The notes under the pieces were generated by a model. The model had not been told where the DNA came from. It did not search any database and saw only the letters and a list, made by a program, of their open reading frames with translations. DNA of 64,000 nucleotides from an uncultured Gemmatimonadales bacterium (GTDB lineage Bacteria > Gemmatimonadota > Gemmatimonadetes > Longimicrobiales > RSA9). Of this stretch, positions 1 through 64,000 are shown in pieces (the first letter of the stretch is position 1; every line of letters starts with the position of its first letter). The stretch is taken from the NCBI GenBank assembly GCA_963816355.1, contig CAWFKH010000001.1:32001-96000 (forward strand). Reading direction: 5' to 3'. Made by a program: the position numbers and the translations under genes.

Positions 1-1395
1 GCTCCGCCTTCGACCTTCGGCACGGTGCTGCTGCTCCGCATCGGGGCCGGCCGGGGTCCCTGCGAGCGCGACCTCGAGTTGGCGCGCGAGGTCGGCCGCC
101 GCGCCGGCATCGCGGTGCAGCACGCCCGGCTGCACCGGGCCGAGCGCGACGCGCGCGCGCGCGCCGAAGCGGAGGTCGAGCGCAGCAAGCGCCTGCAGGC
201 GCTCACCGCCGCGCTCTCCGGCGCCCTCGACGCCGCCGCGATCGCACGCGTCGCTCTCTCCGAGATGATGCCCGCGGCCGGCGCGGCCGCCGGCGAGATC
301 GTGCTCCTCGACGAGCGCGGCGCGGCCCTCGTGACGCTCGCGTCGCGCGGCTTCGGCGAGGACGTGGTGCGGCGCTACGAGCGCTACCCGCTCGACGGCT
401 CGACCCCCGCGACCGTCGTCGTGCGCACCGGCCGCCCCCTGTTCCTGCCCTCCGCCGCCGAGCTCCAGAGCCGATTCCCCGCGAGCGCGCAACTCGAGCG
501 CGACGCCGGATACGCGGCCAGCGCGACGCTCCCGCTAGCGGTCGAGGACCGCGCGTTCGGCGCGCTCACGTTGCACTGGACCGAGGACCGCGAATTCGAC
601 GCCGCCGATCGCGATCTGCTGCTCTCCGCGACCCGCCAGTGCGCGCAGGCGTTCGAGCGCGTCCGACTCTACGAGGCCGAGCGCGTCGCGCGCGCGGAGG
701 CGGAAGCCGCCAACCGCGCCAAGTCCGAGTTCCTCGCCGTCATGAGCCACGAGCTGCGCACGCCGCTGAACGCGATCGTCGGCTTCACGGAACTGCTGCA
801 GCTCGGCGTCCGCGGCCCGCTGCGCCCCGAGCAGCAGCAGGACCTGGCCCGCGTGCGCACCGCCGCCGCGCACCTCCTCGGCATCATCAACTCCGTGCTG
901 AACCAGGCGAAGATCGAGGCGGGCCAGCTCGACTACCACCTCTCCACGTTCCCTCTCGACCCCGTGCTCCGCGAGACCTACGAGCTGGTCGAGCCGCTCC
1001 TCGCCGCCCGGGGCCTCGGCTTCCGCTCGACCGGCCCCGACGACGAGGTGCACGTCCACGCCGACCGCGAGAAGCTCAAGCAGGTGCTGCTCAACCTCCT
1101 CGGCAACGCCGTGAAGTACACCGAGGAGGGCGGGATCGTCGTGACGATCGACACGACCGCGGACGCGGTCCACCTCCGCATCCGCGACTCCGGCATCGGC
1201 ATCTCCGCCTCCAAGCTCGAGCACATCTTCGACGCCTTCGTCCAGGTCGAGCCGTCGATCACCCGCACCCACGAGGGCATCGGCCTCGGCCTCACCATCA
1301 GCCGCGCCCTCGCGCGCGGCATGGGCGGCGACATCCACGCCGAGAGCACCCTCGGCCGTGGCTCCACCTTCACGCTCCGCCTCCGCCGCGCCTGA
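1..1395 (+). CDS. GAF-domain sensor histidine kinase (5' end outside window)
   Basis: GAF-like region, H-box FLAVMSHELRTPLNAI, N-box NLLGNAVKYT, DSGIGI, GIGLGL; frame open back to base 1. Confidence 0.9.
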   Translation, partial: APPSTFGTVLLLRIGAGRGPCERDLELAREVGRRAGIAVQHARLHRAERDARARAEAEVERSKRLQALTAALSGALDAAAIARVALSEMMPAAGAAAGEIVLLDERGAALVTLASRGFGEDVVRRYERYPLDGSTPATVVVRTGRPLFLPSAAELQSRFPASAQLERDAGYAASATLPLAVEDRAFGALTLHWTEDREFDAADRDLLLSATRQCAQAFERVRLYEAERVARAEAEAANRAKSEFLAVMSHELRTPLNAIVGFTELLQLGVRGPLRPEQQQDLARVRTAAAHLLGIINSVLNQAKIEAGQLDYHLSTFPLDPVLRETYELVEPLLAARGLGFRSTGPDDEVHVHADREKLKQVLLNLLGNAVKYTEEGGIVVTIDTTADAVHLRIRDSGIGISASKLEHIFDAFVQVEPSITRTHEGIGLGLTISRALARGMGGDIHAESTLGRGSTFTLRLRRA

Positions 1396-1405
1396 AGCCC
1401 CGCGC

Positions 1406-1421
1406 TGGCATGGCGGTTGCC
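1406..1421 (+). promoter_or_regulatory. sigma-54-type -24/-12 promoter
   Basis: TGGCATGGCGGTTGCC matches TGGCAY-N5-TTGC; about 77 nt upstream of the PRC-barrel gene. Confidence 0.6.
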
Positions 1422-1497
1422 CCGCAAGGTGCGACCGGAGCCGCGTTCCGGGGCGTCGCCCCGCCGGCTCTCCTGACGACGCGCAACGGAGGTCGCC

Positions 1498-2496
1498 ATG
1501 GCCATCAGCCCCATATCCCGACGGCCCGATCACACGCTCCCGGCCGGCACCCCGGACGTCCGTAGCTGGGAGGTCCGATCCGCGGTCGACGACGAGAGAG
1601 TCGGTACGGTCGACGACATCCTCGTCGACGACGAACGCGACGACGCCCGCTTCCTCGACGTCGACCTCGGGCCGCTTCACGGCCATCGCCTGCTGCCGGC
1701 ACGCCGCACGCGCCCGGACGGCGAGCGCCGCATCCTCTGGGTCGACGGCCTCGCGCGCGACGACCTCGAGAACGCGCCCAAATACGCGCTCGACGGCGAC
1801 GTCGTCCCCGCCGACCACGTCCGCCGCGCCGAGGCCGCCTACGACGCCGCGAGCGAGCGCCGCGCCGCGGAAAGCCGCGAAGCCGCGCGCACGCCCGCCG
1901 GCCGCCCCGCCGCCACCGGCGTCCCCGGCGACTCCCCCGCGCGCCTCGCCCGGCTCGACGACCTCGACGAGTACCGCGTCGCCGGCGGCGACGCCGACCC
2001 GCGCGGCTGGAAGCTCGTCACCATCGAGGCGAAGCCGGTCGGCAAGGTGGCGGAGCTGCTCGTCGACATCGAGGAGCGCAGGGTCCGCTACCTCGACTGC
2101 GACCTCGACGAGAAGACGCTCCGGCTCGAACCGCTCGACCGCCACGTGCTCATCCCCGTCGAGCGCGTCCGCCTCGACCCGCGCCACCACCGCGTCGTCG
2201 TCGACGGACTCCTCGAGCGCGACCTCCGCGACTACCCCGTCTACGGCGGCCTGCCGCTGCGCGGCGAGGACGCGGCTCGCATCCGCGCGGCGTTCGAGGA
2301 CGACGGCGCTGGCGACGCGATCCGGCGCAGGGAGGAAGTGCAGGCGGCGCCGCGCCGCGAGGAGACCGCCGTCGAGGAGCCGGCGAGTGATGAGCGCCGC
2401 CGCGTCGAGGCGGTCCAGCTGCGCGGCGAAGGCGAGGAGGTCCGCATCCATCTGAGCGGCGACGACATCGTGATCGAGAAGCGGCCGCGCACCTGA
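1498..2496 (+). CDS. tandem PRC-barrel domain protein
   Basis: Two units DVRSWEV...VGTVDDILVD...RFLDV and DPRGWKLV...VGKVAELLVD...RYLD; SD GGAGG. Confidence 0.8.
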   Translation: MAISPISRRPDHTLPAGTPDVRSWEVRSAVDDERVGTVDDILVDDERDDARFLDVDLGPLHGHRLLPARRTRPDGERRILWVDGLARDDLENAPKYALDGDVVPADHVRRAEAAYDAASERRAAESREAARTPAGRPAATGVPGDSPARLARLDDLDEYRVAGGDADPRGWKLVTIEAKPVGKVAELLVDIEERRVRYLDCDLDEKTLRLEPLDRHVLIPVERVRLDPRHHRVVVDGLLERDLRDYPVYGGLPLRGEDAARIRAAFEDDGAGDAIRRREEVQAAPRREETAVEEPASDERRRVEAVQLRGEGEEVRIHLSGDDIVIEKRPRT

Positions 2497-2588
2497 GGCC
2501 GCCACCCGCCGCCGCCCCCGCGGGCGAACGCCGGCCGGCCTCGGGGCGGGTGCGGCGGCGACCATCGAGGAGAGGAGGGATCGAAGAT

Positions 2589-2852
2589 ATGGCAGAGATC
2601 GGCATCGAGCGCCGCCCCCGGCGCAAGCTGTGGCCGTGGCTGCTCGCGCTCGTCCTCATCGTCGTCGCCGTCGTCGCGTTCTGGGCGTGGTACTCCGGTG
2701 GCCTCGGCACGAAGCCGGCCCCCGCCGACGACGTCACCGCGCCGGCGGGCGCGCGGCACCCGGGCGCGGAAGGAGCGCCCGGCGGGGCCGGCGTGCCGGC
2801 CAGGCCCGGCGTAGCGGGACGTTGCCCGCGCGGCGAGCAGGCGCCACCTTGA
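2589..2852 (+). CDS. small single-pass membrane protein
   Basis: Strong SD GAGGAGG; MAEIGIERRPRRKLWPWLLALVLIVVAVVAFWAWY hydrophobic helix. Confidence 0.65.
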   Translation: MAEIGIERRPRRKLWPWLLALVLIVVAVVAFWAWYSGGLGTKPAPADDVTAPAGARHPGAEGAPGGAGVPARPGVAGRCPRGEQAPP

Positions 2853-2907
2853 GCGCGACATCCGCGCGCTGCGGCGCGCCCCTTCCCGCACCGACACGAC
2901 ACGCCCC

Positions 2908-3489
2908 TTGAGCGACGAACGCGTGCCGCTGCCGCGCCTCGCGGCCGGGATCGACCGCCTCAACGAGTTCGTCGGCACCATGATCCAGTGGCTGGCACTG
3001 GTGATGGTGGGGGTCGGCGCCTACAACGCGCTCGCCCGTTACGCGAGCCGCTGGGCCGGCATGCCGCTCACGTCGAACGCGCTCTTCGACGTGCAGTGGT
3101 ACCTCTTCAGCCTGATCTTCCTGCTCGGCGCCGCCTACGGCCTGAAGCACGACGTCCACGTGCGCGTCGACGTGCTCTACGCGCGGCTCGGCCCGCGGGC
3201 GCAGGCGTGGGTCGACCTCCTCGGCACGCTGCTCTTCCTCCTGCCGTTCTGCGCCCTGATGCTGTGGACGTCGTGGCCGGCCGTGCGCAACTCATGGGCG
3301 ATACGCGAGACCTCGCCCGACCCCGGCGGCCTCGCCCGCTACCCCATCAAGACCGTCCTTCTCGTCTCCTTCGTGCTCCTCCTGCTCCAGGGCCTCTCGC
3401 GGATCCTCCGGACGATCGGCGTGCTGCGCGGCGCCCCGCCGGAGGAGGCGGGCATCGACCGCGCGCACCACCACGGGGAGGGCGTCTGA
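2908..3489 (+). CDS. dctQ: TRAP transporter small permease
   Basis: Four TM segments; QWYLFSLIFLLGAAY, HVRVD, ETSPDPGG motifs. Confidence 0.9.
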   Translation: MSDERVPLPRLAAGIDRLNEFVGTMIQWLALVMVGVGAYNALARYASRWAGMPLTSNALFDVQWYLFSLIFLLGAAYGLKHDVHVRVDVLYARLGPRAQAWVDLLGTLLFLLPFCALMLWTSWPAVRNSWAIRETSPDPGGLARYPIKTVLLVSFVLLLLQGLSRILRTIGVLRGAPPEEAGIDRAHHHGEGV

Positions 3490-4790
3490 GCGGCCACGTC
3501 TGGGGCCCCCTCATGTTCGTCGGGGCGCTCGCCCTCATCTTCACCGGCTACCCCGTCGCGTTCGCGCTCGCCGGCACCGCGATGCTCTTCGCGCTGCTCG
3601 GCTCGATCGCCGGCGTGTTCGACCCGGCGCTGCTCAGCGCGATGCCCGAGCGCGCCTTCGGCATCATGTCCAACTACACGCTCCTCGCCGTGCCCTTCTT
3701 CATCTTCATGGGCACCGTCCTGCAGAAGTCCCGCCTCGCCGAGCAGCTGCTCGAGACCATCGGCATCCTCTTCGGCCGCTTCCGCGGCGGCATCGCGCTC
3801 GGCGTCGTCTTCGTCGGCGCGCTGCTCGCGGCCGCCACCGGCGTCGTCGGCGCCTCCGTCACCGCGATGGGCCTCATCTCGCTGCCCGTGATGCTGCGCT
3901 ACGGCTACCGCCGCGAAGCCGCCCTCGGCGTCGTCGCCGCGTCCGGCACCCTCGGCCAGATCATCCCGCCCAGCATCGTGCTGATCGTGCTCGGCGACCA
4001 GCTCGGCGTCTCCGTCGGCGACCTCTTCGCCCACGCGCTCCTGCCCGGCCTCGCGCTCACCGCCCTCTACACGATCTACATCGTCGTGCTGGCGACGACG
4101 CGGCCGCACGCGCTGCCCGCCATGCCCGCCGCCGCGCGCGACGTCCACGGCATCGACCTGCTCCGCCGCGTCGCCTTCTCCCTCGTGCCGCCGCTCTTCC
4201 TCATCCTCGTCGTGCTCGGCAGCATCTTCGCCGGCCTCGCCACGCCCACCGAGGCGGGCGCGCTCGGCGCCATCGGCGCGATGGCCCTCGCGGCGGCGAA
4301 CCGGCGCCTCGACCGCGCCGCGCTCCGCGCCGCCATGCTCGAGACCTCCAGGCTGACCATCATGGTCGTCTTCCTGCTCATCGGCTCGACCGCTTTCTCC
4401 CTCGTCTTCCGCGGCCTCTACGGCGACATCTGGATCGCCGACATGCTCACCGGCCTGCCGGGCGGCGCGCTCGGCTTCCTCATCGCCGTCAACCTCGTCA
4501 TCTTCCTGCTCGGCTTCTTCATCGACTTCTTCGAGATCGCCTTCATCATCGTGCCGCTCATCGTCGCGCCCGCGGCCCAGCTCCACATCGACCTCGTCTG
4601 GCTCGGCATCGTCATCGCGCTCAACCTCCAGACCTCCTTCCTCACGCCGCCCTTCGGCTTCTCGCTCTTCTACCTGCGCGGCGTGACGCCGCCCGAGATC
4701 CCCACGACCTCGATCTACCGCGGCGCCGTGCCGTACATCGCGATCCAGGCGCTGCTGCTCGCGGTCGTGATCGCGCTCGCGCACCCTTGA
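3486..4790 (+). CDS. dctM: TRAP transporter large permease (start CTG 3486 or ATG 3513)
   Basis: GYPVAFAL, GTLGQIIPPS, ATPTEA, LQTSFLTPPFG motifs; follows dctQ. Confidence 0.9.
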   Translation: MSGHVWGPLMFVGALALIFTGYPVAFALAGTAMLFALLGSIAGVFDPALLSAMPERAFGIMSNYTLLAVPFFIFMGTVLQKSRLAEQLLETIGILFGRFRGGIALGVVFVGALLAAATGVVGASVTAMGLISLPVMLRYGYRREAALGVVAASGTLGQIIPPSIVLIVLGDQLGVSVGDLFAHALLPGLALTALYTIYIVVLATTRPHALPAMPAAARDVHGIDLLRRVAFSLVPPLFLILVVLGSIFAGLATPTEAGALGAIGAMALAAANRRLDRAALRAAMLETSRLTIMVVFLLIGSTAFSLVFRGLYGDIWIADMLTGLPGGALGFLIAVNLVIFLLGFFIDFFEIAFIIVPLIVAPAAQLHIDLVWLGIVIALNLQTSFLTPPFGFSLFYLRGVTPPEIPTTSIYRGAVPYIAIQALLLAVVIALAHP

Positions 4791-4800
4791 GCGCTCGCCG

Positions 4801-4986
4801 GGCGGCGAGGGAAGCTCGGCCTGGCGGCGAGGGAAGCTCGGCCTGACGGCCGAGGGAAGCCCGCCTGGCGGCGGGGGAAGCTCGCCTGCGGCGAGGGGGG
4901 CGCCTGGCGGCGCGGAAGCTCGGCCTGACGGCCGAGGGAAGCCCGCCTGGCGGCGGGGGAAGCTCGCCTGCGGCGAGGGGGGCGCC
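4801..4986. repeat. array of GC mini-hairpins with GGAAG linkers (REP/BIME-like)
   Basis: ~22-nt units; identical 73-bp block at 4832-4904 and 4914-4986. Confidence 0.8.
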
Positions 4987-4999
4987 GGACGGCGTGGGG

Positions 5000-6166
5000 T
5001 CAGGGGGAGGGGCGGGGGAAGGCGAAGGAGGCATAGGAGAGTTCGGGGCGGGCGAAGTAGGCGAAGGCGGTGCGGCGGAAGGCGGACCACTGGTCGTGGA
5101 TCTTGCGGAAGGACGGGTTCTGCGCGGCGAGGTCGCCGAGGACGCTGTCGGCGGCGCGGGCGGACGCTTCCATGACGTCGCGCGGGAACTCCCGCAGCTG
5201 GACGCCCTTCTCGCCGACGAGGCGCTGGAGCGCCTTCGGGTTCGCCTCGTCGTAGCGTGCGAGCATGTCCTGGTTGACCTCGCGCGTCGCGCTCTCGAGC
5301 ACGTGCCGGTAGCCTTCGGGAAGCTGGTCCCAGGCGCGCTGGTTCACCTGCAGCGAGATCGTCGGACCGGGCTCCCACCAGCCCGGGTAGTAGTAGTACT
5401 TCGCGATCTCGTCGAAGCCGAGCTTCTCGTCGTCGTACGGGCCGACCCACTCCGTCGCGTCGATCGCGCCGCGCTCGAGCGCGGGGTAGATGTCACCGCC
5501 GGCGAGCACCTGCACCGTCACGCCCAGGCGGCTCATCACCTCGCCGCCGAGCCCGGGAATCCGCATCCGCAGCCCCTTCAGATCGGCCAGCGAATCCACC
5601 GGACGGCGGAACCACCCGCCCATCTGGCAGCCGGTGTTGCCGCACGGAAAGCTGAGCATGCCGAAGTCGGCGAAGACGTCGCGCAGCAGTTCCATGCCGC
5701 CGCCATGATAGAGCCACGCGGCGCGCTGCCGTGCGTTGAACCCGAACGGCACCCCGGAATCGAACGCCAGCGCCGGGTTCTTCCCGATGTAGTAGTACGA
5801 CGCCGTGTGCCCCGCCTGAACCGTCCCCTGCTGCACCGCGTCCATCACCTGCAGCCCCGGCACCAGCTCGCCGGCCGGATAGACCCGCAGCGTGAAACGG
5901 CCGCCCGTGAGCTGCGCCACCCGCGCCGCCAGCGTCTCCGCGTTGCCGTACAGGATGTCGAGGCCGCGCGGAAAGCTCGATGCGACGCGCCACGTCACGC
6001 TCGGGCCCGCCACCGCGCCCGTCGCTCGCGACGACGCGCCCGCGCCCGGCGATCCCTGGCCGCACGCCGCCGCGACGCCGCTGCCGGCGGCGGCGACGCC
6101 GGTGCCCGCCGCCGCCAGCGCCGCCTTCCCGAGGAAGCTGCGTCGTCCCATCGGTGGATTGCTCAT
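5000..6166 (-). CDS. dctP: TRAP substrate-binding protein (TakP/DctP type), Tat signal
   Basis: GRRSFL Tat motif; GNTGCQMGGWF, MRIPGLGG, EWVGPYDD, YYPGWWEP. Confidence 0.9.
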   Translation of the reverse strand: MSNPPMGRRSFLGKAALAAAGTGVAAAGSGVAAACGQGSPGAGASSRATGAVAGPSVTWRVASSFPRGLDILYGNAETLAARVAQLTGGRFTLRVYPAGELVPGLQVMDAVQQGTVQAGHTASYYYIGKNPALAFDSGVPFGFNARQRAAWLYHGGGMELLRDVFADFGMLSFPCGNTGCQMGGWFRRPVDSLADLKGLRMRIPGLGGEVMSRLGVTVQVLAGGDIYPALERGAIDATEWVGPYDDEKLGFDEIAKYYYYPGWWEPGPTISLQVNQRAWDQLPEGYRHVLESATREVNQDMLARYDEANPKALQRLVGEKGVQLREFPRDVMEASARAADSVLGDLAAQNPSFRKIHDQWSAFRRTAFAYFARPELSYASFAFPRPSP

Positions 6167-6220
6167 CGTCGTCCAGCTCCGTACCGTGTCTTTCGAGGGC
6201 CTCGAACCGGGTGCCACCGC

Positions 6221-6761
6221 TTGGTCAAGTCGATCCTGTTACTACGCGGCATCAACGTCGGGGGCAAGAACGTCCTGCCGATGGCCGAGCTCACGCGGGT
6301 GCTCGAATAGCTCGGCGTCGAGGACGTGCGGACGTACATCCAGAGCGGCAACGCGGTCTTCCGCGGACCGGAAGCCGGCGTCGCCCGCGCTGTCGCGGCG
6401 GATCTCGGACGCGATCGAGCGGCGCCGCGGCTTCAGGCCGCACGCCCTGCTGTTGAGCGAGGAGGCGCTGGCGGACGCGATCGCGTCGAACCCGTTTCCG
6501 GATGCGGAGGCCACGCCCCGGACACTCCACGTCTTCTTCCTCGACGCCCGGCCGGTGAACGCCGACGTCGAGTCCCTGGCCGAGCTCCGCGCGCCCTCCG
6601 AGCGCTTCCACCTCGCGGACCGCGCCCTCTACCTCCACGCGCCCGACGGAATCGGCCGCTCCAGACTCGCCGCGAACGTCGAGAAGCGCGTCGGTGTCCC
6701 CGCCACCGCTCGGAACTGGCGCACCGTCCAGAAGCTGTGGGAGATGGCGCAAGCCCCGTGA
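6221..6761 (+). pseudogene. DUF1697 family protein, interrupted
   Basis: LLRGINVGGKN...L[TAG 6308-6310]LGVEDVRTYIQSGN, then +1 shift at CCC 6384-6386, then ...TARNWRTV. Confidence 0.8.
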
Positions 6762-7040
6762 GACCGCCGGCTCTCCCCGCCGGCCATCCCCCGGGGCCGC
6801 GCTCCCGGCCGCGCTCCCGGCCGCGCATCCGCCGCGCACCCGCCCCCCATCCGCACGAGGCGCGAGGGGCGGGGCTGATGCCCGCACGAGGCGCGAGGCG
6901 CCGGCCTGATTCCCGCACGCGACACGAGGGGCCCCGGCGGAATCCGCCGGAGCCCCTCGCCCTCTCCCGGGAGCCCCGCGATCTCCAGGGAGCGCCACCG
7001 GAGCCCCCGTAGGCCCCAGCACCCGCAGCCCCCGGACCTG

Positions 7041-10000
7041 CTACCTCTCCGCCCCGCCCTCCTCCCCGCCCTCGGCGTCCTCCGCCGAACCCTGCCCCTT
7101 CACGTGCACCGTCTGCCGCAGCGTCTGGCCACCCGCCGTCAGCACCACCGTGTAGTCCCCGCTGTCCACGGTGCCCGGCCCGCCGCCGAAGCCGCGGAAC
7201 CCGCCGAAGCCCCGGATGCCGGAGCTGCGCAGCGCCTGGAAGATCTCGCGGATCACGTCGGTCGGCACCTCGCCGCCCGCCGCCCCCGCGCCGCCCGCCC
7301 TCGCGGCACCCGCCGCGGCACCCGCCCCCGCAGCCCCGCGTTCCCGCGGCGGCGGCGACTCCGCCGGCCGCGCGACGAACGGCTCCCCCGCCACCACGCC
7401 TTCACCGCGCCCGCCGCCGCCGAAGAAGCGGCGGCCGCCGCCCTCGATCTGCGCGAGCGCGCGGTCCACCATCCGCCGATCCATTCCGGACGACACCAGC
7501 GAGTCCCCGATCTCCTTCAGCCGCACCACCCTCGCCACGCTGTCCCGCTTCTCCGAAGGCGACAGCGGCCCGCGCGGCTCCGGCTTCTTGCGGAAGTCCC
7601 ACGCCACGTGGTGAAGCCCGCGGCTGCCGGGGCCCGTCAGCGTCTGCACCGTGTCGCCCGCCGCGTTCAGGATCGCGATGTGGACCTGCTCCGCCCGCGG
7701 CGGCCGCCGGAATCCACCCGCGCCCGCGGCGCCCGCCCGAGCGCCCGCGACTCCCGCCCGAGCGCCGGCGCCGGCTCGTTCGCCCGCCCCGGCACCGGCT
7801 CGAGCACCCGCGGCGCCCGCCTGGGCGCCCGCGGCCGCGCCCTCGTCCCCGGCCGCGCCGTCGCCCGACAGCTCCGCCGCCGCCGGCGCCAGCGCCTGGG
7901 GCAGCCAGTAGGAGATCGTGGCGCCGTAGTCGGGGCTGGGCGCCTGGAAGAACTGCTGCGCGACCGACTCGCCGCCGATGGGCGGGTCGCCGAACTGGAA
8001 CGCGCTGTCGGGGTCGAAGAGGACCGGCCCGGCGAGGTCCGCCTTCGGCAGCTGCTCGAGAGGCGCGATGCCGACGATCCACAGCGAGCGGCCGTGCGTG
8101 CCGGCGATCAGCTCGTGGTCGCGCGGGTGGATCTTCAGGTCGAAGACGGCGACCGTCGGGAAGTTCTCCATGAACGCCCGCCAGCTCGCGCCCCGGTCGG
8201 TCGACACGTAGACGCCCACGCCCGTGCCGGCGAAGAGCAGGTCGCGGTTGTACGGGTCCTCGCGGATCACCAGCACGAAGTCCGGGCCGCCGGTGGGCAG
8301 ACCCGCGGCGATCGAGCGGAAGCTCCTGCCGCCGTCGTTCGTCACGAAGACGTACGGCTTGAAGTCGTTCGTCGTGTGGCCGTCGAACGTGACGTAGAAC
8401 GTGTTCGCGTCGAAGTGCGACGGCTCGATGCGGCTCACCCACGTGGTGTCCGGCACCAGCCCCTTGAAGCGCGGCGTCAGGTTCGTCCAGTGGCCGCCGT
8501 CGTCCGGCGAGAGCCAGACGTTGCCGTCGTCGGTGCCCGCGTAGAGCAGGCCGCGCGTCACCGGCGACTCCGCGAGCGCCGTGATCGTCGCGTACGTCTC
8601 GGCGCCGGTCACGTCCGGCGTGATGCCGCCGGTCGTCGCCGTGCTGACCCGGATCTTCGCCGTGTCGCGCTTGCTCAGGTCCGGCGAGATCACGATCAGC
8701 GTGTCGCCCCGGTTCGGCGACTTCAGCACCTTGTTCGCGCCGACGTAGAGCACGTGCGGGTCGTGCGGCGAGAGGAAGAACGGCGTGTCCCAGTTGAAGC
8801 GCAGCGCGCTGTCCACCGAGTCCGCGAACTGGCGCGCGCGCAGCTCGGCCAGGTGCTTCTTCACCGCCGCCGGCGGCGGCGACGTCGTATCGCCGCGCTC
8901 CACGACGATCGAGTCCTCGTACTCGCGGTAGCGGTCCTCCCACCCCGGCTTGCGCAGCCGCTTCGACTCGCCGCTCGCCATGTTCACGCGCACCACGTTG
9001 CCGCCCTGCGACTCCGCGTAGACCGTGTTCGCGTCCGTCGGGTCCTGCGCCGTGTAGAAGCCGTCGCCTCCCGCGATCGTCGCCCACATGTAGTTGTCCA
9101 GCATGCCGCGCTGCCGCCGGCTCGGCCCACACCACGAGCCGTTGTCCTGCAGCCCGCCGCACACCCGGTACGGCGTCCCCATGTCGAAGCTGATCGCGTA
9201 GAACTGGCCGATCGGCAGGATGTTCACGTACTCGTAGTTGCCGCCGCGGTCGAACGTCTGCGCCACGCCGCCGTCGTTGCCGACGATGAAGTGCTCCGGG
9301 TCCGTCGGATCGATCCACATCGCGTGGTCGTCCACGTGCACGCCGTTCGTCCCCGTGCGCACCGTCTTGCCGCCGTCGTCGGAAAACTGGAACGGCGTCG
9401 ACGACCAGTAGATCCGGTTCGGATCCTTCGGGTCGACCCTCACCTGCGAGTAGTAGAACGGGCGGTTGTTCCGGTCGTTCATCTTCGCCCACGTCGCGCC
9501 GCCGTCGCCCGAGCGGTAGAGGCCCGACTCGTTCGGCGCCTCCTTCGTCTTCCCCGCCGCCTCGACCAGCGCGTATACGACGTCGCGGTCGCTGGGCGCG
9601 ATGGCGATCCCGATCCGGCCCTTCATCCCCTCCGGGAATCCGCCCCCCTTCACCTCCGCCCACGTGGCGCCGGCGTCCGTCGACTTCCACAGCGCGCCGC
9701 CGGGGCCGCCGCTGTTCAGGAAATACGGCCCGCGCACCCGCTGCCAGCTCGAGGCGAAGACCACGTCCGGATTCGCCGGGTCCAGCGCGACGTCGACGAA
9801 GCCGGCCTTGTCGCTCACGAACTTGCTCTTCTTCCACGTGCGGCCGCCGTCCGTCGTCTTGTACAGGCCGCGCTCCGGGTTCGCGCCCCACGCGTGACCC
9901 AGCGCCGCCACGTAGACGACGTCCGCATCGCGCGGATCGACCACGATGCGGCCGATCTGCTGCGTCGCCTCCAGCCCCATCGACTGCCACGTCAGCCCGC

Positions 10001-10397
10001 CGTCCGTCGACTTGTAGACGCCGCCGCCCGGCAGGATCGAGTTGCGCGAGTCCTCCTCCCCCGTCCCCGCCCACACCTGCATCGTGTCGCTCGGCGCGAT
10101 CGCCAGATCACCCATCGACGCCACGCGCTCGTGCTCGAACACCGGCCGGAACGTCGTCCCGGAATTCGTCGTCTTCCAGATCCCGCCGCCCGCGGCGGCG
10201 ACGAAATACGTCTTCGACGGACTCGCGATCCCCTCGATGTCCGTCACGCGGCCGTCCACGTTCGCCGGCCCGATCGTGCGCCAGCGGAACGCCGCGAGGA
10301 ACGTCGAATCCGGTGCGGCGCTCGACTGCGCCTGCAGCGGCGCGGCGCAGAGCGCCGCCAGCGCGAAGACGGCACCACGGAGGCGTTGCTTCTTCAT
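7041..10397 (-). CDS. secreted VPS10/BNR (Asp-box) repeat beta-propeller protein
   Basis: Signal peptide; WRTIGPA..GR; many S/T-x-D-G-G-x-T-W repeats; GGLQDNG, GGDGF, THGR. Confidence 0.85.
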   Translation of the reverse strand: MKKQRLRGAVFALAALCAAPLQAQSSAAPDSTFLAAFRWRTIGPANVDGRVTDIEGIASPSKTYFVAAAGGGIWKTTNSGTTFRPVFEHERVASMGDLAIAPSDTMQVWAGTGEEDSRNSILPGGGVYKSTDGGLTWQSMGLEATQQIGRIVVDPRDADVVYVAALGHAWGANPERGLYKTTDGGRTWKKSKFVSDKAGFVDVALDPANPDVVFASSWQRVRGPYFLNSGGPGGALWKSTDAGATWAEVKGGGFPEGMKGRIGIAIAPSDRDVVYALVEAAGKTKEAPNESGLYRSGDGGATWAKMNDRNNRPFYYSQVRVDPKDPNRIYWSSTPFQFSDDGGKTVRTGTNGVHVDDHAMWIDPTDPEHFIVGNDGGVAQTFDRGGNYEYVNILPIGQFYAISFDMGTPYRVCGGLQDNGSWCGPSRRQRGMLDNYMWATIAGGDGFYTAQDPTDANTVYAESQGGNVVRVNMASGESKRLRKPGWEDRYREYEDSIVVERGDTTSPPPAAVKKHLAELRARQFADSVDSALRFNWDTPFFLSPHDPHVLYVGANKVLKSPNRGDTLIVISPDLSKRDTAKIRVSTATTGGITPDVTGAETYATITALAESPVTRGLLYAGTDDGNVWLSPDDGGHWTNLTPRFKGLVPDTTWVSRIEPSHFDANTFYVTFDGHTTNDFKPYVFVTNDGGRSFRSIAAGLPTGGPDFVLVIREDPYNRDLLFAGTGVGVYVSTDRGASWRAFMENFPTVAVFDLKIHPRDHELIAGTHGRSLWIVGIAPLEQLPKADLAGPVLFDPDSAFQFGDPPIGGESVAQQFFQAPSPDYGATISYWLPQALAPAAAELSGDGAAGDEGAAAGAQAGAAGARAGAGAGERAGAGARAGVAGARAGAAGAGGFRRPPRAEQVHIAILNAAGDTVQTLTGPGSRGLHHVAWDFRKKPEPRGPLSPSEKRDSVARVVRLKEIGDSLVSSGMDRRMVDRALAQIEGGGRRFFGGGGRGEGVVAGEPFVARPAESPPPRERGAAGAGAAAGAARAGGAGAAGGEVPTDVIREIFQALRSSGIRGFGGFRGFGGGPGTVDSGDYTVVLTAGGQTLRQTVHVKGQGSAEDAEGGEEGGAER

Positions 10398-10554
10398 CCT
10401 GACCTCGATCGCTGTGTGGACGTGGACCCGGCGCGCGGCCGCTCGCGACCGCGCTCGGCCGCCTCGGCCGCCTCGGCCGCGCGGGAGTCGGAGACGCGGC
10501 CCCGCCCGGGCCGCTCAGCCTTGAACGACGCGCGGCGCCCGCAAAACGTTGAGC

Positions 10555-11346
10555 TCAGCGCAGCGACAGCGTCACGCCGGCCAGCAGCCGCGCATCGTCC
10601 GGCCGCAGATCCGCGGGCGGCCGGCTGTCCCGCCGCCACTCGAGCGAGAGCTGCACGCCCACCCCGTGCGCGACCGCGACGTCCAGCCCCGCGTCGCTCA
10701 GCACGCGGTAATCCGCCGGCGCCCGCAGCCGCGGCTGGAAGTACAGCACCTCCGTCGCGCTCACGCCCGGCCGCAGATCGAGCGTACCCGCGACGATGCC
10801 GTCCAGCCGCGTCGTTCGCTCCCGCGCGCGCTCCCCCGGCGCCAGCCGCGACGCGTCCAGCCGCTCCCACTCCAGCATCGCGCCCACCCCCGCGTCCACG
10901 CGCCCGCCCGCCCCCGCCGCCAGCCGGCGCCGCACGCCGCTCCCCACCAGCACGCGCCGCTCGAGCAGCAGCCGCGCGTTCGACTGCACCTGCACGAAGT
11001 GGAACGTGCGCCAGCGCCGCGTCAGGAAGTAGCTGTAGCGGAGGTGCACGTAACGGTTGTCCACGAGCCGCTCGCCGCCCCGCTGCTGCAGGTAGTCCGC
11101 GCCCGCGAACAGCCGCACCCAGTGACGCGCCGCGCGGTAAGCCGCCCCGGCGCTCACCGACGCCTGCGCCACCCGCGTGTTGCCCGCGCTCACGCTGCCC
11201 GTGCCCGCGAAGTCGAGCTGCGCCCCCATCACCGTGTCCGACTGCAGCCGCTCCACGTTCAGGATGCTCTGGCCGCGCGCCCCGGCCGCGACTCCGAGCA
11301 GCAGGACGACGGCGGCGGCGCACGCCGCCGTGGCACTCGCCTGCAT
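10555..11346 (-). CDS. DUF481-like outer-membrane beta-barrel protein (start approximate)
   Basis: Signal peptide ending ARG-Q, QSILNVERL, SAGNT, amphipathic strands. Confidence 0.6.
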   Translation of the reverse strand: MQASATAACAAAVVLLLGVAAGARGQSILNVERLQSDTVMGAQLDFAGTGSVSAGNTRVAQASVSAGAAYRAARHWVRLFAGADYLQQRGGERLVDNRYVHLRYSYFLTRRWRTFHFVQVQSNARLLLERRVLVGSGVRRRLAAGAGGRVDAGVGAMLEWERLDASRLAPGERARERTTRLDGIVAGTLDLRPGVSATEVLYFQPRLRAPADYRVLSDAGLDVAVAHGVGVQLSLEWRRDSRPPADLRPDDARLLAGVTLSLR

Positions 11347-11463
11347 CCGCTCCCTCCTCTTCCGACGCTGCACCCCTGGACGCCGCCCGCGCCCGCGCTC
11401 ACCTTCCCCCGCGTCCCGCTGTCACGGGAACCCGATCGCTCCCCGCTCGATTGCGATGGCACG

Positions 11464-12186
11464 ATGCACACGTTCGCCTCGATCCTCGCCGGCGGCCTTG
11501 CCGACGACCTGCAGCGGCACCCGCTGCTGGCCCTCGGCACGCTCTTCGGCGCCGGCGTGCTGACCAGCCTCACGCCGTGCATCTACCCGATGATCCCGAT
11601 CACCATCGGCGTCATCGGCGGGAGCGCGGCCGCGGACCGCACACGCCGCCGCACCGTCCTGCTCACGCTCACCTACGCCGCCGGGCTCGCGCTCCTCTAC
11701 GCGCTGCTCGGGCTGCTCGCCGGGCTGACCGGATCCCTCTTCGGCACCATCAGCGCCAACCCGTGGGCGCGCTTCGCCACCGCCAACCTGCTCCTCCTCT
11801 TCGGCCTGGCGATGCTCGACGTGTTCCCCCTCGCCGCGCCCGCCCGCCTCGTCGCCTGGGCCGGCCGCCTCGGCGGCGGCTCCTTCCCCGCCGTCTTCCT
11901 GCTCGGCGCCACATCCGGCCTCGTCGCCGCGCCCTGCGGCGCGCCCGCGTTCGCCGCCGTCCTCACCTGGGTCGCCGGACAGGGGAGCCCCGCGCTCGGA
12001 TTCGTGTATCTCTTCGTGTTCTCGCTCGGGATGACCGCGCTGCTCATCGTCGCCGGCATCTTCTCCGGCTCGCTCGCGCGCCTGCCGCGCGCCGGCCGCT
12101 GGACCCTCTGGGTCAAGCGGATCGCCGGCGTCGTCCTGATCGGGATGGCGGAATACTACTTCATTCAGATGGGAATGGTACTGTGA
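11464..12186 (+). CDS. ccdA: CcdA/DsbD-beta thiol-disulfide transmembrane electron carrier
   Basis: LTSLTPCIYPMIP and APCGAP cysteine motifs; six TM segments. Confidence 0.85.
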   Translation: MHTFASILAGGLADDLQRHPLLALGTLFGAGVLTSLTPCIYPMIPITIGVIGGSAAADRTRRRTVLLTLTYAAGLALLYALLGLLAGLTGSLFGTISANPWARFATANLLLLFGLAMLDVFPLAAPARLVAWAGRLGGGSFPAVFLLGATSGLVAAPCGAPAFAAVLTWVAGQGSPALGFVYLFVFSLGMTALLIVAGIFSGSLARLPRAGRWTLWVKRIAGVVLIGMAEYYFIQMGMVL

Positions 12187-12800
12187 TCGGATCCAGAATC
12201 GACAGGCCCGAATCGACCGGGACGTCGCCCGAATCGACCGGGACGTCGCCCGAATCGATCGGGACGTCGCCCGAATCGACGCGCCGCCTCGCCGGCGCCG
12301 CGCGCCTCGCGCTCGGCGCGCTCCTCGCCGCCGCCTTCACCGCCGCGCCGGCCGCGCTGCGCGCCCAGGACATCGGCCTCGACGTCGGCACCGCCCCGCC
12401 GGCCGTCACCATCGAGGACCTGCAGGGCAACGCCGTCGACCTCGGCGCCTACGTCGGCAAGCGGCCCGTCCTCCTCGAGTTCTGGGCCACCTGGTGCCCC
12501 ATCTGCAAGGCGCTCGCGCCGCGCATCGAGGCCGCCCACCGCCGCTTCGGCGACCGCGTCGACTTCCTCGTCGTCGCCGTCGCCGTCAACGAGACGCCGC
12601 GCTCGATCCGCCGCCACCTGGCGAAGAACCCGGTGCCCGGCACGGTGCTGTGGGACGTCGACGGCCGCGCCACGCGCGCCTTCGACGCCCCCACCACCTC
12701 CTACGTCGTCGTGCTCGACCGCGCCGGCCGCGTCAGCTACACGGGCAGCGGCAGCGACCAGGACCTGGAGGGCGCGCTGGCGAAGGTCGCCGGCGGCTGA
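12183..12800 (+). CDS. TlpA-family thioredoxin-like disulfide reductase, exported
   Basis: FWATWCPIC motif; GTG start overlaps ccdA stop (GTGA); signal-like segment ending LRA-Q. Confidence 0.85.
   Translation: MIGSRIDRPESTGTSPESTGTSPESIGTSPESTRRLAGAARLALGALLAAAFTAAPAALRAQDIGLDVGTAPPAVTIEDLQGNAVDLGAYVGKRPVLLEFWATWCPICKALAPRIEAAHRRFGDRVDFLVVAVAVNETPRSIRRHLAKNPVPGTVLWDVDGRATRAFDAPTTSYVVVLDRAGRVSYTGSGSDQDLEGALAKVAGG
12207..12280 (+). repeat. 21-bp tandem repeat, about 3.5 copies (PESTGTS)
   Basis: CCCGAATCGACCGGGACGTCG repeated. Confidence 0.9.
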
Positions 12801-12845
12801 GGCGAGCGCTCCGCCGAGCGCGCCCGGGACCCGGACCGACGGCGC

Positions 12846-13469
12846 TCAGCCGCCGCCCGCGCTGTCCGGCGGCACGAGCCGATCGAGCGCCGCACCCAGC
12901 TCCTTGTACGCGGTCGGATCGATCTCGCGGAACGGCGTCGCCGTGTAGGCGATCTTCCCGTCCGGCCCCACCACATACAGGTTGCGGTTCGTGAGGTCCG
13001 GCCGCTGCGGGAAGACGGCGCCGTACGCGCGGCCGACCACCGCGCCGCTGTCGCTCGCCATGAGGAAGGGGAACTCGTCGTCGCGGGCCCACGACGCGAG
13101 ATCGGCGGGCGAGTCCGTGCTGATCGCGATGAGCACGATCCCGTGGCCGTCGTGGAAGAGCTGCGCGTACTGATCACGGTACGCGTGCATTTGGATCGTT
13201 CAGCCCTTCGTCCGCGCGCGCACGAAGAAGGACAGCACGACCGTCTTCCCCTTGTAGTCGCTGAGCCGCACCGGCTCCGCCAGCACCCCCCAGCGCGTCG
13301 CCCCCGGCATGCTGAAGTCCGGCGCGACGTCGCCCGCCTGCAGCGGCTTCACGTCCACCTTCGCCGGCGCGGCTCCGCCCTGCTGCGCCAGCGCCGGCGA
13401 CGGCGCGCCCAGCGCCGCCGCGACGCCTCCGGCCGCCAGCCAACCGAGCAGCTTCGCTCTCCCTCTCAT
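12846..13469 (-). CDS. selenocysteine-containing peroxiredoxin (AhpC/TSA/BCP-like), exported
   Basis: ORFs 13200-13628 and 12846-13190 are in frame across TGA 13202-13200: FFVRARTKG-U-TIQMHAYRDQY, at the TxxC peroxidatic position; SD GGAGG; signal peptide. Confidence 0.85.
13162..13189 (-). promoter_or_regulatory. candidate bacterial SECIS hairpin
   Basis: CGCGTAC-CGTGATCA-GTACGCG stem-loop; loop begins 21 nt after the UGA, with G at loop position 2. Confidence 0.7.
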
Positions 13470-13593
13470 CGCATTCCTCCTGTGACGTTCGGCCCTCGCG
13501 CGGCCGAGCGGCCGCGCGAGAAAGTTCGGTCCGCGCCCAACATACGCGCCCTCGCCGGCACCCGCGAACCGCGCCCGCGAGACGCGACTCGCC

Positions 13594-14838
13594 TCACGCC
13601 ACGCCGCCGTCGCGCGCCTCCTGCGCAATCCGCCCGCCGCCCCCGGGGTTCCCCTCCTCCTCCAGCTCGCCTCGCTGCGCTTCCTCGGGCGGCACCGCCA
13701 CGCGCCGCGCGACGAGCACGTCAGTCGAGGAATGCACGACGATCGACGCGGCGATCACGACGGCGGCGAGCTGGAACACCTTCCCGGCCTGCTCGGCGCC
13801 GCTGCGCAGGACGAGGATCGCGAAGACGACGGAGGCGAACCCCTTCGGTCCGAACCACGCGGCGACGAGCTTCTCCTTGCGCGAGAGGCGGCTGCCCAGG
13901 AGCGCAATGCCGATCGCCAGCGGCCGCGCGACCACCAGCGCGAGCCCCACGAAGGCCAGCTCCGCCAGGCCGAAACCCTGAAAGAGCCGCCCCGCGAGCA
14001 GCGTCCCGAAGAGCAGCACGCCGGCGAACTTGAGCAGGTCCGCGATCCCCTCGCCGAACTCCCGGAACGCCTTCGAGAACCGACCGCCGGTCGAGCTGAG
14101 CGTGGCCCCCGCCGCGAACGCGGCCAGGAACTCGTTGGCGTGCAGCAGCCCGGCCGTCGCGTAGACGATCATCGCCACCGCGACCGCCACGAAGCGCTGG
14201 TACGCGTCGCTCACGCCGAGGAAGCGGAAGCCGGTGACGCGCACGGCGCACCACGCGATCGCGACGCCGACGGCGAGACCCGCCGCGACCGAGCCGGCGA
14301 GCCGGAACGCGAGCGAGCTCGTGTCGTAGGTGGCCAGGATGCCGAGCACGATCGGCAGCGCCAGGCCGTCGTTCAGCCCGCTCTCCACGTTCAGCAGGTG
14401 GCGCAGCCGCCATGGCACCTCCGCCCGCTGCACGAGCGCCGCCGCGAAGACCGGGTCCGTCGGCGAGAGGACGGCGCCCAGGAGGAACGCTTCCCGCCAG
14501 CGCACTCCGACCACCACGTGCGCCGCCAGCGCCGTGAGGCCCAGCGTCAGCGGCATGCCGACCAGCAGCGCGCGACCCGGCGCCCGCCAGCCGCGCCGCA
14601 GGTCGTCCAGCCCGGTGCGCGTGCCGTCCGTGAAGAGGACGCTGAAGAGGACGATCTGCGCCAGGTAGCGCACCGACGCGGCGTCCGCCCTCACCCGCAC
14701 CAGGCCGAAGCCGCCGCCGCCCACCAGCCAGCCCGCCACGAGGAAGACCACCGCCGAGGAGACGATGCTCCGCCGCGAGTAGTCCGAGACGATCGCGGCA
14801 AGGAAGAGGGCCAGCGCGAATGCGAGTACGGCGGTCAT
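13594..14838 (-). CDS. NhaP/CPA1 cation:proton antiporter
   Basis: LSPTDP, VESGLNDG, WFGPKG motifs; many TM segments. Confidence 0.9.
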   Translation of the reverse strand: MTAVLAFALALFLAAIVSDYSRRSIVSSAVVFLVAGWLVGGGGFGLVRVRADAASVRYLAQIVLFSVLFTDGTRTGLDDLRRGWRAPGRALLVGMPLTLGLTALAAHVVVGVRWREAFLLGAVLSPTDPVFAAALVQRAEVPWRLRHLLNVESGLNDGLALPIVLGILATYDTSSLAFRLAGSVAAGLAVGVAIAWCAVRVTGFRFLGVSDAYQRFVAVAVAMIVYATAGLLHANEFLAAFAAGATLSSTGGRFSKAFREFGEGIADLLKFAGVLLFGTLLAGRLFQGFGLAELAFVGLALVVARPLAIGIALLGSRLSRKEKLVAAWFGPKGFASVVFAILVLRSGAEQAGKVFQLAAVVIAASIVVHSSTDVLVARRVAVPPEEAQRGELEEEGNPGGGGRIAQEARDGGVA

Positions 14839-14855
14839 GGCACCGGCGCTTCCGG

Positions 14856-14871
14856 TGCAAGCTCCAATCCA
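14856..14871 (-). promoter_or_regulatory. possible sigma-54-type promoter
   Basis: Minus-strand TGGATTGGAGCTTGCA (GG-N10-GC, TTGCA) just upstream of the antiporter ATG. Confidence 0.35.
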
Positions 14872-14921
14872 CGCGCCGGGCGTGCGGCCCTACGCGCCGC
14901 CCAGCGAGCGCCGCTCCCCGC

Positions 14922-15497
14922 CTACCCGCCGCCCGCCAGCCGCGCGAAGTGCGCCTTGCGCAGCTTCGCGATCTTCGGCTCGATCACCAGCCGGCAGTAC
15001 GACTGCTCCGGGTTGCGCCGGAAGTACTCGCGGTGGTACGCCTCCGCCGCATAAAACGCCTCCAGCGGTGCGACCTCCGTCACGATCGGCCCCCGCCACG
15101 TGCCCGCCCGCTCCAGCTCCGCGATCGCCGACTCCGCCGCCTCGCGCTGCTCCGGCGTGTGGTAGAAGATCGCCGAGCGGTACTGCGTGCCGACATCCGC
15201 CCCTTGCCGGTTCGGCGTCGTCGGGTCGTGGATCGTGAAGAAGACGTCGAGCAGGTCGCGGTAGCTCACCACCGCCGCGTCGAACCGCACCTGGACCGCC
15301 TCCGCGTGCCCGGTCCCGCCGCCGCACACCTGCCGGTACGTCGGGTTCGCCACCGTGCCGCCGGTGTAGCCGGATACCACCGACTCCACCCCGCGGATCA
15401 GCTCGAACGCCGCTTCCAGGCACCAGAAGCAGCCGCCCGCCAGCGTCGCCGTCTCCAGCGCCCGCTCCTCCACTCGCCCTCCCTCGCTCCCGTCCAT
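14922..15497 (-). CDS. msrA: peptide-methionine (S)-S-oxide reductase
   Basis: GGCFWC, SGYTGG, GHAE, HDPT..NRQG.DVG.QYRS, AEAYH. Confidence 0.95.
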   Translation of the reverse strand: MDGSEGGRVEERALETATLAGGCFWCLEAAFELIRGVESVVSGYTGGTVANPTYRQVCGGGTGHAEAVQVRFDAAVVSYRDLLDVFFTIHDPTTPNRQGADVGTQYRSAIFYHTPEQREAAESAIAELERAGTWRGPIVTEVAPLEAFYAAEAYHREYFRRNPEQSYCRLVIEPKIAKLRKAHFARLAGGG

Positions 15498-15511
15498 CGC
15501 CCGACTCCCCT

Positions 15512-17545
15512 TCAGCTCGCCGCGCCGCCGCCCGCGCCGGCGGGCAGCGTGCGGGCGAGGAGCGGACCGATCTCGGGGCCGCGGCCCATGAAGGCGCGGT
15601 AGAGCGCGTCCGGCTCTGCGCTCAGTCCCGGCCGCAGGATCGCCTCCGCGAACGCCTCGCCCACCGCCCGGCTCAGCAGGCCCTCCCGCTTGAAGCGCGT
15701 GAACGCGTCCGCGTCCAGCATCTCGCTCCACTTGTACGAATGGTACGCCGCCGCGTAGCCGCCGCCGAAGATGTGGGTGAAGGCGCACAGGAAGTCGTTG
15801 TCGGCGAAGTCCGGCCGCACCGCGTAGCGGCCGAGCACCTCGCGCCCGCGCGCCAGCGGGTCGCCCGCCGCGTGCGCGTGCAGGTCGAGGTCGACCGCGC
15901 CGAAGCCGAGCTGCCGCATCTGCGCGCTCGCGGAGCGGAAGTCGCGCGAGCGGCGCAGGCGCTCCACCACCTCGCCCGGGATCGGCTCGCCGGAATCGAC
16001 GTGGCCGGAGAAGAGCGGCAGCGCCTCCGGCTCCCAGCACCAGTTCTCCATGATCTGCGACGGCAGCTCGACGAAGTCGCGAGGCACGCGCGTGCCCGAG
16101 CGCGTCTTCAGCTCCGCCGTCGACAGCGCCGCGTGCAGCAGGTGGCCGAACTCGTGGAAGAGCGTCTCCACCTCGCCGTGCGTGAGCAGCGGCGGCCCGC
16201 CTTCCGGCGGCGGCGTGAAGTTCGCGCACACCGCGATCAGGTGCGGTTCGAAGCCGCGCTCCGCCGGCCCGCCCGTGACCAGCCCCTCCTTCCACGCGCC
16301 GCCCCGCTTCGTCGGCCGCGGGAAGAGGTCGAGGTAGAACGACGCCCGGTGCACGCCGGCGTCGTCGCGCAGCTCGAAGTAGCGCACGTCCGGGTGCCAC
16401 AGCGCCTGCGTGGCGCGCTCCTCCACTTGCACGCCGAAGAGCCGGCCCGCGATCTCGAACAGCCCCTCGAGCACCCGCGGCAGCGGGAAGTACGGCCGCA
16501 GCGCCTCCTCGTCGATGTCGAAACGCTCGCGCCGCAGCCGCTCCGCCAGGAAGGCGACGTCCCACGGCTCCAGCCGCGCGTAGCCCTGACGCCCCGCCGC
16601 CGCCTCCAGCGCCTCGCTCTCCGCGCGGAAGTGCGGCGCCGTCCTCGTCGTCAGCAGCGCGACGAACTCCTCCGCCCGCGCCGCGGAGCCGACCATGTTC
16701 AGCTCGGCCGCGTACTGCGCGAAGCTCTCCCGGCCGAGCAGCGCCGCCAGCTCCCGCCGCGCCGCCAGGATGCGCGCGATCACCGGACGGTTGTCGTACG
16801 GCGGACGCGAGGCGACCGAGACGTGCGCCTCGTGCATGCGACGTCGCAGGTCGCGCCGCTCCGCGTAGCGCTGGAATGGCGCGTACGACGGCGCGTGCAG
16901 CGTGAACACCCAGCCGTCCACCCCGCGCGCCGCCGCCTCCCGCCGCGCCAGCGAGAGCAGCGACGCCGGCAGCCCCGCCACCTCCGCCGCCTCGCGCAGG
17001 TGCAGCGAGAACGCGTTCCGCGAGTCCAGCACCTGGTTCTCGAAGCGCGTCTGCAGCTCCGACAACTCCACCCGCAGCGCCGCCACCCGCTCCCGCGACG
17101 CCGCCGGCAGGCTGGCACCCGCGTGCCGCAGCTCCCGCAGCGCCCGCTCCAGGTAGAAGCGCCGCGGCTCCGCCAGCGCGCGCGCCTCCGCCGTCTCCGC
17201 GTACTCGCGCAGCGCCCCCCACACCGCCGGATCCGTGTCGATCCGCGCGAAGAACCGCTCGTACTCCGGCTGCGCCTCCGCGTGCGCCGCCCGCAGCGCC
17301 GGCGTGCTCCATACGTTCATCAGGTGCTCGACGATCCCGCTCACCCGCTCGACCCGCGACACCTCCTCGTCGAGCCGCGCCACCGTGAGCGCGAACGTGC
17401 GTCCGCCCGCGCCACCCGCCAGCTCGCCGATCCCCCGCTCCGCCCGCGCCACCGCCGCGCGCACCGCGCCCCGCACGTCGGCCGCCGTGATGCGGTCGAA
17501 GCGGACCGGAAAATCTTCCTCCAGCAGCGCGTTCAACGCCGGCAT
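15512..17545 (-). CDS. prlC: M3 oligopeptidase A / Dcp family metallopeptidase
   Basis: TLFHEFGH, DFVELPSQ, KRGGAW, HIFGGGYAA. Confidence 0.9.
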   Translation of the reverse strand: MPALNALLEEDFPVRFDRITAADVRGAVRAAVARAERGIGELAGGAGGRTFALTVARLDEEVSRVERVSGIVEHLMNVWSTPALRAAHAEAQPEYERFFARIDTDPAVWGALREYAETAEARALAEPRRFYLERALRELRHAGASLPAASRERVAALRVELSELQTRFENQVLDSRNAFSLHLREAAEVAGLPASLLSLARREAAARGVDGWVFTLHAPSYAPFQRYAERRDLRRRMHEAHVSVASRPPYDNRPVIARILAARRELAALLGRESFAQYAAELNMVGSAARAEEFVALLTTRTAPHFRAESEALEAAAGRQGYARLEPWDVAFLAERLRRERFDIDEEALRPYFPLPRVLEGLFEIAGRLFGVQVEERATQALWHPDVRYFELRDDAGVHRASFYLDLFPRPTKRGGAWKEGLVTGGPAERGFEPHLIAVCANFTPPPEGGPPLLTHGEVETLFHEFGHLLHAALSTAELKTRSGTRVPRDFVELPSQIMENWCWEPEALPLFSGHVDSGEPIPGEVVERLRRSRDFRSASAQMRQLGFGAVDLDLHAHAAGDPLARGREVLGRYAVRPDFADNDFLCAFTHIFGGGYAAAYHSYKWSEMLDADAFTRFKREGLLSRAVGEAFAEAILRPGLSAEPDALYRAFMGRGPEIGPLLARTLPAGAGGGAAS

Positions 17546-17636
17546 CTCTCCCTCGTCTCGGGTCCCGCCGCGCCGCGAACGCCGCCGCGCCCCACCGCGC
17601 CGCGCCGCGCGCGCCGTCCGCCCGACGCGCGACCGA

Positions 17637-18830
17637 TCACGGCTCGCCGGTCATGATGAAGAGCGGGCGGCCGTTGAACTCGTAGATCGGGCGCAGCCGG
17701 TCGGTGTTGTAGTACTTCGCGACGCGGACGTACTTCTTGGCGCCCGTGACGGCGTCGATCGGCACGCTGTCGTAGTGGCCGTGGTGGATGCTGACGAGGC
17801 GGCCGAAGTTGCCGCCGAGCACGAGGTCGAGCGCGAGGTTGCCGAACGCCATCGGCACGATCGAGTCCATCGCGTCCGGGTCGCCGGAGCGCACGAGGTA
17901 GCCGAGCCGCTGGTTCACGACGTCGATGCGGCGGCCGCCGTTGTACTTCGGCGAGCGGTCCTTCAGCAGCGCGGCCACCTTGTCGCCCACGCCGCCCAGC
18001 TTGCGGTGCCCGTACTGGTCGCGCTCCTCGCTCTCGAACGACATCTCCGCCTCGCCCAGGATCGTCGCGCCCTCCGACACCAGCACCACCGCGTAGCGGC
18101 TGGGGTGCCGGTTGCGATCGTACACCAGCAGCTCCGTGAGGCGCTCGATGTCGAACGGGTGCTCCGGAATCACGCAGCGGTCCGCCGCCCCCGCCATCGT
18201 CGGCAGCAGCGCGGTGAAGCCGGCGTAGCGGCCGAACACCTCGATCACCAGGAAGCGCTCGTGCGAGCCGGCCGACGTGCGCAGCCGGTGCGTCAGCTCG
18301 ATCGTGCGCGTGACGCACGTGCTGAACCCGATGCAGTAGTCGGTGCCCGGCACGTCGTTGTCCATCGTCTTCGGCACCGCCACCGTCGGCACGCCCGCCG
18401 CGTGCAGCCGCGCCGCGTAGCTCAGCGTGTCGTCGCCGCCGATCGGGATCAGCGCGTCAACGCCCAGGAATTCGAGGTTCTTCAGGATCTCCGGCGTGAT
18501 GTCGTTGACGTCCGCCCCGTAGCGTCCGGCGAGGTGCGGCGGCACGCGCTCGCGAGGGAGGTGGCTCGGCCGCGTCCGCGAACTGTGCAGGAACGTGCCG
18601 CCGGTCCGCCCCGCCCGGTTCACGATCGCCTCCGTCAGCTCCTGGACGTGCTCGCCGTTGTCCGCGCCCGCCTCCGGCACCAGGTCCACAAGACCCGCCC
18701 AGCCGTGGCGGATCCCCAGGACGCGGTAGCCCTCGCGCGCGGCGCGGATCGTGATCGCGCGGATCGCGGGATTGAGGCCGGGGACGTCACCGCCCCCGGT
18801 GAGAATGGCGATGGTGCCCTTGCTGGCCAT
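17637..18830 (-). CDS. pfkA: 6-phosphofructokinase (PPi-type signature)
   Basis: LTGGGDVPGLN, GGDDT, PKTMDND, EVFGR. Confidence 0.92.
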   Translation of the reverse strand: MASKGTIAILTGGGDVPGLNPAIRAITIRAAREGYRVLGIRHGWAGLVDLVPEAGADNGEHVQELTEAIVNRAGRTGGTFLHSSRTRPSHLPRERVPPHLAGRYGADVNDITPEILKNLEFLGVDALIPIGGDDTLSYAARLHAAGVPTVAVPKTMDNDVPGTDYCIGFSTCVTRTIELTHRLRTSAGSHERFLVIEVFGRYAGFTALLPTMAGAADRCVIPEHPFDIERLTELLVYDRNRHPSRYAVVLVSEGATILGEAEMSFESEERDQYGHRKLGGVGDKVAALLKDRSPKYNGGRRIDVVNQRLGYLVRSGDPDAMDSIVPMAFGNLALDLVLGGNFGRLVSIHHGHYDSVPIDAVTGAKKYVRVAKYYNTDRLRPIYEFNGRPLFIMTGEP

Positions 18831-18912
18831 GGTGACGTGCTCGATCTGCGGTGTGGAGGTCGGCGGCGATGCGGGACGTGCGGCGCGCGGCTCTCCGCGT
18901 GGATCCCGCGCC

Positions 18913-19146
18913 TCAGCGCGAGTCGCCGCCCTTGTAGCGGTACGTGATGCGGCCCCGGGAGAAGTCGTACGGCGACACCTCGAGCGCCACCCGGTCCCCC
19001 TGCAGCACCCGGATCTTGAACTTCGACATCTTGCCGCTCGCGTACGCCAGAACAATGTGACCGTTGTCGAGCTGGACCCGGAAGTTCTGGTCCGGGAGCA
19101 CCTCCGTCACCACGCCTTCCACCTGAATCGCTTCCTGCTTCGCCAT
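18913..19146 (-). CDS. infA: translation initiation factor IF-1
   Basis: [11 protein letters not shown]...SGKM...IRVLQGDRV...SPYD..RGRITYR. Confidence 0.97.
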
Positions 19147-19392
19147 AGATCGCCCCGCGCCACGTGAGCCTGCCCTGCACGACGACGCCCGCCGAGCGCG
19201 CCGGCGGCGCCGCGTCGATCGGGCGGTTCGCACCGGCGCACCCCGCGCCGGTGAATTCCTCTGAATCTACTCCTTGCGGCGTACCCGCGCCACCCGTTCC
19301 CGCGCCCGCTCTTGTCCCCGCGCCCGCCGCCCGCCATCCTTGCCCGACCGCGCCTCCCGCCCACGCCGCGCCCCCCGAACCGGACGCCCGCC

Positions 19393-20220
19393 ATGTTTCC
19401 GAGCTACGCCGCGCTGCACCCGGAGATCGTCCACTTCGTCATCGCGCTCCTCATCGTCGGCGTCGCCTTCCGCGTCGTCTCGCTCGGCCGCTGGTTCCGC
19501 TTCACCGACGGCGCCGCCGCGACGCTCCTCCTCGCCGGCACCGCCGCCGCCGTCCTCGCCGTCAGCACCGGCCAGCGCGCCCACGGCGCCGCCGAGCGCA
19601 TCCCCGGCGCGCGCCAGGCCGTCCAGGAGCACGAGGAGTGGGGCGAGCGCACCCGCGACGCGTTCCTCGTCGTCTCCGCCCTCGAGATCCTCGCCCTCCT
19701 CGCCGCCGCCGCCGGACCCGACAGGCGACGCCGCCTCGTCACCGGCCTCAAGGCCGCCTCCGCCGTCGTCGGCGTCGCCGGCATCGCCGTCCTCTTCGAG
19801 GCCGGTGAGCACGGCGGCGACCTCGTCTACGGCTACGCCGGCGGCGTCGGCACCCGCTCCGGCGACACCGCCGATATCCGCCACCTCCTCGTCGCCGGCC
19901 TCTACAACGAGGCGATGGTCGCCCGCCGCGCCGGCGACCACACCCGCGCCGCCGCGCTGCTCGCCCAGCTCGCCGCCCTGCGGCCCGCCGACCCCGCCAC
20001 CCGCCTCCTCGAGATCGAATCGATGATCCAGGACCGCGACCAGCCCCGCGCCGCCCTCGCCGCCCTCGACTCCATCGCCGCCGCCCCCGCCGCCGACCGC
20101 TTCACCCGCTTCCGCGCCGGCCGCCTCCGCGCCGCCGCGTACGAAAAGCTCGGCATGCCGGACTCCGCCCGCGCCGTCACCGAGGCGCTGCAGCGCGAGC
20201 TCCAGGCCGCGCGGCGCTGA
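19393..20220 (+). CDS. DUF2231-like membrane protein with C-terminal TPR-like helices
   Basis: LHPEIVHF, TG..A, HEEWG, GEHGGDLVY motifs. Confidence 0.7.
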   Translation: MFPSYAALHPEIVHFVIALLIVGVAFRVVSLGRWFRFTDGAAATLLLAGTAAAVLAVSTGQRAHGAAERIPGARQAVQEHEEWGERTRDAFLVVSALEILALLAAAAGPDRRRRLVTGLKAASAVVGVAGIAVLFEAGEHGGDLVYGYAGGVGTRSGDTADIRHLLVAGLYNEAMVARRAGDHTRAAALLAQLAALRPADPATRLLEIESMIQDRDQPRAALAALDSIAAAPAADRFTRFRAGRLRAAAYEKLGMPDSARAVTEALQRELQAARR

Positions 20221-20504
20221 CGGCCGGCGCCCTTCCCGTGACGCCTCGTCACCGCCTCGCCCCGCCCCATCCCGCCGCGCCGCGGCGGCGGAACGCACCG
20301 CCCCGGCGCAGAGTACCACTCTCGTGGTGGCGTGGCGCCCGGCTGGGGCCGGGTGCGCCACGCCGGCCCCAGCGGCGTTCCTCCGCTCCGATCACGACCG
20401 GCGCCCTGTGCACGGCGCGTCCGAACGATAGATTGTCGGTCCAGATCCCCCATGGCCCGGGCAGCCGGATCGCCCGCGCCCACACCCGCACCGCGTAGGC
20501 CCGC

Positions 20505-21269
20505 ATGCGCCGCCCTATGGCCCGCCTCGACCTTCTCCCCACCCTCCTCCTCGCGCTCGCAGCGAGCACCCTCGCCCGTCCGGCGCGCGCGCAGCAGGCG
20601 CAGGATGCGAAGAAGACGTTCACCCTCGTCGGCCGCATCACCGCGGCAGGCGGCGACGCGCCGCTCGAGGACGCGATCGTCTCCCTGCTGGACCAGGACG
20701 TGCACGTCTTCACGGATGGGAAGGGCCTCTTCGCGCTGCGCGGCGTCCACCCCGGCCTCACCGTGGTGCGCGTCGAGCGGATCGGCTACGCGGACTTCCA
20801 GCAGGCGGTGCAGCTCGAGGAGGGCTCCGCCATGCACATCGCGCTGAAGGCCCAGCCGATTCAGCTCGAGCGGCTGGACGTCCGCGTCAGACAGCTCGAC
20901 AAGCGGCTCGCCGACTACCCCTATCCGGTCCTCACCTTCGACCGCGAGGCCATGCGCAGCGCGCCCGACCTGACCGCCGAGGAGTACCTGCGCACGCGCG
21001 CCATGATCCTGCCCACGCGCTGCAGTTTCCAGCTCCAGATGGGCGGCTGCATCTACTACCGCGGCCGCTCGATCGAGCCGTCCGTCTACCTCGACGAGGC
21101 GAAGCTCCTCGGCGGCCTGGCCGCGCTGCGCACCTTCCACGCGAACGAAATCGCCCGCCTCGAGGTGTTCCGCCACGGCACCATGATCCGCGCCTACACG
21201 CTCCGCTTCATGGACCAGCTCGCCAAGGGCCGCGAGAGCTTCGGCCTCGCGCCGCTCCCCCACCACTGA
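20505..21269 (+). CDS. secreted carboxypeptidase-regulatory-like domain protein with plug-like C-terminus
   Basis: Signal peptide; TDGKGLF, VERIGY; PSVYLDE...IARLEVF. Confidence 0.6.
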   Translation: MRRPMARLDLLPTLLLALAASTLARPARAQQAQDAKKTFTLVGRITAAGGDAPLEDAIVSLLDQDVHVFTDGKGLFALRGVHPGLTVVRVERIGYADFQQAVQLEEGSAMHIALKAQPIQLERLDVRVRQLDKRLADYPYPVLTFDREAMRSAPDLTAEEYLRTRAMILPTRCSFQLQMGGCIYYRGRSIEPSVYLDEAKLLGGLAALRTFHANEIARLEVFRHGTMIRAYTLRFMDQLAKGRESFGLAPLPHH

Positions 21270-21277
21270 GCCGGACC

Positions 21278-22960
21278 GTGCCCCCACGCGACGAGCCCCC
21301 CGGCCTGGACCGCCGCGCCTTCATCCGCACCGGTTCCCTCGGCGCCGCCGCCGCCGCGCTCGGCCTGCCCGCCCCGCTCGACGCCGACGCGCCGCCCGCC
21401 GCGCCATCCCCACCCGCGCCGCCCGCCACCGCACCGCCGCCCGACTTCGAGCTCGCCGAGCTCACCGTCGCCGACCTGCGCCGCGGCCTCGCCTCCGGCC
21501 GCTGGACGTCGCGCCGCCTCGTCGAGCTCTACCTCGGCCGCATCGACGCCGCCGACGCGCGCGGCCCCGCGCTGCGCGCCGTCCTCGAGACCAATCCGGA
21601 CGCGCTCGACATCGCCGACCGCCTCGACGCCGAGCGCCGCGCCGGCCGCTCGCGCGGTCCGCTGCACGGCCTGCCCGTGCTCGTCAAGGACAACATCGAC
21701 ACCGCCGACCGCATGACCACGACGGCCGGCTCGCTCGCGCTCGAGGGCTCGATTGCGCCCCGCGACGCCGGCCTCGTGCGCCGCCTCCGCGCCGCGGGCG
21801 CCATCGTCCTCGGCAAGGCCAACCTCAGCGAGTGGGCCAACTTCCGCTCGACCCGCTCCTCCTCCGGCTGGAGCGGCCGCGGCGGCCAGGTGCGCAACGC
21901 CTACGTCCTCGACCGCACCCCCTGCGGATCCAGCTCCGGCACCGGCGCCGCCGTCGCCGCCAGCTACTGCGCCGTCGGCGTCGGCACGGAGACCGACGGC
22001 TCGATCGTCTGCCCCTCCGCCGCCGACTCCCTCGTCGGCATCAAGCCCACCGTCGGCCTCGTCAGCCGCGCCGGCGTGATCCCCATCTCGCACACGCAGG
22101 ACACCGCCGGCCCCATGGCCCGCACCGTCGCCGACGCCGCGATCCTGCTCGGCGCGCTCGCCGGCGCCGACGACCGCGACCCCGCCACCGCCGCCGCGCG
22201 CGGCCACATCGCGGCCGACTACACGAAGTTCCTCGACCCCGCCGGCCTCCGCGGCGCCCGCATCGGCGTGCCCCGCGAGGGCCTCTTCGGCTACAGCCCC
22301 GAGGCCGACCGGATCGTCGACGACGCGATCGCCGCCATGAAGGACGCCGGCGCCGTCGTCGTCGACCCCATCGCGCTGCCCCACGTCGACGACTACGCCC
22401 GCGACGAGCTCACCGTCCTCCTCGTCGAGTTCAAGGCGGACCTCGACCGCTACCTCGCCGACCACCCCGCCGCCCCCATCCGCTCCCTCGCCGACGCCAT
22501 CGCCTTCAACGAGGCCCACGCCGAGCGCGAGATGCCGTGGTTCGGACAGGAGCTCTTCCTGCGCGCCCAGGCCGCCGGCCCCCTCACCGACCCCGCCTAC
22601 CTCCAAGCCCGCGAGCGCGGCCTCCGCCTCGCCGGCCCCGACGGCATCGACGCCGCCCTCGACGCCCACCGCCTCGACGCCCTCCTCGCCCCCACCGGCG
22701 AGCCGCCCAGCGTCATCGACCTCGTCAACGGCGACCACAACCTCGGCGGCGCCTCCGGCCCCGCCGCCGTCGCCGGCTACCCCCACGTCACCGTCCCCGC
22801 CGGCTACGCGGCCGGCGCGCCCGTCGGCCTCTCCTTCTTCGGCCGCGCCTGGAGCGAGCCCACCCTGATCCGCCTCGCCTACGCCTTCGAACAGGCGACC
22901 CTCGCCCGCCGGCCCCCCCGCTACCTCGCCTCCGCCGAGACGCCCTTCGCCCCCCGCTGA
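21278..22960 (+). CDS. amidase signature family enzyme, Tat signal
   Basis: DRRAFI; GPLHGLPVLVKDN, GKANLSEWAN, GSSSG, GTETDGS. Confidence 0.92.
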   Translation: MPPRDEPPGLDRRAFIRTGSLGAAAAALGLPAPLDADAPPAAPSPPAPPATAPPPDFELAELTVADLRRGLASGRWTSRRLVELYLGRIDAADARGPALRAVLETNPDALDIADRLDAERRAGRSRGPLHGLPVLVKDNIDTADRMTTTAGSLALEGSIAPRDAGLVRRLRAAGAIVLGKANLSEWANFRSTRSSSGWSGRGGQVRNAYVLDRTPCGSSSGTGAAVAASYCAVGVGTETDGSIVCPSAADSLVGIKPTVGLVSRAGVIPISHTQDTAGPMARTVADAAILLGALAGADDRDPATAAARGHIAADYTKFLDPAGLRGARIGVPREGLFGYSPEADRIVDDAIAAMKDAGAVVVDPIALPHVDDYARDELTVLLVEFKADLDRYLADHPAAPIRSLADAIAFNEAHAEREMPWFGQELFLRAQAAGPLTDPAYLQARERGLRLAGPDGIDAALDAHRLDALLAPTGEPPSVIDLVNGDHNLGGASGPAAVAGYPHVTVPAGYAAGAPVGLSFFGRAWSEPTLIRLAYAFEQATLARRPPRYLASAETPFAPR

Positions 22961-23032
22961 GCCCACCCCCCGCCCCCCCCCCGCGACGCCGCCGCCTTGC
23001 GCGGCCGGCCGGCGCGCCGTACTCCAGAAGTC

Positions 23033-25862
<2,830 letters not shown>

Positions 25863-25866
<4 letters not shown>

Positions 25867-26591
25867 CCGACACCCTCACCGTCGCCTGGAAGGAGTGGAA
25901 GGAGCTCTTCGCCGAGGGCGGCCGCCGCCGCAGCGGCTGGTTCCGCATCGCCATCCTCCTCGCCCTCGTCGGCGTCGTCCTCCCCCTCCAGTCCGGCCCC
26001 GCCTGGACCTCCTCCCCCGTCCTCCTCGCCATGGCCGCCTGGATGCCCTTCATCCTCATCTCCGCCATCATCGCCGACGCCTTCGCCGGCGAGCGCGAAC
26101 GACACACCCTCGAAACCCTCCTCGCCAGCCGCCTCTCCGACACCGCCATCCTCGCCGGCAAGATCGCCGCCGCCGTCGCCTACGGCTGGGGCGTCATGCT
26201 CCTCGCCTGCGCCGTCGGCCTCGCCGTCGTCGACATCGCCGCCCGCAAACCCCTCCTCTACCCCGCCTGGATGGTCGCCGGCGTCCTCGGTGTCGGCCTC
26301 CTCACCTCCCTCCTCGCCGCCGGCGCCGGCGTCCTCGTCTCCCTCCGCGCCCCCACCGTCCGCCAGGCCCAGCAGACCCTCAGCATCGCCTCCATGCTCC
26401 TCGTCTTCGTCCCCGCCTTCGGCCTCCCCGCCCTCCCCGCCCACCTCCGCCACGCCGCCCTCGCCCGCCTCGCCCGCCTCGACCCCCACGCCCTCGTCGC
26501 CACCGCCGCCGCCGCGCTGCTCCTCCTCGACCTCGCCCTCATCGCCGCCGCGCGGGCGCGCTTCCGCCGGGGACGCCTCATCGCGCGATGA
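25863..26591 (+). CDS. ABC-2 type permease
   Basis: FAGERERHTLETLL, ILAGK; six TM segments. Confidence 0.88.
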
Positions 26592-26597
26592 CGCTCG

Positions 26598-26823
26598 CTC
26601 GCTCGGCGAGGGGAAGCTCGCTGCGCGAGGGGAGCCGGCTTCGCCGGGGAAGCTCGCCGGGCGAGGGAAGCCGGCTTCGCCGGGGACCTGCTTCGCAGGG
26701 GAAGCTCGCTGCGCGAGGGAAGCCGGCTTCGCCGGGGGGCCTGCTTCGCAGGGGAAGCTCGCTGCGCGAGGGAAGCCGGCTTCGCCGGGGGGCCTGCTTC
26801 GCAGGGGAAGCTCGCTGCGCGAG
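26598..26823. repeat. second array of mini-hairpins with GGAAG linkers
   Basis: CTCGC-tgc-GCGAG, CCGGC-ttc-GCCGG, CCTGC-ttc-GCAGG units; identical 53-bp units at 26698-26750 and 26751-26803. Confidence 0.85.
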
Positions 26824-27361
26824 GGGACGGTACGGGCGCGCGCCCGCGCGTCGGCGCCTCCGGTCCCTGCTCCCGCGGGGGGCGTCCCGCCTTTCCGGCG
26901 CTCCGCCCCGGGGCGGCGTGGCCGCCACCGAACCGGCGCCCGCCCCGCCGCGGCACGCCGCCGGCCGGAAGATCCCATCCCTACTTGACATGGCGCCCCT
27001 CCCTCTTCACCTTTAGCGTCGATGGCGTGTCGTTCGCGGTGACGACCCGCCTCAACCGGAAAAGAGAATCAACCCGTTATCCTGTTCGGCTGTGCGACGT
27101 CAGCACCGCGGCCCCGGTGGGTCAGGCCCGGTCGCTCGACGGCCCCTCGCCTCTCCCCCGAGCGCGCCAGCACGCTTGCAGTGTACCACCCGGGTACGCC
27201 CAGTCCCGGACCAGTGCCGCGCGCGCGACCACAGTTATTTGAAACTATGGATTAGCCCCCTCGCTTGCGAGAGCGGAGCCACCAGCGGAGTCCTTCAGCG
27301 GAGCGCCGCAGCCCACCCTAGCGGATCCGGGCTGACGCAACCCGAAAGGAGGTGAGCTGAG

Positions 27362-27436
27362 TTGACGGCTTTCTTTGCCGCCCTTTTCGCTGGTTTCGCG
27401 AAGCTTCTTATGGCGGGTGTCACCATCATTCATTAA
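27362..27436 (+). CDS. unannotated 24-aa hydrophobic peptide MTAFFAALFAGFAKLLMAGVTIIH
   Basis: AAAGGAGGTGA SD at 27345-27355, 6 nt before TTG; TAA stop at 27434-27436. Confidence 0.7.
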   Translation: MTAFFAALFAGFAKLLMAGVTIIH

Positions 27437-27469
27437 GTGAGTGAGGGGGCTTTTCTTTCTTAAGACATC

Positions 27470-28805
27470 ATGCCAAAGAAGATCGCCCTACTCTTTGCTG
27501 CCGTAGTTGTCCTCGGCGCAGCATCGTTCTGGCCGTTGCCGCTTGCCGACATTGCGGCGCCTAAGCGGCACGGCGATGGGCGGCTTGTTGACGCTGACTG
27601 TCTTGGGGGTGCTGGCCGAGTTCCTTCCAGTTCAGTACAGTGTCGAAGGGCGCGAAGCGTCATCGTCCATCTCCTTCATCCCAATGTTCGTCATCGGACT
27701 GTCGTTCCATCCGACGACGACCGTATTGGCTACGGCGCTGATAATTGGGACAGCCTCTACGCTTGGCCATAAGCTCCCTGCTTGGAAGACGATATTCAAT
27801 GTTTGCCAAGTCGCTCTAGCTGTCCGCCTTGGTTCAGAGTTATACTATTATCTGTCCACTTCAACTCTGCCGATTCTACATTATGATGTAGTAGCACTTG
27901 CAGGTCTTTCGCTTACGTTCTTTATCACAAATACAGTACTCGTCTCCTTTTTCTATTCCATAGACCAATCGACTCCGTTTCTTCCAACGCTCAAACGAAT
28001 TGCCGGACCGGGTGGTTCCAATCTCTATTATGACCTTCTAGTTAGCCCTCTAGCTCTGCTCGTATCATACGTATATCGAAGCAGTGGCTTGAGTGGCGTA
28101 CTATTGTTAGTATTGCCACTTTACATCCTGCGCCATTCTTACGTCGCCATGCTGCAGCTCCAACAGGCGAATCGCGCCCTCCTGAAAGTATTGATCAAGG
28201 CCATTGACACGCGCGACCCTTATACGTCTGGTCATTCTCTCCGTGTATCACTCTTAGCCCGAGCGATAGCGGAGGACATGGGCGTTCGGGGGAGACGTCT
28301 CGATGATGTCGAGACGGCTGCTCTGTTGCACGACATTGGAAAGGTCGACGGAATATACGCGGAGTTGATTCGGAAGCCGCACGCTTTGTCCGCAGATGAA
28401 GTCAAAGTTATTCGAACACACGCGACAAAGGGAGCGGACTTCGTTGGCGGGCTAAGGACGTACAGCGACGGCATAGTTCTGAGTATCAGGCATCATCACG
28501 AAAAATATGATGGTTCAGGGTACCCAAATGGTCTTCGCGGCTCTGAGATCCCACTTGCGGCACGCATAATTCAGATTTCCGATAGCATTGACGCGATGCT
28601 TTCTGACAGGCCTTACCGATCTGCCCTGTCTCTTGAGCAGGTTCACACGGAGCTTAGGCGGTGCGCGGGAAGTCAGTTTGATCCAGGAATCGTGGACAAC
28701 ATGCTTGAGAGGGGATCCCTCACACGAATGCTGCCGACCCTCCGGCTTCATGGGGGCAAGACTGCAGCGGTTCTCCCGCGCATTGAAGCGTCAGCGGCTG
28801 TCTGA
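27470..28805 (+). CDS. membrane-sensor (MASE9-like multi-TM) HD-GYP cyclic-dinucleotide phosphodiesterase; +1 frameshift near 27560
   Basis: DPYTSGHS, LLHDIGK, HHEKYDGSGYPNGL, D.IDAM.SDRPYR, GSQFDP; first TM helix lies in the frame starting at ATG 27470. Confidence 0.88.
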
Positions 28806-28829
28806 TTCAGCTTACTTATAGGAGGCGCC

Positions 28830-29033
28830 GTGCAGACTAGACATTGTCCCTCCTGTGGCTCCGATCACTTGGAGCGCGCCACTTGCGGGCCGGCTGAGTT
28901 GCCGCTTGCGGACGGGAGTGCAATTCGCCTGCTAGTACTTGGATGCTTGAATTGTGGGCACGTTAGTCTATGGATCCCAGAGGCCGACGATGGAAGTGGC
29001 GCAAAGTCCTTGGGGAGTCAGTCATTCTTATAG
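28830..29033 (+). CDS. small Zn-ribbon protein
   Basis: CPSCGS...CLNCGH; SD AGGAGG before GTG. Confidence 0.7.
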   Translation: MQTRHCPSCGSDHLERATCGPAELPLADGSAIRLLVLGCLNCGHVSLWIPEADDGSGAKSLGSQSFL

Positions 29034-29451
29034 GCCTAGCGCAGCAGTTGTCAATGTCCTAGAAGATACGCTATCTGCTGGTGGTAAGTGCTTACCCGCT
29101 CAGATTGAGTACTTCCCGTCGAGCCGCTCCGGGGGTCAACTAGCAGACAGTCTATAAGTACTTCATCCAAAGAAGAATAGACGGGTCCCCAAATGGTCGG
29201 CCCGAGCGCGGCTCGGTGCAGATCGATCGTCCGGCACGGCGTTCCTCCACGAGGATCCGGAGCCAGTGCTACTTCAGGGCGGACGTACAAGGTTGCGAGA
29301 CTTCGTCCGGTCGATGAAGCCGCGCCTTTATCCGCGGCGTGAGGGAGCGTGTCGAGACGCTTCCCGGACAGCAGACGAGATCGACGTCTCGACTTCAGCG
29401 GCTGCCGTTGCCGGGCGGTGAGACCGGAGCCGTTCGTGCGTTTTCCCTTTC

Positions 29452-29480
29452 TTGACAGGAGCCCCGGGAGGCGGGAGATT
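29452..29480 (+). promoter_or_regulatory. sigma-70-type promoter of the R-M operon
   Basis: TTGACA-N17-GAGATT. Confidence 0.45.
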
Positions 29481-29522
29481 TGCAGACGCTGTCGCCCCTT
29501 GTTCCGACTGTCGAAATTGTAG

Positions 29523-29732
29523 ATGCCCACCGGCAAACGCCGCGTTGCGATCAACCTGCCTTACGGCGAATACGAGGAAATGGCCGCTATCGCGGACGAG
29601 CACAACGTCTCACTCGCGTGGCTAGGCGGCCAATTCATGGAACGCTACCGCGAGGAATCTTTGCAGCTTCCCCTTCCGCTTCGGACCAACAGAAGTTTAG
29701 AACGAGGACCGGGAGCACATGCCGCGCAGTGA
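29523..29732 (+). CDS. ribbon-helix-helix (CopG-like) regulator
   Basis: RVAINL beta ribbon, EYEEMAAIADEHNVSLAWLG helices; overlaps endonuclease start. Confidence 0.65.
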   Translation: MPTGKRRVAINLPYGEYEEMAAIADEHNVSLAWLGGQFMERYREESLQLPLPLRTNRSLERGPGAHAAQ

Positions 29733-31089
29733 TCTCCCCTTTGGCAGCGAGTTTTCGCCCGACCAGATTGATCTGGCCACGCTACTGGATCTCGCGCACC
29801 AGCACGGCGAGGACTGGAAAGGATTCGAGGCCGCCGTACGGGCGCGCTATTTCGAGAATTACAAGACGTCGGACTACAACAAGGACAAGCTCGCCAATAA
29901 CGCGAAGCTCTCGTTGCGCGCCTATGGCCTGATCGGCGCGAAGGATGCCACGCTGACGGAGGCCGGATTAGCTCTCCACGCTTTGCATCAGGATGAGAGG
30001 CTCCTGCTAGATGCGTTTGCCAAGCACATTTTAAAGCACTGCCAGGGTATGAACTTCGTGCAGTGCCTCCTCGATATGCAGGCGGCGGGCGAGAGGATCA
30101 CCCTCTTGAGCCTCCGCCGTGGTCTTGAGGAGCGGGGGCTTTCCGTGCCGCGCGGCGGGAAGCACATGAGCACGTTGCGGCTCTGGCTGGACCGGGCCGG
30201 TGTCATCGTAAGCGGCTACCGCGTGGATCAGGCCCGTCTCAACGATATCCTTGGCGTTAAAGTGGAGGAATTCGAGGCTCTGGCAAGCTTTTCGGGCGAG
30301 CAGAAAGCCTTTCTGAAGACGCTCGCGAACATGGAGGGTGGCCGGCCGCATCTGTCGAACGATATCGAGCGGCTTGCCACGGCGACCTACGGCATCACGT
30401 TCAACGAGAAGAACCTGCCCAAGCAGGTTTTGTATCCGCTGGAGAAGACGGGCTACATCGCGCTTGAACGCGGCACACAAGAGCCCGGGCGCGGCGCTAA
30501 GCCTTTTTTGGTGACGGCAACCGAGAAGCTCGATGCCGACCTGATTGCACCGCTCATTGCGCAGATGGAGCGCCAGATCCAGGCTGATATCCGGCCGCTG
30601 CTTCGCAAGCCGCTTTCAGAGATCTTGGAGGAGCTGACGGAGGAGGACGCGCACACACGCGGCCTTGCCCTCGAGGCTCTCGCCTTCAAGCTCATGAGGC
30701 TCGTCGACCTCACCTATGTCGCGACCCGTCTTCGAGGCAGCCAGACCGGAGGGGCGGAAGTCGATCTGATCTTTGAAGGCGCCCGTCTGGTGTTCTCCCG
30801 CTGGCAGATCCAATGCAAGAACACGCGGAGCGTGTCGCTGGACGATGTTGCCAAGGAAGTGGGGCTCACGCACTTCCTGAAAAGCAACGTGATCGTGATG
30901 GTCTCGACCGGGACGGTCGGCCCGGAGGCGCGCCGCTACGCCAACAAAATCATGCGGGACTCTAACCTGTGCATCGTCATGGTGGACGGTACCGACCTCG
31001 AGCTAATCGAGGAACGGCCGGCCGGAATTGTCGATGTCTTCAGCCGCGAGGCCCGTCATGCGATGGACCTAAAAAGGCTCGAACTATAA
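29719..31089 (+). CDS. restriction endonuclease with C-terminal Mrr-cat-like PD-(D/E)xK domain
   Basis: GLALE...EVDLIF...WQIQCKN; adjacent to a methyltransferase. Confidence 0.75.
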   Translation: MPRSDLPFGSEFSPDQIDLATLLDLAHQHGEDWKGFEAAVRARYFENYKTSDYNKDKLANNAKLSLRAYGLIGAKDATLTEAGLALHALHQDERLLLDAFAKHILKHCQGMNFVQCLLDMQAAGERITLLSLRRGLEERGLSVPRGGKHMSTLRLWLDRAGVIVSGYRVDQARLNDILGVKVEEFEALASFSGEQKAFLKTLANMEGGRPHLSNDIERLATATYGITFNEKNLPKQVLYPLEKTGYIALERGTQEPGRGAKPFLVTATEKLDADLIAPLIAQMERQIQADIRPLLRKPLSEILEELTEEDAHTRGLALEALAFKLMRLVDLTYVATRLRGSQTGGAEVDLIFEGARLVFSRWQIQCKNTRSVSLDDVAKEVGLTHFLKSNVIVMVSTGTVGPEARRYANKIMRDSNLCIVMVDGTDLELIEERPAGIVDVFSREARHAMDLKRLEL

Positions 31090-31105
31090 AGGGAAGGAAC
31101 AACGG

Positions 31106-32170
31106 ATGCCGCAGAACGGCGTGAACAGGGCTAAGCCGTTCCACACAACCGCGTTCGGGCGAATCATCTGCGGCGATAGCTTGCAGGCGCTGTCTGCCCG
31201 TGCAGAAGGCTCGGTTAATCTCATCATGACCAGCCCGCCCTTCGCGCTCGTGCGAAAGAAGGACTATGGAAACGTCGAAGCCAACCAGTATATAGACTGG
31301 TTTCGCCCGTTCGCGGGGGAGTTCAAGCGCGTCCTCACCAATAATGGCAGCCTCGTTATTGACATCGGCGGGTCCTGGAAGAGGGGCTATCCGACCCGAA
31401 ACCTGTATCACTTCAAGCTGCTTGTTATGTTGTGCGAGGAGTTCGGGTTTCATCTTGCGCAGGATTTCTACTGGTGGAATCCGTCAAAGCTCCCGACGCC
31501 AGCAGAGTGGGTAAATATCCGCCGCATCCGGGTTAAGGATGCGATCAACACAATCTGGTGGTTATCGAAAACGCCTTGGCCGAAGGCCAGCAACCGGCGA
31601 GTCCTACAGCCTTACAGCGACAGTATGCAGGATCTTCTCGAAAGAGGCTATAAGGCGAAGAAGCGCCCATCCGGGCACGACATCAGTGAGAAATTTAGCA
31701 TCAACAATGGAGCGGCGATCCCGCCCAACCTGATCGCCATACCCAACACGGAAAGCAACAGCTTTTATCTGCGCTACTGTGAGGAGAACGGCCTAAAGCC
31801 CCACCCAGCGCGGTTTCCAACGGATCTACCAGAGTATTTCATTCGGATGCTGACAGACCCGGGCGACTTGGTCGTGGATCCGTTCGCAGGAAGTTGCGTC
31901 ACCGGCGAAGTGTCGGAGCGCCTTCAGAGAGAGTGGGAGTGCATTGAGCTTCTGCCGGCGTATTGCGAGGCTGCCCTTGGACGTTTTATTCGCCCTGCCG
32001 AAGAAACGGCGCGACCTGACCGGAACCCCGGCGACCCTTCCAACTACTATCGCATGCCGCATCCGGGCATTCTTGTGGAACGGCAACACCGGCGCGCCTC
32101 TTCACGAGGATGGTGGGAGGAGGCGCCGCCTCGAGTCGAAGGCGAAGGGAAAGAACGGCAAGGCGAGCAC
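31106..32170 (+). CDS. site-specific N4-cytosine DNA methyltransferase (beta class, M.PvuII-like); 3' end uncertain
   Basis: TSPPF, NPSKLP.P.EWVN.R.IRVKDA.N, RPSGHDI, HPARFP, DPFAGS; probable indel near 32073 and poly-C after it. Confidence 0.88.
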
Positions 32171-32563
32171 GGTCCCCCCCCCCCCCCCCCCCCCTCTCCC
32201 CCCCCTCCGTGCCTCTCCCCCCCCCCCAGGCTCGCTGCGGAAAGGCGGCTCATGTCCAGCGCCCACCCGCCACCGCGTACCATGTCGCCCGCGCCGGGAA
32301 GCGACGCGGCCCAGCATGATACAGCCCCGGCGCGCGCCTGCGACCGGCGCATCCCGGCCGGACCGAGCGGCCCGGGTGACCACCCCGTCGCTGGGCGCAT
32401 CGACGTCCGATGGCTGCCCACGTAGGGATCTGTCGGGCCGCGCGCCTGAACCAAGCTTCTGTCCCCGCCCGACGAAGGAAGTCAGCGGAGGCAGCGCCGG
32501 GCGAGGGCGGCGTCTCCGCAGATCCAAAGCGCCGTGGCCACAAAGTAGTATGACGCCTACATC

Positions 32564-34006
32564 CTATGGGACGCGGAGGGATAGCGCCCGGTACCCTGTG
32601 GCGGCGTCGTGGTCGGCGGGGTGGTGGCGGTCGTGGATGCGGCGGAGGCCGGCGGTCCAGACGTGGCGGACGACGTCGGTGCCGGCGCAGAGGGTAAGGA
32701 GGGCGGGGAGGGAGTCGGGGTCCCAGCCGGCGAGGGTGGGGTGGTGGAGGTCGATGGCGACGAGGTCGGCGGGCTGGCCGGCGGCGATGGCGGTGGCGCC
32801 GGCGGCGAGGGCGGCGGCGCCGGCGGCGGTGCCCATCTCGAGGAGGCGCGGGGCCACCTCGGCGCGGGGGAGGCGACCGGGGTGGGGCGGGGGCTCGGGG
32901 CGGGCGAGGACGACGCGGCGCAGGGTGCGGAGGCGCTCGTGGCATTCGACGAGGCGCATCTCCTCGAGGGGGTCGATGCGGGTCTGGCTGTCGCTGCCGA
33001 GGGCGATGGGGACGCCGGCGCGGACGAGGTCGGAGGCGGGGAGGAAGCCGTCGCCGAGGTCGCGTTCGGTGGAGGGGCAGGCGCAGACGGTGGCGCCGGT
33101 GCTGGCGAGGAGGCGGATCTCGGCGGCGTCGGCGTGGGTGGCGTGGACGGCGGTGAAGCGTGCGTCGAGGAGTCCCTCGTCGGCGAGGAGCTGGAGGGGG
33201 CGGAGGCGGTGGGCGTGGAGGCACGCGGCGACCTCGGCGGGCTGCTCGTCGGCGTGGGCGTGGCAGACGGCGTCGCGCGCGCGGGCCCAGTCGGCGAGCG
33301 GGCGCAGCCACGGGCGGGGGACGGCGCGCACGCTGTGGGGCGCGACGCCGACGGTGACGAGGGGCCGGCCGCGCGCGCGGTCGCGGAGCGTGTCGACGCC
33401 GGCGAGGAAGGCGTCGAGGTCTGGGGTGGCGAACCTGCGCTGCGCGCCGGCGAGGGGGGTGTCGAAGCCGCCGGTGGCGTAGCACGCGTCGAGGAGCACG
33501 ATGCGGAGGCCGACGTCCTCGGCGGCGGCGATCACGCGCGCGGCCAGCTCGACGGGGTCGTCGTAGGGCGCGCCGGCGGGGTCGCGGTGCAGGTAGTGGA
33601 ACTCGCCGACGGTGGTGATGCCGGCGTGGAGCATCTCGAGGAAGCAGAAGCGGGAGGCGGTCTCGAGGTCGTCGGGCGAGAGCGCCAGGGCGGCGCGGTA
33701 CATGGCGTCGCGCCAGCTCCAGAAGTCGGCGGCGTCTTCGCCGGCGGGCCGCCACTGGGTGCGGCCGCGGATGAGGCGCTGGAAGGCGTGGGAGTGGGCG
33801 TTGACGAAGCCGGCGACGAGGGCGCAGCCGGGGAGGCGCTCGACGGCCGCGTCGGGGAAGGGCGGCGCGGCGGCGCGGCGGTCGAGCAGGGGCGCGGCGG
33901 GGGCGACGGCGCGGATCGCGCCGTCCTCGATGGCGACGGCGAGGCCGGCGGCGAAGGCGCCGGCGGTGTAGACGAGGTCCGGGACGAGGATGCGCGGGCC
34001 GCTCAC
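32564..34006 (-). CDS. hutF: formimidoylglutamate deiminase
   Basis: NAHSHAFQR, DFWSWR..MY, GEFHYLH, PHSVRA, CPSTERDLGDG, GSDSQ. Confidence 0.9.
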   Translation of the reverse strand: MSGPRILVPDLVYTAGAFAAGLAVAIEDGAIRAVAPAAPLLDRRAAAPPFPDAAVERLPGCALVAGFVNAHSHAFQRLIRGRTQWRPAGEDAADFWSWRDAMYRAALALSPDDLETASRFCFLEMLHAGITTVGEFHYLHRDPAGAPYDDPVELAARVIAAAEDVGLRIVLLDACYATGGFDTPLAGAQRRFATPDLDAFLAGVDTLRDRARGRPLVTVGVAPHSVRAVPRPWLRPLADWARARDAVCHAHADEQPAEVAACLHAHRLRPLQLLADEGLLDARFTAVHATHADAAEIRLLASTGATVCACPSTERDLGDGFLPASDLVRAGVPIALGSDSQTRIDPLEEMRLVECHERLRTLRRVVLARPEPPPHPGRLPRAEVAPRLLEMGTAAGAAALAAGATAIAAGQPADLVAIDLHHPTLAGWDPDSLPALLTLCAGTDVVRHVWTAGLRRIHDRHHPADHDAATGYRALSLRVP

Positions 34007-34037
34007 GGTCGTGGTGGGGGGCGGGTGGCGGCGCGTC

Positions 34038-34670
34038 TCAGGCGCCGTCCATCTCGGCGACGGTCTCAATGACCTTGCCGACGAGGCCGTAGTCGCGGGC
34101 GGCGGCGGCGTCGAGCCAGAAGTTGCGGTGGGTGTCGTCCTCGATCTTCTCGAGCGGCTGGCCGGTGCGCTCGGCGAAGAGGCGGTTGAGGCGCTCGCGC
34201 ATGCGCAGGATCTCGCGAGCCTCGATCTCGACGTCGGCGGCGGTGCCGCGGGTGCCGCCGGCGGGCTGGTGCAGCAGGAAGCGCGTGTTGGGGAGCGAGA
34301 AGCGGCGCTCGCGCGGCACGGCGACGAAGATGAGGGCGCCGGCGCTGGCCACCCAGCCGGTGCCGACCATGCGGACGGGCGCGTCGATGAAGCGGATGAC
34401 GTCGTGGATCGTGTCGCCGGACTCGACGTGGCCGCCCTGCGAGTTGATGAAGATGGTGATCGGCTGGTCGGACTCCGCGGACATGGCGAGGAGCTGCCCC
34501 ATCACGTCCGCCGCCAGCTTCTGGTTGACCTCGCCGCTGATGATGAGCGTGCGCGAGCGGAAGAGCCGGTCCTTCACGCGGTCCGTCAGCGCGGCCACGG
34601 TCGGCCGCTCGCGCTCCTCCGGCTCCTCCCAGCCCTCGTCCGGATCCTGCGGCACCCTGCGGTCCTTCAT
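34038..34670 (-). CDS. clpP: ATP-dependent Clp protease proteolytic subunit
   Basis: INSQGG, VASAG (Ser), LHQP (His), DTHRNFWL. Confidence 0.9.
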   Translation of the reverse strand: MKDRRVPQDPDEGWEEPEERERPTVAALTDRVKDRLFRSRTLIISGEVNQKLAADVMGQLLAMSAESDQPITIFINSQGGHVESGDTIHDVIRFIDAPVRMVGTGWVASAGALIFVAVPRERRFSLPNTRFLLHQPAGGTRGTAADVEIEAREILRMRERLNRLFAERTGQPLEKIEDDTHRNFWLDAAAARDYGLVGKVIETVAEMDGA

Positions 34671-34726
34671 CGCATCCCGATCCACTTGCGGCTCCTTGCG
34701 TTGTCTCGTGATCGCCGCGCTGCCGC

Positions 34727-36487
<1,761 letters not shown>

Positions 36488-36708
36488 CGCTCTCCTCCGT
36501 TCGCTCGGCCCCCCGTGAGAATGCGCGCTCGCCGCCCATTCCTCAAGTGAGGCGGGGCCGCGGGGCGGCGCCACTGCCGTTCCGGCAGTCCCCGGCGCCG
36601 CGGCCGCCGGTTCCCGCCATTGTGGCACCGGAATTCCCGATTTCCAATGCTTGTTTGAACATGCGGAAGTCCAGGCAACACAAGGGGATCCGGGGGGTAT
36701 TCAGTGCG

Positions 36709-36724
36709 TGGCAAGCAACGTGCT
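36709..36724 (+). promoter_or_regulatory. sigma-54-type promoter upstream of lon
   Basis: TGGCAAGCAACGTGCT (GG-N10-GC) in an AT-richer intergenic region. Confidence 0.5.
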
Positions 36725-36793
36725 TTGTGGATGTCGCGAGGCGCCGGGCCCCGCGGGCGGGGCGCCGAACCACGAATCGAGGAATCGAGGTCG

Positions 36794-39412
<2,619 letters not shown>

Positions 39413-39514
39413 GGGCGCGTCGGGCCGCGGCCGCGGCCGGGCGGCGGCCGCGGCATCCGGGGGCGGCCGCTTCGTCCGGGGGGCGGTAGCGGCGTCCGCG
39501 CACCCGCCCCGCGG

Positions 39515-39763
39515 CTACACCACCCGTTCCCAGCTTTCGCGCAGGCGGCCGAGCATCTCACGCGGAAGGAAGGCGTGGATGAAGCCGCACTGCGCGCAGA
39601 TCACGGTGTCGGGCGGCTTCTGCTTCACGAGTCCGCCCACGTGGCCCACGTCGACGATCATCTTCCGGGTCAGCCGCTCCGGTGAGCGGAAGAGGTCACC
39701 GCTGCCGCACGCCACGCAGGCGCGCACGGGCGGCGGCGCCCGGCGCGCCGCGTCGTCGCTCAC
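39515..39763 (-). CDS. small Zn-ribbon protein
   Basis: CVACGS...CAQCGF; SD GAGGAGG. Confidence 0.7.
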   Translation of the reverse strand: MSDDAARRAPPPVRACVACGSGDLFRSPERLTRKMIVDVGHVGGLVKQKPPDTVICAQCGFIHAFLPREMLGRLRESWERVV

Positions 39764-39905
39764 TGGGTCCTCCTCGAGGTGGGCGGTGTGCTGGTCGTGG
39801 ACGTAGCATAGCGCGACGGCACGGGCGGGGCCATGAGCGGATCGCGCGCGGGTCCGCGGCGGTGCCCGGGGTGTCCGGGCGCCGAGCCGCCGCCGTCGTG
39901 CGGGG

Positions 39906-40673
39906 TCAGGTCGCGGCGTCCGGGGTGTCGGCGCGGCGCCGCTCCGTCCACTTCACCAGCCAGATGCTGACTTCGTAGAGGAGCAGCAGCGGCAGCGACA
40001 TCAGCACCTGCGAGAAGACGTCCGGAGGCGTGAGCACGGCGCCGGCGATGAAGATGAGCACGATGGCGTAGCGTCGGCCGCGCCGCAGCATGTCGGACGT
40101 GACGACGCCCAGCGCGCCGAGCACGAGCATCACGACGGGCGTCTCGAACGCGACGCCGAAGCCGAGCAGCAGCTTGAGGACGAAGCCGAGGTACGGCCCG
40201 ATCGTGATCATCGGTTCCAGGCTCTCCTGCTGGAAGCCGGTGAGGAAGCGCAGCGCGATCGGGAGCACGCCGAAGTAGCCGAGCGCCATTCCCGCCACGA
40301 AGAGCACCAGCCCGAAGTAGAGCGCCGGCACGATCGCCCGCTTCTCCTCGCGCTTCAGCGCGGGCGAGACGAACGACCAGACCTGGTGGACGATCACCGG
40401 GAAGGCGAGCAGCACGCCCACCATGAGGGCGAGCCGCAGCGTGATGAAGAACGGGTCCGCCGGGCTGAGGTAGCGCAGCTTGCCGCCGCTCAGCAGCGGG
40501 CGGATCGGCCGCACCAGCAGCCCCAGCACGTCGAAGCGGCTCACCACGACGAAGCCGACGACGGCGCCGGCCGCCAGCGCCAGCAGGCTCCACAGGATGC
40601 GCCAGCGCAGCTCCTCGAGGTGCTCGAGGAACGGCATCTCGTCGCCCGTTCCGACCCGGCCTCGCAGTTTCAC
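39906..40673 (-). CDS. tatC: twin-arginine translocase subunit TatC
   Basis: MPFLEHLEELRWR, FVSPAL, FETP, LTPPD, LYE. Confidence 0.95.
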   Translation of the reverse strand: MKLRGRVGTGDEMPFLEHLEELRWRILWSLLALAAGAVVGFVVVSRFDVLGLLVRPIRPLLSGGKLRYLSPADPFFITLRLALMVGVLLAFPVIVHQVWSFVSPALKREEKRAIVPALYFGLVLFVAGMALGYFGVLPIALRFLTGFQQESLEPMITIGPYLGFVLKLLLGFGVAFETPVVMLVLGALGVVTSDMLRRGRRYAIVLIFIAGAVLTPPDVFSQVLMSLPLLLLYEVSIWLVKWTERRRADTPDAAT

Positions 40674-40686
40674 GCCCGCACGCTAC

Positions 40687-40787
40687 GCCGCCGCGCGGGC
40701 ACGCACAAGCCGCCGCGCGGGCACGCACAAGCCGCCGCGCCGGCACGCACAAGCCGCCGCGCCGGCGCGCACAAGCCGCCGCGCCGG
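40687..40787. repeat. 22-bp tandem repeat, about 4.5 copies
   Basis: GCCGCCGCGC(G/C)GGCACGCACAA units just upstream of tatC. Confidence 0.85.
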
Positions 40788-40908
40788 GGGCACGGCACGG
40801 CACGGCGCGGCGCGGGCGCGCGAGTGGGTCCCGATTGACTCGTTTCGATGCAGGTGTTCGCGGGCCGACAGCCGGCGAGGGCGGCGCCCTGGATGGCAAG
40901 CCGTGCGG

Positions 40909-40953
40909 TATCAACGACTTGCGCGTGAACGCGGCTGCGGACCCGGTGTTGCC
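40909..40953 (+). promoter_or_regulatory. IHF consensus site plus sigma-54-type promoter
   Basis: TATCAACGACTTG (WATCAA-N4-TTR) at 40909-40921; CGGACCCGGTGTTGCC at 40938-40953. Confidence 0.55.
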
Positions 40954-41010
40954 TTCCATGGGGGGCGACGACAGGCAGCACGGACCCACACACCAGCACC
41001 GGAGGATCCA

Positions 41011-41514
41011 ATGACGAATCGCATCGCATCGACGATCGGCGCGCTCGCGCTCGTGGCCGCGTTCACGGCGTGCGCCGACTCGCCGGCCGGCCCGGCGACG
41101 GACGCCGCCACGCTGTCCGCGTCGCGCGGCAGCGACGACGGCAGCGTCGGCACGACCAGCGGCAGCGTGGACACGCGCCAGGAGGCGAACCTGGTGGCGA
41201 CGAGCGCGGCGTTCCCGCGGGCGAAGGGCCGCGCCCGCTTCCGCGACCGCGGCGGCGAGCGGGAGCTTCAGATCGAGGTGGAGAACCTGCGGCCGGGGAT
41301 CCAGGTCGGCTTCTTCCTGGACGGATCGGCGCTGATCTGCAGCGGCGGCGTGGCGTGCACGGCGACGGTGAACCAGTTCGGCAAGGCGCGCATCAACCTG
41401 AACACGGACGGCGGGCCGGGCGTGGACGGGACGGCGGTGCCGGCGTCGGTGAGCGGCAGCACGGTCTCGGTGGCGACGGGCGGCACGACGGTGGCGGCCG
41501 GCACGTTCAACTGA
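41011..41514 (+). CDS. hypothetical lipoprotein
   Basis: SD GGAGG; lipobox FTA-C; beta-rich domain AKGRARF...LQIEVE. Confidence 0.75.
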   Translation: MTNRIASTIGALALVAAFTACADSPAGPATDAATLSASRGSDDGSVGTTSGSVDTRQEANLVATSAAFPRAKGRARFRDRGGERELQIEVENLRPGIQVGFFLDGSALICSGGVACTATVNQFGKARINLNTDGGPGVDGTAVPASVSGSTVSVATGGTTVAAGTFN

Positions 41515-41533
41515 GGCGGGCGCGGCGACGGGT

Positions 41534-41562
41534 GGGCCCGGCCGGCGGCGCCGGCCGGGCCC
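41534..41562. terminator. perfect 13-bp GC hairpin, no U-tract
   Basis: GGGCCCGGCCGGC-ggc-GCCGGCCGGGCCC, 20 nt after a stop codon. Confidence 0.5.
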
Positions 41563-41778
41563 TCGTCGCGAGCCTCCCGGGACCGGCATGCGTGCCGGCT
41601 CCGGGAGGCTCGCCGTCGTCCGGGGCGCGGCGATCGGCGTGGCGCGGCGATCGCCGTGGCGGCGTCGACGCCCGCCGCGCTACTGTTCAGCCGGGGGTGA
41701 TCCGCATCCCCGTTCGCGACGACCGCCCTCGACGACGAGCCCGACCTCGCGCGGTGGGGGGCGGAGATCGGAGGAGAC

Positions 41779-42222
41779 ATGAAGAGGAAGATCTGGCTGT
41801 TCGCGCTCGTGGCGCTGCCGCTCGCGGCCGGCTGCGGGCGCGCGGACCGGGGACGCGCGGCGGGGGCCGACGCCGCCGAGCCTGCGGCGGCGCCGGCCGC
41901 GACGAGCGCGGCGGGGGCGAAACCGGGCGCGGCGGCGCCGGCCGCGACGGCAGCGGCGGTCGTCTACGTCGACGTGCGGACGCCGGAGGAGTACGCGGCG
42001 TCGCACGTGGAGGGCGCACTGAACATCCCGTACGACCAGATGGAGGCGCGCGCGGGCGAGCTGGACGGCTACCGCGGCCGGCACATCGTGCTGTACTGCC
42101 GCACCGGCCACCGGGCCGGCATTGCGTACGACGTGCTGAAGGGGAAGGGCTTCGAGGACATCGAGAACGGCGGCGGCCTGGAGGCGCTGGCCGGCAAGGG
42201 CCTGCCGGTCACCGGGAGCTGA
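41779..42222 (+). CDS. rhodanese-domain lipoprotein
   Basis: Lipobox AAG-C; DVRTPEEY..SHVEGA, YCRTGHRA. Confidence 0.88.
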   Translation: MKRKIWLFALVALPLAAGCGRADRGRAAGADAAEPAAAPAATSAAGAKPGAAAPAATAAAVVYVDVRTPEEYAASHVEGALNIPYDQMEARAGELDGYRGRHIVLYCRTGHRAGIAYDVLKGKGFEDIENGGGLEALAGKGLPVTGS

Positions 42223-42288
42223 GCGGCGCGATGGGCGGCGATCGGCGGGCGGGCGGCTGCCCGCGGCCGTCGGCTCGGGGCGCGGCGC

Positions 42289-43641
42289 TCAGCTCGAGGC
42301 GCGGCGGACGGCGCGCGAGAGCGGCCAGCTGGCGGCGAGGACGGCGAGCACGACGAGGGTGTTGGCGGGCTCGCCGGCGGCGACGGTGACGAGCAGGGCG
42401 AGCGCGACGGCGAGGGCGAGCGCGGGGACGGCGGGGTAGCCGCGAGCGCGGTAGGGGCGCGGCGCCTCGGGCTCGCGACGTCGCAGGACGAAGAGGGCGG
42501 CGAAGCAGAAGACGTAGCGGACGACGATCAGGATCGCGGTCAGCCCGAGGACGACGGTGAAGGAGCCGGTGAGCAGGAAGCCGGCGATGACGAGCAGCGT
42601 CAGGACGAGGGCGACTTCGGGCGTGCCGCCGCGGTTGACCTGGGCGGCGCGCTCGAGGAAGAGGCCGTCGCGGCTCATGGCGAGGAGCAGGCGCGGGATC
42701 TCGATGAGGATCGCGTTGAGGGTGCCGAGGACGGAGACGACGATGACGAGGCGGATGACGAAGTCGCCGCGGGCGCCGAAGAGGGCGCGGGCGAGGGTGC
42801 CGCCGACGAAGGGGTCGCGGGCCATGGTGGCGACGGGGAGCACGGCGAGGTAGGCGGCGTTGACGACGAGGTAGATGGCGATGATGACCCAGACGCCGCG
42901 GAACAGCGAGCGCGGGATCTCGCGGGCGGGGTCGCGCATCTCCTCGCTGCAGTAGACGACGGCGAAGTAGTTCTCGTAGGAGAAGATGACGCCCTGCATC
43001 GCGACGCCGAAGGCGACGAGCAGGGGCAGGCCGTGGGGGAGCGCGAGCGGGGGCGCGGCCACGGCGGGGTGCGGCAGGACGAAGGCGGCGACGACCAGGC
43101 CGAGCAGGGCGAGCGCCTTGAGGAGCGTGGTGAGCTCCTGGATGCGGCCGCCGGTGCGGACGCCGATCCACTGCAGCGCGGCGAGGCCGCCCAGGGTGGC
43201 GAAGCCGACGACGGCGGCGTGTCCCTGCAGCTGCGGAAGGAGGCCGCCCGCGTACTCGCCCACGATGAGCAGCAGCGCGACGCCGCCGAGGCAGAGCGTG
43301 ATCCAGTCCGTGTAGCCGATGAAGAAGCCGACGCCGTCGCCGAAGGCGCGCCGCGCGAAGACGTACGGCCCGCCCGCTCGCGGCATCATCGTCGCCAGCT
43401 CCGCGAAGATGTTGGCGCCGAGCAGCGTGTTGATCGCGCCGAACACCCAGACGGCCATGAAGAGCGCCGCGCTCGGCAGCGCCGCCGCCACCTCGCCGGG
43501 GGTGCGCGCGATGCCGCCGCCGATCGCGGCGCCTACCGTGATGGCGAGGCCGAAGGCGGTGCCGAGGACGCGGAGGAGGGCGCCGGGGCGGCCGGGGCGG
43601 GGCGGGCGGACGATCGCCGGAGGCTCGGAGGCGGGTTGCAC
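42289..43641 (-). CDS. APC-family amino acid permease
   Basis: IGGGI, AELATMMPRAGG, SEEMRDP, RPYRARGYP; about 12 TM segments. Confidence 0.9.
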   Translation of the reverse strand: MQPASEPPAIVRPPRPGRPGALLRVLGTAFGLAITVGAAIGGGIARTPGEVAAALPSAALFMAVWVFGAINTLLGANIFAELATMMPRAGGPYVFARRAFGDGVGFFIGYTDWITLCLGGVALLLIVGEYAGGLLPQLQGHAAVVGFATLGGLAALQWIGVRTGGRIQELTTLLKALALLGLVVAAFVLPHPAVAAPPLALPHGLPLLVAFGVAMQGVIFSYENYFAVVYCSEEMRDPAREIPRSLFRGVWVIIAIYLVVNAAYLAVLPVATMARDPFVGGTLARALFGARGDFVIRLVIVVSVLGTLNAILIEIPRLLLAMSRDGLFLERAAQVNRGGTPEVALVLTLLVIAGFLLTGSFTVVLGLTAILIVVRYVFCFAALFVLRRREPEAPRPYRARGYPAVPALALAVALALLVTVAAGEPANTLVVLAVLAASWPLSRAVRRASS

Positions 43642-43680
43642 CGGCGCAAGATGATCGGGCGCCGGTCGCGGCGCAACGGC
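43469..43680. repeat. 212-bp direct repeat, copy 1 (5' end of permease gene)
   Basis: Matches 44475-44686 with a single mismatch. Confidence 0.95.
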
Positions 43681-43787
43681 GTGGGGAACGTCTGGGCGCG
43701 GAGCGGCGCGGCGGGGGCGCCGACCAGGGCGAGGGCGGCGAGCGCCACCATCGTCATGGTCGGCGCTCGTGCGTGTGCCGTTCTCAT
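43681..43787 (-). pseudogene. truncated secreted-protein gene (signal peptide plus QTFPT)
   Basis: SD GGAGGG; MRTAHARAPTMTMVALAALALVGAPAAPLRA-QTFPT is cut at the repeat junction. Confidence 0.55.
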
Positions 43788-44260
43788 CGTGATCCCTCCC
43801 GCTGACGAACTTCGGCTATGGGCCTGAGCGTCACATCGACGGCGACGCTGTCCCACGGCGGGCCCACGCGAAAGCTCACGCCTGGAACGATCGAGCTGTC
43901 CGGGCGAAGTGCCTGGTCCGGCGCGGGATCGAACCTCACTTTTATGCAGTCGTGTCGCTCGAAGGTACGCAATAGCACGCTGAATCGACCATCGACCCCG
44001 GTCGGCCTTGAGGCGGTTTCGTCCGACGACGCCATACACGTGCCATCGAGCGCAAAGACAGACACGCTTGCAGATGATACCGGACTTCCACCCGTATCGG
44101 TAACGACGCCGTAGACTACAATGCCGGGCGTGGGGAACGTGTCCACTAGTGTATCGCAAGCTCCCGTTGAAACAGCCGCGACGAGTGATGCCGCCCCCAG
44201 AAAGACCCGGCGCCTTCTCACCACGCTTCGAGCGGGAATCCCATTTTTAAGACTTGCCAA
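43784..44260 (-). CDS. hypothetical lipoprotein with carboxypeptidase-regulatory-like beta sandwich
   Basis: Lipobox TGA-C; VYGVVTDTGGSPVSSASV, TGVDGRF; lower GC than flanks. Confidence 0.6.
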   Translation of the reverse strand: MASLKNGIPARSVVRRRRVFLGAASLVAAVSTGACDTLVDTFPTPGIVVYGVVTDTGGSPVSSASVSVFALDGTCMASSDETASRPTGVDGRFSVLLRTFERHDCIKVRFDPAPDQALRPDSSIVPGVSFRVGPPWDSVAVDVTLRPIAEVRQREGSR

Positions 44261-44474
44261 CTTGCACCTCGTGGTTGACGATACACGAACTTCTCGACGT
44301 CAGCGCCACCAGGTCATACTGCTGCGTCATCCGCACGGCATCCTGCCGTCGGCGTCCGGTACTTGCAAACCGGGTTGCGGGCGTTTCACCGTGCACCTGT
44401 CCGCATCGTTCGCGGCCGATTCCCGTCGCCCGTTCTGCGCAACCCATAAGTAGCGCAAGCTTGTCATATCCTCT

Positions 44475-44686
44475 GCGCTCGGCAGCGCCGCCGCCACCTC
44501 GCCGGGGGTGCGCGCGATGCCGCCGCCGATCGCGGCGCCTACCGTGATGGCGAGGCCGAAGGCGGTGCCGAGGACGCGGAGGAGGGCGCCGGGACGGCCG
44601 GGGCGGGGCGGGCGGACGATCGCCGGAGGCTCGGAGGCGGGTTGCACCGGCGCAAGATGATCGGGCGCCGGTCGCGGCGCAACGGC
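44475..44686. repeat. 212-bp direct repeat, copy 2 (truncated permease 5' fragment)
   Basis: Matches 43469-43680; G>A difference at 44594. Confidence 0.95.
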
Positions 44687-44778
44687 AACCCTTTTGAAAC
44701 TTTGCGCCATCCCACACGAAAGGAGCGGAGGGCTCTCGCTCCCGCTCGCGCGTGTTCCCGGTCGCCGCCTGGATGTGC

Positions 44779-47502
44779 ATGTCCGACTTCGCCATTCCGT
44801 CGCTCGCGCGCTCGGCCCTCCTCCTGGGGCTGGCCGCGCTCGCCTCGATGCTGCCCGCGCCGGCGGCCGCGCAGCGCGCGGCGCGCGCCGGGAACGACGG
44901 CGGCGGCGCGCCCGGCGTGCGCGTCATGCGCGCCGTCCGCCGCGCCGGCCCGATCGCGGTCGACGGCAGGCTGGACGAGCCGGCGTGGCGGGACGCGGAG
45001 GTCGCGGGCCGGTTCACGCAGAGCTATCCGGACCCCGGCGCGCCGCCGCCGGATCCGACCGAGGTGCGCGTGCTCTACGACGACGACGCGCTCTACGTCG
45101 GCGTGCGCATGTTCGACGCGCACCCGGACTCGATCGCGGCGCAGCTCGCCCGCCGCGACGCGAGCGGGATCTACTCCGACTGGGTGCACCTGATCGTCGA
45201 CTCCTACCACGACCGCCGCACCGCATTCCGCTTCACCGTCAACCCGCGCGGGGTGGAGAAGGACGTCTACACGTCGAACGACGGCAACGAGGACCTCAAC
45301 TGGGACGCCGTGTGGAGCGTGGGCGCCCGCGTCGACTCGCTCGGCTGGGTGGCGGAGTACCGCATCCCGCTCTCGCAGCTCCGCTTCGGGGCGGCGCCCG
45401 CGGACGGCGACCGCACCTGGGGGATCCAGGTCATGCGCGACATCGCGCGGCGCAACGAGCGCGACTCGTGGTCGCCATGGACGCCCAAGAGCCCCGGCTT
45501 CGTCTCGGCGTTCGGAGACCTGAGAGGCCTGCGCGGCGTGCCGGCGCCGAAACGACTGGAGATCCTCCCGTACGTCAGCTCGAAGGTCACCCGTTCCCAT
45601 GGCGACGAGACGAACCCGTTCTTCCATCACACGGACGCGTCCCCCTCGGTGGGCGCGGACGTGCGCCTCGGCCTGCCCGGCGGACTCACCCTCACCGGCA
45701 CCGTGAACCCGGACTTCGGCCAGGTCGAGGTCGACCCCGCCGTCGTCAACCTCTCCGCCTTCGAGACCTTCTTCCCCGAGAAGCGGCCCTTCTTCCTCGA
45801 GGGCGGAGACGTCTTCAACTTCGGTCAGGTGCGGCGGCAGAACGACTACGGCCAGCAGTTCTTCTTCTACTCGCGCCGCATCGGCCGTGCGCCGGAGGTG
45901 GGGCCCACCGCGCCGCCCGGCGATTTCATCCGCTTCGCCGACGCGCCGGAGCAGACGCGGATCGCCGGCGCCGCGAAGGTCACCGGCAAAAGCGGACCGT
46001 GGACGATCGGCGTGCTCGACGCGGTCACGACGGAGGCGGACGCGCGCGTCGCGCTCGCGTCCGGCGGCGTCGCGGAGGCACCAGTCGAGCCGCTCACCAA
46101 CTACCTGGCGGCCCGCGCCAAGCGCGACTTCGACCACGGCGCGTCCTTCGTCGGGGCGATGCTCACCTCGACCACGCGCAGCATGGACGACGCCGTCTTC
46201 CGGCCGCTGCTGCGCTCCGGCGCGACCCTCGCCGGCGTCGACTTCGAGCACGGCATGCGTCGCCGCACGTGGATCCTGAGCGGATTCCTCGCGGAGACGC
46301 GGGTGAGCGGATCGCCGGAAGCGGTCGGCCGCACGCAGCGCAACAGCACGCACTACTTCCAGCGGCCGGACGCGTCCTACCTGACCTACGACCCGTCGCG
46401 CACCTCGCTCGCCGGCTACGCGGGCGAGATCGCGCTGCAGAAGTCCGGCAGCGTCTTCGGCTCCCTCGCCTACAAGGAGCTGGACCCCGGCTTCGAGCTG
46501 AACGACCTCGGCTTCGTGGGACGCGTCGACTACCGCGCGCTGTCGAGCCTCGTCGGGTACCAGAGCTTCAAGGCGGGCAAGCACCTGCGCAGCTACAGCG
46601 CCTTCGCCTACGCGAACGACACCTGGAACTTCGGCGGCCGGCCCATCTACCGCGGCCTCGCGGCCAGCGGCAACGCCACGTTCAACAACCTGTGGAGCGT
46701 CTTCGGCGGCGTCACCCGCTCCCTTTCCGCCTACGACGACCGGCGGCTGCGCGGCGGCCCGATCGCCACCCAGCCCGCCGGCTGGAGCTACAATCTCAGC
46801 GTCAACAGCGACTCACGCTGGCCCGTCGTCGTCTCCGCCTTCGGCTTCCATCACGATGACGACGCCGGCGACCGTGCGGGAAGCTACGGACTGAGCTTCG
46901 ACGCGCGGCCCACCAGCACGCTGCACGTCACCTTCACTCCCTCGCTCGACGTGTCGCGCGGCACCGCGCAGTACGTGGCCGCGTTCGACGACGCGACCGC
47001 CGAGGCGACCTTCGGCCGGCGCTACGTCTTCGCCGACATCCGGCAGACCACGCTCTCACTCGAGACGCGCGTCGACTGGACCCTCAGCACCACGCTCAGC
47101 CTGCAGACGTTCGTCCAGCCGTTCGTCGCCTCCGGCGACTACTCCGGCTTCAAGGAGTTCACCACCCCCGGTCTGCGCGAGTTCGCCGTCTACGGCGGCG
47201 ACCGCGGCAGCATCGCCCACGACCCCGGCTCCGACACCTACACGGTCGATCCGGACGGGCCGGGACCCGCGCAGCCGTTCACCCTGCGCGACCCGGACTT
47301 CAACCTCCGCAGCGTGCGCGGCAACGCCGTCCTGCGCTGGGAGTACCGCCCGGGCTCCGCCCTCTACCTGGTGTGGCAGCAGCAGCGCAGCGCTTTCGTC
47401 GCCCGCGGTGATTTCGACACCGGCCGCGACGTCGGCGCGCTCTTCGACGCGGTGCCCACGAACGTCTTCCTGATCAAGGCGACGTACTGGATCGGCCACT
47501 GA
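44779..47502 (+). CDS. DUF5916 / CBM9-like outer-membrane protein
   Basis: VDGRLDEPAW, WDAVW, EYRIP.SQLRF, NPDFGQVEVD, FETFFPEKRPFF, LRWEY.PGS. Confidence 0.85.
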   Translation: MSDFAIPSLARSALLLGLAALASMLPAPAAAQRAARAGNDGGGAPGVRVMRAVRRAGPIAVDGRLDEPAWRDAEVAGRFTQSYPDPGAPPPDPTEVRVLYDDDALYVGVRMFDAHPDSIAAQLARRDASGIYSDWVHLIVDSYHDRRTAFRFTVNPRGVEKDVYTSNDGNEDLNWDAVWSVGARVDSLGWVAEYRIPLSQLRFGAAPADGDRTWGIQVMRDIARRNERDSWSPWTPKSPGFVSAFGDLRGLRGVPAPKRLEILPYVSSKVTRSHGDETNPFFHHTDASPSVGADVRLGLPGGLTLTGTVNPDFGQVEVDPAVVNLSAFETFFPEKRPFFLEGGDVFNFGQVRRQNDYGQQFFFYSRRIGRAPEVGPTAPPGDFIRFADAPEQTRIAGAAKVTGKSGPWTIGVLDAVTTEADARVALASGGVAEAPVEPLTNYLAARAKRDFDHGASFVGAMLTSTTRSMDDAVFRPLLRSGATLAGVDFEHGMRRRTWILSGFLAETRVSGSPEAVGRTQRNSTHYFQRPDASYLTYDPSRTSLAGYAGEIALQKSGSVFGSLAYKELDPGFELNDLGFVGRVDYRALSSLVGYQSFKAGKHLRSYSAFAYANDTWNFGGRPIYRGLAASGNATFNNLWSVFGGVTRSLSAYDDRRLRGGPIATQPAGWSYNLSVNSDSRWPVVVSAFGFHHDDDAGDRAGSYGLSFDARPTSTLHVTFTPSLDVSRGTAQYVAAFDDATAEATFGRRYVFADIRQTTLSLETRVDWTLSTTLSLQTFVQPFVASGDYSGFKEFTTPGLREFAVYGGDRGSIAHDPGSDTYTVDPDGPGPAQPFTLRDPDFNLRSVRGNAVLRWEYRPGSALYLVWQQQRSAFVARGDFDTGRDVGALFDAVPTNVFLIKATYWIGH

Positions 47503-47512
47503 GGCGCGGCCG

Positions 47513-50185
47513 CTACCGCGTCTCGATCCCCTTCGCGACCGTCACCTCCAGCGTGCGCTCCATCTTCACGCCGCCGTACGTGAGCGTGACGGTGTACTTC
47601 CCCCCCGCCACGAACAGCCGCCCCTCGCCGCCATACGCCGTCAGCACGTCCGACGTCGGCTTGAGGTCCCACCACACGCGGCCCAGCCCCGGCACGCCGG
47701 GCGCCGAGAGGTTTGCGACAGGGACGCCGTCGGCGTCCGTGATCGCCAGCGCGACGTCCGCCCCCGTGTACGCCTTCACCCAGAAGTCGAGCGGCACGCC
47801 CTCCGGCGGGTTCTCGCCGCGATAGACGGCGCCGCCGTTCCAGTCGGCGAAGCCGGCCTGGCGGTTGGTGCCGAACGCGGCCGGCGGCTGGAAGAGGTAC
47901 GCCGCCGAGTCGCGCACGGCGGCGGTCAGCTCCTCGAGCGGCCGCACGTCGTCGACGATGTAGAGGGAGCGGCCGTGCGTCGCGATCACGAGGTCCCGCT
48001 CCTCCGGCTGCAGCTCGATGTCGTCCACGGCGACCGTGGGCAGCCCGCCGAAGCGGACCCAGTGGGAGCCGCCATCGCCGCTCGCGAAGAGGCCGAACAT
48101 GGTGCCGACGTAGAGGAGATCGGGATTGAAGCGGTCCTCGGCGACGACCTCGATCGGGCCGTCCGCCGGCAGGTCGCCCGCCACCGAGCGCCAGCTCCTG
48201 CCGCCGTCCGCCGTGCGCCAGAGCAGCGGCCGGTCGTCGCCGCTGCGGTACGCGGAGACGGCCACGTAGGCGACGTCGGGCGACGTCACGCTCGGCGCGA
48301 TGCGCTGGATCCAGCGCCCCTTCGCGTCCGCGGGCAGCGACGCCGTGAGGTCGGTCCAGTGCGCGCCGTCGTCGCGCGTGATCCACAGCTTGCCGTCGTC
48401 CGTGCCCGCCCACAGCTCGCCCGCCTGCACCGGCGACTCCGCCAGCGCGTAGACGACGCCGTACGTCTCGGCGCCGCTCCCCGTCGCCGTGATGCGGTCG
48501 ACGTTCTGCGTGGAGAGGTCGGGGCTGATGGGACGCGAGCGCTCGCCGTCGTCCGTCAGCTTGAAGACGCGGTTGCCGGCCAGGTACATCGCGTCCGGGT
48601 CGTGCACGCTGCCGATCAGCGGCGCGTTCCAGTGGAAGCGGTAGGCGGGTTGGCCCTCCGCCGGGCTCGGCTGCAGGAACTTCTCCTCGCCGGTGGCGAG
48701 GTCGTAGCGGTAGACGGTGCCGCCCTGGCTCTCGGTGAAGACGTGATCCGGGTTCCGGCCGAAGACGCAGTAGAAGCCGTCGCCGCCGTCGATCGGCTTC
48801 CAGTCCGAGTTGCGGATCCCCTCCTGCGAGTCGGTCTGGCTCGGGCCCACCCAGTTGATGTTGTCCTGCAGGCCGCCGCAGATGCGGTAGTGCGGCTTCA
48901 TCGAATCGAGCGAGATCCGGTAGAACTCGCCGCCCGCGAAGCGGTTCAGGTGCGCCCACAGCGCGCCGCCGTCCCAGCTCTGGTAGATGCCGCCGTCGGT
49001 GCCCAGCAGCAGGTGCCGCGGGTCGTGCGCGTCGATCGCCAGCGCGTGGTTGTCCGGGTGCACCTTGGAGAAGCGGTCCTCGCGCCACGTGCGGCCGCCG
49101 TTCTCCGACACGTGCACCATCGACGTCAGCTCGTAGACGCGGTCCGGGTCCGACGGATCGACGCGGATCTGGCTGAAGTAGAACGCGCGTGCGTCCAGCG
49201 CGCTCCGCCGTGTCCACGTCGCGCCGCCGTCGTCGGAACGGAAGACGCCGCCCTCCTTGCTCCGCACCTCGTCGATCGAGATCGGGCCGCCCGCGTCCGT
49301 CTCCACGATCGCGTACACGATGCGCGGGTCCTTCGGATAGACCGCGAGTCCGATGCGGCGCGTGCCGGAAGGCAGCCCGCCGCCCAGCTTCGTCCAGTGC
49401 GCGCCGCCGTCCGTCGACTTGAAGATCCCGCCGAGGTCCTTCCCCTCGGTGGCGGCCGGCCCGGCGGTGAAGGACCACGGCGTGCGCCGGCGCGCGTACA
49501 GCGCCGCGTACACGGTCGAAGGGTCCTGAGGATCGATGGCGACGTCGCCCGCGCCGACGCGGTCGTCGTACGGCGCCGGCGCGGCGAGCACCTTCGTCCA
49601 CGTCGCGCCGCCATCCGTCGTGCGGTACAGGCCGCGCTCGCGGCTCGCCTGCCACAGGTCACCGACCGCCGCCACGTAGGCCGTCTTCGGGTCCGTGGGG
49701 GAGACGACGATGCGCGCGATGCTCTTCGTCCCCTCCAGCCCCACGTGCGTCCACGTCGCGCCCGCGTCCGCCGAACGGTAGACGCCGTTCCCCCACTGCG
49801 AGCTGTTGCGGTCGTTCGCCTCGCCCGTCCCCACCCACACCACACTCGAGTCCGACGGCGCCACCGCCACCGCCCCGATCGACGCCACCGGCTGGCCGGT
49901 GAAGATCGCCGAGAACGTCGCGCCGCCGTCCGTCGTCTTCATCACGCCGCCCGTCCCCAGCCCCACGTAGAACGTCTGCGGATCCGTCGGGTCCAGCGCG
50001 ATGTCCGACACCCGACCGCCCATCACCGCCGGCCCGATCGCCCGCGCCTTCAGCGCGGAGATCGCGAGGGAGTCGAGCGCGGCGGGCTTCGCGGCCGCCT
50101 GCGCGTGGAGGGCGCCGGCGCCCGGCGCCAGCAGGGCGGCCGCGGCGAACAGCAGCGCGGCGGCCGTATTCGACCGTTTGTGCAT
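47513..50185 (-). CDS. second secreted VPS10/BNR-repeat beta-propeller protein
   Basis: IGPAVMGGR, repeated TDGGATW, GGLQDN, GGDGF, THGR. Confidence 0.85.
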   Translation of the reverse strand: MHKRSNTAAALLFAAAALLAPGAGALHAQAAAKPAALDSLAISALKARAIGPAVMGGRVSDIALDPTDPQTFYVGLGTGGVMKTTDGGATFSAIFTGQPVASIGAVAVAPSDSSVVWVGTGEANDRNSSQWGNGVYRSADAGATWTHVGLEGTKSIARIVVSPTDPKTAYVAAVGDLWQASRERGLYRTTDGGATWTKVLAAPAPYDDRVGAGDVAIDPQDPSTVYAALYARRRTPWSFTAGPAATEGKDLGGIFKSTDGGAHWTKLGGGLPSGTRRIGLAVYPKDPRIVYAIVETDAGGPISIDEVRSKEGGVFRSDDGGATWTRRSALDARAFYFSQIRVDPSDPDRVYELTSMVHVSENGGRTWREDRFSKVHPDNHALAIDAHDPRHLLLGTDGGIYQSWDGGALWAHLNRFAGGEFYRISLDSMKPHYRICGGLQDNINWVGPSQTDSQEGIRNSDWKPIDGGDGFYCVFGRNPDHVFTESQGGTVYRYDLATGEEKFLQPSPAEGQPAYRFHWNAPLIGSVHDPDAMYLAGNRVFKLTDDGERSRPISPDLSTQNVDRITATGSGAETYGVVYALAESPVQAGELWAGTDDGKLWITRDDGAHWTDLTASLPADAKGRWIQRIAPSVTSPDVAYVAVSAYRSGDDRPLLWRTADGGRSWRSVAGDLPADGPIEVVAEDRFNPDLLYVGTMFGLFASGDGGSHWVRFGGLPTVAVDDIELQPEERDLVIATHGRSLYIVDDVRPLEELTAAVRDSAAYLFQPPAAFGTNRQAGFADWNGGAVYRGENPPEGVPLDFWVKAYTGADVALAITDADGVPVANLSAPGVPGLGRVWWDLKPTSDVLTAYGGEGRLFVAGGKYTVTLTYGGVKMERTLEVTVAKGIETR

Positions 50186-50335
50186 GGAGGCCTTCGGGCT
50201 GTAGGACGACGAACGGGAACGGGGGAGCGTAGGCCGGCGGCGCGGCGGCGGCAAGCGGGCGGCCGGCGAGCGGGCGTCGTCGCGCCGGCGCTGCGCAGCG
50301 GCGGTGGAGGCGTCGCCGGGGCGCGGTCGTGTTCC

Positions 50336-50365
50336 TTGACCGGCGTCGCGCGGCGGACCTAGACT
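50336..50365 (+). promoter_or_regulatory. sigma-70-type promoter
   Basis: TTGACC-N18-TAGACT upstream of the SnoaL-like gene. Confidence 0.45.
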
Positions 50366-50431
50366 CGGTCCACTCCACACCGCAGGACTGCCCGAACGGT
50401 TTCGATCGCCCACCCGAGCCGGAGGAGCCTC

Positions 50432-50818
50432 ATGTCGGTCGAGCGCACGCGAGAAGTGCTGGAGTCGTACTGGCGCGAGCACGACCCCCGCCACGTCGCC
50501 GAGGATGCCGTGTTCGTCATGCAGCCCACCGGCGAGGAGATCCGCGGCCGCGACGCGATCGCCGAGCACCTCGACGCGTTCTACCACGTCACGCTCGACG
50601 CGCACGCCGAAGTGGTCAACGCCATCTTCGCCGACGGCAAGGGCGTGCTCGAGGCGGTCGTCGTCGGCAGGCACACGGGGGAGTTCGCCGGGATCCCCGC
50701 CACGGGCCGTGACGTGCGGGTCCCGCTCTGCGTCTGCTACGACATGGAGGGAGAGCGCATCCAGCGCGCGCGCATCTACCTCATGGCGAACGTGCTGATC
50801 CAGCAGATCTCGGGGTGA
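50432..50818 (+). CDS. SnoaL/NTF2-like ester cyclase family protein
   Basis: GRHTGEFAGIPATGR motif; SD GGAGGAG. Confidence 0.85.
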   Translation: MSVERTREVLESYWREHDPRHVAEDAVFVMQPTGEEIRGRDAIAEHLDAFYHVTLDAHAEVVNAIFADGKGVLEAVVVGRHTGEFAGIPATGRDVRVPLCVCYDMEGERIQRARIYLMANVLIQQISG

Positions 50819-53714
50819 GCCGCGGCCAGACGTTGTCGTCCGGATCGGCGTCGGGAAAGCGGCCGTGCGGATCGAGCGTGACCTTCTCGACCGCGCGGCC
50901 GCCGAAGTCGAGCACCGCGTCGTAGGTGCGGCGGCCGCCGAACCAGACGTCCACCGGCCAGCGGACCTCCGCCGTCGTCGCATCGATCATGGTGCTGTTC
51001 GGCATCGGCCGGATGGCGGGGCCGGTGGGCGCGAGCTCGACGCGCAGCACGATCGGCGCGGGCATCTGTCCGTCCTGGCGCACGGTGACGGTGGTGCGGC
51101 CGCCGGCGCTCGCCACGCGCTGGATGGAGCCGTCCACGGCGTCCGTCGTGAAGAGCCAGGAGTACCAGAACCAGCCGAGGTCGCGGTGCAGCGCGCGGCT
51201 CATGAAGAAGGCGTAGTCCCACGGCGAGGGGTGCTTGAACCGCCACGCGCGCGCGTAGTCGCTCATGGCGCGCAGGACGGCGGTGTCGCCCACGATGCCC
51301 CCGAGCATGGACAGCATCATCGGCGCCTTGCCGTACGCCTTGAACGCGTAGAGCGGGCCGGCGTAGTTGCCGTCCCACATGAGCGGCGCCTCGCGCTCGT
51401 CGCCGCTGGTGCGGCCGTAGGCCTGGCCGCGGCCGTCGAGCGAGGGGATGTCGCCGCCGGCGTCGAGCGGCGGCGCCTCGCCGCGGCGGTCGACGGCGGA
51501 GAGGATGTTCATGTACTGGTTGAACCCCTCGTCCATGAAGCCGTACCACGTCTCGTTGGTGCCCACCATCATCGGCCACCACTGGTGGCCGGTCTCGTGG
51601 TCGGCGGCGCCGGTGCTCGACATGATGAACATCGGGTACTCCATGCCGCCCTCGGGTCCGTCCACGACGGTCATCTTCGGGAACGCGTACGGCATCCACA
51701 GCTTCGAGTAGAAGCCGAGTGCGTGCCGCACCACCGCGCCCGCGCTCGCGTAGCGCTGCGCGTGCCCCGGCAGGTAGAGGATGTCGACCGGGACGAAGCC
51801 GCGGCCCGGGATCGGCGCGCGCGTCGCGTCCCAGACGAAGCGGTCCGAGGCGGCCCAGGCGACGTCGGCCACGCTGTCCGCGACGAAGTGCCACACGAGC
51901 CGGCCGCCCGCCGCCGTCGCGCGCTCCGCGCCGCGCCCTTCAGGGGCGACGATGCTGCGCTGTTCGTCGGACTCGAGCGCGTGCGACAGCCGCTCGCGAA
52001 CGCCGGGCGAGAGCACCTCCTCCGGATTCTGCAGCACGCCCGTCGCCCCCACCAGCCAGCCCGCGGGGACGTCGATCTTCACGTCGAAGCGGCCGAAGTC
52101 GTTGTAGAACTCGGCGGTCCCGAGGTACGGGTCCGTGTCCCAGCCACGCAGGTCGTCGTAGACCGCGACGCGCGGGTACCACTGCGCCACCTGGAAGAGC
52201 GTGTCCGCCCAGGCGCCCATGCGCAGACCGCGCTCGTTGAACGCGCGCGGCACCTGGAAGCTCCACTCCGCCTGCATGCGGCCGGTGCCGTGCGCCGCGA
52301 TCGGCGTCGGCAGCGGGATGCGGGCCGACGTCTCGGTGATCGCGCTGGCGATCGGCGTGCCGAAGCGGCGGCCGCCGCGCCCGACGTACGGCGGCACGGT
52401 GTCCGTCAGATCCACCGCCTGACCGTTCAGCACCAGCCGCTTCAGCTCCAGGCCGCCGGTGATCTCCGTCACTTTCTCCGCGCGCGCCACGTTCGCGCGG
52501 AAGACGTTCTGGTCCAGCCGCAGCACGATCTGCGACAGCGTCGAATCGCTCTCGTTGTGGATCACCACGTCCTCGCGCCCCGTCAGCGTGCGCGTGGCCG
52601 GTTCCAGGCGCGCCTCGATCGCGTACTCGGTGCGCAGCTGCCAGTACCGCGGGCCGGGTCGCCCCGTGGAGTCGCGCGTGCCGGCGGCGAACGCGCGCCG
52701 GATCATGTCCGTCATCGGGATCTCCCGGCGGATCGCGCGCGCCGGCGCCGCGAACGCCTCGCCCTGCGACGACGCCCCACCGGCCGCGCCGGCGCCGCCC
52801 AGCACGCGGTTCAGCAGGTCCGCCAGACGGTAGCCCGCGAGCGCCGCCCGCCGCTCCGCCGTCGCGAACGCCGCCTCCCGGTACGCCGCCCCCGGCTCCC
52901 GCCCCGGCGGCGTGTCGTAGATCGTCTTCGCGATGCCGTAGCTCTCGTTGGCCCACGCGGCGAAGTCGCCCGGCTCCAGCTCGCCGGCGACGTCGGCCGG
53001 GGTCACGCGCGCCGTGATGCCGCGGGCGGCTCGCTCCAGCCGGTGCGCCTGCAGCTCCCCCGGCTGCGTCGGGTACGCGCGCGAGATGCCCGAATCCCAG
53101 TAGCCGTGGAGGTTGTGGCGGTCGGCGAGGCGGAACAGGTTGCCGCCGCGGTCGCCTTCGGGGAGGGCGGGCGTCACGCGCGAGACGGCGTGGAGCGGCT
53201 GGTGGATGTCGCCGACCAGGTGGAGGATCCAGGCGAGGTCGACGGCGCGCCGCGAAGCGGAGACGCTTTCGTCGCCCAGCTCGGCGCTGAGCCGCTCCAG
53301 CTCGCTCACCGCGTTCACGGGATCCGGCGCCGGTTCGGCCAGGTCCACCGGGCCGCGCGGCGTCGCGCGGAAGTAGTGGTCGATGTAGTGCCAGCCGCCG
53401 TGCGCGTACTTCTCGAAACGTCGCCTCTTCGTGGTGTCGCGCACCACGTCGGGCCACGTCGCGGCGGCCGCGAAGTAGAGCCAGTCGCCGTCGGCGGAAG
53501 CGCCTTGCCGCGCGCGCAGATCGAGGAGTCCCGAGTCGTCGGGCGCCTGGCTCAGGAGCGCGAGCGCGGCGCGACGCGCCCGCGGCGTCATCCGCTCCCA
53601 CGCGATGCGGGCGATCACCTCGTGCCCGGTGGCATCCCACGCCCCCGCCGGCGTGGCGATCAGCAGGCCGAGCAGCAGCGCGGCGGTCCAGCGCTTCGAT
53701 GTGCGAACGGGCAT
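50781..53714 (-). CDS. S1/P1 nuclease - M1 aminopeptidase-like fusion protein, secreted
   Basis: N-terminal WDATGH, TWPD, WHYID, HLVGDIHQPLH, DRGGN, LHGYWD; C-terminal GGMEYP, HETGHQWW, MDEG. Confidence 0.85.
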   Translation of the reverse strand: MPVRTSKRWTAALLLGLLIATPAGAWDATGHEVIARIAWERMTPRARRAALALLSQAPDDSGLLDLRARQGASADGDWLYFAAAATWPDVVRDTTKRRRFEKYAHGGWHYIDHYFRATPRGPVDLAEPAPDPVNAVSELERLSAELGDESVSASRRAVDLAWILHLVGDIHQPLHAVSRVTPALPEGDRGGNLFRLADRHNLHGYWDSGISRAYPTQPGELQAHRLERAARGITARVTPADVAGELEPGDFAAWANESYGIAKTIYDTPPGREPGAAYREAAFATAERRAALAGYRLADLLNRVLGGAGAAGGASSQGEAFAAPARAIRREIPMTDMIRRAFAAGTRDSTGRPGPRYWQLRTEYAIEARLEPATRTLTGREDVVIHNESDSTLSQIVLRLDQNVFRANVARAEKVTEITGGLELKRLVLNGQAVDLTDTVPPYVGRGGRRFGTPIASAITETSARIPLPTPIAAHGTGRMQAEWSFQVPRAFNERGLRMGAWADTLFQVAQWYPRVAVYDDLRGWDTDPYLGTAEFYNDFGRFDVKIDVPAGWLVGATGVLQNPEEVLSPGVRERLSHALESDEQRSIVAPEGRGAERATAAGGRLVWHFVADSVADVAWAASDRFVWDATRAPIPGRGFVPVDILYLPGHAQRYASAGAVVRHALGFYSKLWMPYAFPKMTVVDGPEGGMEYPMFIMSSTGAADHETGHQWWPMMVGTNETWYGFMDEGFNQYMNILSAVDRRGEAPPLDAGGDIPSLDGRGQAYGRTSGDEREAPLMWDGNYAGPLYAFKAYGKAPMMLSMLGGIVGDTAVLRAMSDYARAWRFKHPSPWDYAFFMSRALHRDLGWFWYSWLFTTDAVDGSIQRVASAGGRTTVTVRQDGQMPAPIVLRVELAPTGPAIRPMPNSTMIDATTAEVRWPVDVWFGGRRTYDAVLDFGGRAVEKVTLDPHGRFPDADPDDNVWPRLTPRSAGSARSP

Positions 53715-53876
53715 GCGTGGTCCTCGCGACGGTGGGCGGACGGAGCTCGATCCGGATTCGATCCGGCGCCCCGCTGCGGCGCCCGCGACCCGGCGCCCGA
53801 ACTCTGCGTGCTGCGCGCCGATCCGTCAACGCCGGCCACGGCGCGCGGCGCCCGCGTCAGCCGCCGGGCGCCCGCG

Positions 53877-54881
53877 TCAGTCATTCGGCGCCCGCGAACG
53901 TCGACATTCGATCGACTCCAGCGTGCGCGCCTCGTCGGTCTGGATCACGAAGTCCGCCCACTGCCCCGCCGGCGCGGGCTCGAACGTCTCCACGTCCTTC
54001 ACGGGTCGCAGCGCCACGACCAGGGATTTCGCGTTCGGGGCGTACGCCCGGAGCTGTTCCGGGATCCCGGTGCCGCGCTCCACGTGGAACGCGCCCGTCA
54101 CGTGCAGCACCAGGGCGTCCGGGTGCGCGTCCAGGTGGCGCGCGATCGAATGCGCCATCGTCGCATCCCACAGGACCTGGCTGTCGAGCTGACGGCCCAT
54201 GTTCCCGTGGCTGCCCACGGGCGCCGACGCGTGCGCCACCGGCACGCCGCACTTCATCCCCTCCTGCTCCATCACCTCCGAGATCGTCGCGATCCACTGA
54301 TCCCGGTACGCCTGCGACGCCTGGCCGTACGGCAGCGGCGGCAGGTAGGCGAGCGCCGCCGGGCTCAGCTCCGTCAACGCCTCGCGGCCCCGCCGCGCGA
54401 CCAGCGTCACGTAGCGCCGCGGCGCGTTCGCCGCGATCACCGGCATGCCGCGCTCCTTCGCGAGCTCGACCAGCGGCCGGTAGTCGCTCTCGTAGCGCTC
54501 CCACGGCCGCGCATCGGCGAGGAACGAGGCCTCCGGGATGAGACCCGCCAGGTACTCGTCCAGCGGCAGTTGCACGTCCCGCTCGAAGAACTCCAGCGAC
54601 AGCGCCACAGGTCGCGCGCCGGCGACCGCCCTCCGCAGCAGCTCCAGCTCGAGCATGTGCGCCGTCGGGTCGTCGTGCGTCTCCCCGACGAAGACCACCT
54701 GCACGCGCTCCATGGCGCGCGCGATGTCGTCCAGCGACGCCGCCCCGCCCGCTCCCGTGTGCACCCGGTATTCGCCCGGCGCGTACGCGGTGTCGAGCGC
54801 GGCGGGCGCCTTCTGCGCCGAAGCCGGAAGTGCGCACAGGAGCGGGAGCGTCCCCGCTGCGAGCATCGTCGTGGTCCTCAT
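53877..54881 (-). CDS. ChaN/PhuW-like (EreA/TIKI fold) exported protein
   Basis: VFVGETHDD, LSLEFFE, Y.SDYRPLV, AANAPR, WDATMA, GAFH. Confidence 0.8.
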   Translation of the reverse strand: MRTTTMLAAGTLPLLCALPASAQKAPAALDTAYAPGEYRVHTGAGGAASLDDIARAMERVQVVFVGETHDDPTAHMLELELLRRAVAGARPVALSLEFFERDVQLPLDEYLAGLIPEASFLADARPWERYESDYRPLVELAKERGMPVIAANAPRRYVTLVARRGREALTELSPAALAYLPPLPYGQASQAYRDQWIATISEVMEQEGMKCGVPVAHASAPVGSHGNMGRQLDSQVLWDATMAHSIARHLDAHPDALVLHVTGAFHVERGTGIPEQLRAYAPNAKSLVVALRPVKDVETFEPAPAGQWADFVIQTDEARTLESIECRRSRAPND

Positions 54882-54976
54882 CTCTCTCTCCCCCTCGTTT
54901 GCACCCGGCGGCGGACCCGCGTACGCTACTGCCGACGACGGCCGCGCACCATTCCTCCAGCTCCGCACGAGGGCAC

Positions 54977-55858
54977 ATGCGTCTGCCCCCCATCGCGCTC
55001 GTCGCCCTCCTGGGCGCCGCGCCGACCCTCTCCGCGCCACCTCTCTCCGCACAGGCGGTCCCGCGCGCGATCGCGGCCGATCCCGCGCGCGACACCGCGA
55101 ACCCCGCGCGCATGGAGGTCCTCCACATCCCGAGCGGCGGCGTGAGCATCAACGGCGTCGCCTATGTCGCCGCCGGCGCCGGCGCGCACCCCACGCTCCT
55201 CTTGCTGCACGGCTTCCCGGGCAACGAGCAGAACCTCGACCTCGCCCAGGCCGTCCGGCGGGCCGGCTGGAACGTGGTCACCTTCCACTACCGCGGCTCC
55301 TGGGGAAGCCCCGGCGACTACCGCTTCGCGCAGAACCTCGAAGACGCCGACGCCGCGCTCGCCTTTCTGCGCGACGGCGCTCACGCCCGCGCCCTCGGCG
55401 TTGACACGGCCCGGCTGGTCCTCGCCGGCCACAGCATGGGCGGCTGGGTCACGGCGCTCACCGCCGCTCACGACCACCATCTGCGCGGCGCGATCCTGAT
55501 CTCCGCCGCGGACATGGGGCTGCTCGGCACGATGAGCCGCGATCCGCTCGTCGCCTTCATGAGCCAGAACATGGAGTCGCTCGCGGGCGTCACCCCGGCC
55601 GATCTCGCGCACCAGCTGCTCGCCGCGCCCGCGGCGTGGCGCTTCGCGAGCGTCGCCGCGGGCCTCGCGGCGACGCCCATGCTCGTCGTCACCGCCGACG
55701 ACGGCATCGCCGGCCACTCGGACCGGCTCGTCGAGGCCGCGCGCGCGGCAGGGAACGATCGCGTGAGCACCCTCCACATCGCGACCGACCACTCCTATTC
55801 CGACGCGCGGATCGCCCTCGAAGCGGCCGTCCTGCGCTGGCTGGACGCGCTGCGCTGA
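54977..55858 (+). CDS. secreted alpha/beta hydrolase
   Basis: LLHGFPGNEQN, YRGSWGS, GHSMGG, TDHSYS. Confidence 0.85.
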   Translation: MRLPPIALVALLGAAPTLSAPPLSAQAVPRAIAADPARDTANPARMEVLHIPSGGVSINGVAYVAAGAGAHPTLLLLHGFPGNEQNLDLAQAVRRAGWNVVTFHYRGSWGSPGDYRFAQNLEDADAALAFLRDGAHARALGVDTARLVLAGHSMGGWVTALTAAHDHHLRGAILISAADMGLLGTMSRDPLVAFMSQNMESLAGVTPADLAHQLLAAPAAWRFASVAAGLAATPMLVVTADDGIAGHSDRLVEAARAAGNDRVSTLHIATDHSYSDARIALEAAVLRWLDALR

Positions 55859-55862
55859 AGGG

Positions 55863-57725
55863 TCAGTCCAGCTCGCGCACGGCGGCGACGGCGGGCGCGG
55901 CGCGCCACCCGGCGAGGCGCCGCCGCAGCGCCGCGGCGCGGTCGGCGAGGTAGCGCGGCAGGCGACGCGTCGTGAAGAGCCGGACTTCGCGCGCCACCAG
56001 CAGCGCGGCGATCGCGGCGAGCGACAGCCACGGCGCGAAGCGGCGGTTCCCCGGGAGCCGCCAGAGCAAGTCGTCCTTCTGGAAGCGCGGCGCGGCGGCG
56101 GGGCCCGCCAGCATTCGACGCGCCGCGGCGAGCGCCTCCTCGCGGCCGCCGCCTTGCGGCAGCTCCAGCGCGCGGTCCACCGCCGCGACCGCCTCCTCGC
56201 TCGCGTCGATGCGCGCCACGGCGGCGTCGCACGCCGTTCGGTCCGTGAGGCCGTATTCGGCGCGCAGCCGCGCCAGGCCGCGCATCGCCTCGTAGGTCGC
56301 GGCCACGATGTCGTCCCGCGTCATCCACTCGGTCTCGTAGTTGAGCACGTGCTTCCAGCTCGGCGCGGCGAGGGCGGCGCGGTGCTGCTCCAGCGTGCGG
56401 AAGCGCACGCGATAGCCGAAGCGCTCCGGCTCCTCGTACGCCGGGCTGCCCGGATCCAGGAACGGCGACAGCGGCGCCACGAAGAAGGAGAGGCGGCGGT
56501 CTGCGCCGAACCGCTCGAGCAGCGCACGGCAGTACTCCACGCATCCCACCGCGTCGTCGCGACTCTGGCCCGGCAGCCCCACCATGAAGAAGAGGTCGAC
56601 GCGCCCGACGCCGTTCTCCAGCGCCCGCTCGAGCGTCTCCTCGATCGCCTCGTTCGAGCACGCGAAGCGGTGGTTCGCGCGCCGGATCCGCTCCTGGTGG
56701 GACTCCAGCGTGATCTCCAGGCTCCATCGCGGCACGGCCTCCCCCACGCGCCGCAGGAAATCGTCCCGGGCCGGGTAGAACAGCTCGAAGACGAGCTCGT
56801 TGCGCGGCTTCATCTCGCGCAGGAGCTCCAGGAAACGGCGCTCGTACGCCCGGCCGCCGTGCCGCAGGTCGTGGAACAGCAGGATCGGCGCGCGGCTGAA
56901 CCGCTGGATCCGGCCCACGTCGGCCACCAGCGCCTCGGGCGCGCGGAACGCCGGTCGCGAGCGGTTGCAGATCAGCCGGTAGGCCGAACGCGAACCGCCG
57001 CAGATGGTGCAGTTCATCGAGCACCCTCGCGACGTCAGCAGCGCGGTCATCGGATAGTTCATCCAGCCGCTGAACGGAAGCACGCTCGACAGGCTGCCGT
57101 ACTTGAAGACGGAGCGGATGACGTAGAAGATGTCCGGCACCGACGTCCCGTCCATGCGCGCCGGAACGTGCGAGAGCGCGTTCGACACCGGCGCGCCGTC
57201 CGCGCGCTTCCAGTCCAGGTTCGGGATCGACTCGAAGCCGCCGCCCGCCGCGAGCGCCCCCATCAGCATCGCCATCGGCGCCTCCGTCGAGTCGCCGCGC
57301 AGCACGAAGTCCACGAAGGGCGAGCGGATCAGCTCGTCGTGAAAGTACGACGACGACAACCCGCCGAAGACGACCGGCGTGTCCGGATGATGGCGCTTGA
57401 GGATGCGCGCCAGCTCCATCGCGCCGTGCGCGTGGGGGAGCCAGTGCAGCCCGATCCCGAAGACCGCCGGGTGCAGCGCGGCCAGCTCCGCTTCCGGGTC
57501 GTAGGCGCCATCGGCGAGCATGCGATGCGCGATGTTCAGGATGCGGACGTTGTAGCCCCGCTCCTCCAGGTGCTGGGCGATGCTCGTCAGGCCGATCGGG
57601 TACATCTCGAAGACCGGCGTCGAGAAGACGACGTCGCTCACCGGACCGTACACCGAGCCCGTCTCGCGGAAGCCGTAGACGCTCGGCGGATGGAGAAGGA
57701 CCAGGTCGGTGGCGAAGAGTCGCAT
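55863..57725 (-). CDS. B12-binding domain / radical SAM protein (TIGR04190-like)
   Basis: LLHPPSVY.FR, FEMYPIG, LHWLPH.HG, CSMNCTIC (CxxxCxxC), FLDPGS, LNYET. Confidence 0.85.
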   Translation of the reverse strand: MRLFATDLVLLHPPSVYGFRETGSVYGPVSDVVFSTPVFEMYPIGLTSIAQHLEERGYNVRILNIAHRMLADGAYDPEAELAALHPAVFGIGLHWLPHAHGAMELARILKRHHPDTPVVFGGLSSSYFHDELIRSPFVDFVLRGDSTEAPMAMLMGALAAGGGFESIPNLDWKRADGAPVSNALSHVPARMDGTSVPDIFYVIRSVFKYGSLSSVLPFSGWMNYPMTALLTSRGCSMNCTICGGSRSAYRLICNRSRPAFRAPEALVADVGRIQRFSRAPILLFHDLRHGGRAYERRFLELLREMKPRNELVFELFYPARDDFLRRVGEAVPRWSLEITLESHQERIRRANHRFACSNEAIEETLERALENGVGRVDLFFMVGLPGQSRDDAVGCVEYCRALLERFGADRRLSFFVAPLSPFLDPGSPAYEEPERFGYRVRFRTLEQHRAALAAPSWKHVLNYETEWMTRDDIVAATYEAMRGLARLRAEYGLTDRTACDAAVARIDASEEAVAAVDRALELPQGGGREEALAAARRMLAGPAAAPRFQKDDLLWRLPGNRRFAPWLSLAAIAALLVAREVRLFTTRRLPRYLADRAAALRRRLAGWRAAPAVAAVRELD

Positions 57726-58044
57726 GCAGCCCTCGGGGTCGAACCGGTGCCCCCCGCGGGTGGCCGGCTGCTTCCACGATATCCCGTGCAATGGCGGCGC
57801 GCCGTCGGAATCCGGCCGATGCCCCGTCGGGAAAGACCCCCGGCGGCCGTCCCCTGCGACGACCCGGCGACCGCGCGCCGCGCCGACGTGACGACGCGCC
57901 GCGGCGATGACGGCCCGTCACCCGGCCGTGACGGCGCGCGACCCGGCCGTGACAGTGCGCCCGTCGCGCGTTAAGATCGCTCCGGCCAGCGTGCGAGACA
58001 CGCACTCGTCCGCATTCGTTGCCCGCAGCCGCGTCGCCTCTCCC

Positions 58045-58761
58045 ATGACATCTGCACGACAGCGACACCCACGCCGACACCCCGGCGGACGCCCACGCCC
58101 GCACCGGCCGTTGCTCGCCGCGGCCGCGGGGATCCTGGCCGCGGCCGCGACCATCGCCCTCGCGAGCTCGCCGCTGTCCGCGCAGCGCACGGCCGCGCCG
58201 CCGCGCGACCATACGCAGGCGGACGCCGCGTTCATGCAGGGGATGATCGTCCACCACGCGCAGGCGGTCGTGATGTCCGACTGGGCGCCGTCGCACGGCG
58301 CGAGTCCGGCGCTGCGGGTGCTCACGCGACGCATCGCGCTCTCGCAGCGCGACGAGATCGCGCTGATGCAGCGCTGGCTGCGGGACCGGCATCTGGACGC
58401 TCCGGATCCCCTGCACATGCTGGACGCCGACACCGGCGCCGTGCACGACACGAGCCCGCTGCACATGCCGGGCATGGACATGGGCGACCACCCGATGATG
58501 ATGGCCGGGATGCTCACGCCCGCGGAGATGCGCGCGCTCGACGCGGCGCGCGACACCGCCTTCGACCGCCTCTACCTCACCGGCATGATCAAGCACCATC
58601 AGGGGGCGCTCGACATGGTCGCCCACCTGTTCGCGCAGCCGGGTGCGGGACAGCAGCCCGAAATCTCCACGTTCGCCACCGACATCGACGCGGGCCAGCG
58701 GGCCGAGATCGGCCGCATGCAGGCCCTTCTGGAAACCCTCACTCCGGGTGGAACACGATGA
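58045..58761 (+). CDS. DUF305 (ferritin-like, CopM-like) exported protein
   Basis: Paired MIVHHAQA and MIKHHQGA; Met/His-rich linker. Confidence 0.88.
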   Translation: MTSARQRHPRRHPGGRPRPHRPLLAAAAGILAAAATIALASSPLSAQRTAAPPRDHTQADAAFMQGMIVHHAQAVVMSDWAPSHGASPALRVLTRRIALSQRDEIALMQRWLRDRHLDAPDPLHMLDADTGAVHDTSPLHMPGMDMGDHPMMMAGMLTPAEMRALDAARDTAFDRLYLTGMIKHHQGALDMVAHLFAQPGAGQQPEISTFATDIDAGQRAEIGRMQALLETLTPGGTR

Positions 58762-60710
58762 CCGATCCCGCTCGCCTCCGCGCCGCCTCCGCCGTCTGTG
58801 GCGGGCTGTGCCTCCTCGTCGCCTCGCTCGCCCTCGCCGCCCCCGCGCGGGCCCAGTCGAGCACGACCGATCCGCGCGCGGCGCTCACGGCCGGCCTCCA
58901 CGACGCGGGCGTCGCCAGCCGGGGACTGGAGCGGGTGGCCCACCGCGACAAGCCGGACGTGTTCCACCCGGACGATCCGGGCGGGCTGATCTACGCCAAC
59001 TCGGACCTCGCCTTCGGCGGCCACTACGCGTTCCAGGGGAACTTCAGCGGGCTGCAGATCTGGGACATCGCCGATCCGGCCGCACCGAAGCTGGTCGACT
59101 CGGACGTCTGCTTCACCGAGCAGGGCGACGTCTCCGTCTACGGCAACCTGCTCTTCGTCTCGGCGGAGAACACCGGCAGCCGACTCGACTGCGGCACGCA
59201 GGGCGTGCAGGACAGGGTGAGCGATCAGCGCATGCTCGGCATCCGCATCTTCGACATCTCCGATCCGCGCCACCCCAGGCAGGTCGCCGACGTCCAGACC
59301 TGCCGCGGCTCGCACACCCACACGCTGGTGAGCGACCCCGCGGACAAGGGCGTCGTGTACGTGTACGTCTCCGGGCTGGCCGGCGTCCGCCCGAGCCGCG
59401 AGATGCCCGGCTGCGAGAGCGGCGACATCACCGATCCCAACACCGCGCTCTTCCGCATCGAGGTCATCCGGGTGCCGCTCGATCACCCGGAACGCGCGGC
59501 GATCGTCAGCTCCCCGCGCATCTTCAACGACCTCACCGCACCGCCGTCGCACGGCGTGGCCTATGCCGACACGGCGAACGGCGCCGCGCTGGCCACCGCC
59601 CGCCGCCGCCTGTCCCGGCTCGGGCTGCCGCCGACGACGACGGCCGCGGACTCGGAGCGCGCGGCGCGCCTGTACGCGAGGGTGAGCAGCGACGGCGACG
59701 ACGCGGCCGTCGCGGCGGCCCGCGATTCGCTCGTCGCGATGGGAGCCAGCGGCCGCGCGATCAGCGGCCGATCCCGCGGCGGCCCGTCGCAGTGCCACGA
59801 CATCACGGTCTACCCGGCCATCGGGCGGGCCGCCGGCGCGTGCTCCGGATACGGCCTGCTCCTCGACATCCAGGACCCCATGCACCCGCGCCGCCTCGAC
59901 GCCGTCGCCGACTCCAACTTCTCCTTCTGGCACTCGGCCACCTTCAGCAACGACGGCTCGAAGCTGCTCTACACGGACGAATGGGGCGGCGGCACGCAGG
60001 CGAAGTGCCGCGCCACCGACCCGAAGGAGTGGGGCGCCGACGCGATCTTCACCCTTCGCGGCGGATCGCTCCGGCAGGCCGGCTACTTCAAGATGCCGGC
60101 GGCGCAGACGCCCGAGGAGAACTGCGTCGCGCACAACGGCGGCCTGGTCCCGGTGCCGGGCCGCGACATCATGGTCCAGGGATGGTACCAGGGCGGCATC
60201 TCCGTCTTCGACTGGACCGATCCGGACCACCCGAAGGAGATCGCGTACTTCGACCAGGGGCCGATCGACGCGTCGAAGCTGGTGCTCGGCGGCTACTGGG
60301 CCGGCTACTACTACAACGGCTACATCTACGGCTCCGAGATCGCGCGCGGCTTCGACGTGTTCGAGCTGACGCCCACGCCCGACCTGACGCAGAACGAGAT
60401 CGACGCCGCGAAGCTCGTCCGCTTCGAGCGTCTCAACCCGCAGAACCAGCCGAAGCTCGTGTGGCCCGCCGCCTTCCCCGTCGCGCGCGCCTACCTCGAC
60501 CAGCTCGTGCGCGACGACGGCCTGCCCGGCGCACGCACGGCCGCGATCGCGAAGGCGCTCGACGGCGCCGAGAAGATGCGGGGCGCCGCGCGGTCCGGCG
60601 CGCTCGCGAAGCTCGCCGGCGAGCTCGGCTCCGACGCGCAGCGCGCGAGCGACGCGCCGCGCGTGCGCGCGCTGGCCGACGTGGTGCGGGAGCTCGCGAA
60701 GACGCGGTAG
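58758..60710 (+). CDS. LVIVD-repeat secreted beta-propeller protein
   Basis: NSDLAF, QGDVSVYG, CRGSHTH, CHDI, FWHSA, DEWGGG, CVAHN; coupled to DUF305 by ATGA. Confidence 0.85.
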   Translation: MTDPARLRAASAVCGGLCLLVASLALAAPARAQSSTTDPRAALTAGLHDAGVASRGLERVAHRDKPDVFHPDDPGGLIYANSDLAFGGHYAFQGNFSGLQIWDIADPAAPKLVDSDVCFTEQGDVSVYGNLLFVSAENTGSRLDCGTQGVQDRVSDQRMLGIRIFDISDPRHPRQVADVQTCRGSHTHTLVSDPADKGVVYVYVSGLAGVRPSREMPGCESGDITDPNTALFRIEVIRVPLDHPERAAIVSSPRIFNDLTAPPSHGVAYADTANGAALATARRRLSRLGLPPTTTAADSERAARLYARVSSDGDDAAVAAARDSLVAMGASGRAISGRSRGGPSQCHDITVYPAIGRAAGACSGYGLLLDIQDPMHPRRLDAVADSNFSFWHSATFSNDGSKLLYTDEWGGGTQAKCRATDPKEWGADAIFTLRGGSLRQAGYFKMPAAQTPEENCVAHNGGLVPVPGRDIMVQGWYQGGISVFDWTDPDHPKEIAYFDQGPIDASKLVLGGYWAGYYYNGYIYGSEIARGFDVFELTPTPDLTQNEIDAAKLVRFERLNPQNQPKLVWPAAFPVARAYLDQLVRDDGLPGARTAAIAKALDGAEKMRGAARSGALAKLAGELGSDAQRASDAPRVRALADVVRELAKTR

Positions 60711-60759
60711 CGCGAAGACGCGGTAGCGCGGGGCCGAGCGCAAGCGCGAGGCCGCCGGA

Positions 60760-63700
60760 TCAGGGCGGCGTCAGTGAGAACACCGCGTCGCGGCTGACGA
60801 CGCTGCCGGCGACGTTCCTGGCCAGGAGCTGGAAGCGCGTGGTCGCGGCAGGGACGGGCCGGTACACGTAGTAGTAGACGAAATCGGCGGCGGCGGGGCC
60901 GCTCGAGAGCTGGACGTGCACGTCGGCCGGCAGGCTTCCGTAGCGGCCTATCGGCATGGCGGGCACGAGTTGCGTCCACGGCTGGCGCGGGTGCTCGGCG
61001 TCGCCGTCGAAGACGCGGAGGAAGAGCTCGTCGGCCCACGACGTCGTGACCTGCAGCCGCAGCTCCGTCACCCCTTGCAGGGGCGCGAGCGACACCGCTT
61101 CGGCGAACGCCATCGCCGCCGGATCGAACAGGAGGAGCACCGGCACTGGCGGGGGGCTGAGCGTCCGGACATCGGCGATGAGGGCGTACTCGCTCAGGCT
61201 CGCGATCTTGTGCTCCCCGTCGGCACCGTCGTCGAAGCCGACCGGTACATCCACGGAGGCCTTGCTCAGCCAGTCGTTCGGATTGAACCAGGGGAAGCCG
61301 GGGTTGTCGAACTCGATGCCGGCGGCGGTGAGGAGAAGATGCGAGTCGGGCTTGAAGCTGCCTTGGAGGGGAGGCGCGTCGAGGCGGACATGGTCGCCGG
61401 CAGCGGCCTGGATGAAGATCTTCCTGCGGCCGACGGCGGTGTAGTAGTCGTCCGTCGAGAGGCGGTCGACGGAGAGCCAGTACTGGAGCTCGCCTGGACC
61501 GACCGGATCGAAGTCGCGGAAGACTTCCACTCGCGGGGCGGAGACCTCGAGTCGTTTCGGGACATGCTGGATGGGGACATCGGCGCTCGCAACCCGGTTG
61601 CGCAGGCCGACGTGCGCCGTGAGCGCGTGGTCGTCGTCGTGCAGCCGGAGCGTGGTGCCGGCGACGCCGAGCGGGATGCCCCACTCGCGCTCGTCGGCCC
61701 AGTCTCCACTCTGGCGTTTAAGAACCGTCGCCTCGACGGCTCCGAGGAGGCCAGCGGCGGTGTGCACCTCGAACCTCACATCGAAGCTCTCGTCGTCGCC
61801 GGCGGACTCCGGCAAGTACAGGGACGTGGTCCACGGACCGCCGCCGAGAGGCACCACCGCGCCGGAATCGATCGCGGCGACGGCGGGGTCGGCGTGCGGC
61901 CGCAGGGCGAAGGGGGCGCGTCCGATTTCGCCGCCGTCGACGAGGGCGACGACGTCGAAGCGGCGGCCATCGGCGAGCGCGGCCAGCGGATCCGACTGGG
62001 GGTCGCGTGAGGCTCCGCCCTTGGAACCGGTCCCGGCCTGCACCTCGAAGCTGTCGAAGGAGACGACGAGCCAATCGAGGTCCTCGGCGCCCAGGGTGGC
62101 ACGGTCGAAGACGAAGTCGACGTCCACCATCGCGCCGGTGGCGGTGACCACGTTGGGGCGGCCGTTCGCCGCGGCGGTCATCTGGCCCAGACCCGTCCGA
62201 TCGTCGACGCGGACCGAGGCGGCGAAGGTGCCGAGATCGAGGACGAACAGCTGGAACTCGGCCTCGAGGGTCTCGCGCGTGAGCGGGTAGGCCGCCGGCT
62301 CGCCATCGGGAGTGGCGGACTGCCCGCGGGCCCGCCCCGCGCGCTCGCGGCCCAGGCCCTCGAACAGGATTTCGAGCAGGACGCCGCCGCAGCCGCGCGG
62401 CGTCTTCGGCCGCCAGTATTCGAGGCGTGCGGCACCCTCAATGTGCAGCCGGCCGACGCGGTCGACGTCGTGCGCGGCCGTGTCCCCTAGCAGCGTCGAC
62501 GAGAGCTCGAGCAGCACCGGGCGCGGGTGTGTCGGCGGGCGCAGCGTGGCACCGTCGAAGTGATCGCGCTCGGTCGCCCCCGGCGCGCCGGCCGGGCCGG
62601 GGAGATCGATCAGCGTACGCGTCTCCTGCATGCTGAGCACCTGCGCGGGGCCGCCGGGCAGGCCATCGTGCTCGGTGGAAAGCGTGTACTGGAGGTGAAG
62701 CACCGGCAGCCCGAGCTCCGGACTCTCGCGTCGTTCTCCGCGCAATCGCCGCAGAACCTCCGCAAGGCCGGACTGCAGGTACGCCATCCAGCGGGCGAAC
62801 GGCTTCTCTTGGTCGTTCAGCCGGAGCTGCAGCGGCCGGAACTCGAAGCCCTCGCGCGGCACGACCTCGTGACTCAGCCGGGCGCCCGCGCGGCCGTGCT
62901 GGGCGAGCCGCTCGAAGTCAATCTCGAGGCGGAGTGATCCGGGTTCGTCGGGGTCCGGCGCCACGGCGATCCGGCCGTAGCGCACGAAACGGTCGGCGGC
63001 GCGCTGGATGTCGATCCCTCGCGGCAGGTCCAGGACAGCGAGGAGGTTCATGGGCAAGAGCGTCGAGGGCAGGACCGGGTCGCGCCACCGCGCCTCCGTG
63101 ATGAGACGGGTCACGAGGTTGAGGCCGACGCCGAGTGCTGCCTGGTCGGCGGCAGTGGCCGGGAACGCCGCGTCGTCGAGCAGGATCGGCAGTCCGAAGA
63201 GGATTGCGAGCGGCAGCGTTAACATCTGCGGATCGATCGCACCCGACACCGCCGCCGCGACCGCCTGCTCCAGAGCTGCTCTTCCAGCGAACCGGGTATC
63301 CGCGTCGACCACCACATCGGTGCTCCAGTCGAGGCGGCTGGCGCGAACTCGTGGCAGGAAGAAGACGGTCACGGTCAGGCTGTGGATCTCGATGTCGGGG
63401 CCGTCGATCACCTTGACCTCCGGCACGCCGGCGTCGACCGACTCGAGCGTGAGGCTCGCCGCCACCGCAGGTCTGCCGGACCGCTCCACGACCCGCAGAT
63501 CGAGCGCCCCGATCCCGCGCGCGGGATCCACGGCGAGATTCTGCGCGATCGCGATCTGAGTGAGCCCAAGTGCGAAGGCGGCCGGAAGCGTCCAGAGCCC
63601 GAGGAAGGGGAGGGCGAGTAGTGCCAGCGCCTCGAACGGCAGCGGAGCGTTCTCGTCGATGGCGTTCGCCGCGAACTCGCCGACGACCACCGGCAACTCG

Positions 63701-64000
63701 ATGGGCACCTCGGCGCGGGCGCCGAGCGCCCGCAACAGCGGTTGCACGAACGGCGGCAATGAGATCTCCGTTCGGCCAGCGTTCAGATACGCCGCGAAGC
63801 CGCCGGCTCCGCCGCCGAACTTAAGGCGGCGGTCGACGATCTCGACGTGGCCGGCGTCGGACCACGGTGCATCCGTGAACCAGCGGGGATAGTCGATCAC
63901 GCCGTCGGGCGGGAAGCCGATGTACGCCGTCACCGGCACGGGGAACGTACCGAACCGCTCGCCGCCCGCGACGGGCGTCGTGCTGTTGAACATTAGATAG
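60760..64000 (-). CDS. large hypothetical multidomain protein (at least 1077 aa, probably starts outside the window)
   Basis: Long ORF with protein-like composition; frame open to the window edge; no family recognised. Confidence 0.7.
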   Translation of the reverse strand, partial: YLMFNSTTPVAGGERFGTFPVPVTAYIGFPPDGVIDYPRWFTDAPWSDAGHVEIVDRRLKFGGGAGGFAAYLNAGRTEISLPPFVQPLLRALGARAEVPIELPVVVGEFAANAIDENAPLPFEALALLALPFLGLWTLPAAFALGLTQIAIAQNLAVDPARGIGALDLRVVERSGRPAVAASLTLESVDAGVPEVKVIDGPDIEIHSLTVTVFFLPRVRASRLDWSTDVVVDADTRFAGRAALEQAVAAAVSGAIDPQMLTLPLAILFGLPILLDDAAFPATAADQAALGVGLNLVTRLITEARWRDPVLPSTLLPMNLLAVLDLPRGIDIQRAADRFVRYGRIAVAPDPDEPGSLRLEIDFERLAQHGRAGARLSHEVVPREGFEFRPLQLRLNDQEKPFARWMAYLQSGLAEVLRRLRGERRESPELGLPVLHLQYTLSTEHDGLPGGPAQVLSMQETRTLIDLPGPAGAPGATERDHFDGATLRPPTHPRPVLLELSSTLLGDTAAHDVDRVGRLHIEGAARLEYWRPKTPRGCGGVLLEILFEGLGRERAGRARGQSATPDGEPAAYPLTRETLEAEFQLFVLDLGTFAASVRVDDRTGLGQMTAAANGRPNVVTATGAMVDVDFVFDRATLGAEDLDWLVVSFDSFEVQAGTGSKGGASRDPQSDPLAALADGRRFDVVALVDGGEIGRAPFALRPHADPAVAAIDSGAVVPLGGGPWTTSLYLPESAGDDESFDVRFEVHTAAGLLGAVEATVLKRQSGDWADEREWGIPLGVAGTTLRLHDDDHALTAHVGLRNRVASADVPIQHVPKRLEVSAPRVEVFRDFDPVGPGELQYWLSVDRLSTDDYYTAVGRRKIFIQAAAGDHVRLDAPPLQGSFKPDSHLLLTAAGIEFDNPGFPWFNPNDWLSKASVDVPVGFDDGADGEHKIASLSEYALIADVRTLSPPPVPVLLLFDPAAMAFAEAVSLAPLQGVTELRLQVTTSWADELFLRVFDGDAEHPRQPWTQLVPAMPIGRYGSLPADVHVQLSSGPAAADFVYYYVYRPVPAATTRFQLLARNVAGSVVSRDAVFSLTPP

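Follow-up and report, generated by a model that had tools for sequence, protein, structure and literature searches.

Introduction

Small proteins can modulate membrane sensors, as MgrB does with PhoQ. In the agr system (AgrD–AgrB–AgrC), an amphipathic leader with a variable tail is found together with an adjoining multi-pass sensor, and these parts vary as a block. In uORF leaders, the upstream open reading frame (ORF) ends beside a helix involving part of the initiation region of the downstream frame, and unmasking of this region couples translation of the two frames.

The described proteins closest to the sensor studied here are T. maritima TM1467 and S. venezuelae HdgA, which show the same MASE9–HD-GYP pair, the same aromatic and Asn/Ser positions and the RxY[K/R] motif (10.1101/2021.11.05.467447, PMC6205966). 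This motif has been linked to c-di-GMP specificity, and ligand binding within the membrane has been proposed for MASE9, the sensor input of which is not known (10.1101/2021.11.05.467447). HdgA is membrane-bound and weakly expressed; hdgA mutants of S. venezuelae have no phenotype, for which the authors blame a missing activating signal (PMC6205966). The accessible portions of the two accounts describe no ligand, micro-ORF or RNA leader (10.1101/2021.11.05.467447, PMC6205966), and neither 'peptide' nor 'upstream' occurs in the main text of the former (10.1101/2021.11.05.467447).

Here we analysed a 64,000-nucleotide stretch of DNA from an uncultured member of the Gemmatimonadota (hereafter the window; features lie on its plus strand unless stated otherwise), in which the original prediction had placed a hidden 24-residue hydrophobic peptide in front of a membrane HD-GYP sensor. 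The module resembles MgrB–PhoQ in that a tiny hydrophobic protein is predicted, on the basis of models, to bind and tune a membrane sensor. Unlike MgrB–PhoQ, its peptide is cis-encoded and allele-matched, with the pattern of an amphipathic helix and not of a plain transmembrane segment, and its output is a predicted c-di-GMP phosphodiesterase rather than a kinase. It shares with agr an amphipathic leader and a variable tail beside a multi-pass sensor, together with block variation, but it has neither a thiolactone Cys, an AgrD match nor a kinase; its receptor is a MASE9–HD-GYP protein, no linked processing gene was found in the phylum, and the pocket is likely cytoplasmic. As in uORF coupling, the micro-ORF ends next to a helix, P1, that precedes the sensor start; unlike in uORF coupling, the micro-ORF product is under selection and is predicted by modelling to bind the downstream product. 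There is also a likeness to C. difficile, in which riboswitch-controlled small membrane-associated proteins are tied to c-di-GMP; those proteins, however, act downstream of the c-di-GMP riboswitches, exceed the present peptide in length (their helix 4 covers residues 40–57) and, in the accessible part of that account, have no described HD-GYP partnership (PMC13724677). Our search, which left most of the subscription literature outside, found no published description of a peptide–MASE9–HD-GYP module, and the portions of PMC8632094 and one supplement that were accessible contain no matching terms.

Results and Discussion

A conserved micro-ORF precedes MASE9–HD-GYP genes

A strong 11-nt Shine–Dalgarno (SD) sequence at 27345–27355, conserved in alignment A6, is followed after a 6-nt spacer by a TTG codon at 27362, which opens a 24-codon gene (27362–27436) with its TAA ending at 27436; all these elements are present as originally described. 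The product is a hydrophobic peptide with an amphipathic helix, a conserved Gly and a variable five-residue tail. The ATG codon at 27470 indeed stands 33 nt past the micro-ORF stop, but its frame differs from the one at 27507–28805 that encodes MASE9 and HD-GYP, a departure from the original description.

We selected 117 loci of the phylum on the sensor score or across families among the matches listed, and never on the peptide. Three of them have no upstream DNA; the remaining 114 include the window and one duplicate. A filter for SD-led hydrophobic ORFs of 13–40 residues whose end lies no more than 110 nt from the sensor was passed by 111 of these 114 loci, the exceptions being L140, L141 (which a contig start cuts) and L185. 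Of 2884 genes called roughly in the source genome, 55 passed the same filter, as did 0 of 12 non-MASE9 HD-GYP controls in relatives and 2 of 51 such controls in other phyla. The unpublished genomes G016 and G019 contribute two of the 114 loci and rows in alignments A1 and A2, and G015 and G026 are among the control loci; no conclusion rests on any of the four. Among 20 MASE9-like loci of other phyla, nine passed, L003 via a wrong ORF. Inspection located the peptide at L001, L003 and L012, and gave no clear micro-ORF peptide at L014, L037 and the Kribbella loci. The micro-ORF thus recurs before MASE9 genes in Firmicutes and Actinomycetota, and the upstream ORF anticipated at homologous loci is a genuine, conserved and unannotated gene.

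Sequence comparison revealed that selection acts on its product. Across 31 disjoint pairs picked by HD-GYP identity and aligned under protein guidance, the core had a dN/dS of 0.33 and the tail (the last five residues) one of 0.31, in keeping with the purifying selection for which a dN/dS test had been suggested; the tail gave no sign of positive selection, and dS is higher there. Changes at the first, second and third codon positions of the micro-ORF numbered 222, 146 and 332, respectively. Amphipathicity exceeded that of shuffled sequences in 96 of 98 peptides. The following counts refer to 106 loci, obtained after dropping one duplicate, two loci with short flanks and two with miscalled starts: a Gly lies 3–8 residues before the peptide end in 96, and a Trp is found within the last three residues in 73.

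The sensor and its predicted fold

The sensor gene (27470–28805) carries a Pfam MASE9 (PF20972) match at 27723–28127, scoring 28.4 bits against a cut-off of 24.3 (30.3 bits in the genome-wide profile search), and an HD-GYP catalytic domain at 28185–28688, with an HD_5 match in the sensor frame at E 3e-30. The motifs LHDIGK, HHE..DG.GYP and RPYR are present and invariant across 63 aligned proteins, so motif alignment and profile score together confirm the MASE9 domain and the intact HD and GYP motifs that had been noted. From its sequence, the protein is a predicted c-di-GMP phosphodiesterase. The source genome has 13 GGDEF matches, and c-di-GMP signalling is therefore likely present in this organism.

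The MASE9 part of an ortholog, L221, which is 29% identical to that of the window, was predicted with a pLDDT of 93.6. Comparison of this model with 48,161 chains returned ECF S-components as all of the top 14 matches (Z 10.5–14.3; the next match had Z 7.9), the best of them with Z 14.3 and an rmsd of 2.9 over 159 aligned residues. MASE9 is thus predicted to adopt an ECF S-component-like fold, the same as that of RibU (5kbw), FolT (5d0y) and NikM (4m5c). It differs from these proteins in its low identity to them (8–15%), an extra C-terminal helix running into the enzyme, a probable inversion in the membrane and a putative peptide ligand. None of the solved structures is related in sequence to MASE9 or to the upstream partner protein described below.

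Co-folding of the L221 MASE9 domain with its own 31-residue peptide gave a score of 0.61; of three controls, which were unrelated proteins rather than non-cognate peptides, the best reached 0.00. The mark applied is reached by 116 of 157 solved pairs and 2 of 215 mismatched pairs, figures that are a rough guide because custom alignments were used here. At least 96% of contacts were shared between runs, and the partner had a pLDDT of at least 74. In this model, the contacts fall on the peptide tail (residues 23–31), which we take to fill the region matching the ligand pocket of ECF S-components. The contact residues, 37 out of 245, include seven of the 15 MASE9 columns with the highest conservation, and all seven are kept in the window. 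The co-folding that had been put forward as a check thus came out positively for an ortholog pair; the models support binding of the peptide to MASE9, the case for the window's own peptide resting on that ortholog.

The peptide tail varies with the sensor

In 35 disjoint pairs picked by leader identity, tail similarity followed MASE9 identity with a partial rho of 0.57 (p 3e-4), controlled for HD-GYP and leader, in line with the co-variation check proposed at the outset. In a set of 36 pairs chosen by HD-GYP, the tail (0.40, p 0.017) and the peptide core (0.37) gave nearly equal values. Within one genus, the peptide core hardly varies, and MASE9 identity is 83%–88% between loci whose tails are alike; L162 and L169, with 98% identical leaders and 92% identical HD-GYP domains, have unlike tails and 69% MASE9 identity. 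A single soil-metagenome contig (depth 5) is identical to the window over 27142–27423, that is, 282 nt covering the leader and 20 codons, and then runs into another in-frame tail and another P1 arm, with the pairing kept. The tail and MASE9 are adjacent, so block exchange alone would yield such co-variation with no need for binding. Contact column 172 is the column best associated with the tail Trp, a signal carried mostly by one clade.

Orientation of the pocket

ECF S-components have an outward-facing pocket, and their membrane topology served as the reference for orienting MASE9. The loops on the pocket side carry 1.3–3.4 Lys/Arg, and the opposite loops about 0.5; both termini are Lys/Arg-rich as well. 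Given these loops and termini, and since the C-terminus must reach the cytoplasmic enzyme, the modelled pocket likely opens to the cytoplasm, inverted relative to ECF S-components. This orientation speaks for an internal ligand made together with the sensor rather than for a secreted pheromone, and the suggestion that the peptide is a signal precursor has accordingly lost ground.

A pheromone precursor of the agr/ComX kind would use the helix as a leader and release the tail after the Gly to the outside, its alleles being pherotypes. The conserved core, the Gly, the variable tail with its frequent terminal Trp and the allele-like swaps with the sensor all fit such a precursor, and a DUF5317 membrane protein, encoded downstream in four of the four Firmicutes and Actinomycetota loci scanned, could process it. 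Against it stand the predicted position of the pocket on the Lys/Arg-rich cytoplasmic side, the absence of DUF5317 from 151 of 151 phylum genomes searched and the lack of a conserved exporter or peptidase beside eight long family loci. Moreover, Pfam and NCBIfam hold no family that describes the 66 peptides compared and gave no AgrD-type match, and Cys makes up 0.6% of peptide residues. We consider a pheromone unlikely.

Two loci show a different arrangement: a tandem pair of membrane HD-domain genes follows one micro-ORF in L004 (1983–4570), where DUF5317 comes next, and in L012 (2887–5442). In the Bacillota locus L029 (1674–1805), a 43-residue SD-led peptide, which presumably resembles AgrD-type precursors, precedes a membrane HD-GYP gene of the non-MASE9 type and may constitute a second peptide input to c-di-GMP turnover.

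A conserved RNA leader encloses the micro-ORF

The original prediction did not mention a conserved RNA layout, which consists of a long-range helix P1, AGCG(G/A)A repeats and a covarying hairpin P2. To form P1, sequence some 120 nt ahead of the micro-ORF pairs with sequence past its stop; in the window fold the arms of P1 lie at 27254–27268 and 27437–27451, the latter directly after the stop codon and before the SD-less sensor start. Over 106 loci, own P1 arms scored 31.5 and swapped arms 22.3 (sd 5.3); a locus's own arm ranked strictly first in only 22 and among the top five in 53; the score was higher on the sense strand in 62 loci and on the antisense strand in 33. In L126, the C-run and the G-run of P1 have traded sides. 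Folded by itself, the window leader is no more stable than its shuffles (z −1.13). Hairpin P2 (27307–27337), with an invariant bulged A at 27335, shows compensatory changes in eight of eight pairs, with 89.6% of cells paired in 35 sequences; this covariation was reached in 0 of 500 shuffles and is far above that of slid controls.

Three AGCGGAG repeats (27272, 27284 and 27297, together spanning 27272–27303) are candidate protein-binding sites, and the P2 loop contains a fourth copy, AGCGGA, at 27320. Of 106 leaders, 103 have two to five AGCG(G/A)A repeats, with any copy at all on the reverse strand in 2 of 106; the repeats and the overall layout are also seen in low-GC Firmicutes leaders. Searched with the covariance models of Rfam, including those of c-di-GMP riboswitches, 12 loci yielded no match with an E of 1 or less, and the leader thus adds an RNA motif that Rfam lacks. 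A promoter and terminator scan stayed at chance level.

Three candidate explanations were set aside. CsrA/RsmA, as the reader of the repeats, has no match in the genome (97.5% complete), and the repeat cores vary between GGA and GAA; a role of the P1 G-run as the sensor's own SD is not general, given the C-run in L126 and several other loci, though some loci could use it; and an apparent second copy of the RNA in the genome (E 0.009) sits within a coding gene. The leader word AGCGGAG also occurs in a tandem array of a 22-bp unit at ~26900–27080 of C5 in the source genome, and the segment 26578–26830 of the window, between an ABC permease gene and the leader, is GC-rich and repeat-like.

The repeats may bind a regulator, most likely a protein encoded upstream. 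A gene of unassigned function (~210–330 residues) lies upstream of the module in 90 of 106 phylum loci, with homologues upstream in Firmicutes loci as well, and its conserved product is the likely reader of the RNA motif. An Atlas search with this partner returned unnamed clusters only. Two partner homologues in the source genome, at L237 (1471–2244) and L238 (~1500–1970), are not followed by a micro-ORF and a sensor in the stretches read.

P1 begins a median of 6 nt past the peptide stop and ends a median of 10 nt before the sensor ATG (106 loci), and in 92 of the 106 no SD stands ahead of the sensor start. A helix between the stop and a usually SD-less start suggests translational coupling, in which a ribosome reaching the end of the micro-ORF would unfold P1 and thereby allow the sensor to be translated. 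The same geometry, with P1 enclosing the ORF and the layout kept from the phylum to Firmicutes, would suit a mere leader, in which translation of the ORF opens P1 and so controls expression of the sensor, whatever peptide it yields. Two Tepidibacillus loci, L073 (2156–2236) and L077 (2610–2684), add to this reading: they keep the enclosing helix and the upstream partner, with a micro-ORF that is basic, not hydrophobic, and has a Trp near its end. However, a dN/dS of about 0.3, the amphipathic periodicity, the Gly and Trp, the co-variation and the co-fold point to selection on the product, which renders a mere leader quite improbable. A membrane-active peptide akin to type I toxins, kept silent by RNA structure and unrelated to the sensor, would likewise be a short amphipathic helix with a strong SD in a structured leader, and one of the 66 peptides matches TisB, weakly (E 0.024). 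Its fixed place before MASE9 genes across phyla, together with the sensor co-variation, the co-fold and an RNA model that found no convincing second copy in the genome, speaks so strongly against such a toxin that we give it hardly any weight.

A putative model for the module

Conservation, purifying selection, tail–sensor co-variation and the ortholog co-fold together favour the part of the original prediction that saw the peptide as a membrane ligand or modulator. We propose, with a probability of roughly 0.6, that the peptide is a co-made, allele-matched ligand of MASE9 at the inner membrane face that sets phosphodiesterase activity, and that the RNA couples the two genes. In this putative model, the peptide would rest against the membrane from the inside, its variable tail reaching into the MASE9 pocket that likely opens to the cytoplasm; occupancy of the pocket would then determine how active the attached enzyme, a predicted c-di-GMP phosphodiesterase, is. 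With coupling, the sensor would never be made without its peptide. The coupled order and the much stronger SD of the peptide fit a stoichiometric plug holding the enzyme inactive, to which we lean by a narrow margin over an activator.

If it is a ligand, the peptide would be the first for a MASE9 sensor, and the present analysis supplies a named candidate, a predicted pocket and residues to mutate, among them the pocket residues Asn105 and Asn161 (L221 numbering), with matched and mismatched allele pairs of MASE9 now at hand. If true, the model would also give a concealed micro-gene a direct part in c-di-GMP turnover, both in roughly half the genomes of a phylum common in soil and in Firmicutes and Actinomycetota. 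A broader version is tentative and, to our mind, rather doubtful: a cross-phylum lock-and-key c-di-GMP switch, in which a leader read by a dedicated protein would meter the micropeptide, its allele-specific tail would plug the inverted S-component pocket fused to the phosphodiesterase, and blocks of tail and sensor exchanged among strains would make up self-recognition types.

Distribution of the module and state of the window's copy

The sensor N-terminal profile matches 194 of 401 phylum genomes and 29 of 73 family genomes, nearly always once. In the source genome, the copy in the window is the only MASE9 match. As assembled, its reading frame is not intact: translation from ATG 27470 gives a 100-residue product lacking the MASE9 and HD-GYP domains. 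The first ~30 residues from this ATG align with ortholog N-termini and the alignment resumes one frame over, which places a +1 frameshift at ~27555–27566. None of the metagenome reads and contigs searched spans this frameshift or the one in a neighbouring methyltransferase gene, and the N-terminal part of the sensor matched no plasmid.

The sensor frameshift is either real or an assembly error, and the copy here may be inactive. For this copy only, a displaced and decaying cassette, with a real frameshift and a peptide left without an intact sensor, is a serious possibility that we place somewhat below even. Two +1 frameshifts, the second near 32073 in the methyltransferase gene, the loss of the module's customary upstream and downstream neighbours, and the lack of another MASE9 match in the genome are consistent with decay, as is the finding of central frameshifts in 0 of 41 other places of the genome (36 kb), a test that breaks near gene ends escape. 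On the other hand, both frames are stop-free and in register with the orthologs, all pocket and catalytic residues are kept, and two single-base insertions in a strain-variable stretch would equally fit poor polishing.

The upstream partner gene is absent beside the window's module, the two homologues named above lying elsewhere in the genome, and the copy groups with L119 and L128, which likewise have no upstream gene. A STAND/BTAD regulator lies downstream in five of eight long family loci; in the source genome, a STAND/BTAD regulator and an AraC-like gene, similar to those downstream of the sensor in relatives, form a divergent pair at ~439300–442300 of C1, far from the module. At the closest relative, L230 (10800–16000), the module adjoins defence-like genes, including an ATPase and what we take to be methyltransferase-like and Vsr-like ORFs, suggesting that this sub-lineage sits at variable sites.

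The proposal that the module is a cassette on an acquired island stands in part. Its usual neighbours are missing and a restriction–modification pair adjoins it, and GC is 55%–61% over ~27000–32100 against ~74%. However, sensor GC is below that of its own upstream DNA in 104 of 106 loci, so that low GC, being family-wide, is no proof of foreign origin by itself, and the sensor is widespread in the phylum. The longest flanking direct repeat is 11 nt, and the ORFs scanned include no integrase. Directly after the sensor, an SD-led ORF of 67 residues (28830–29033) has two CxxC motifs and weak zinc-ribbon matches only. The low-GC segment 29523–32160 that follows holds a ribbon–helix–helix-like ORF, an Mrr-type endonuclease and the N4/N6 methyltransferase with the second frameshift. 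Further downstream, the minus strand at 32564–36628 carries what appears to be a histidine-utilisation cluster together with ClpP.
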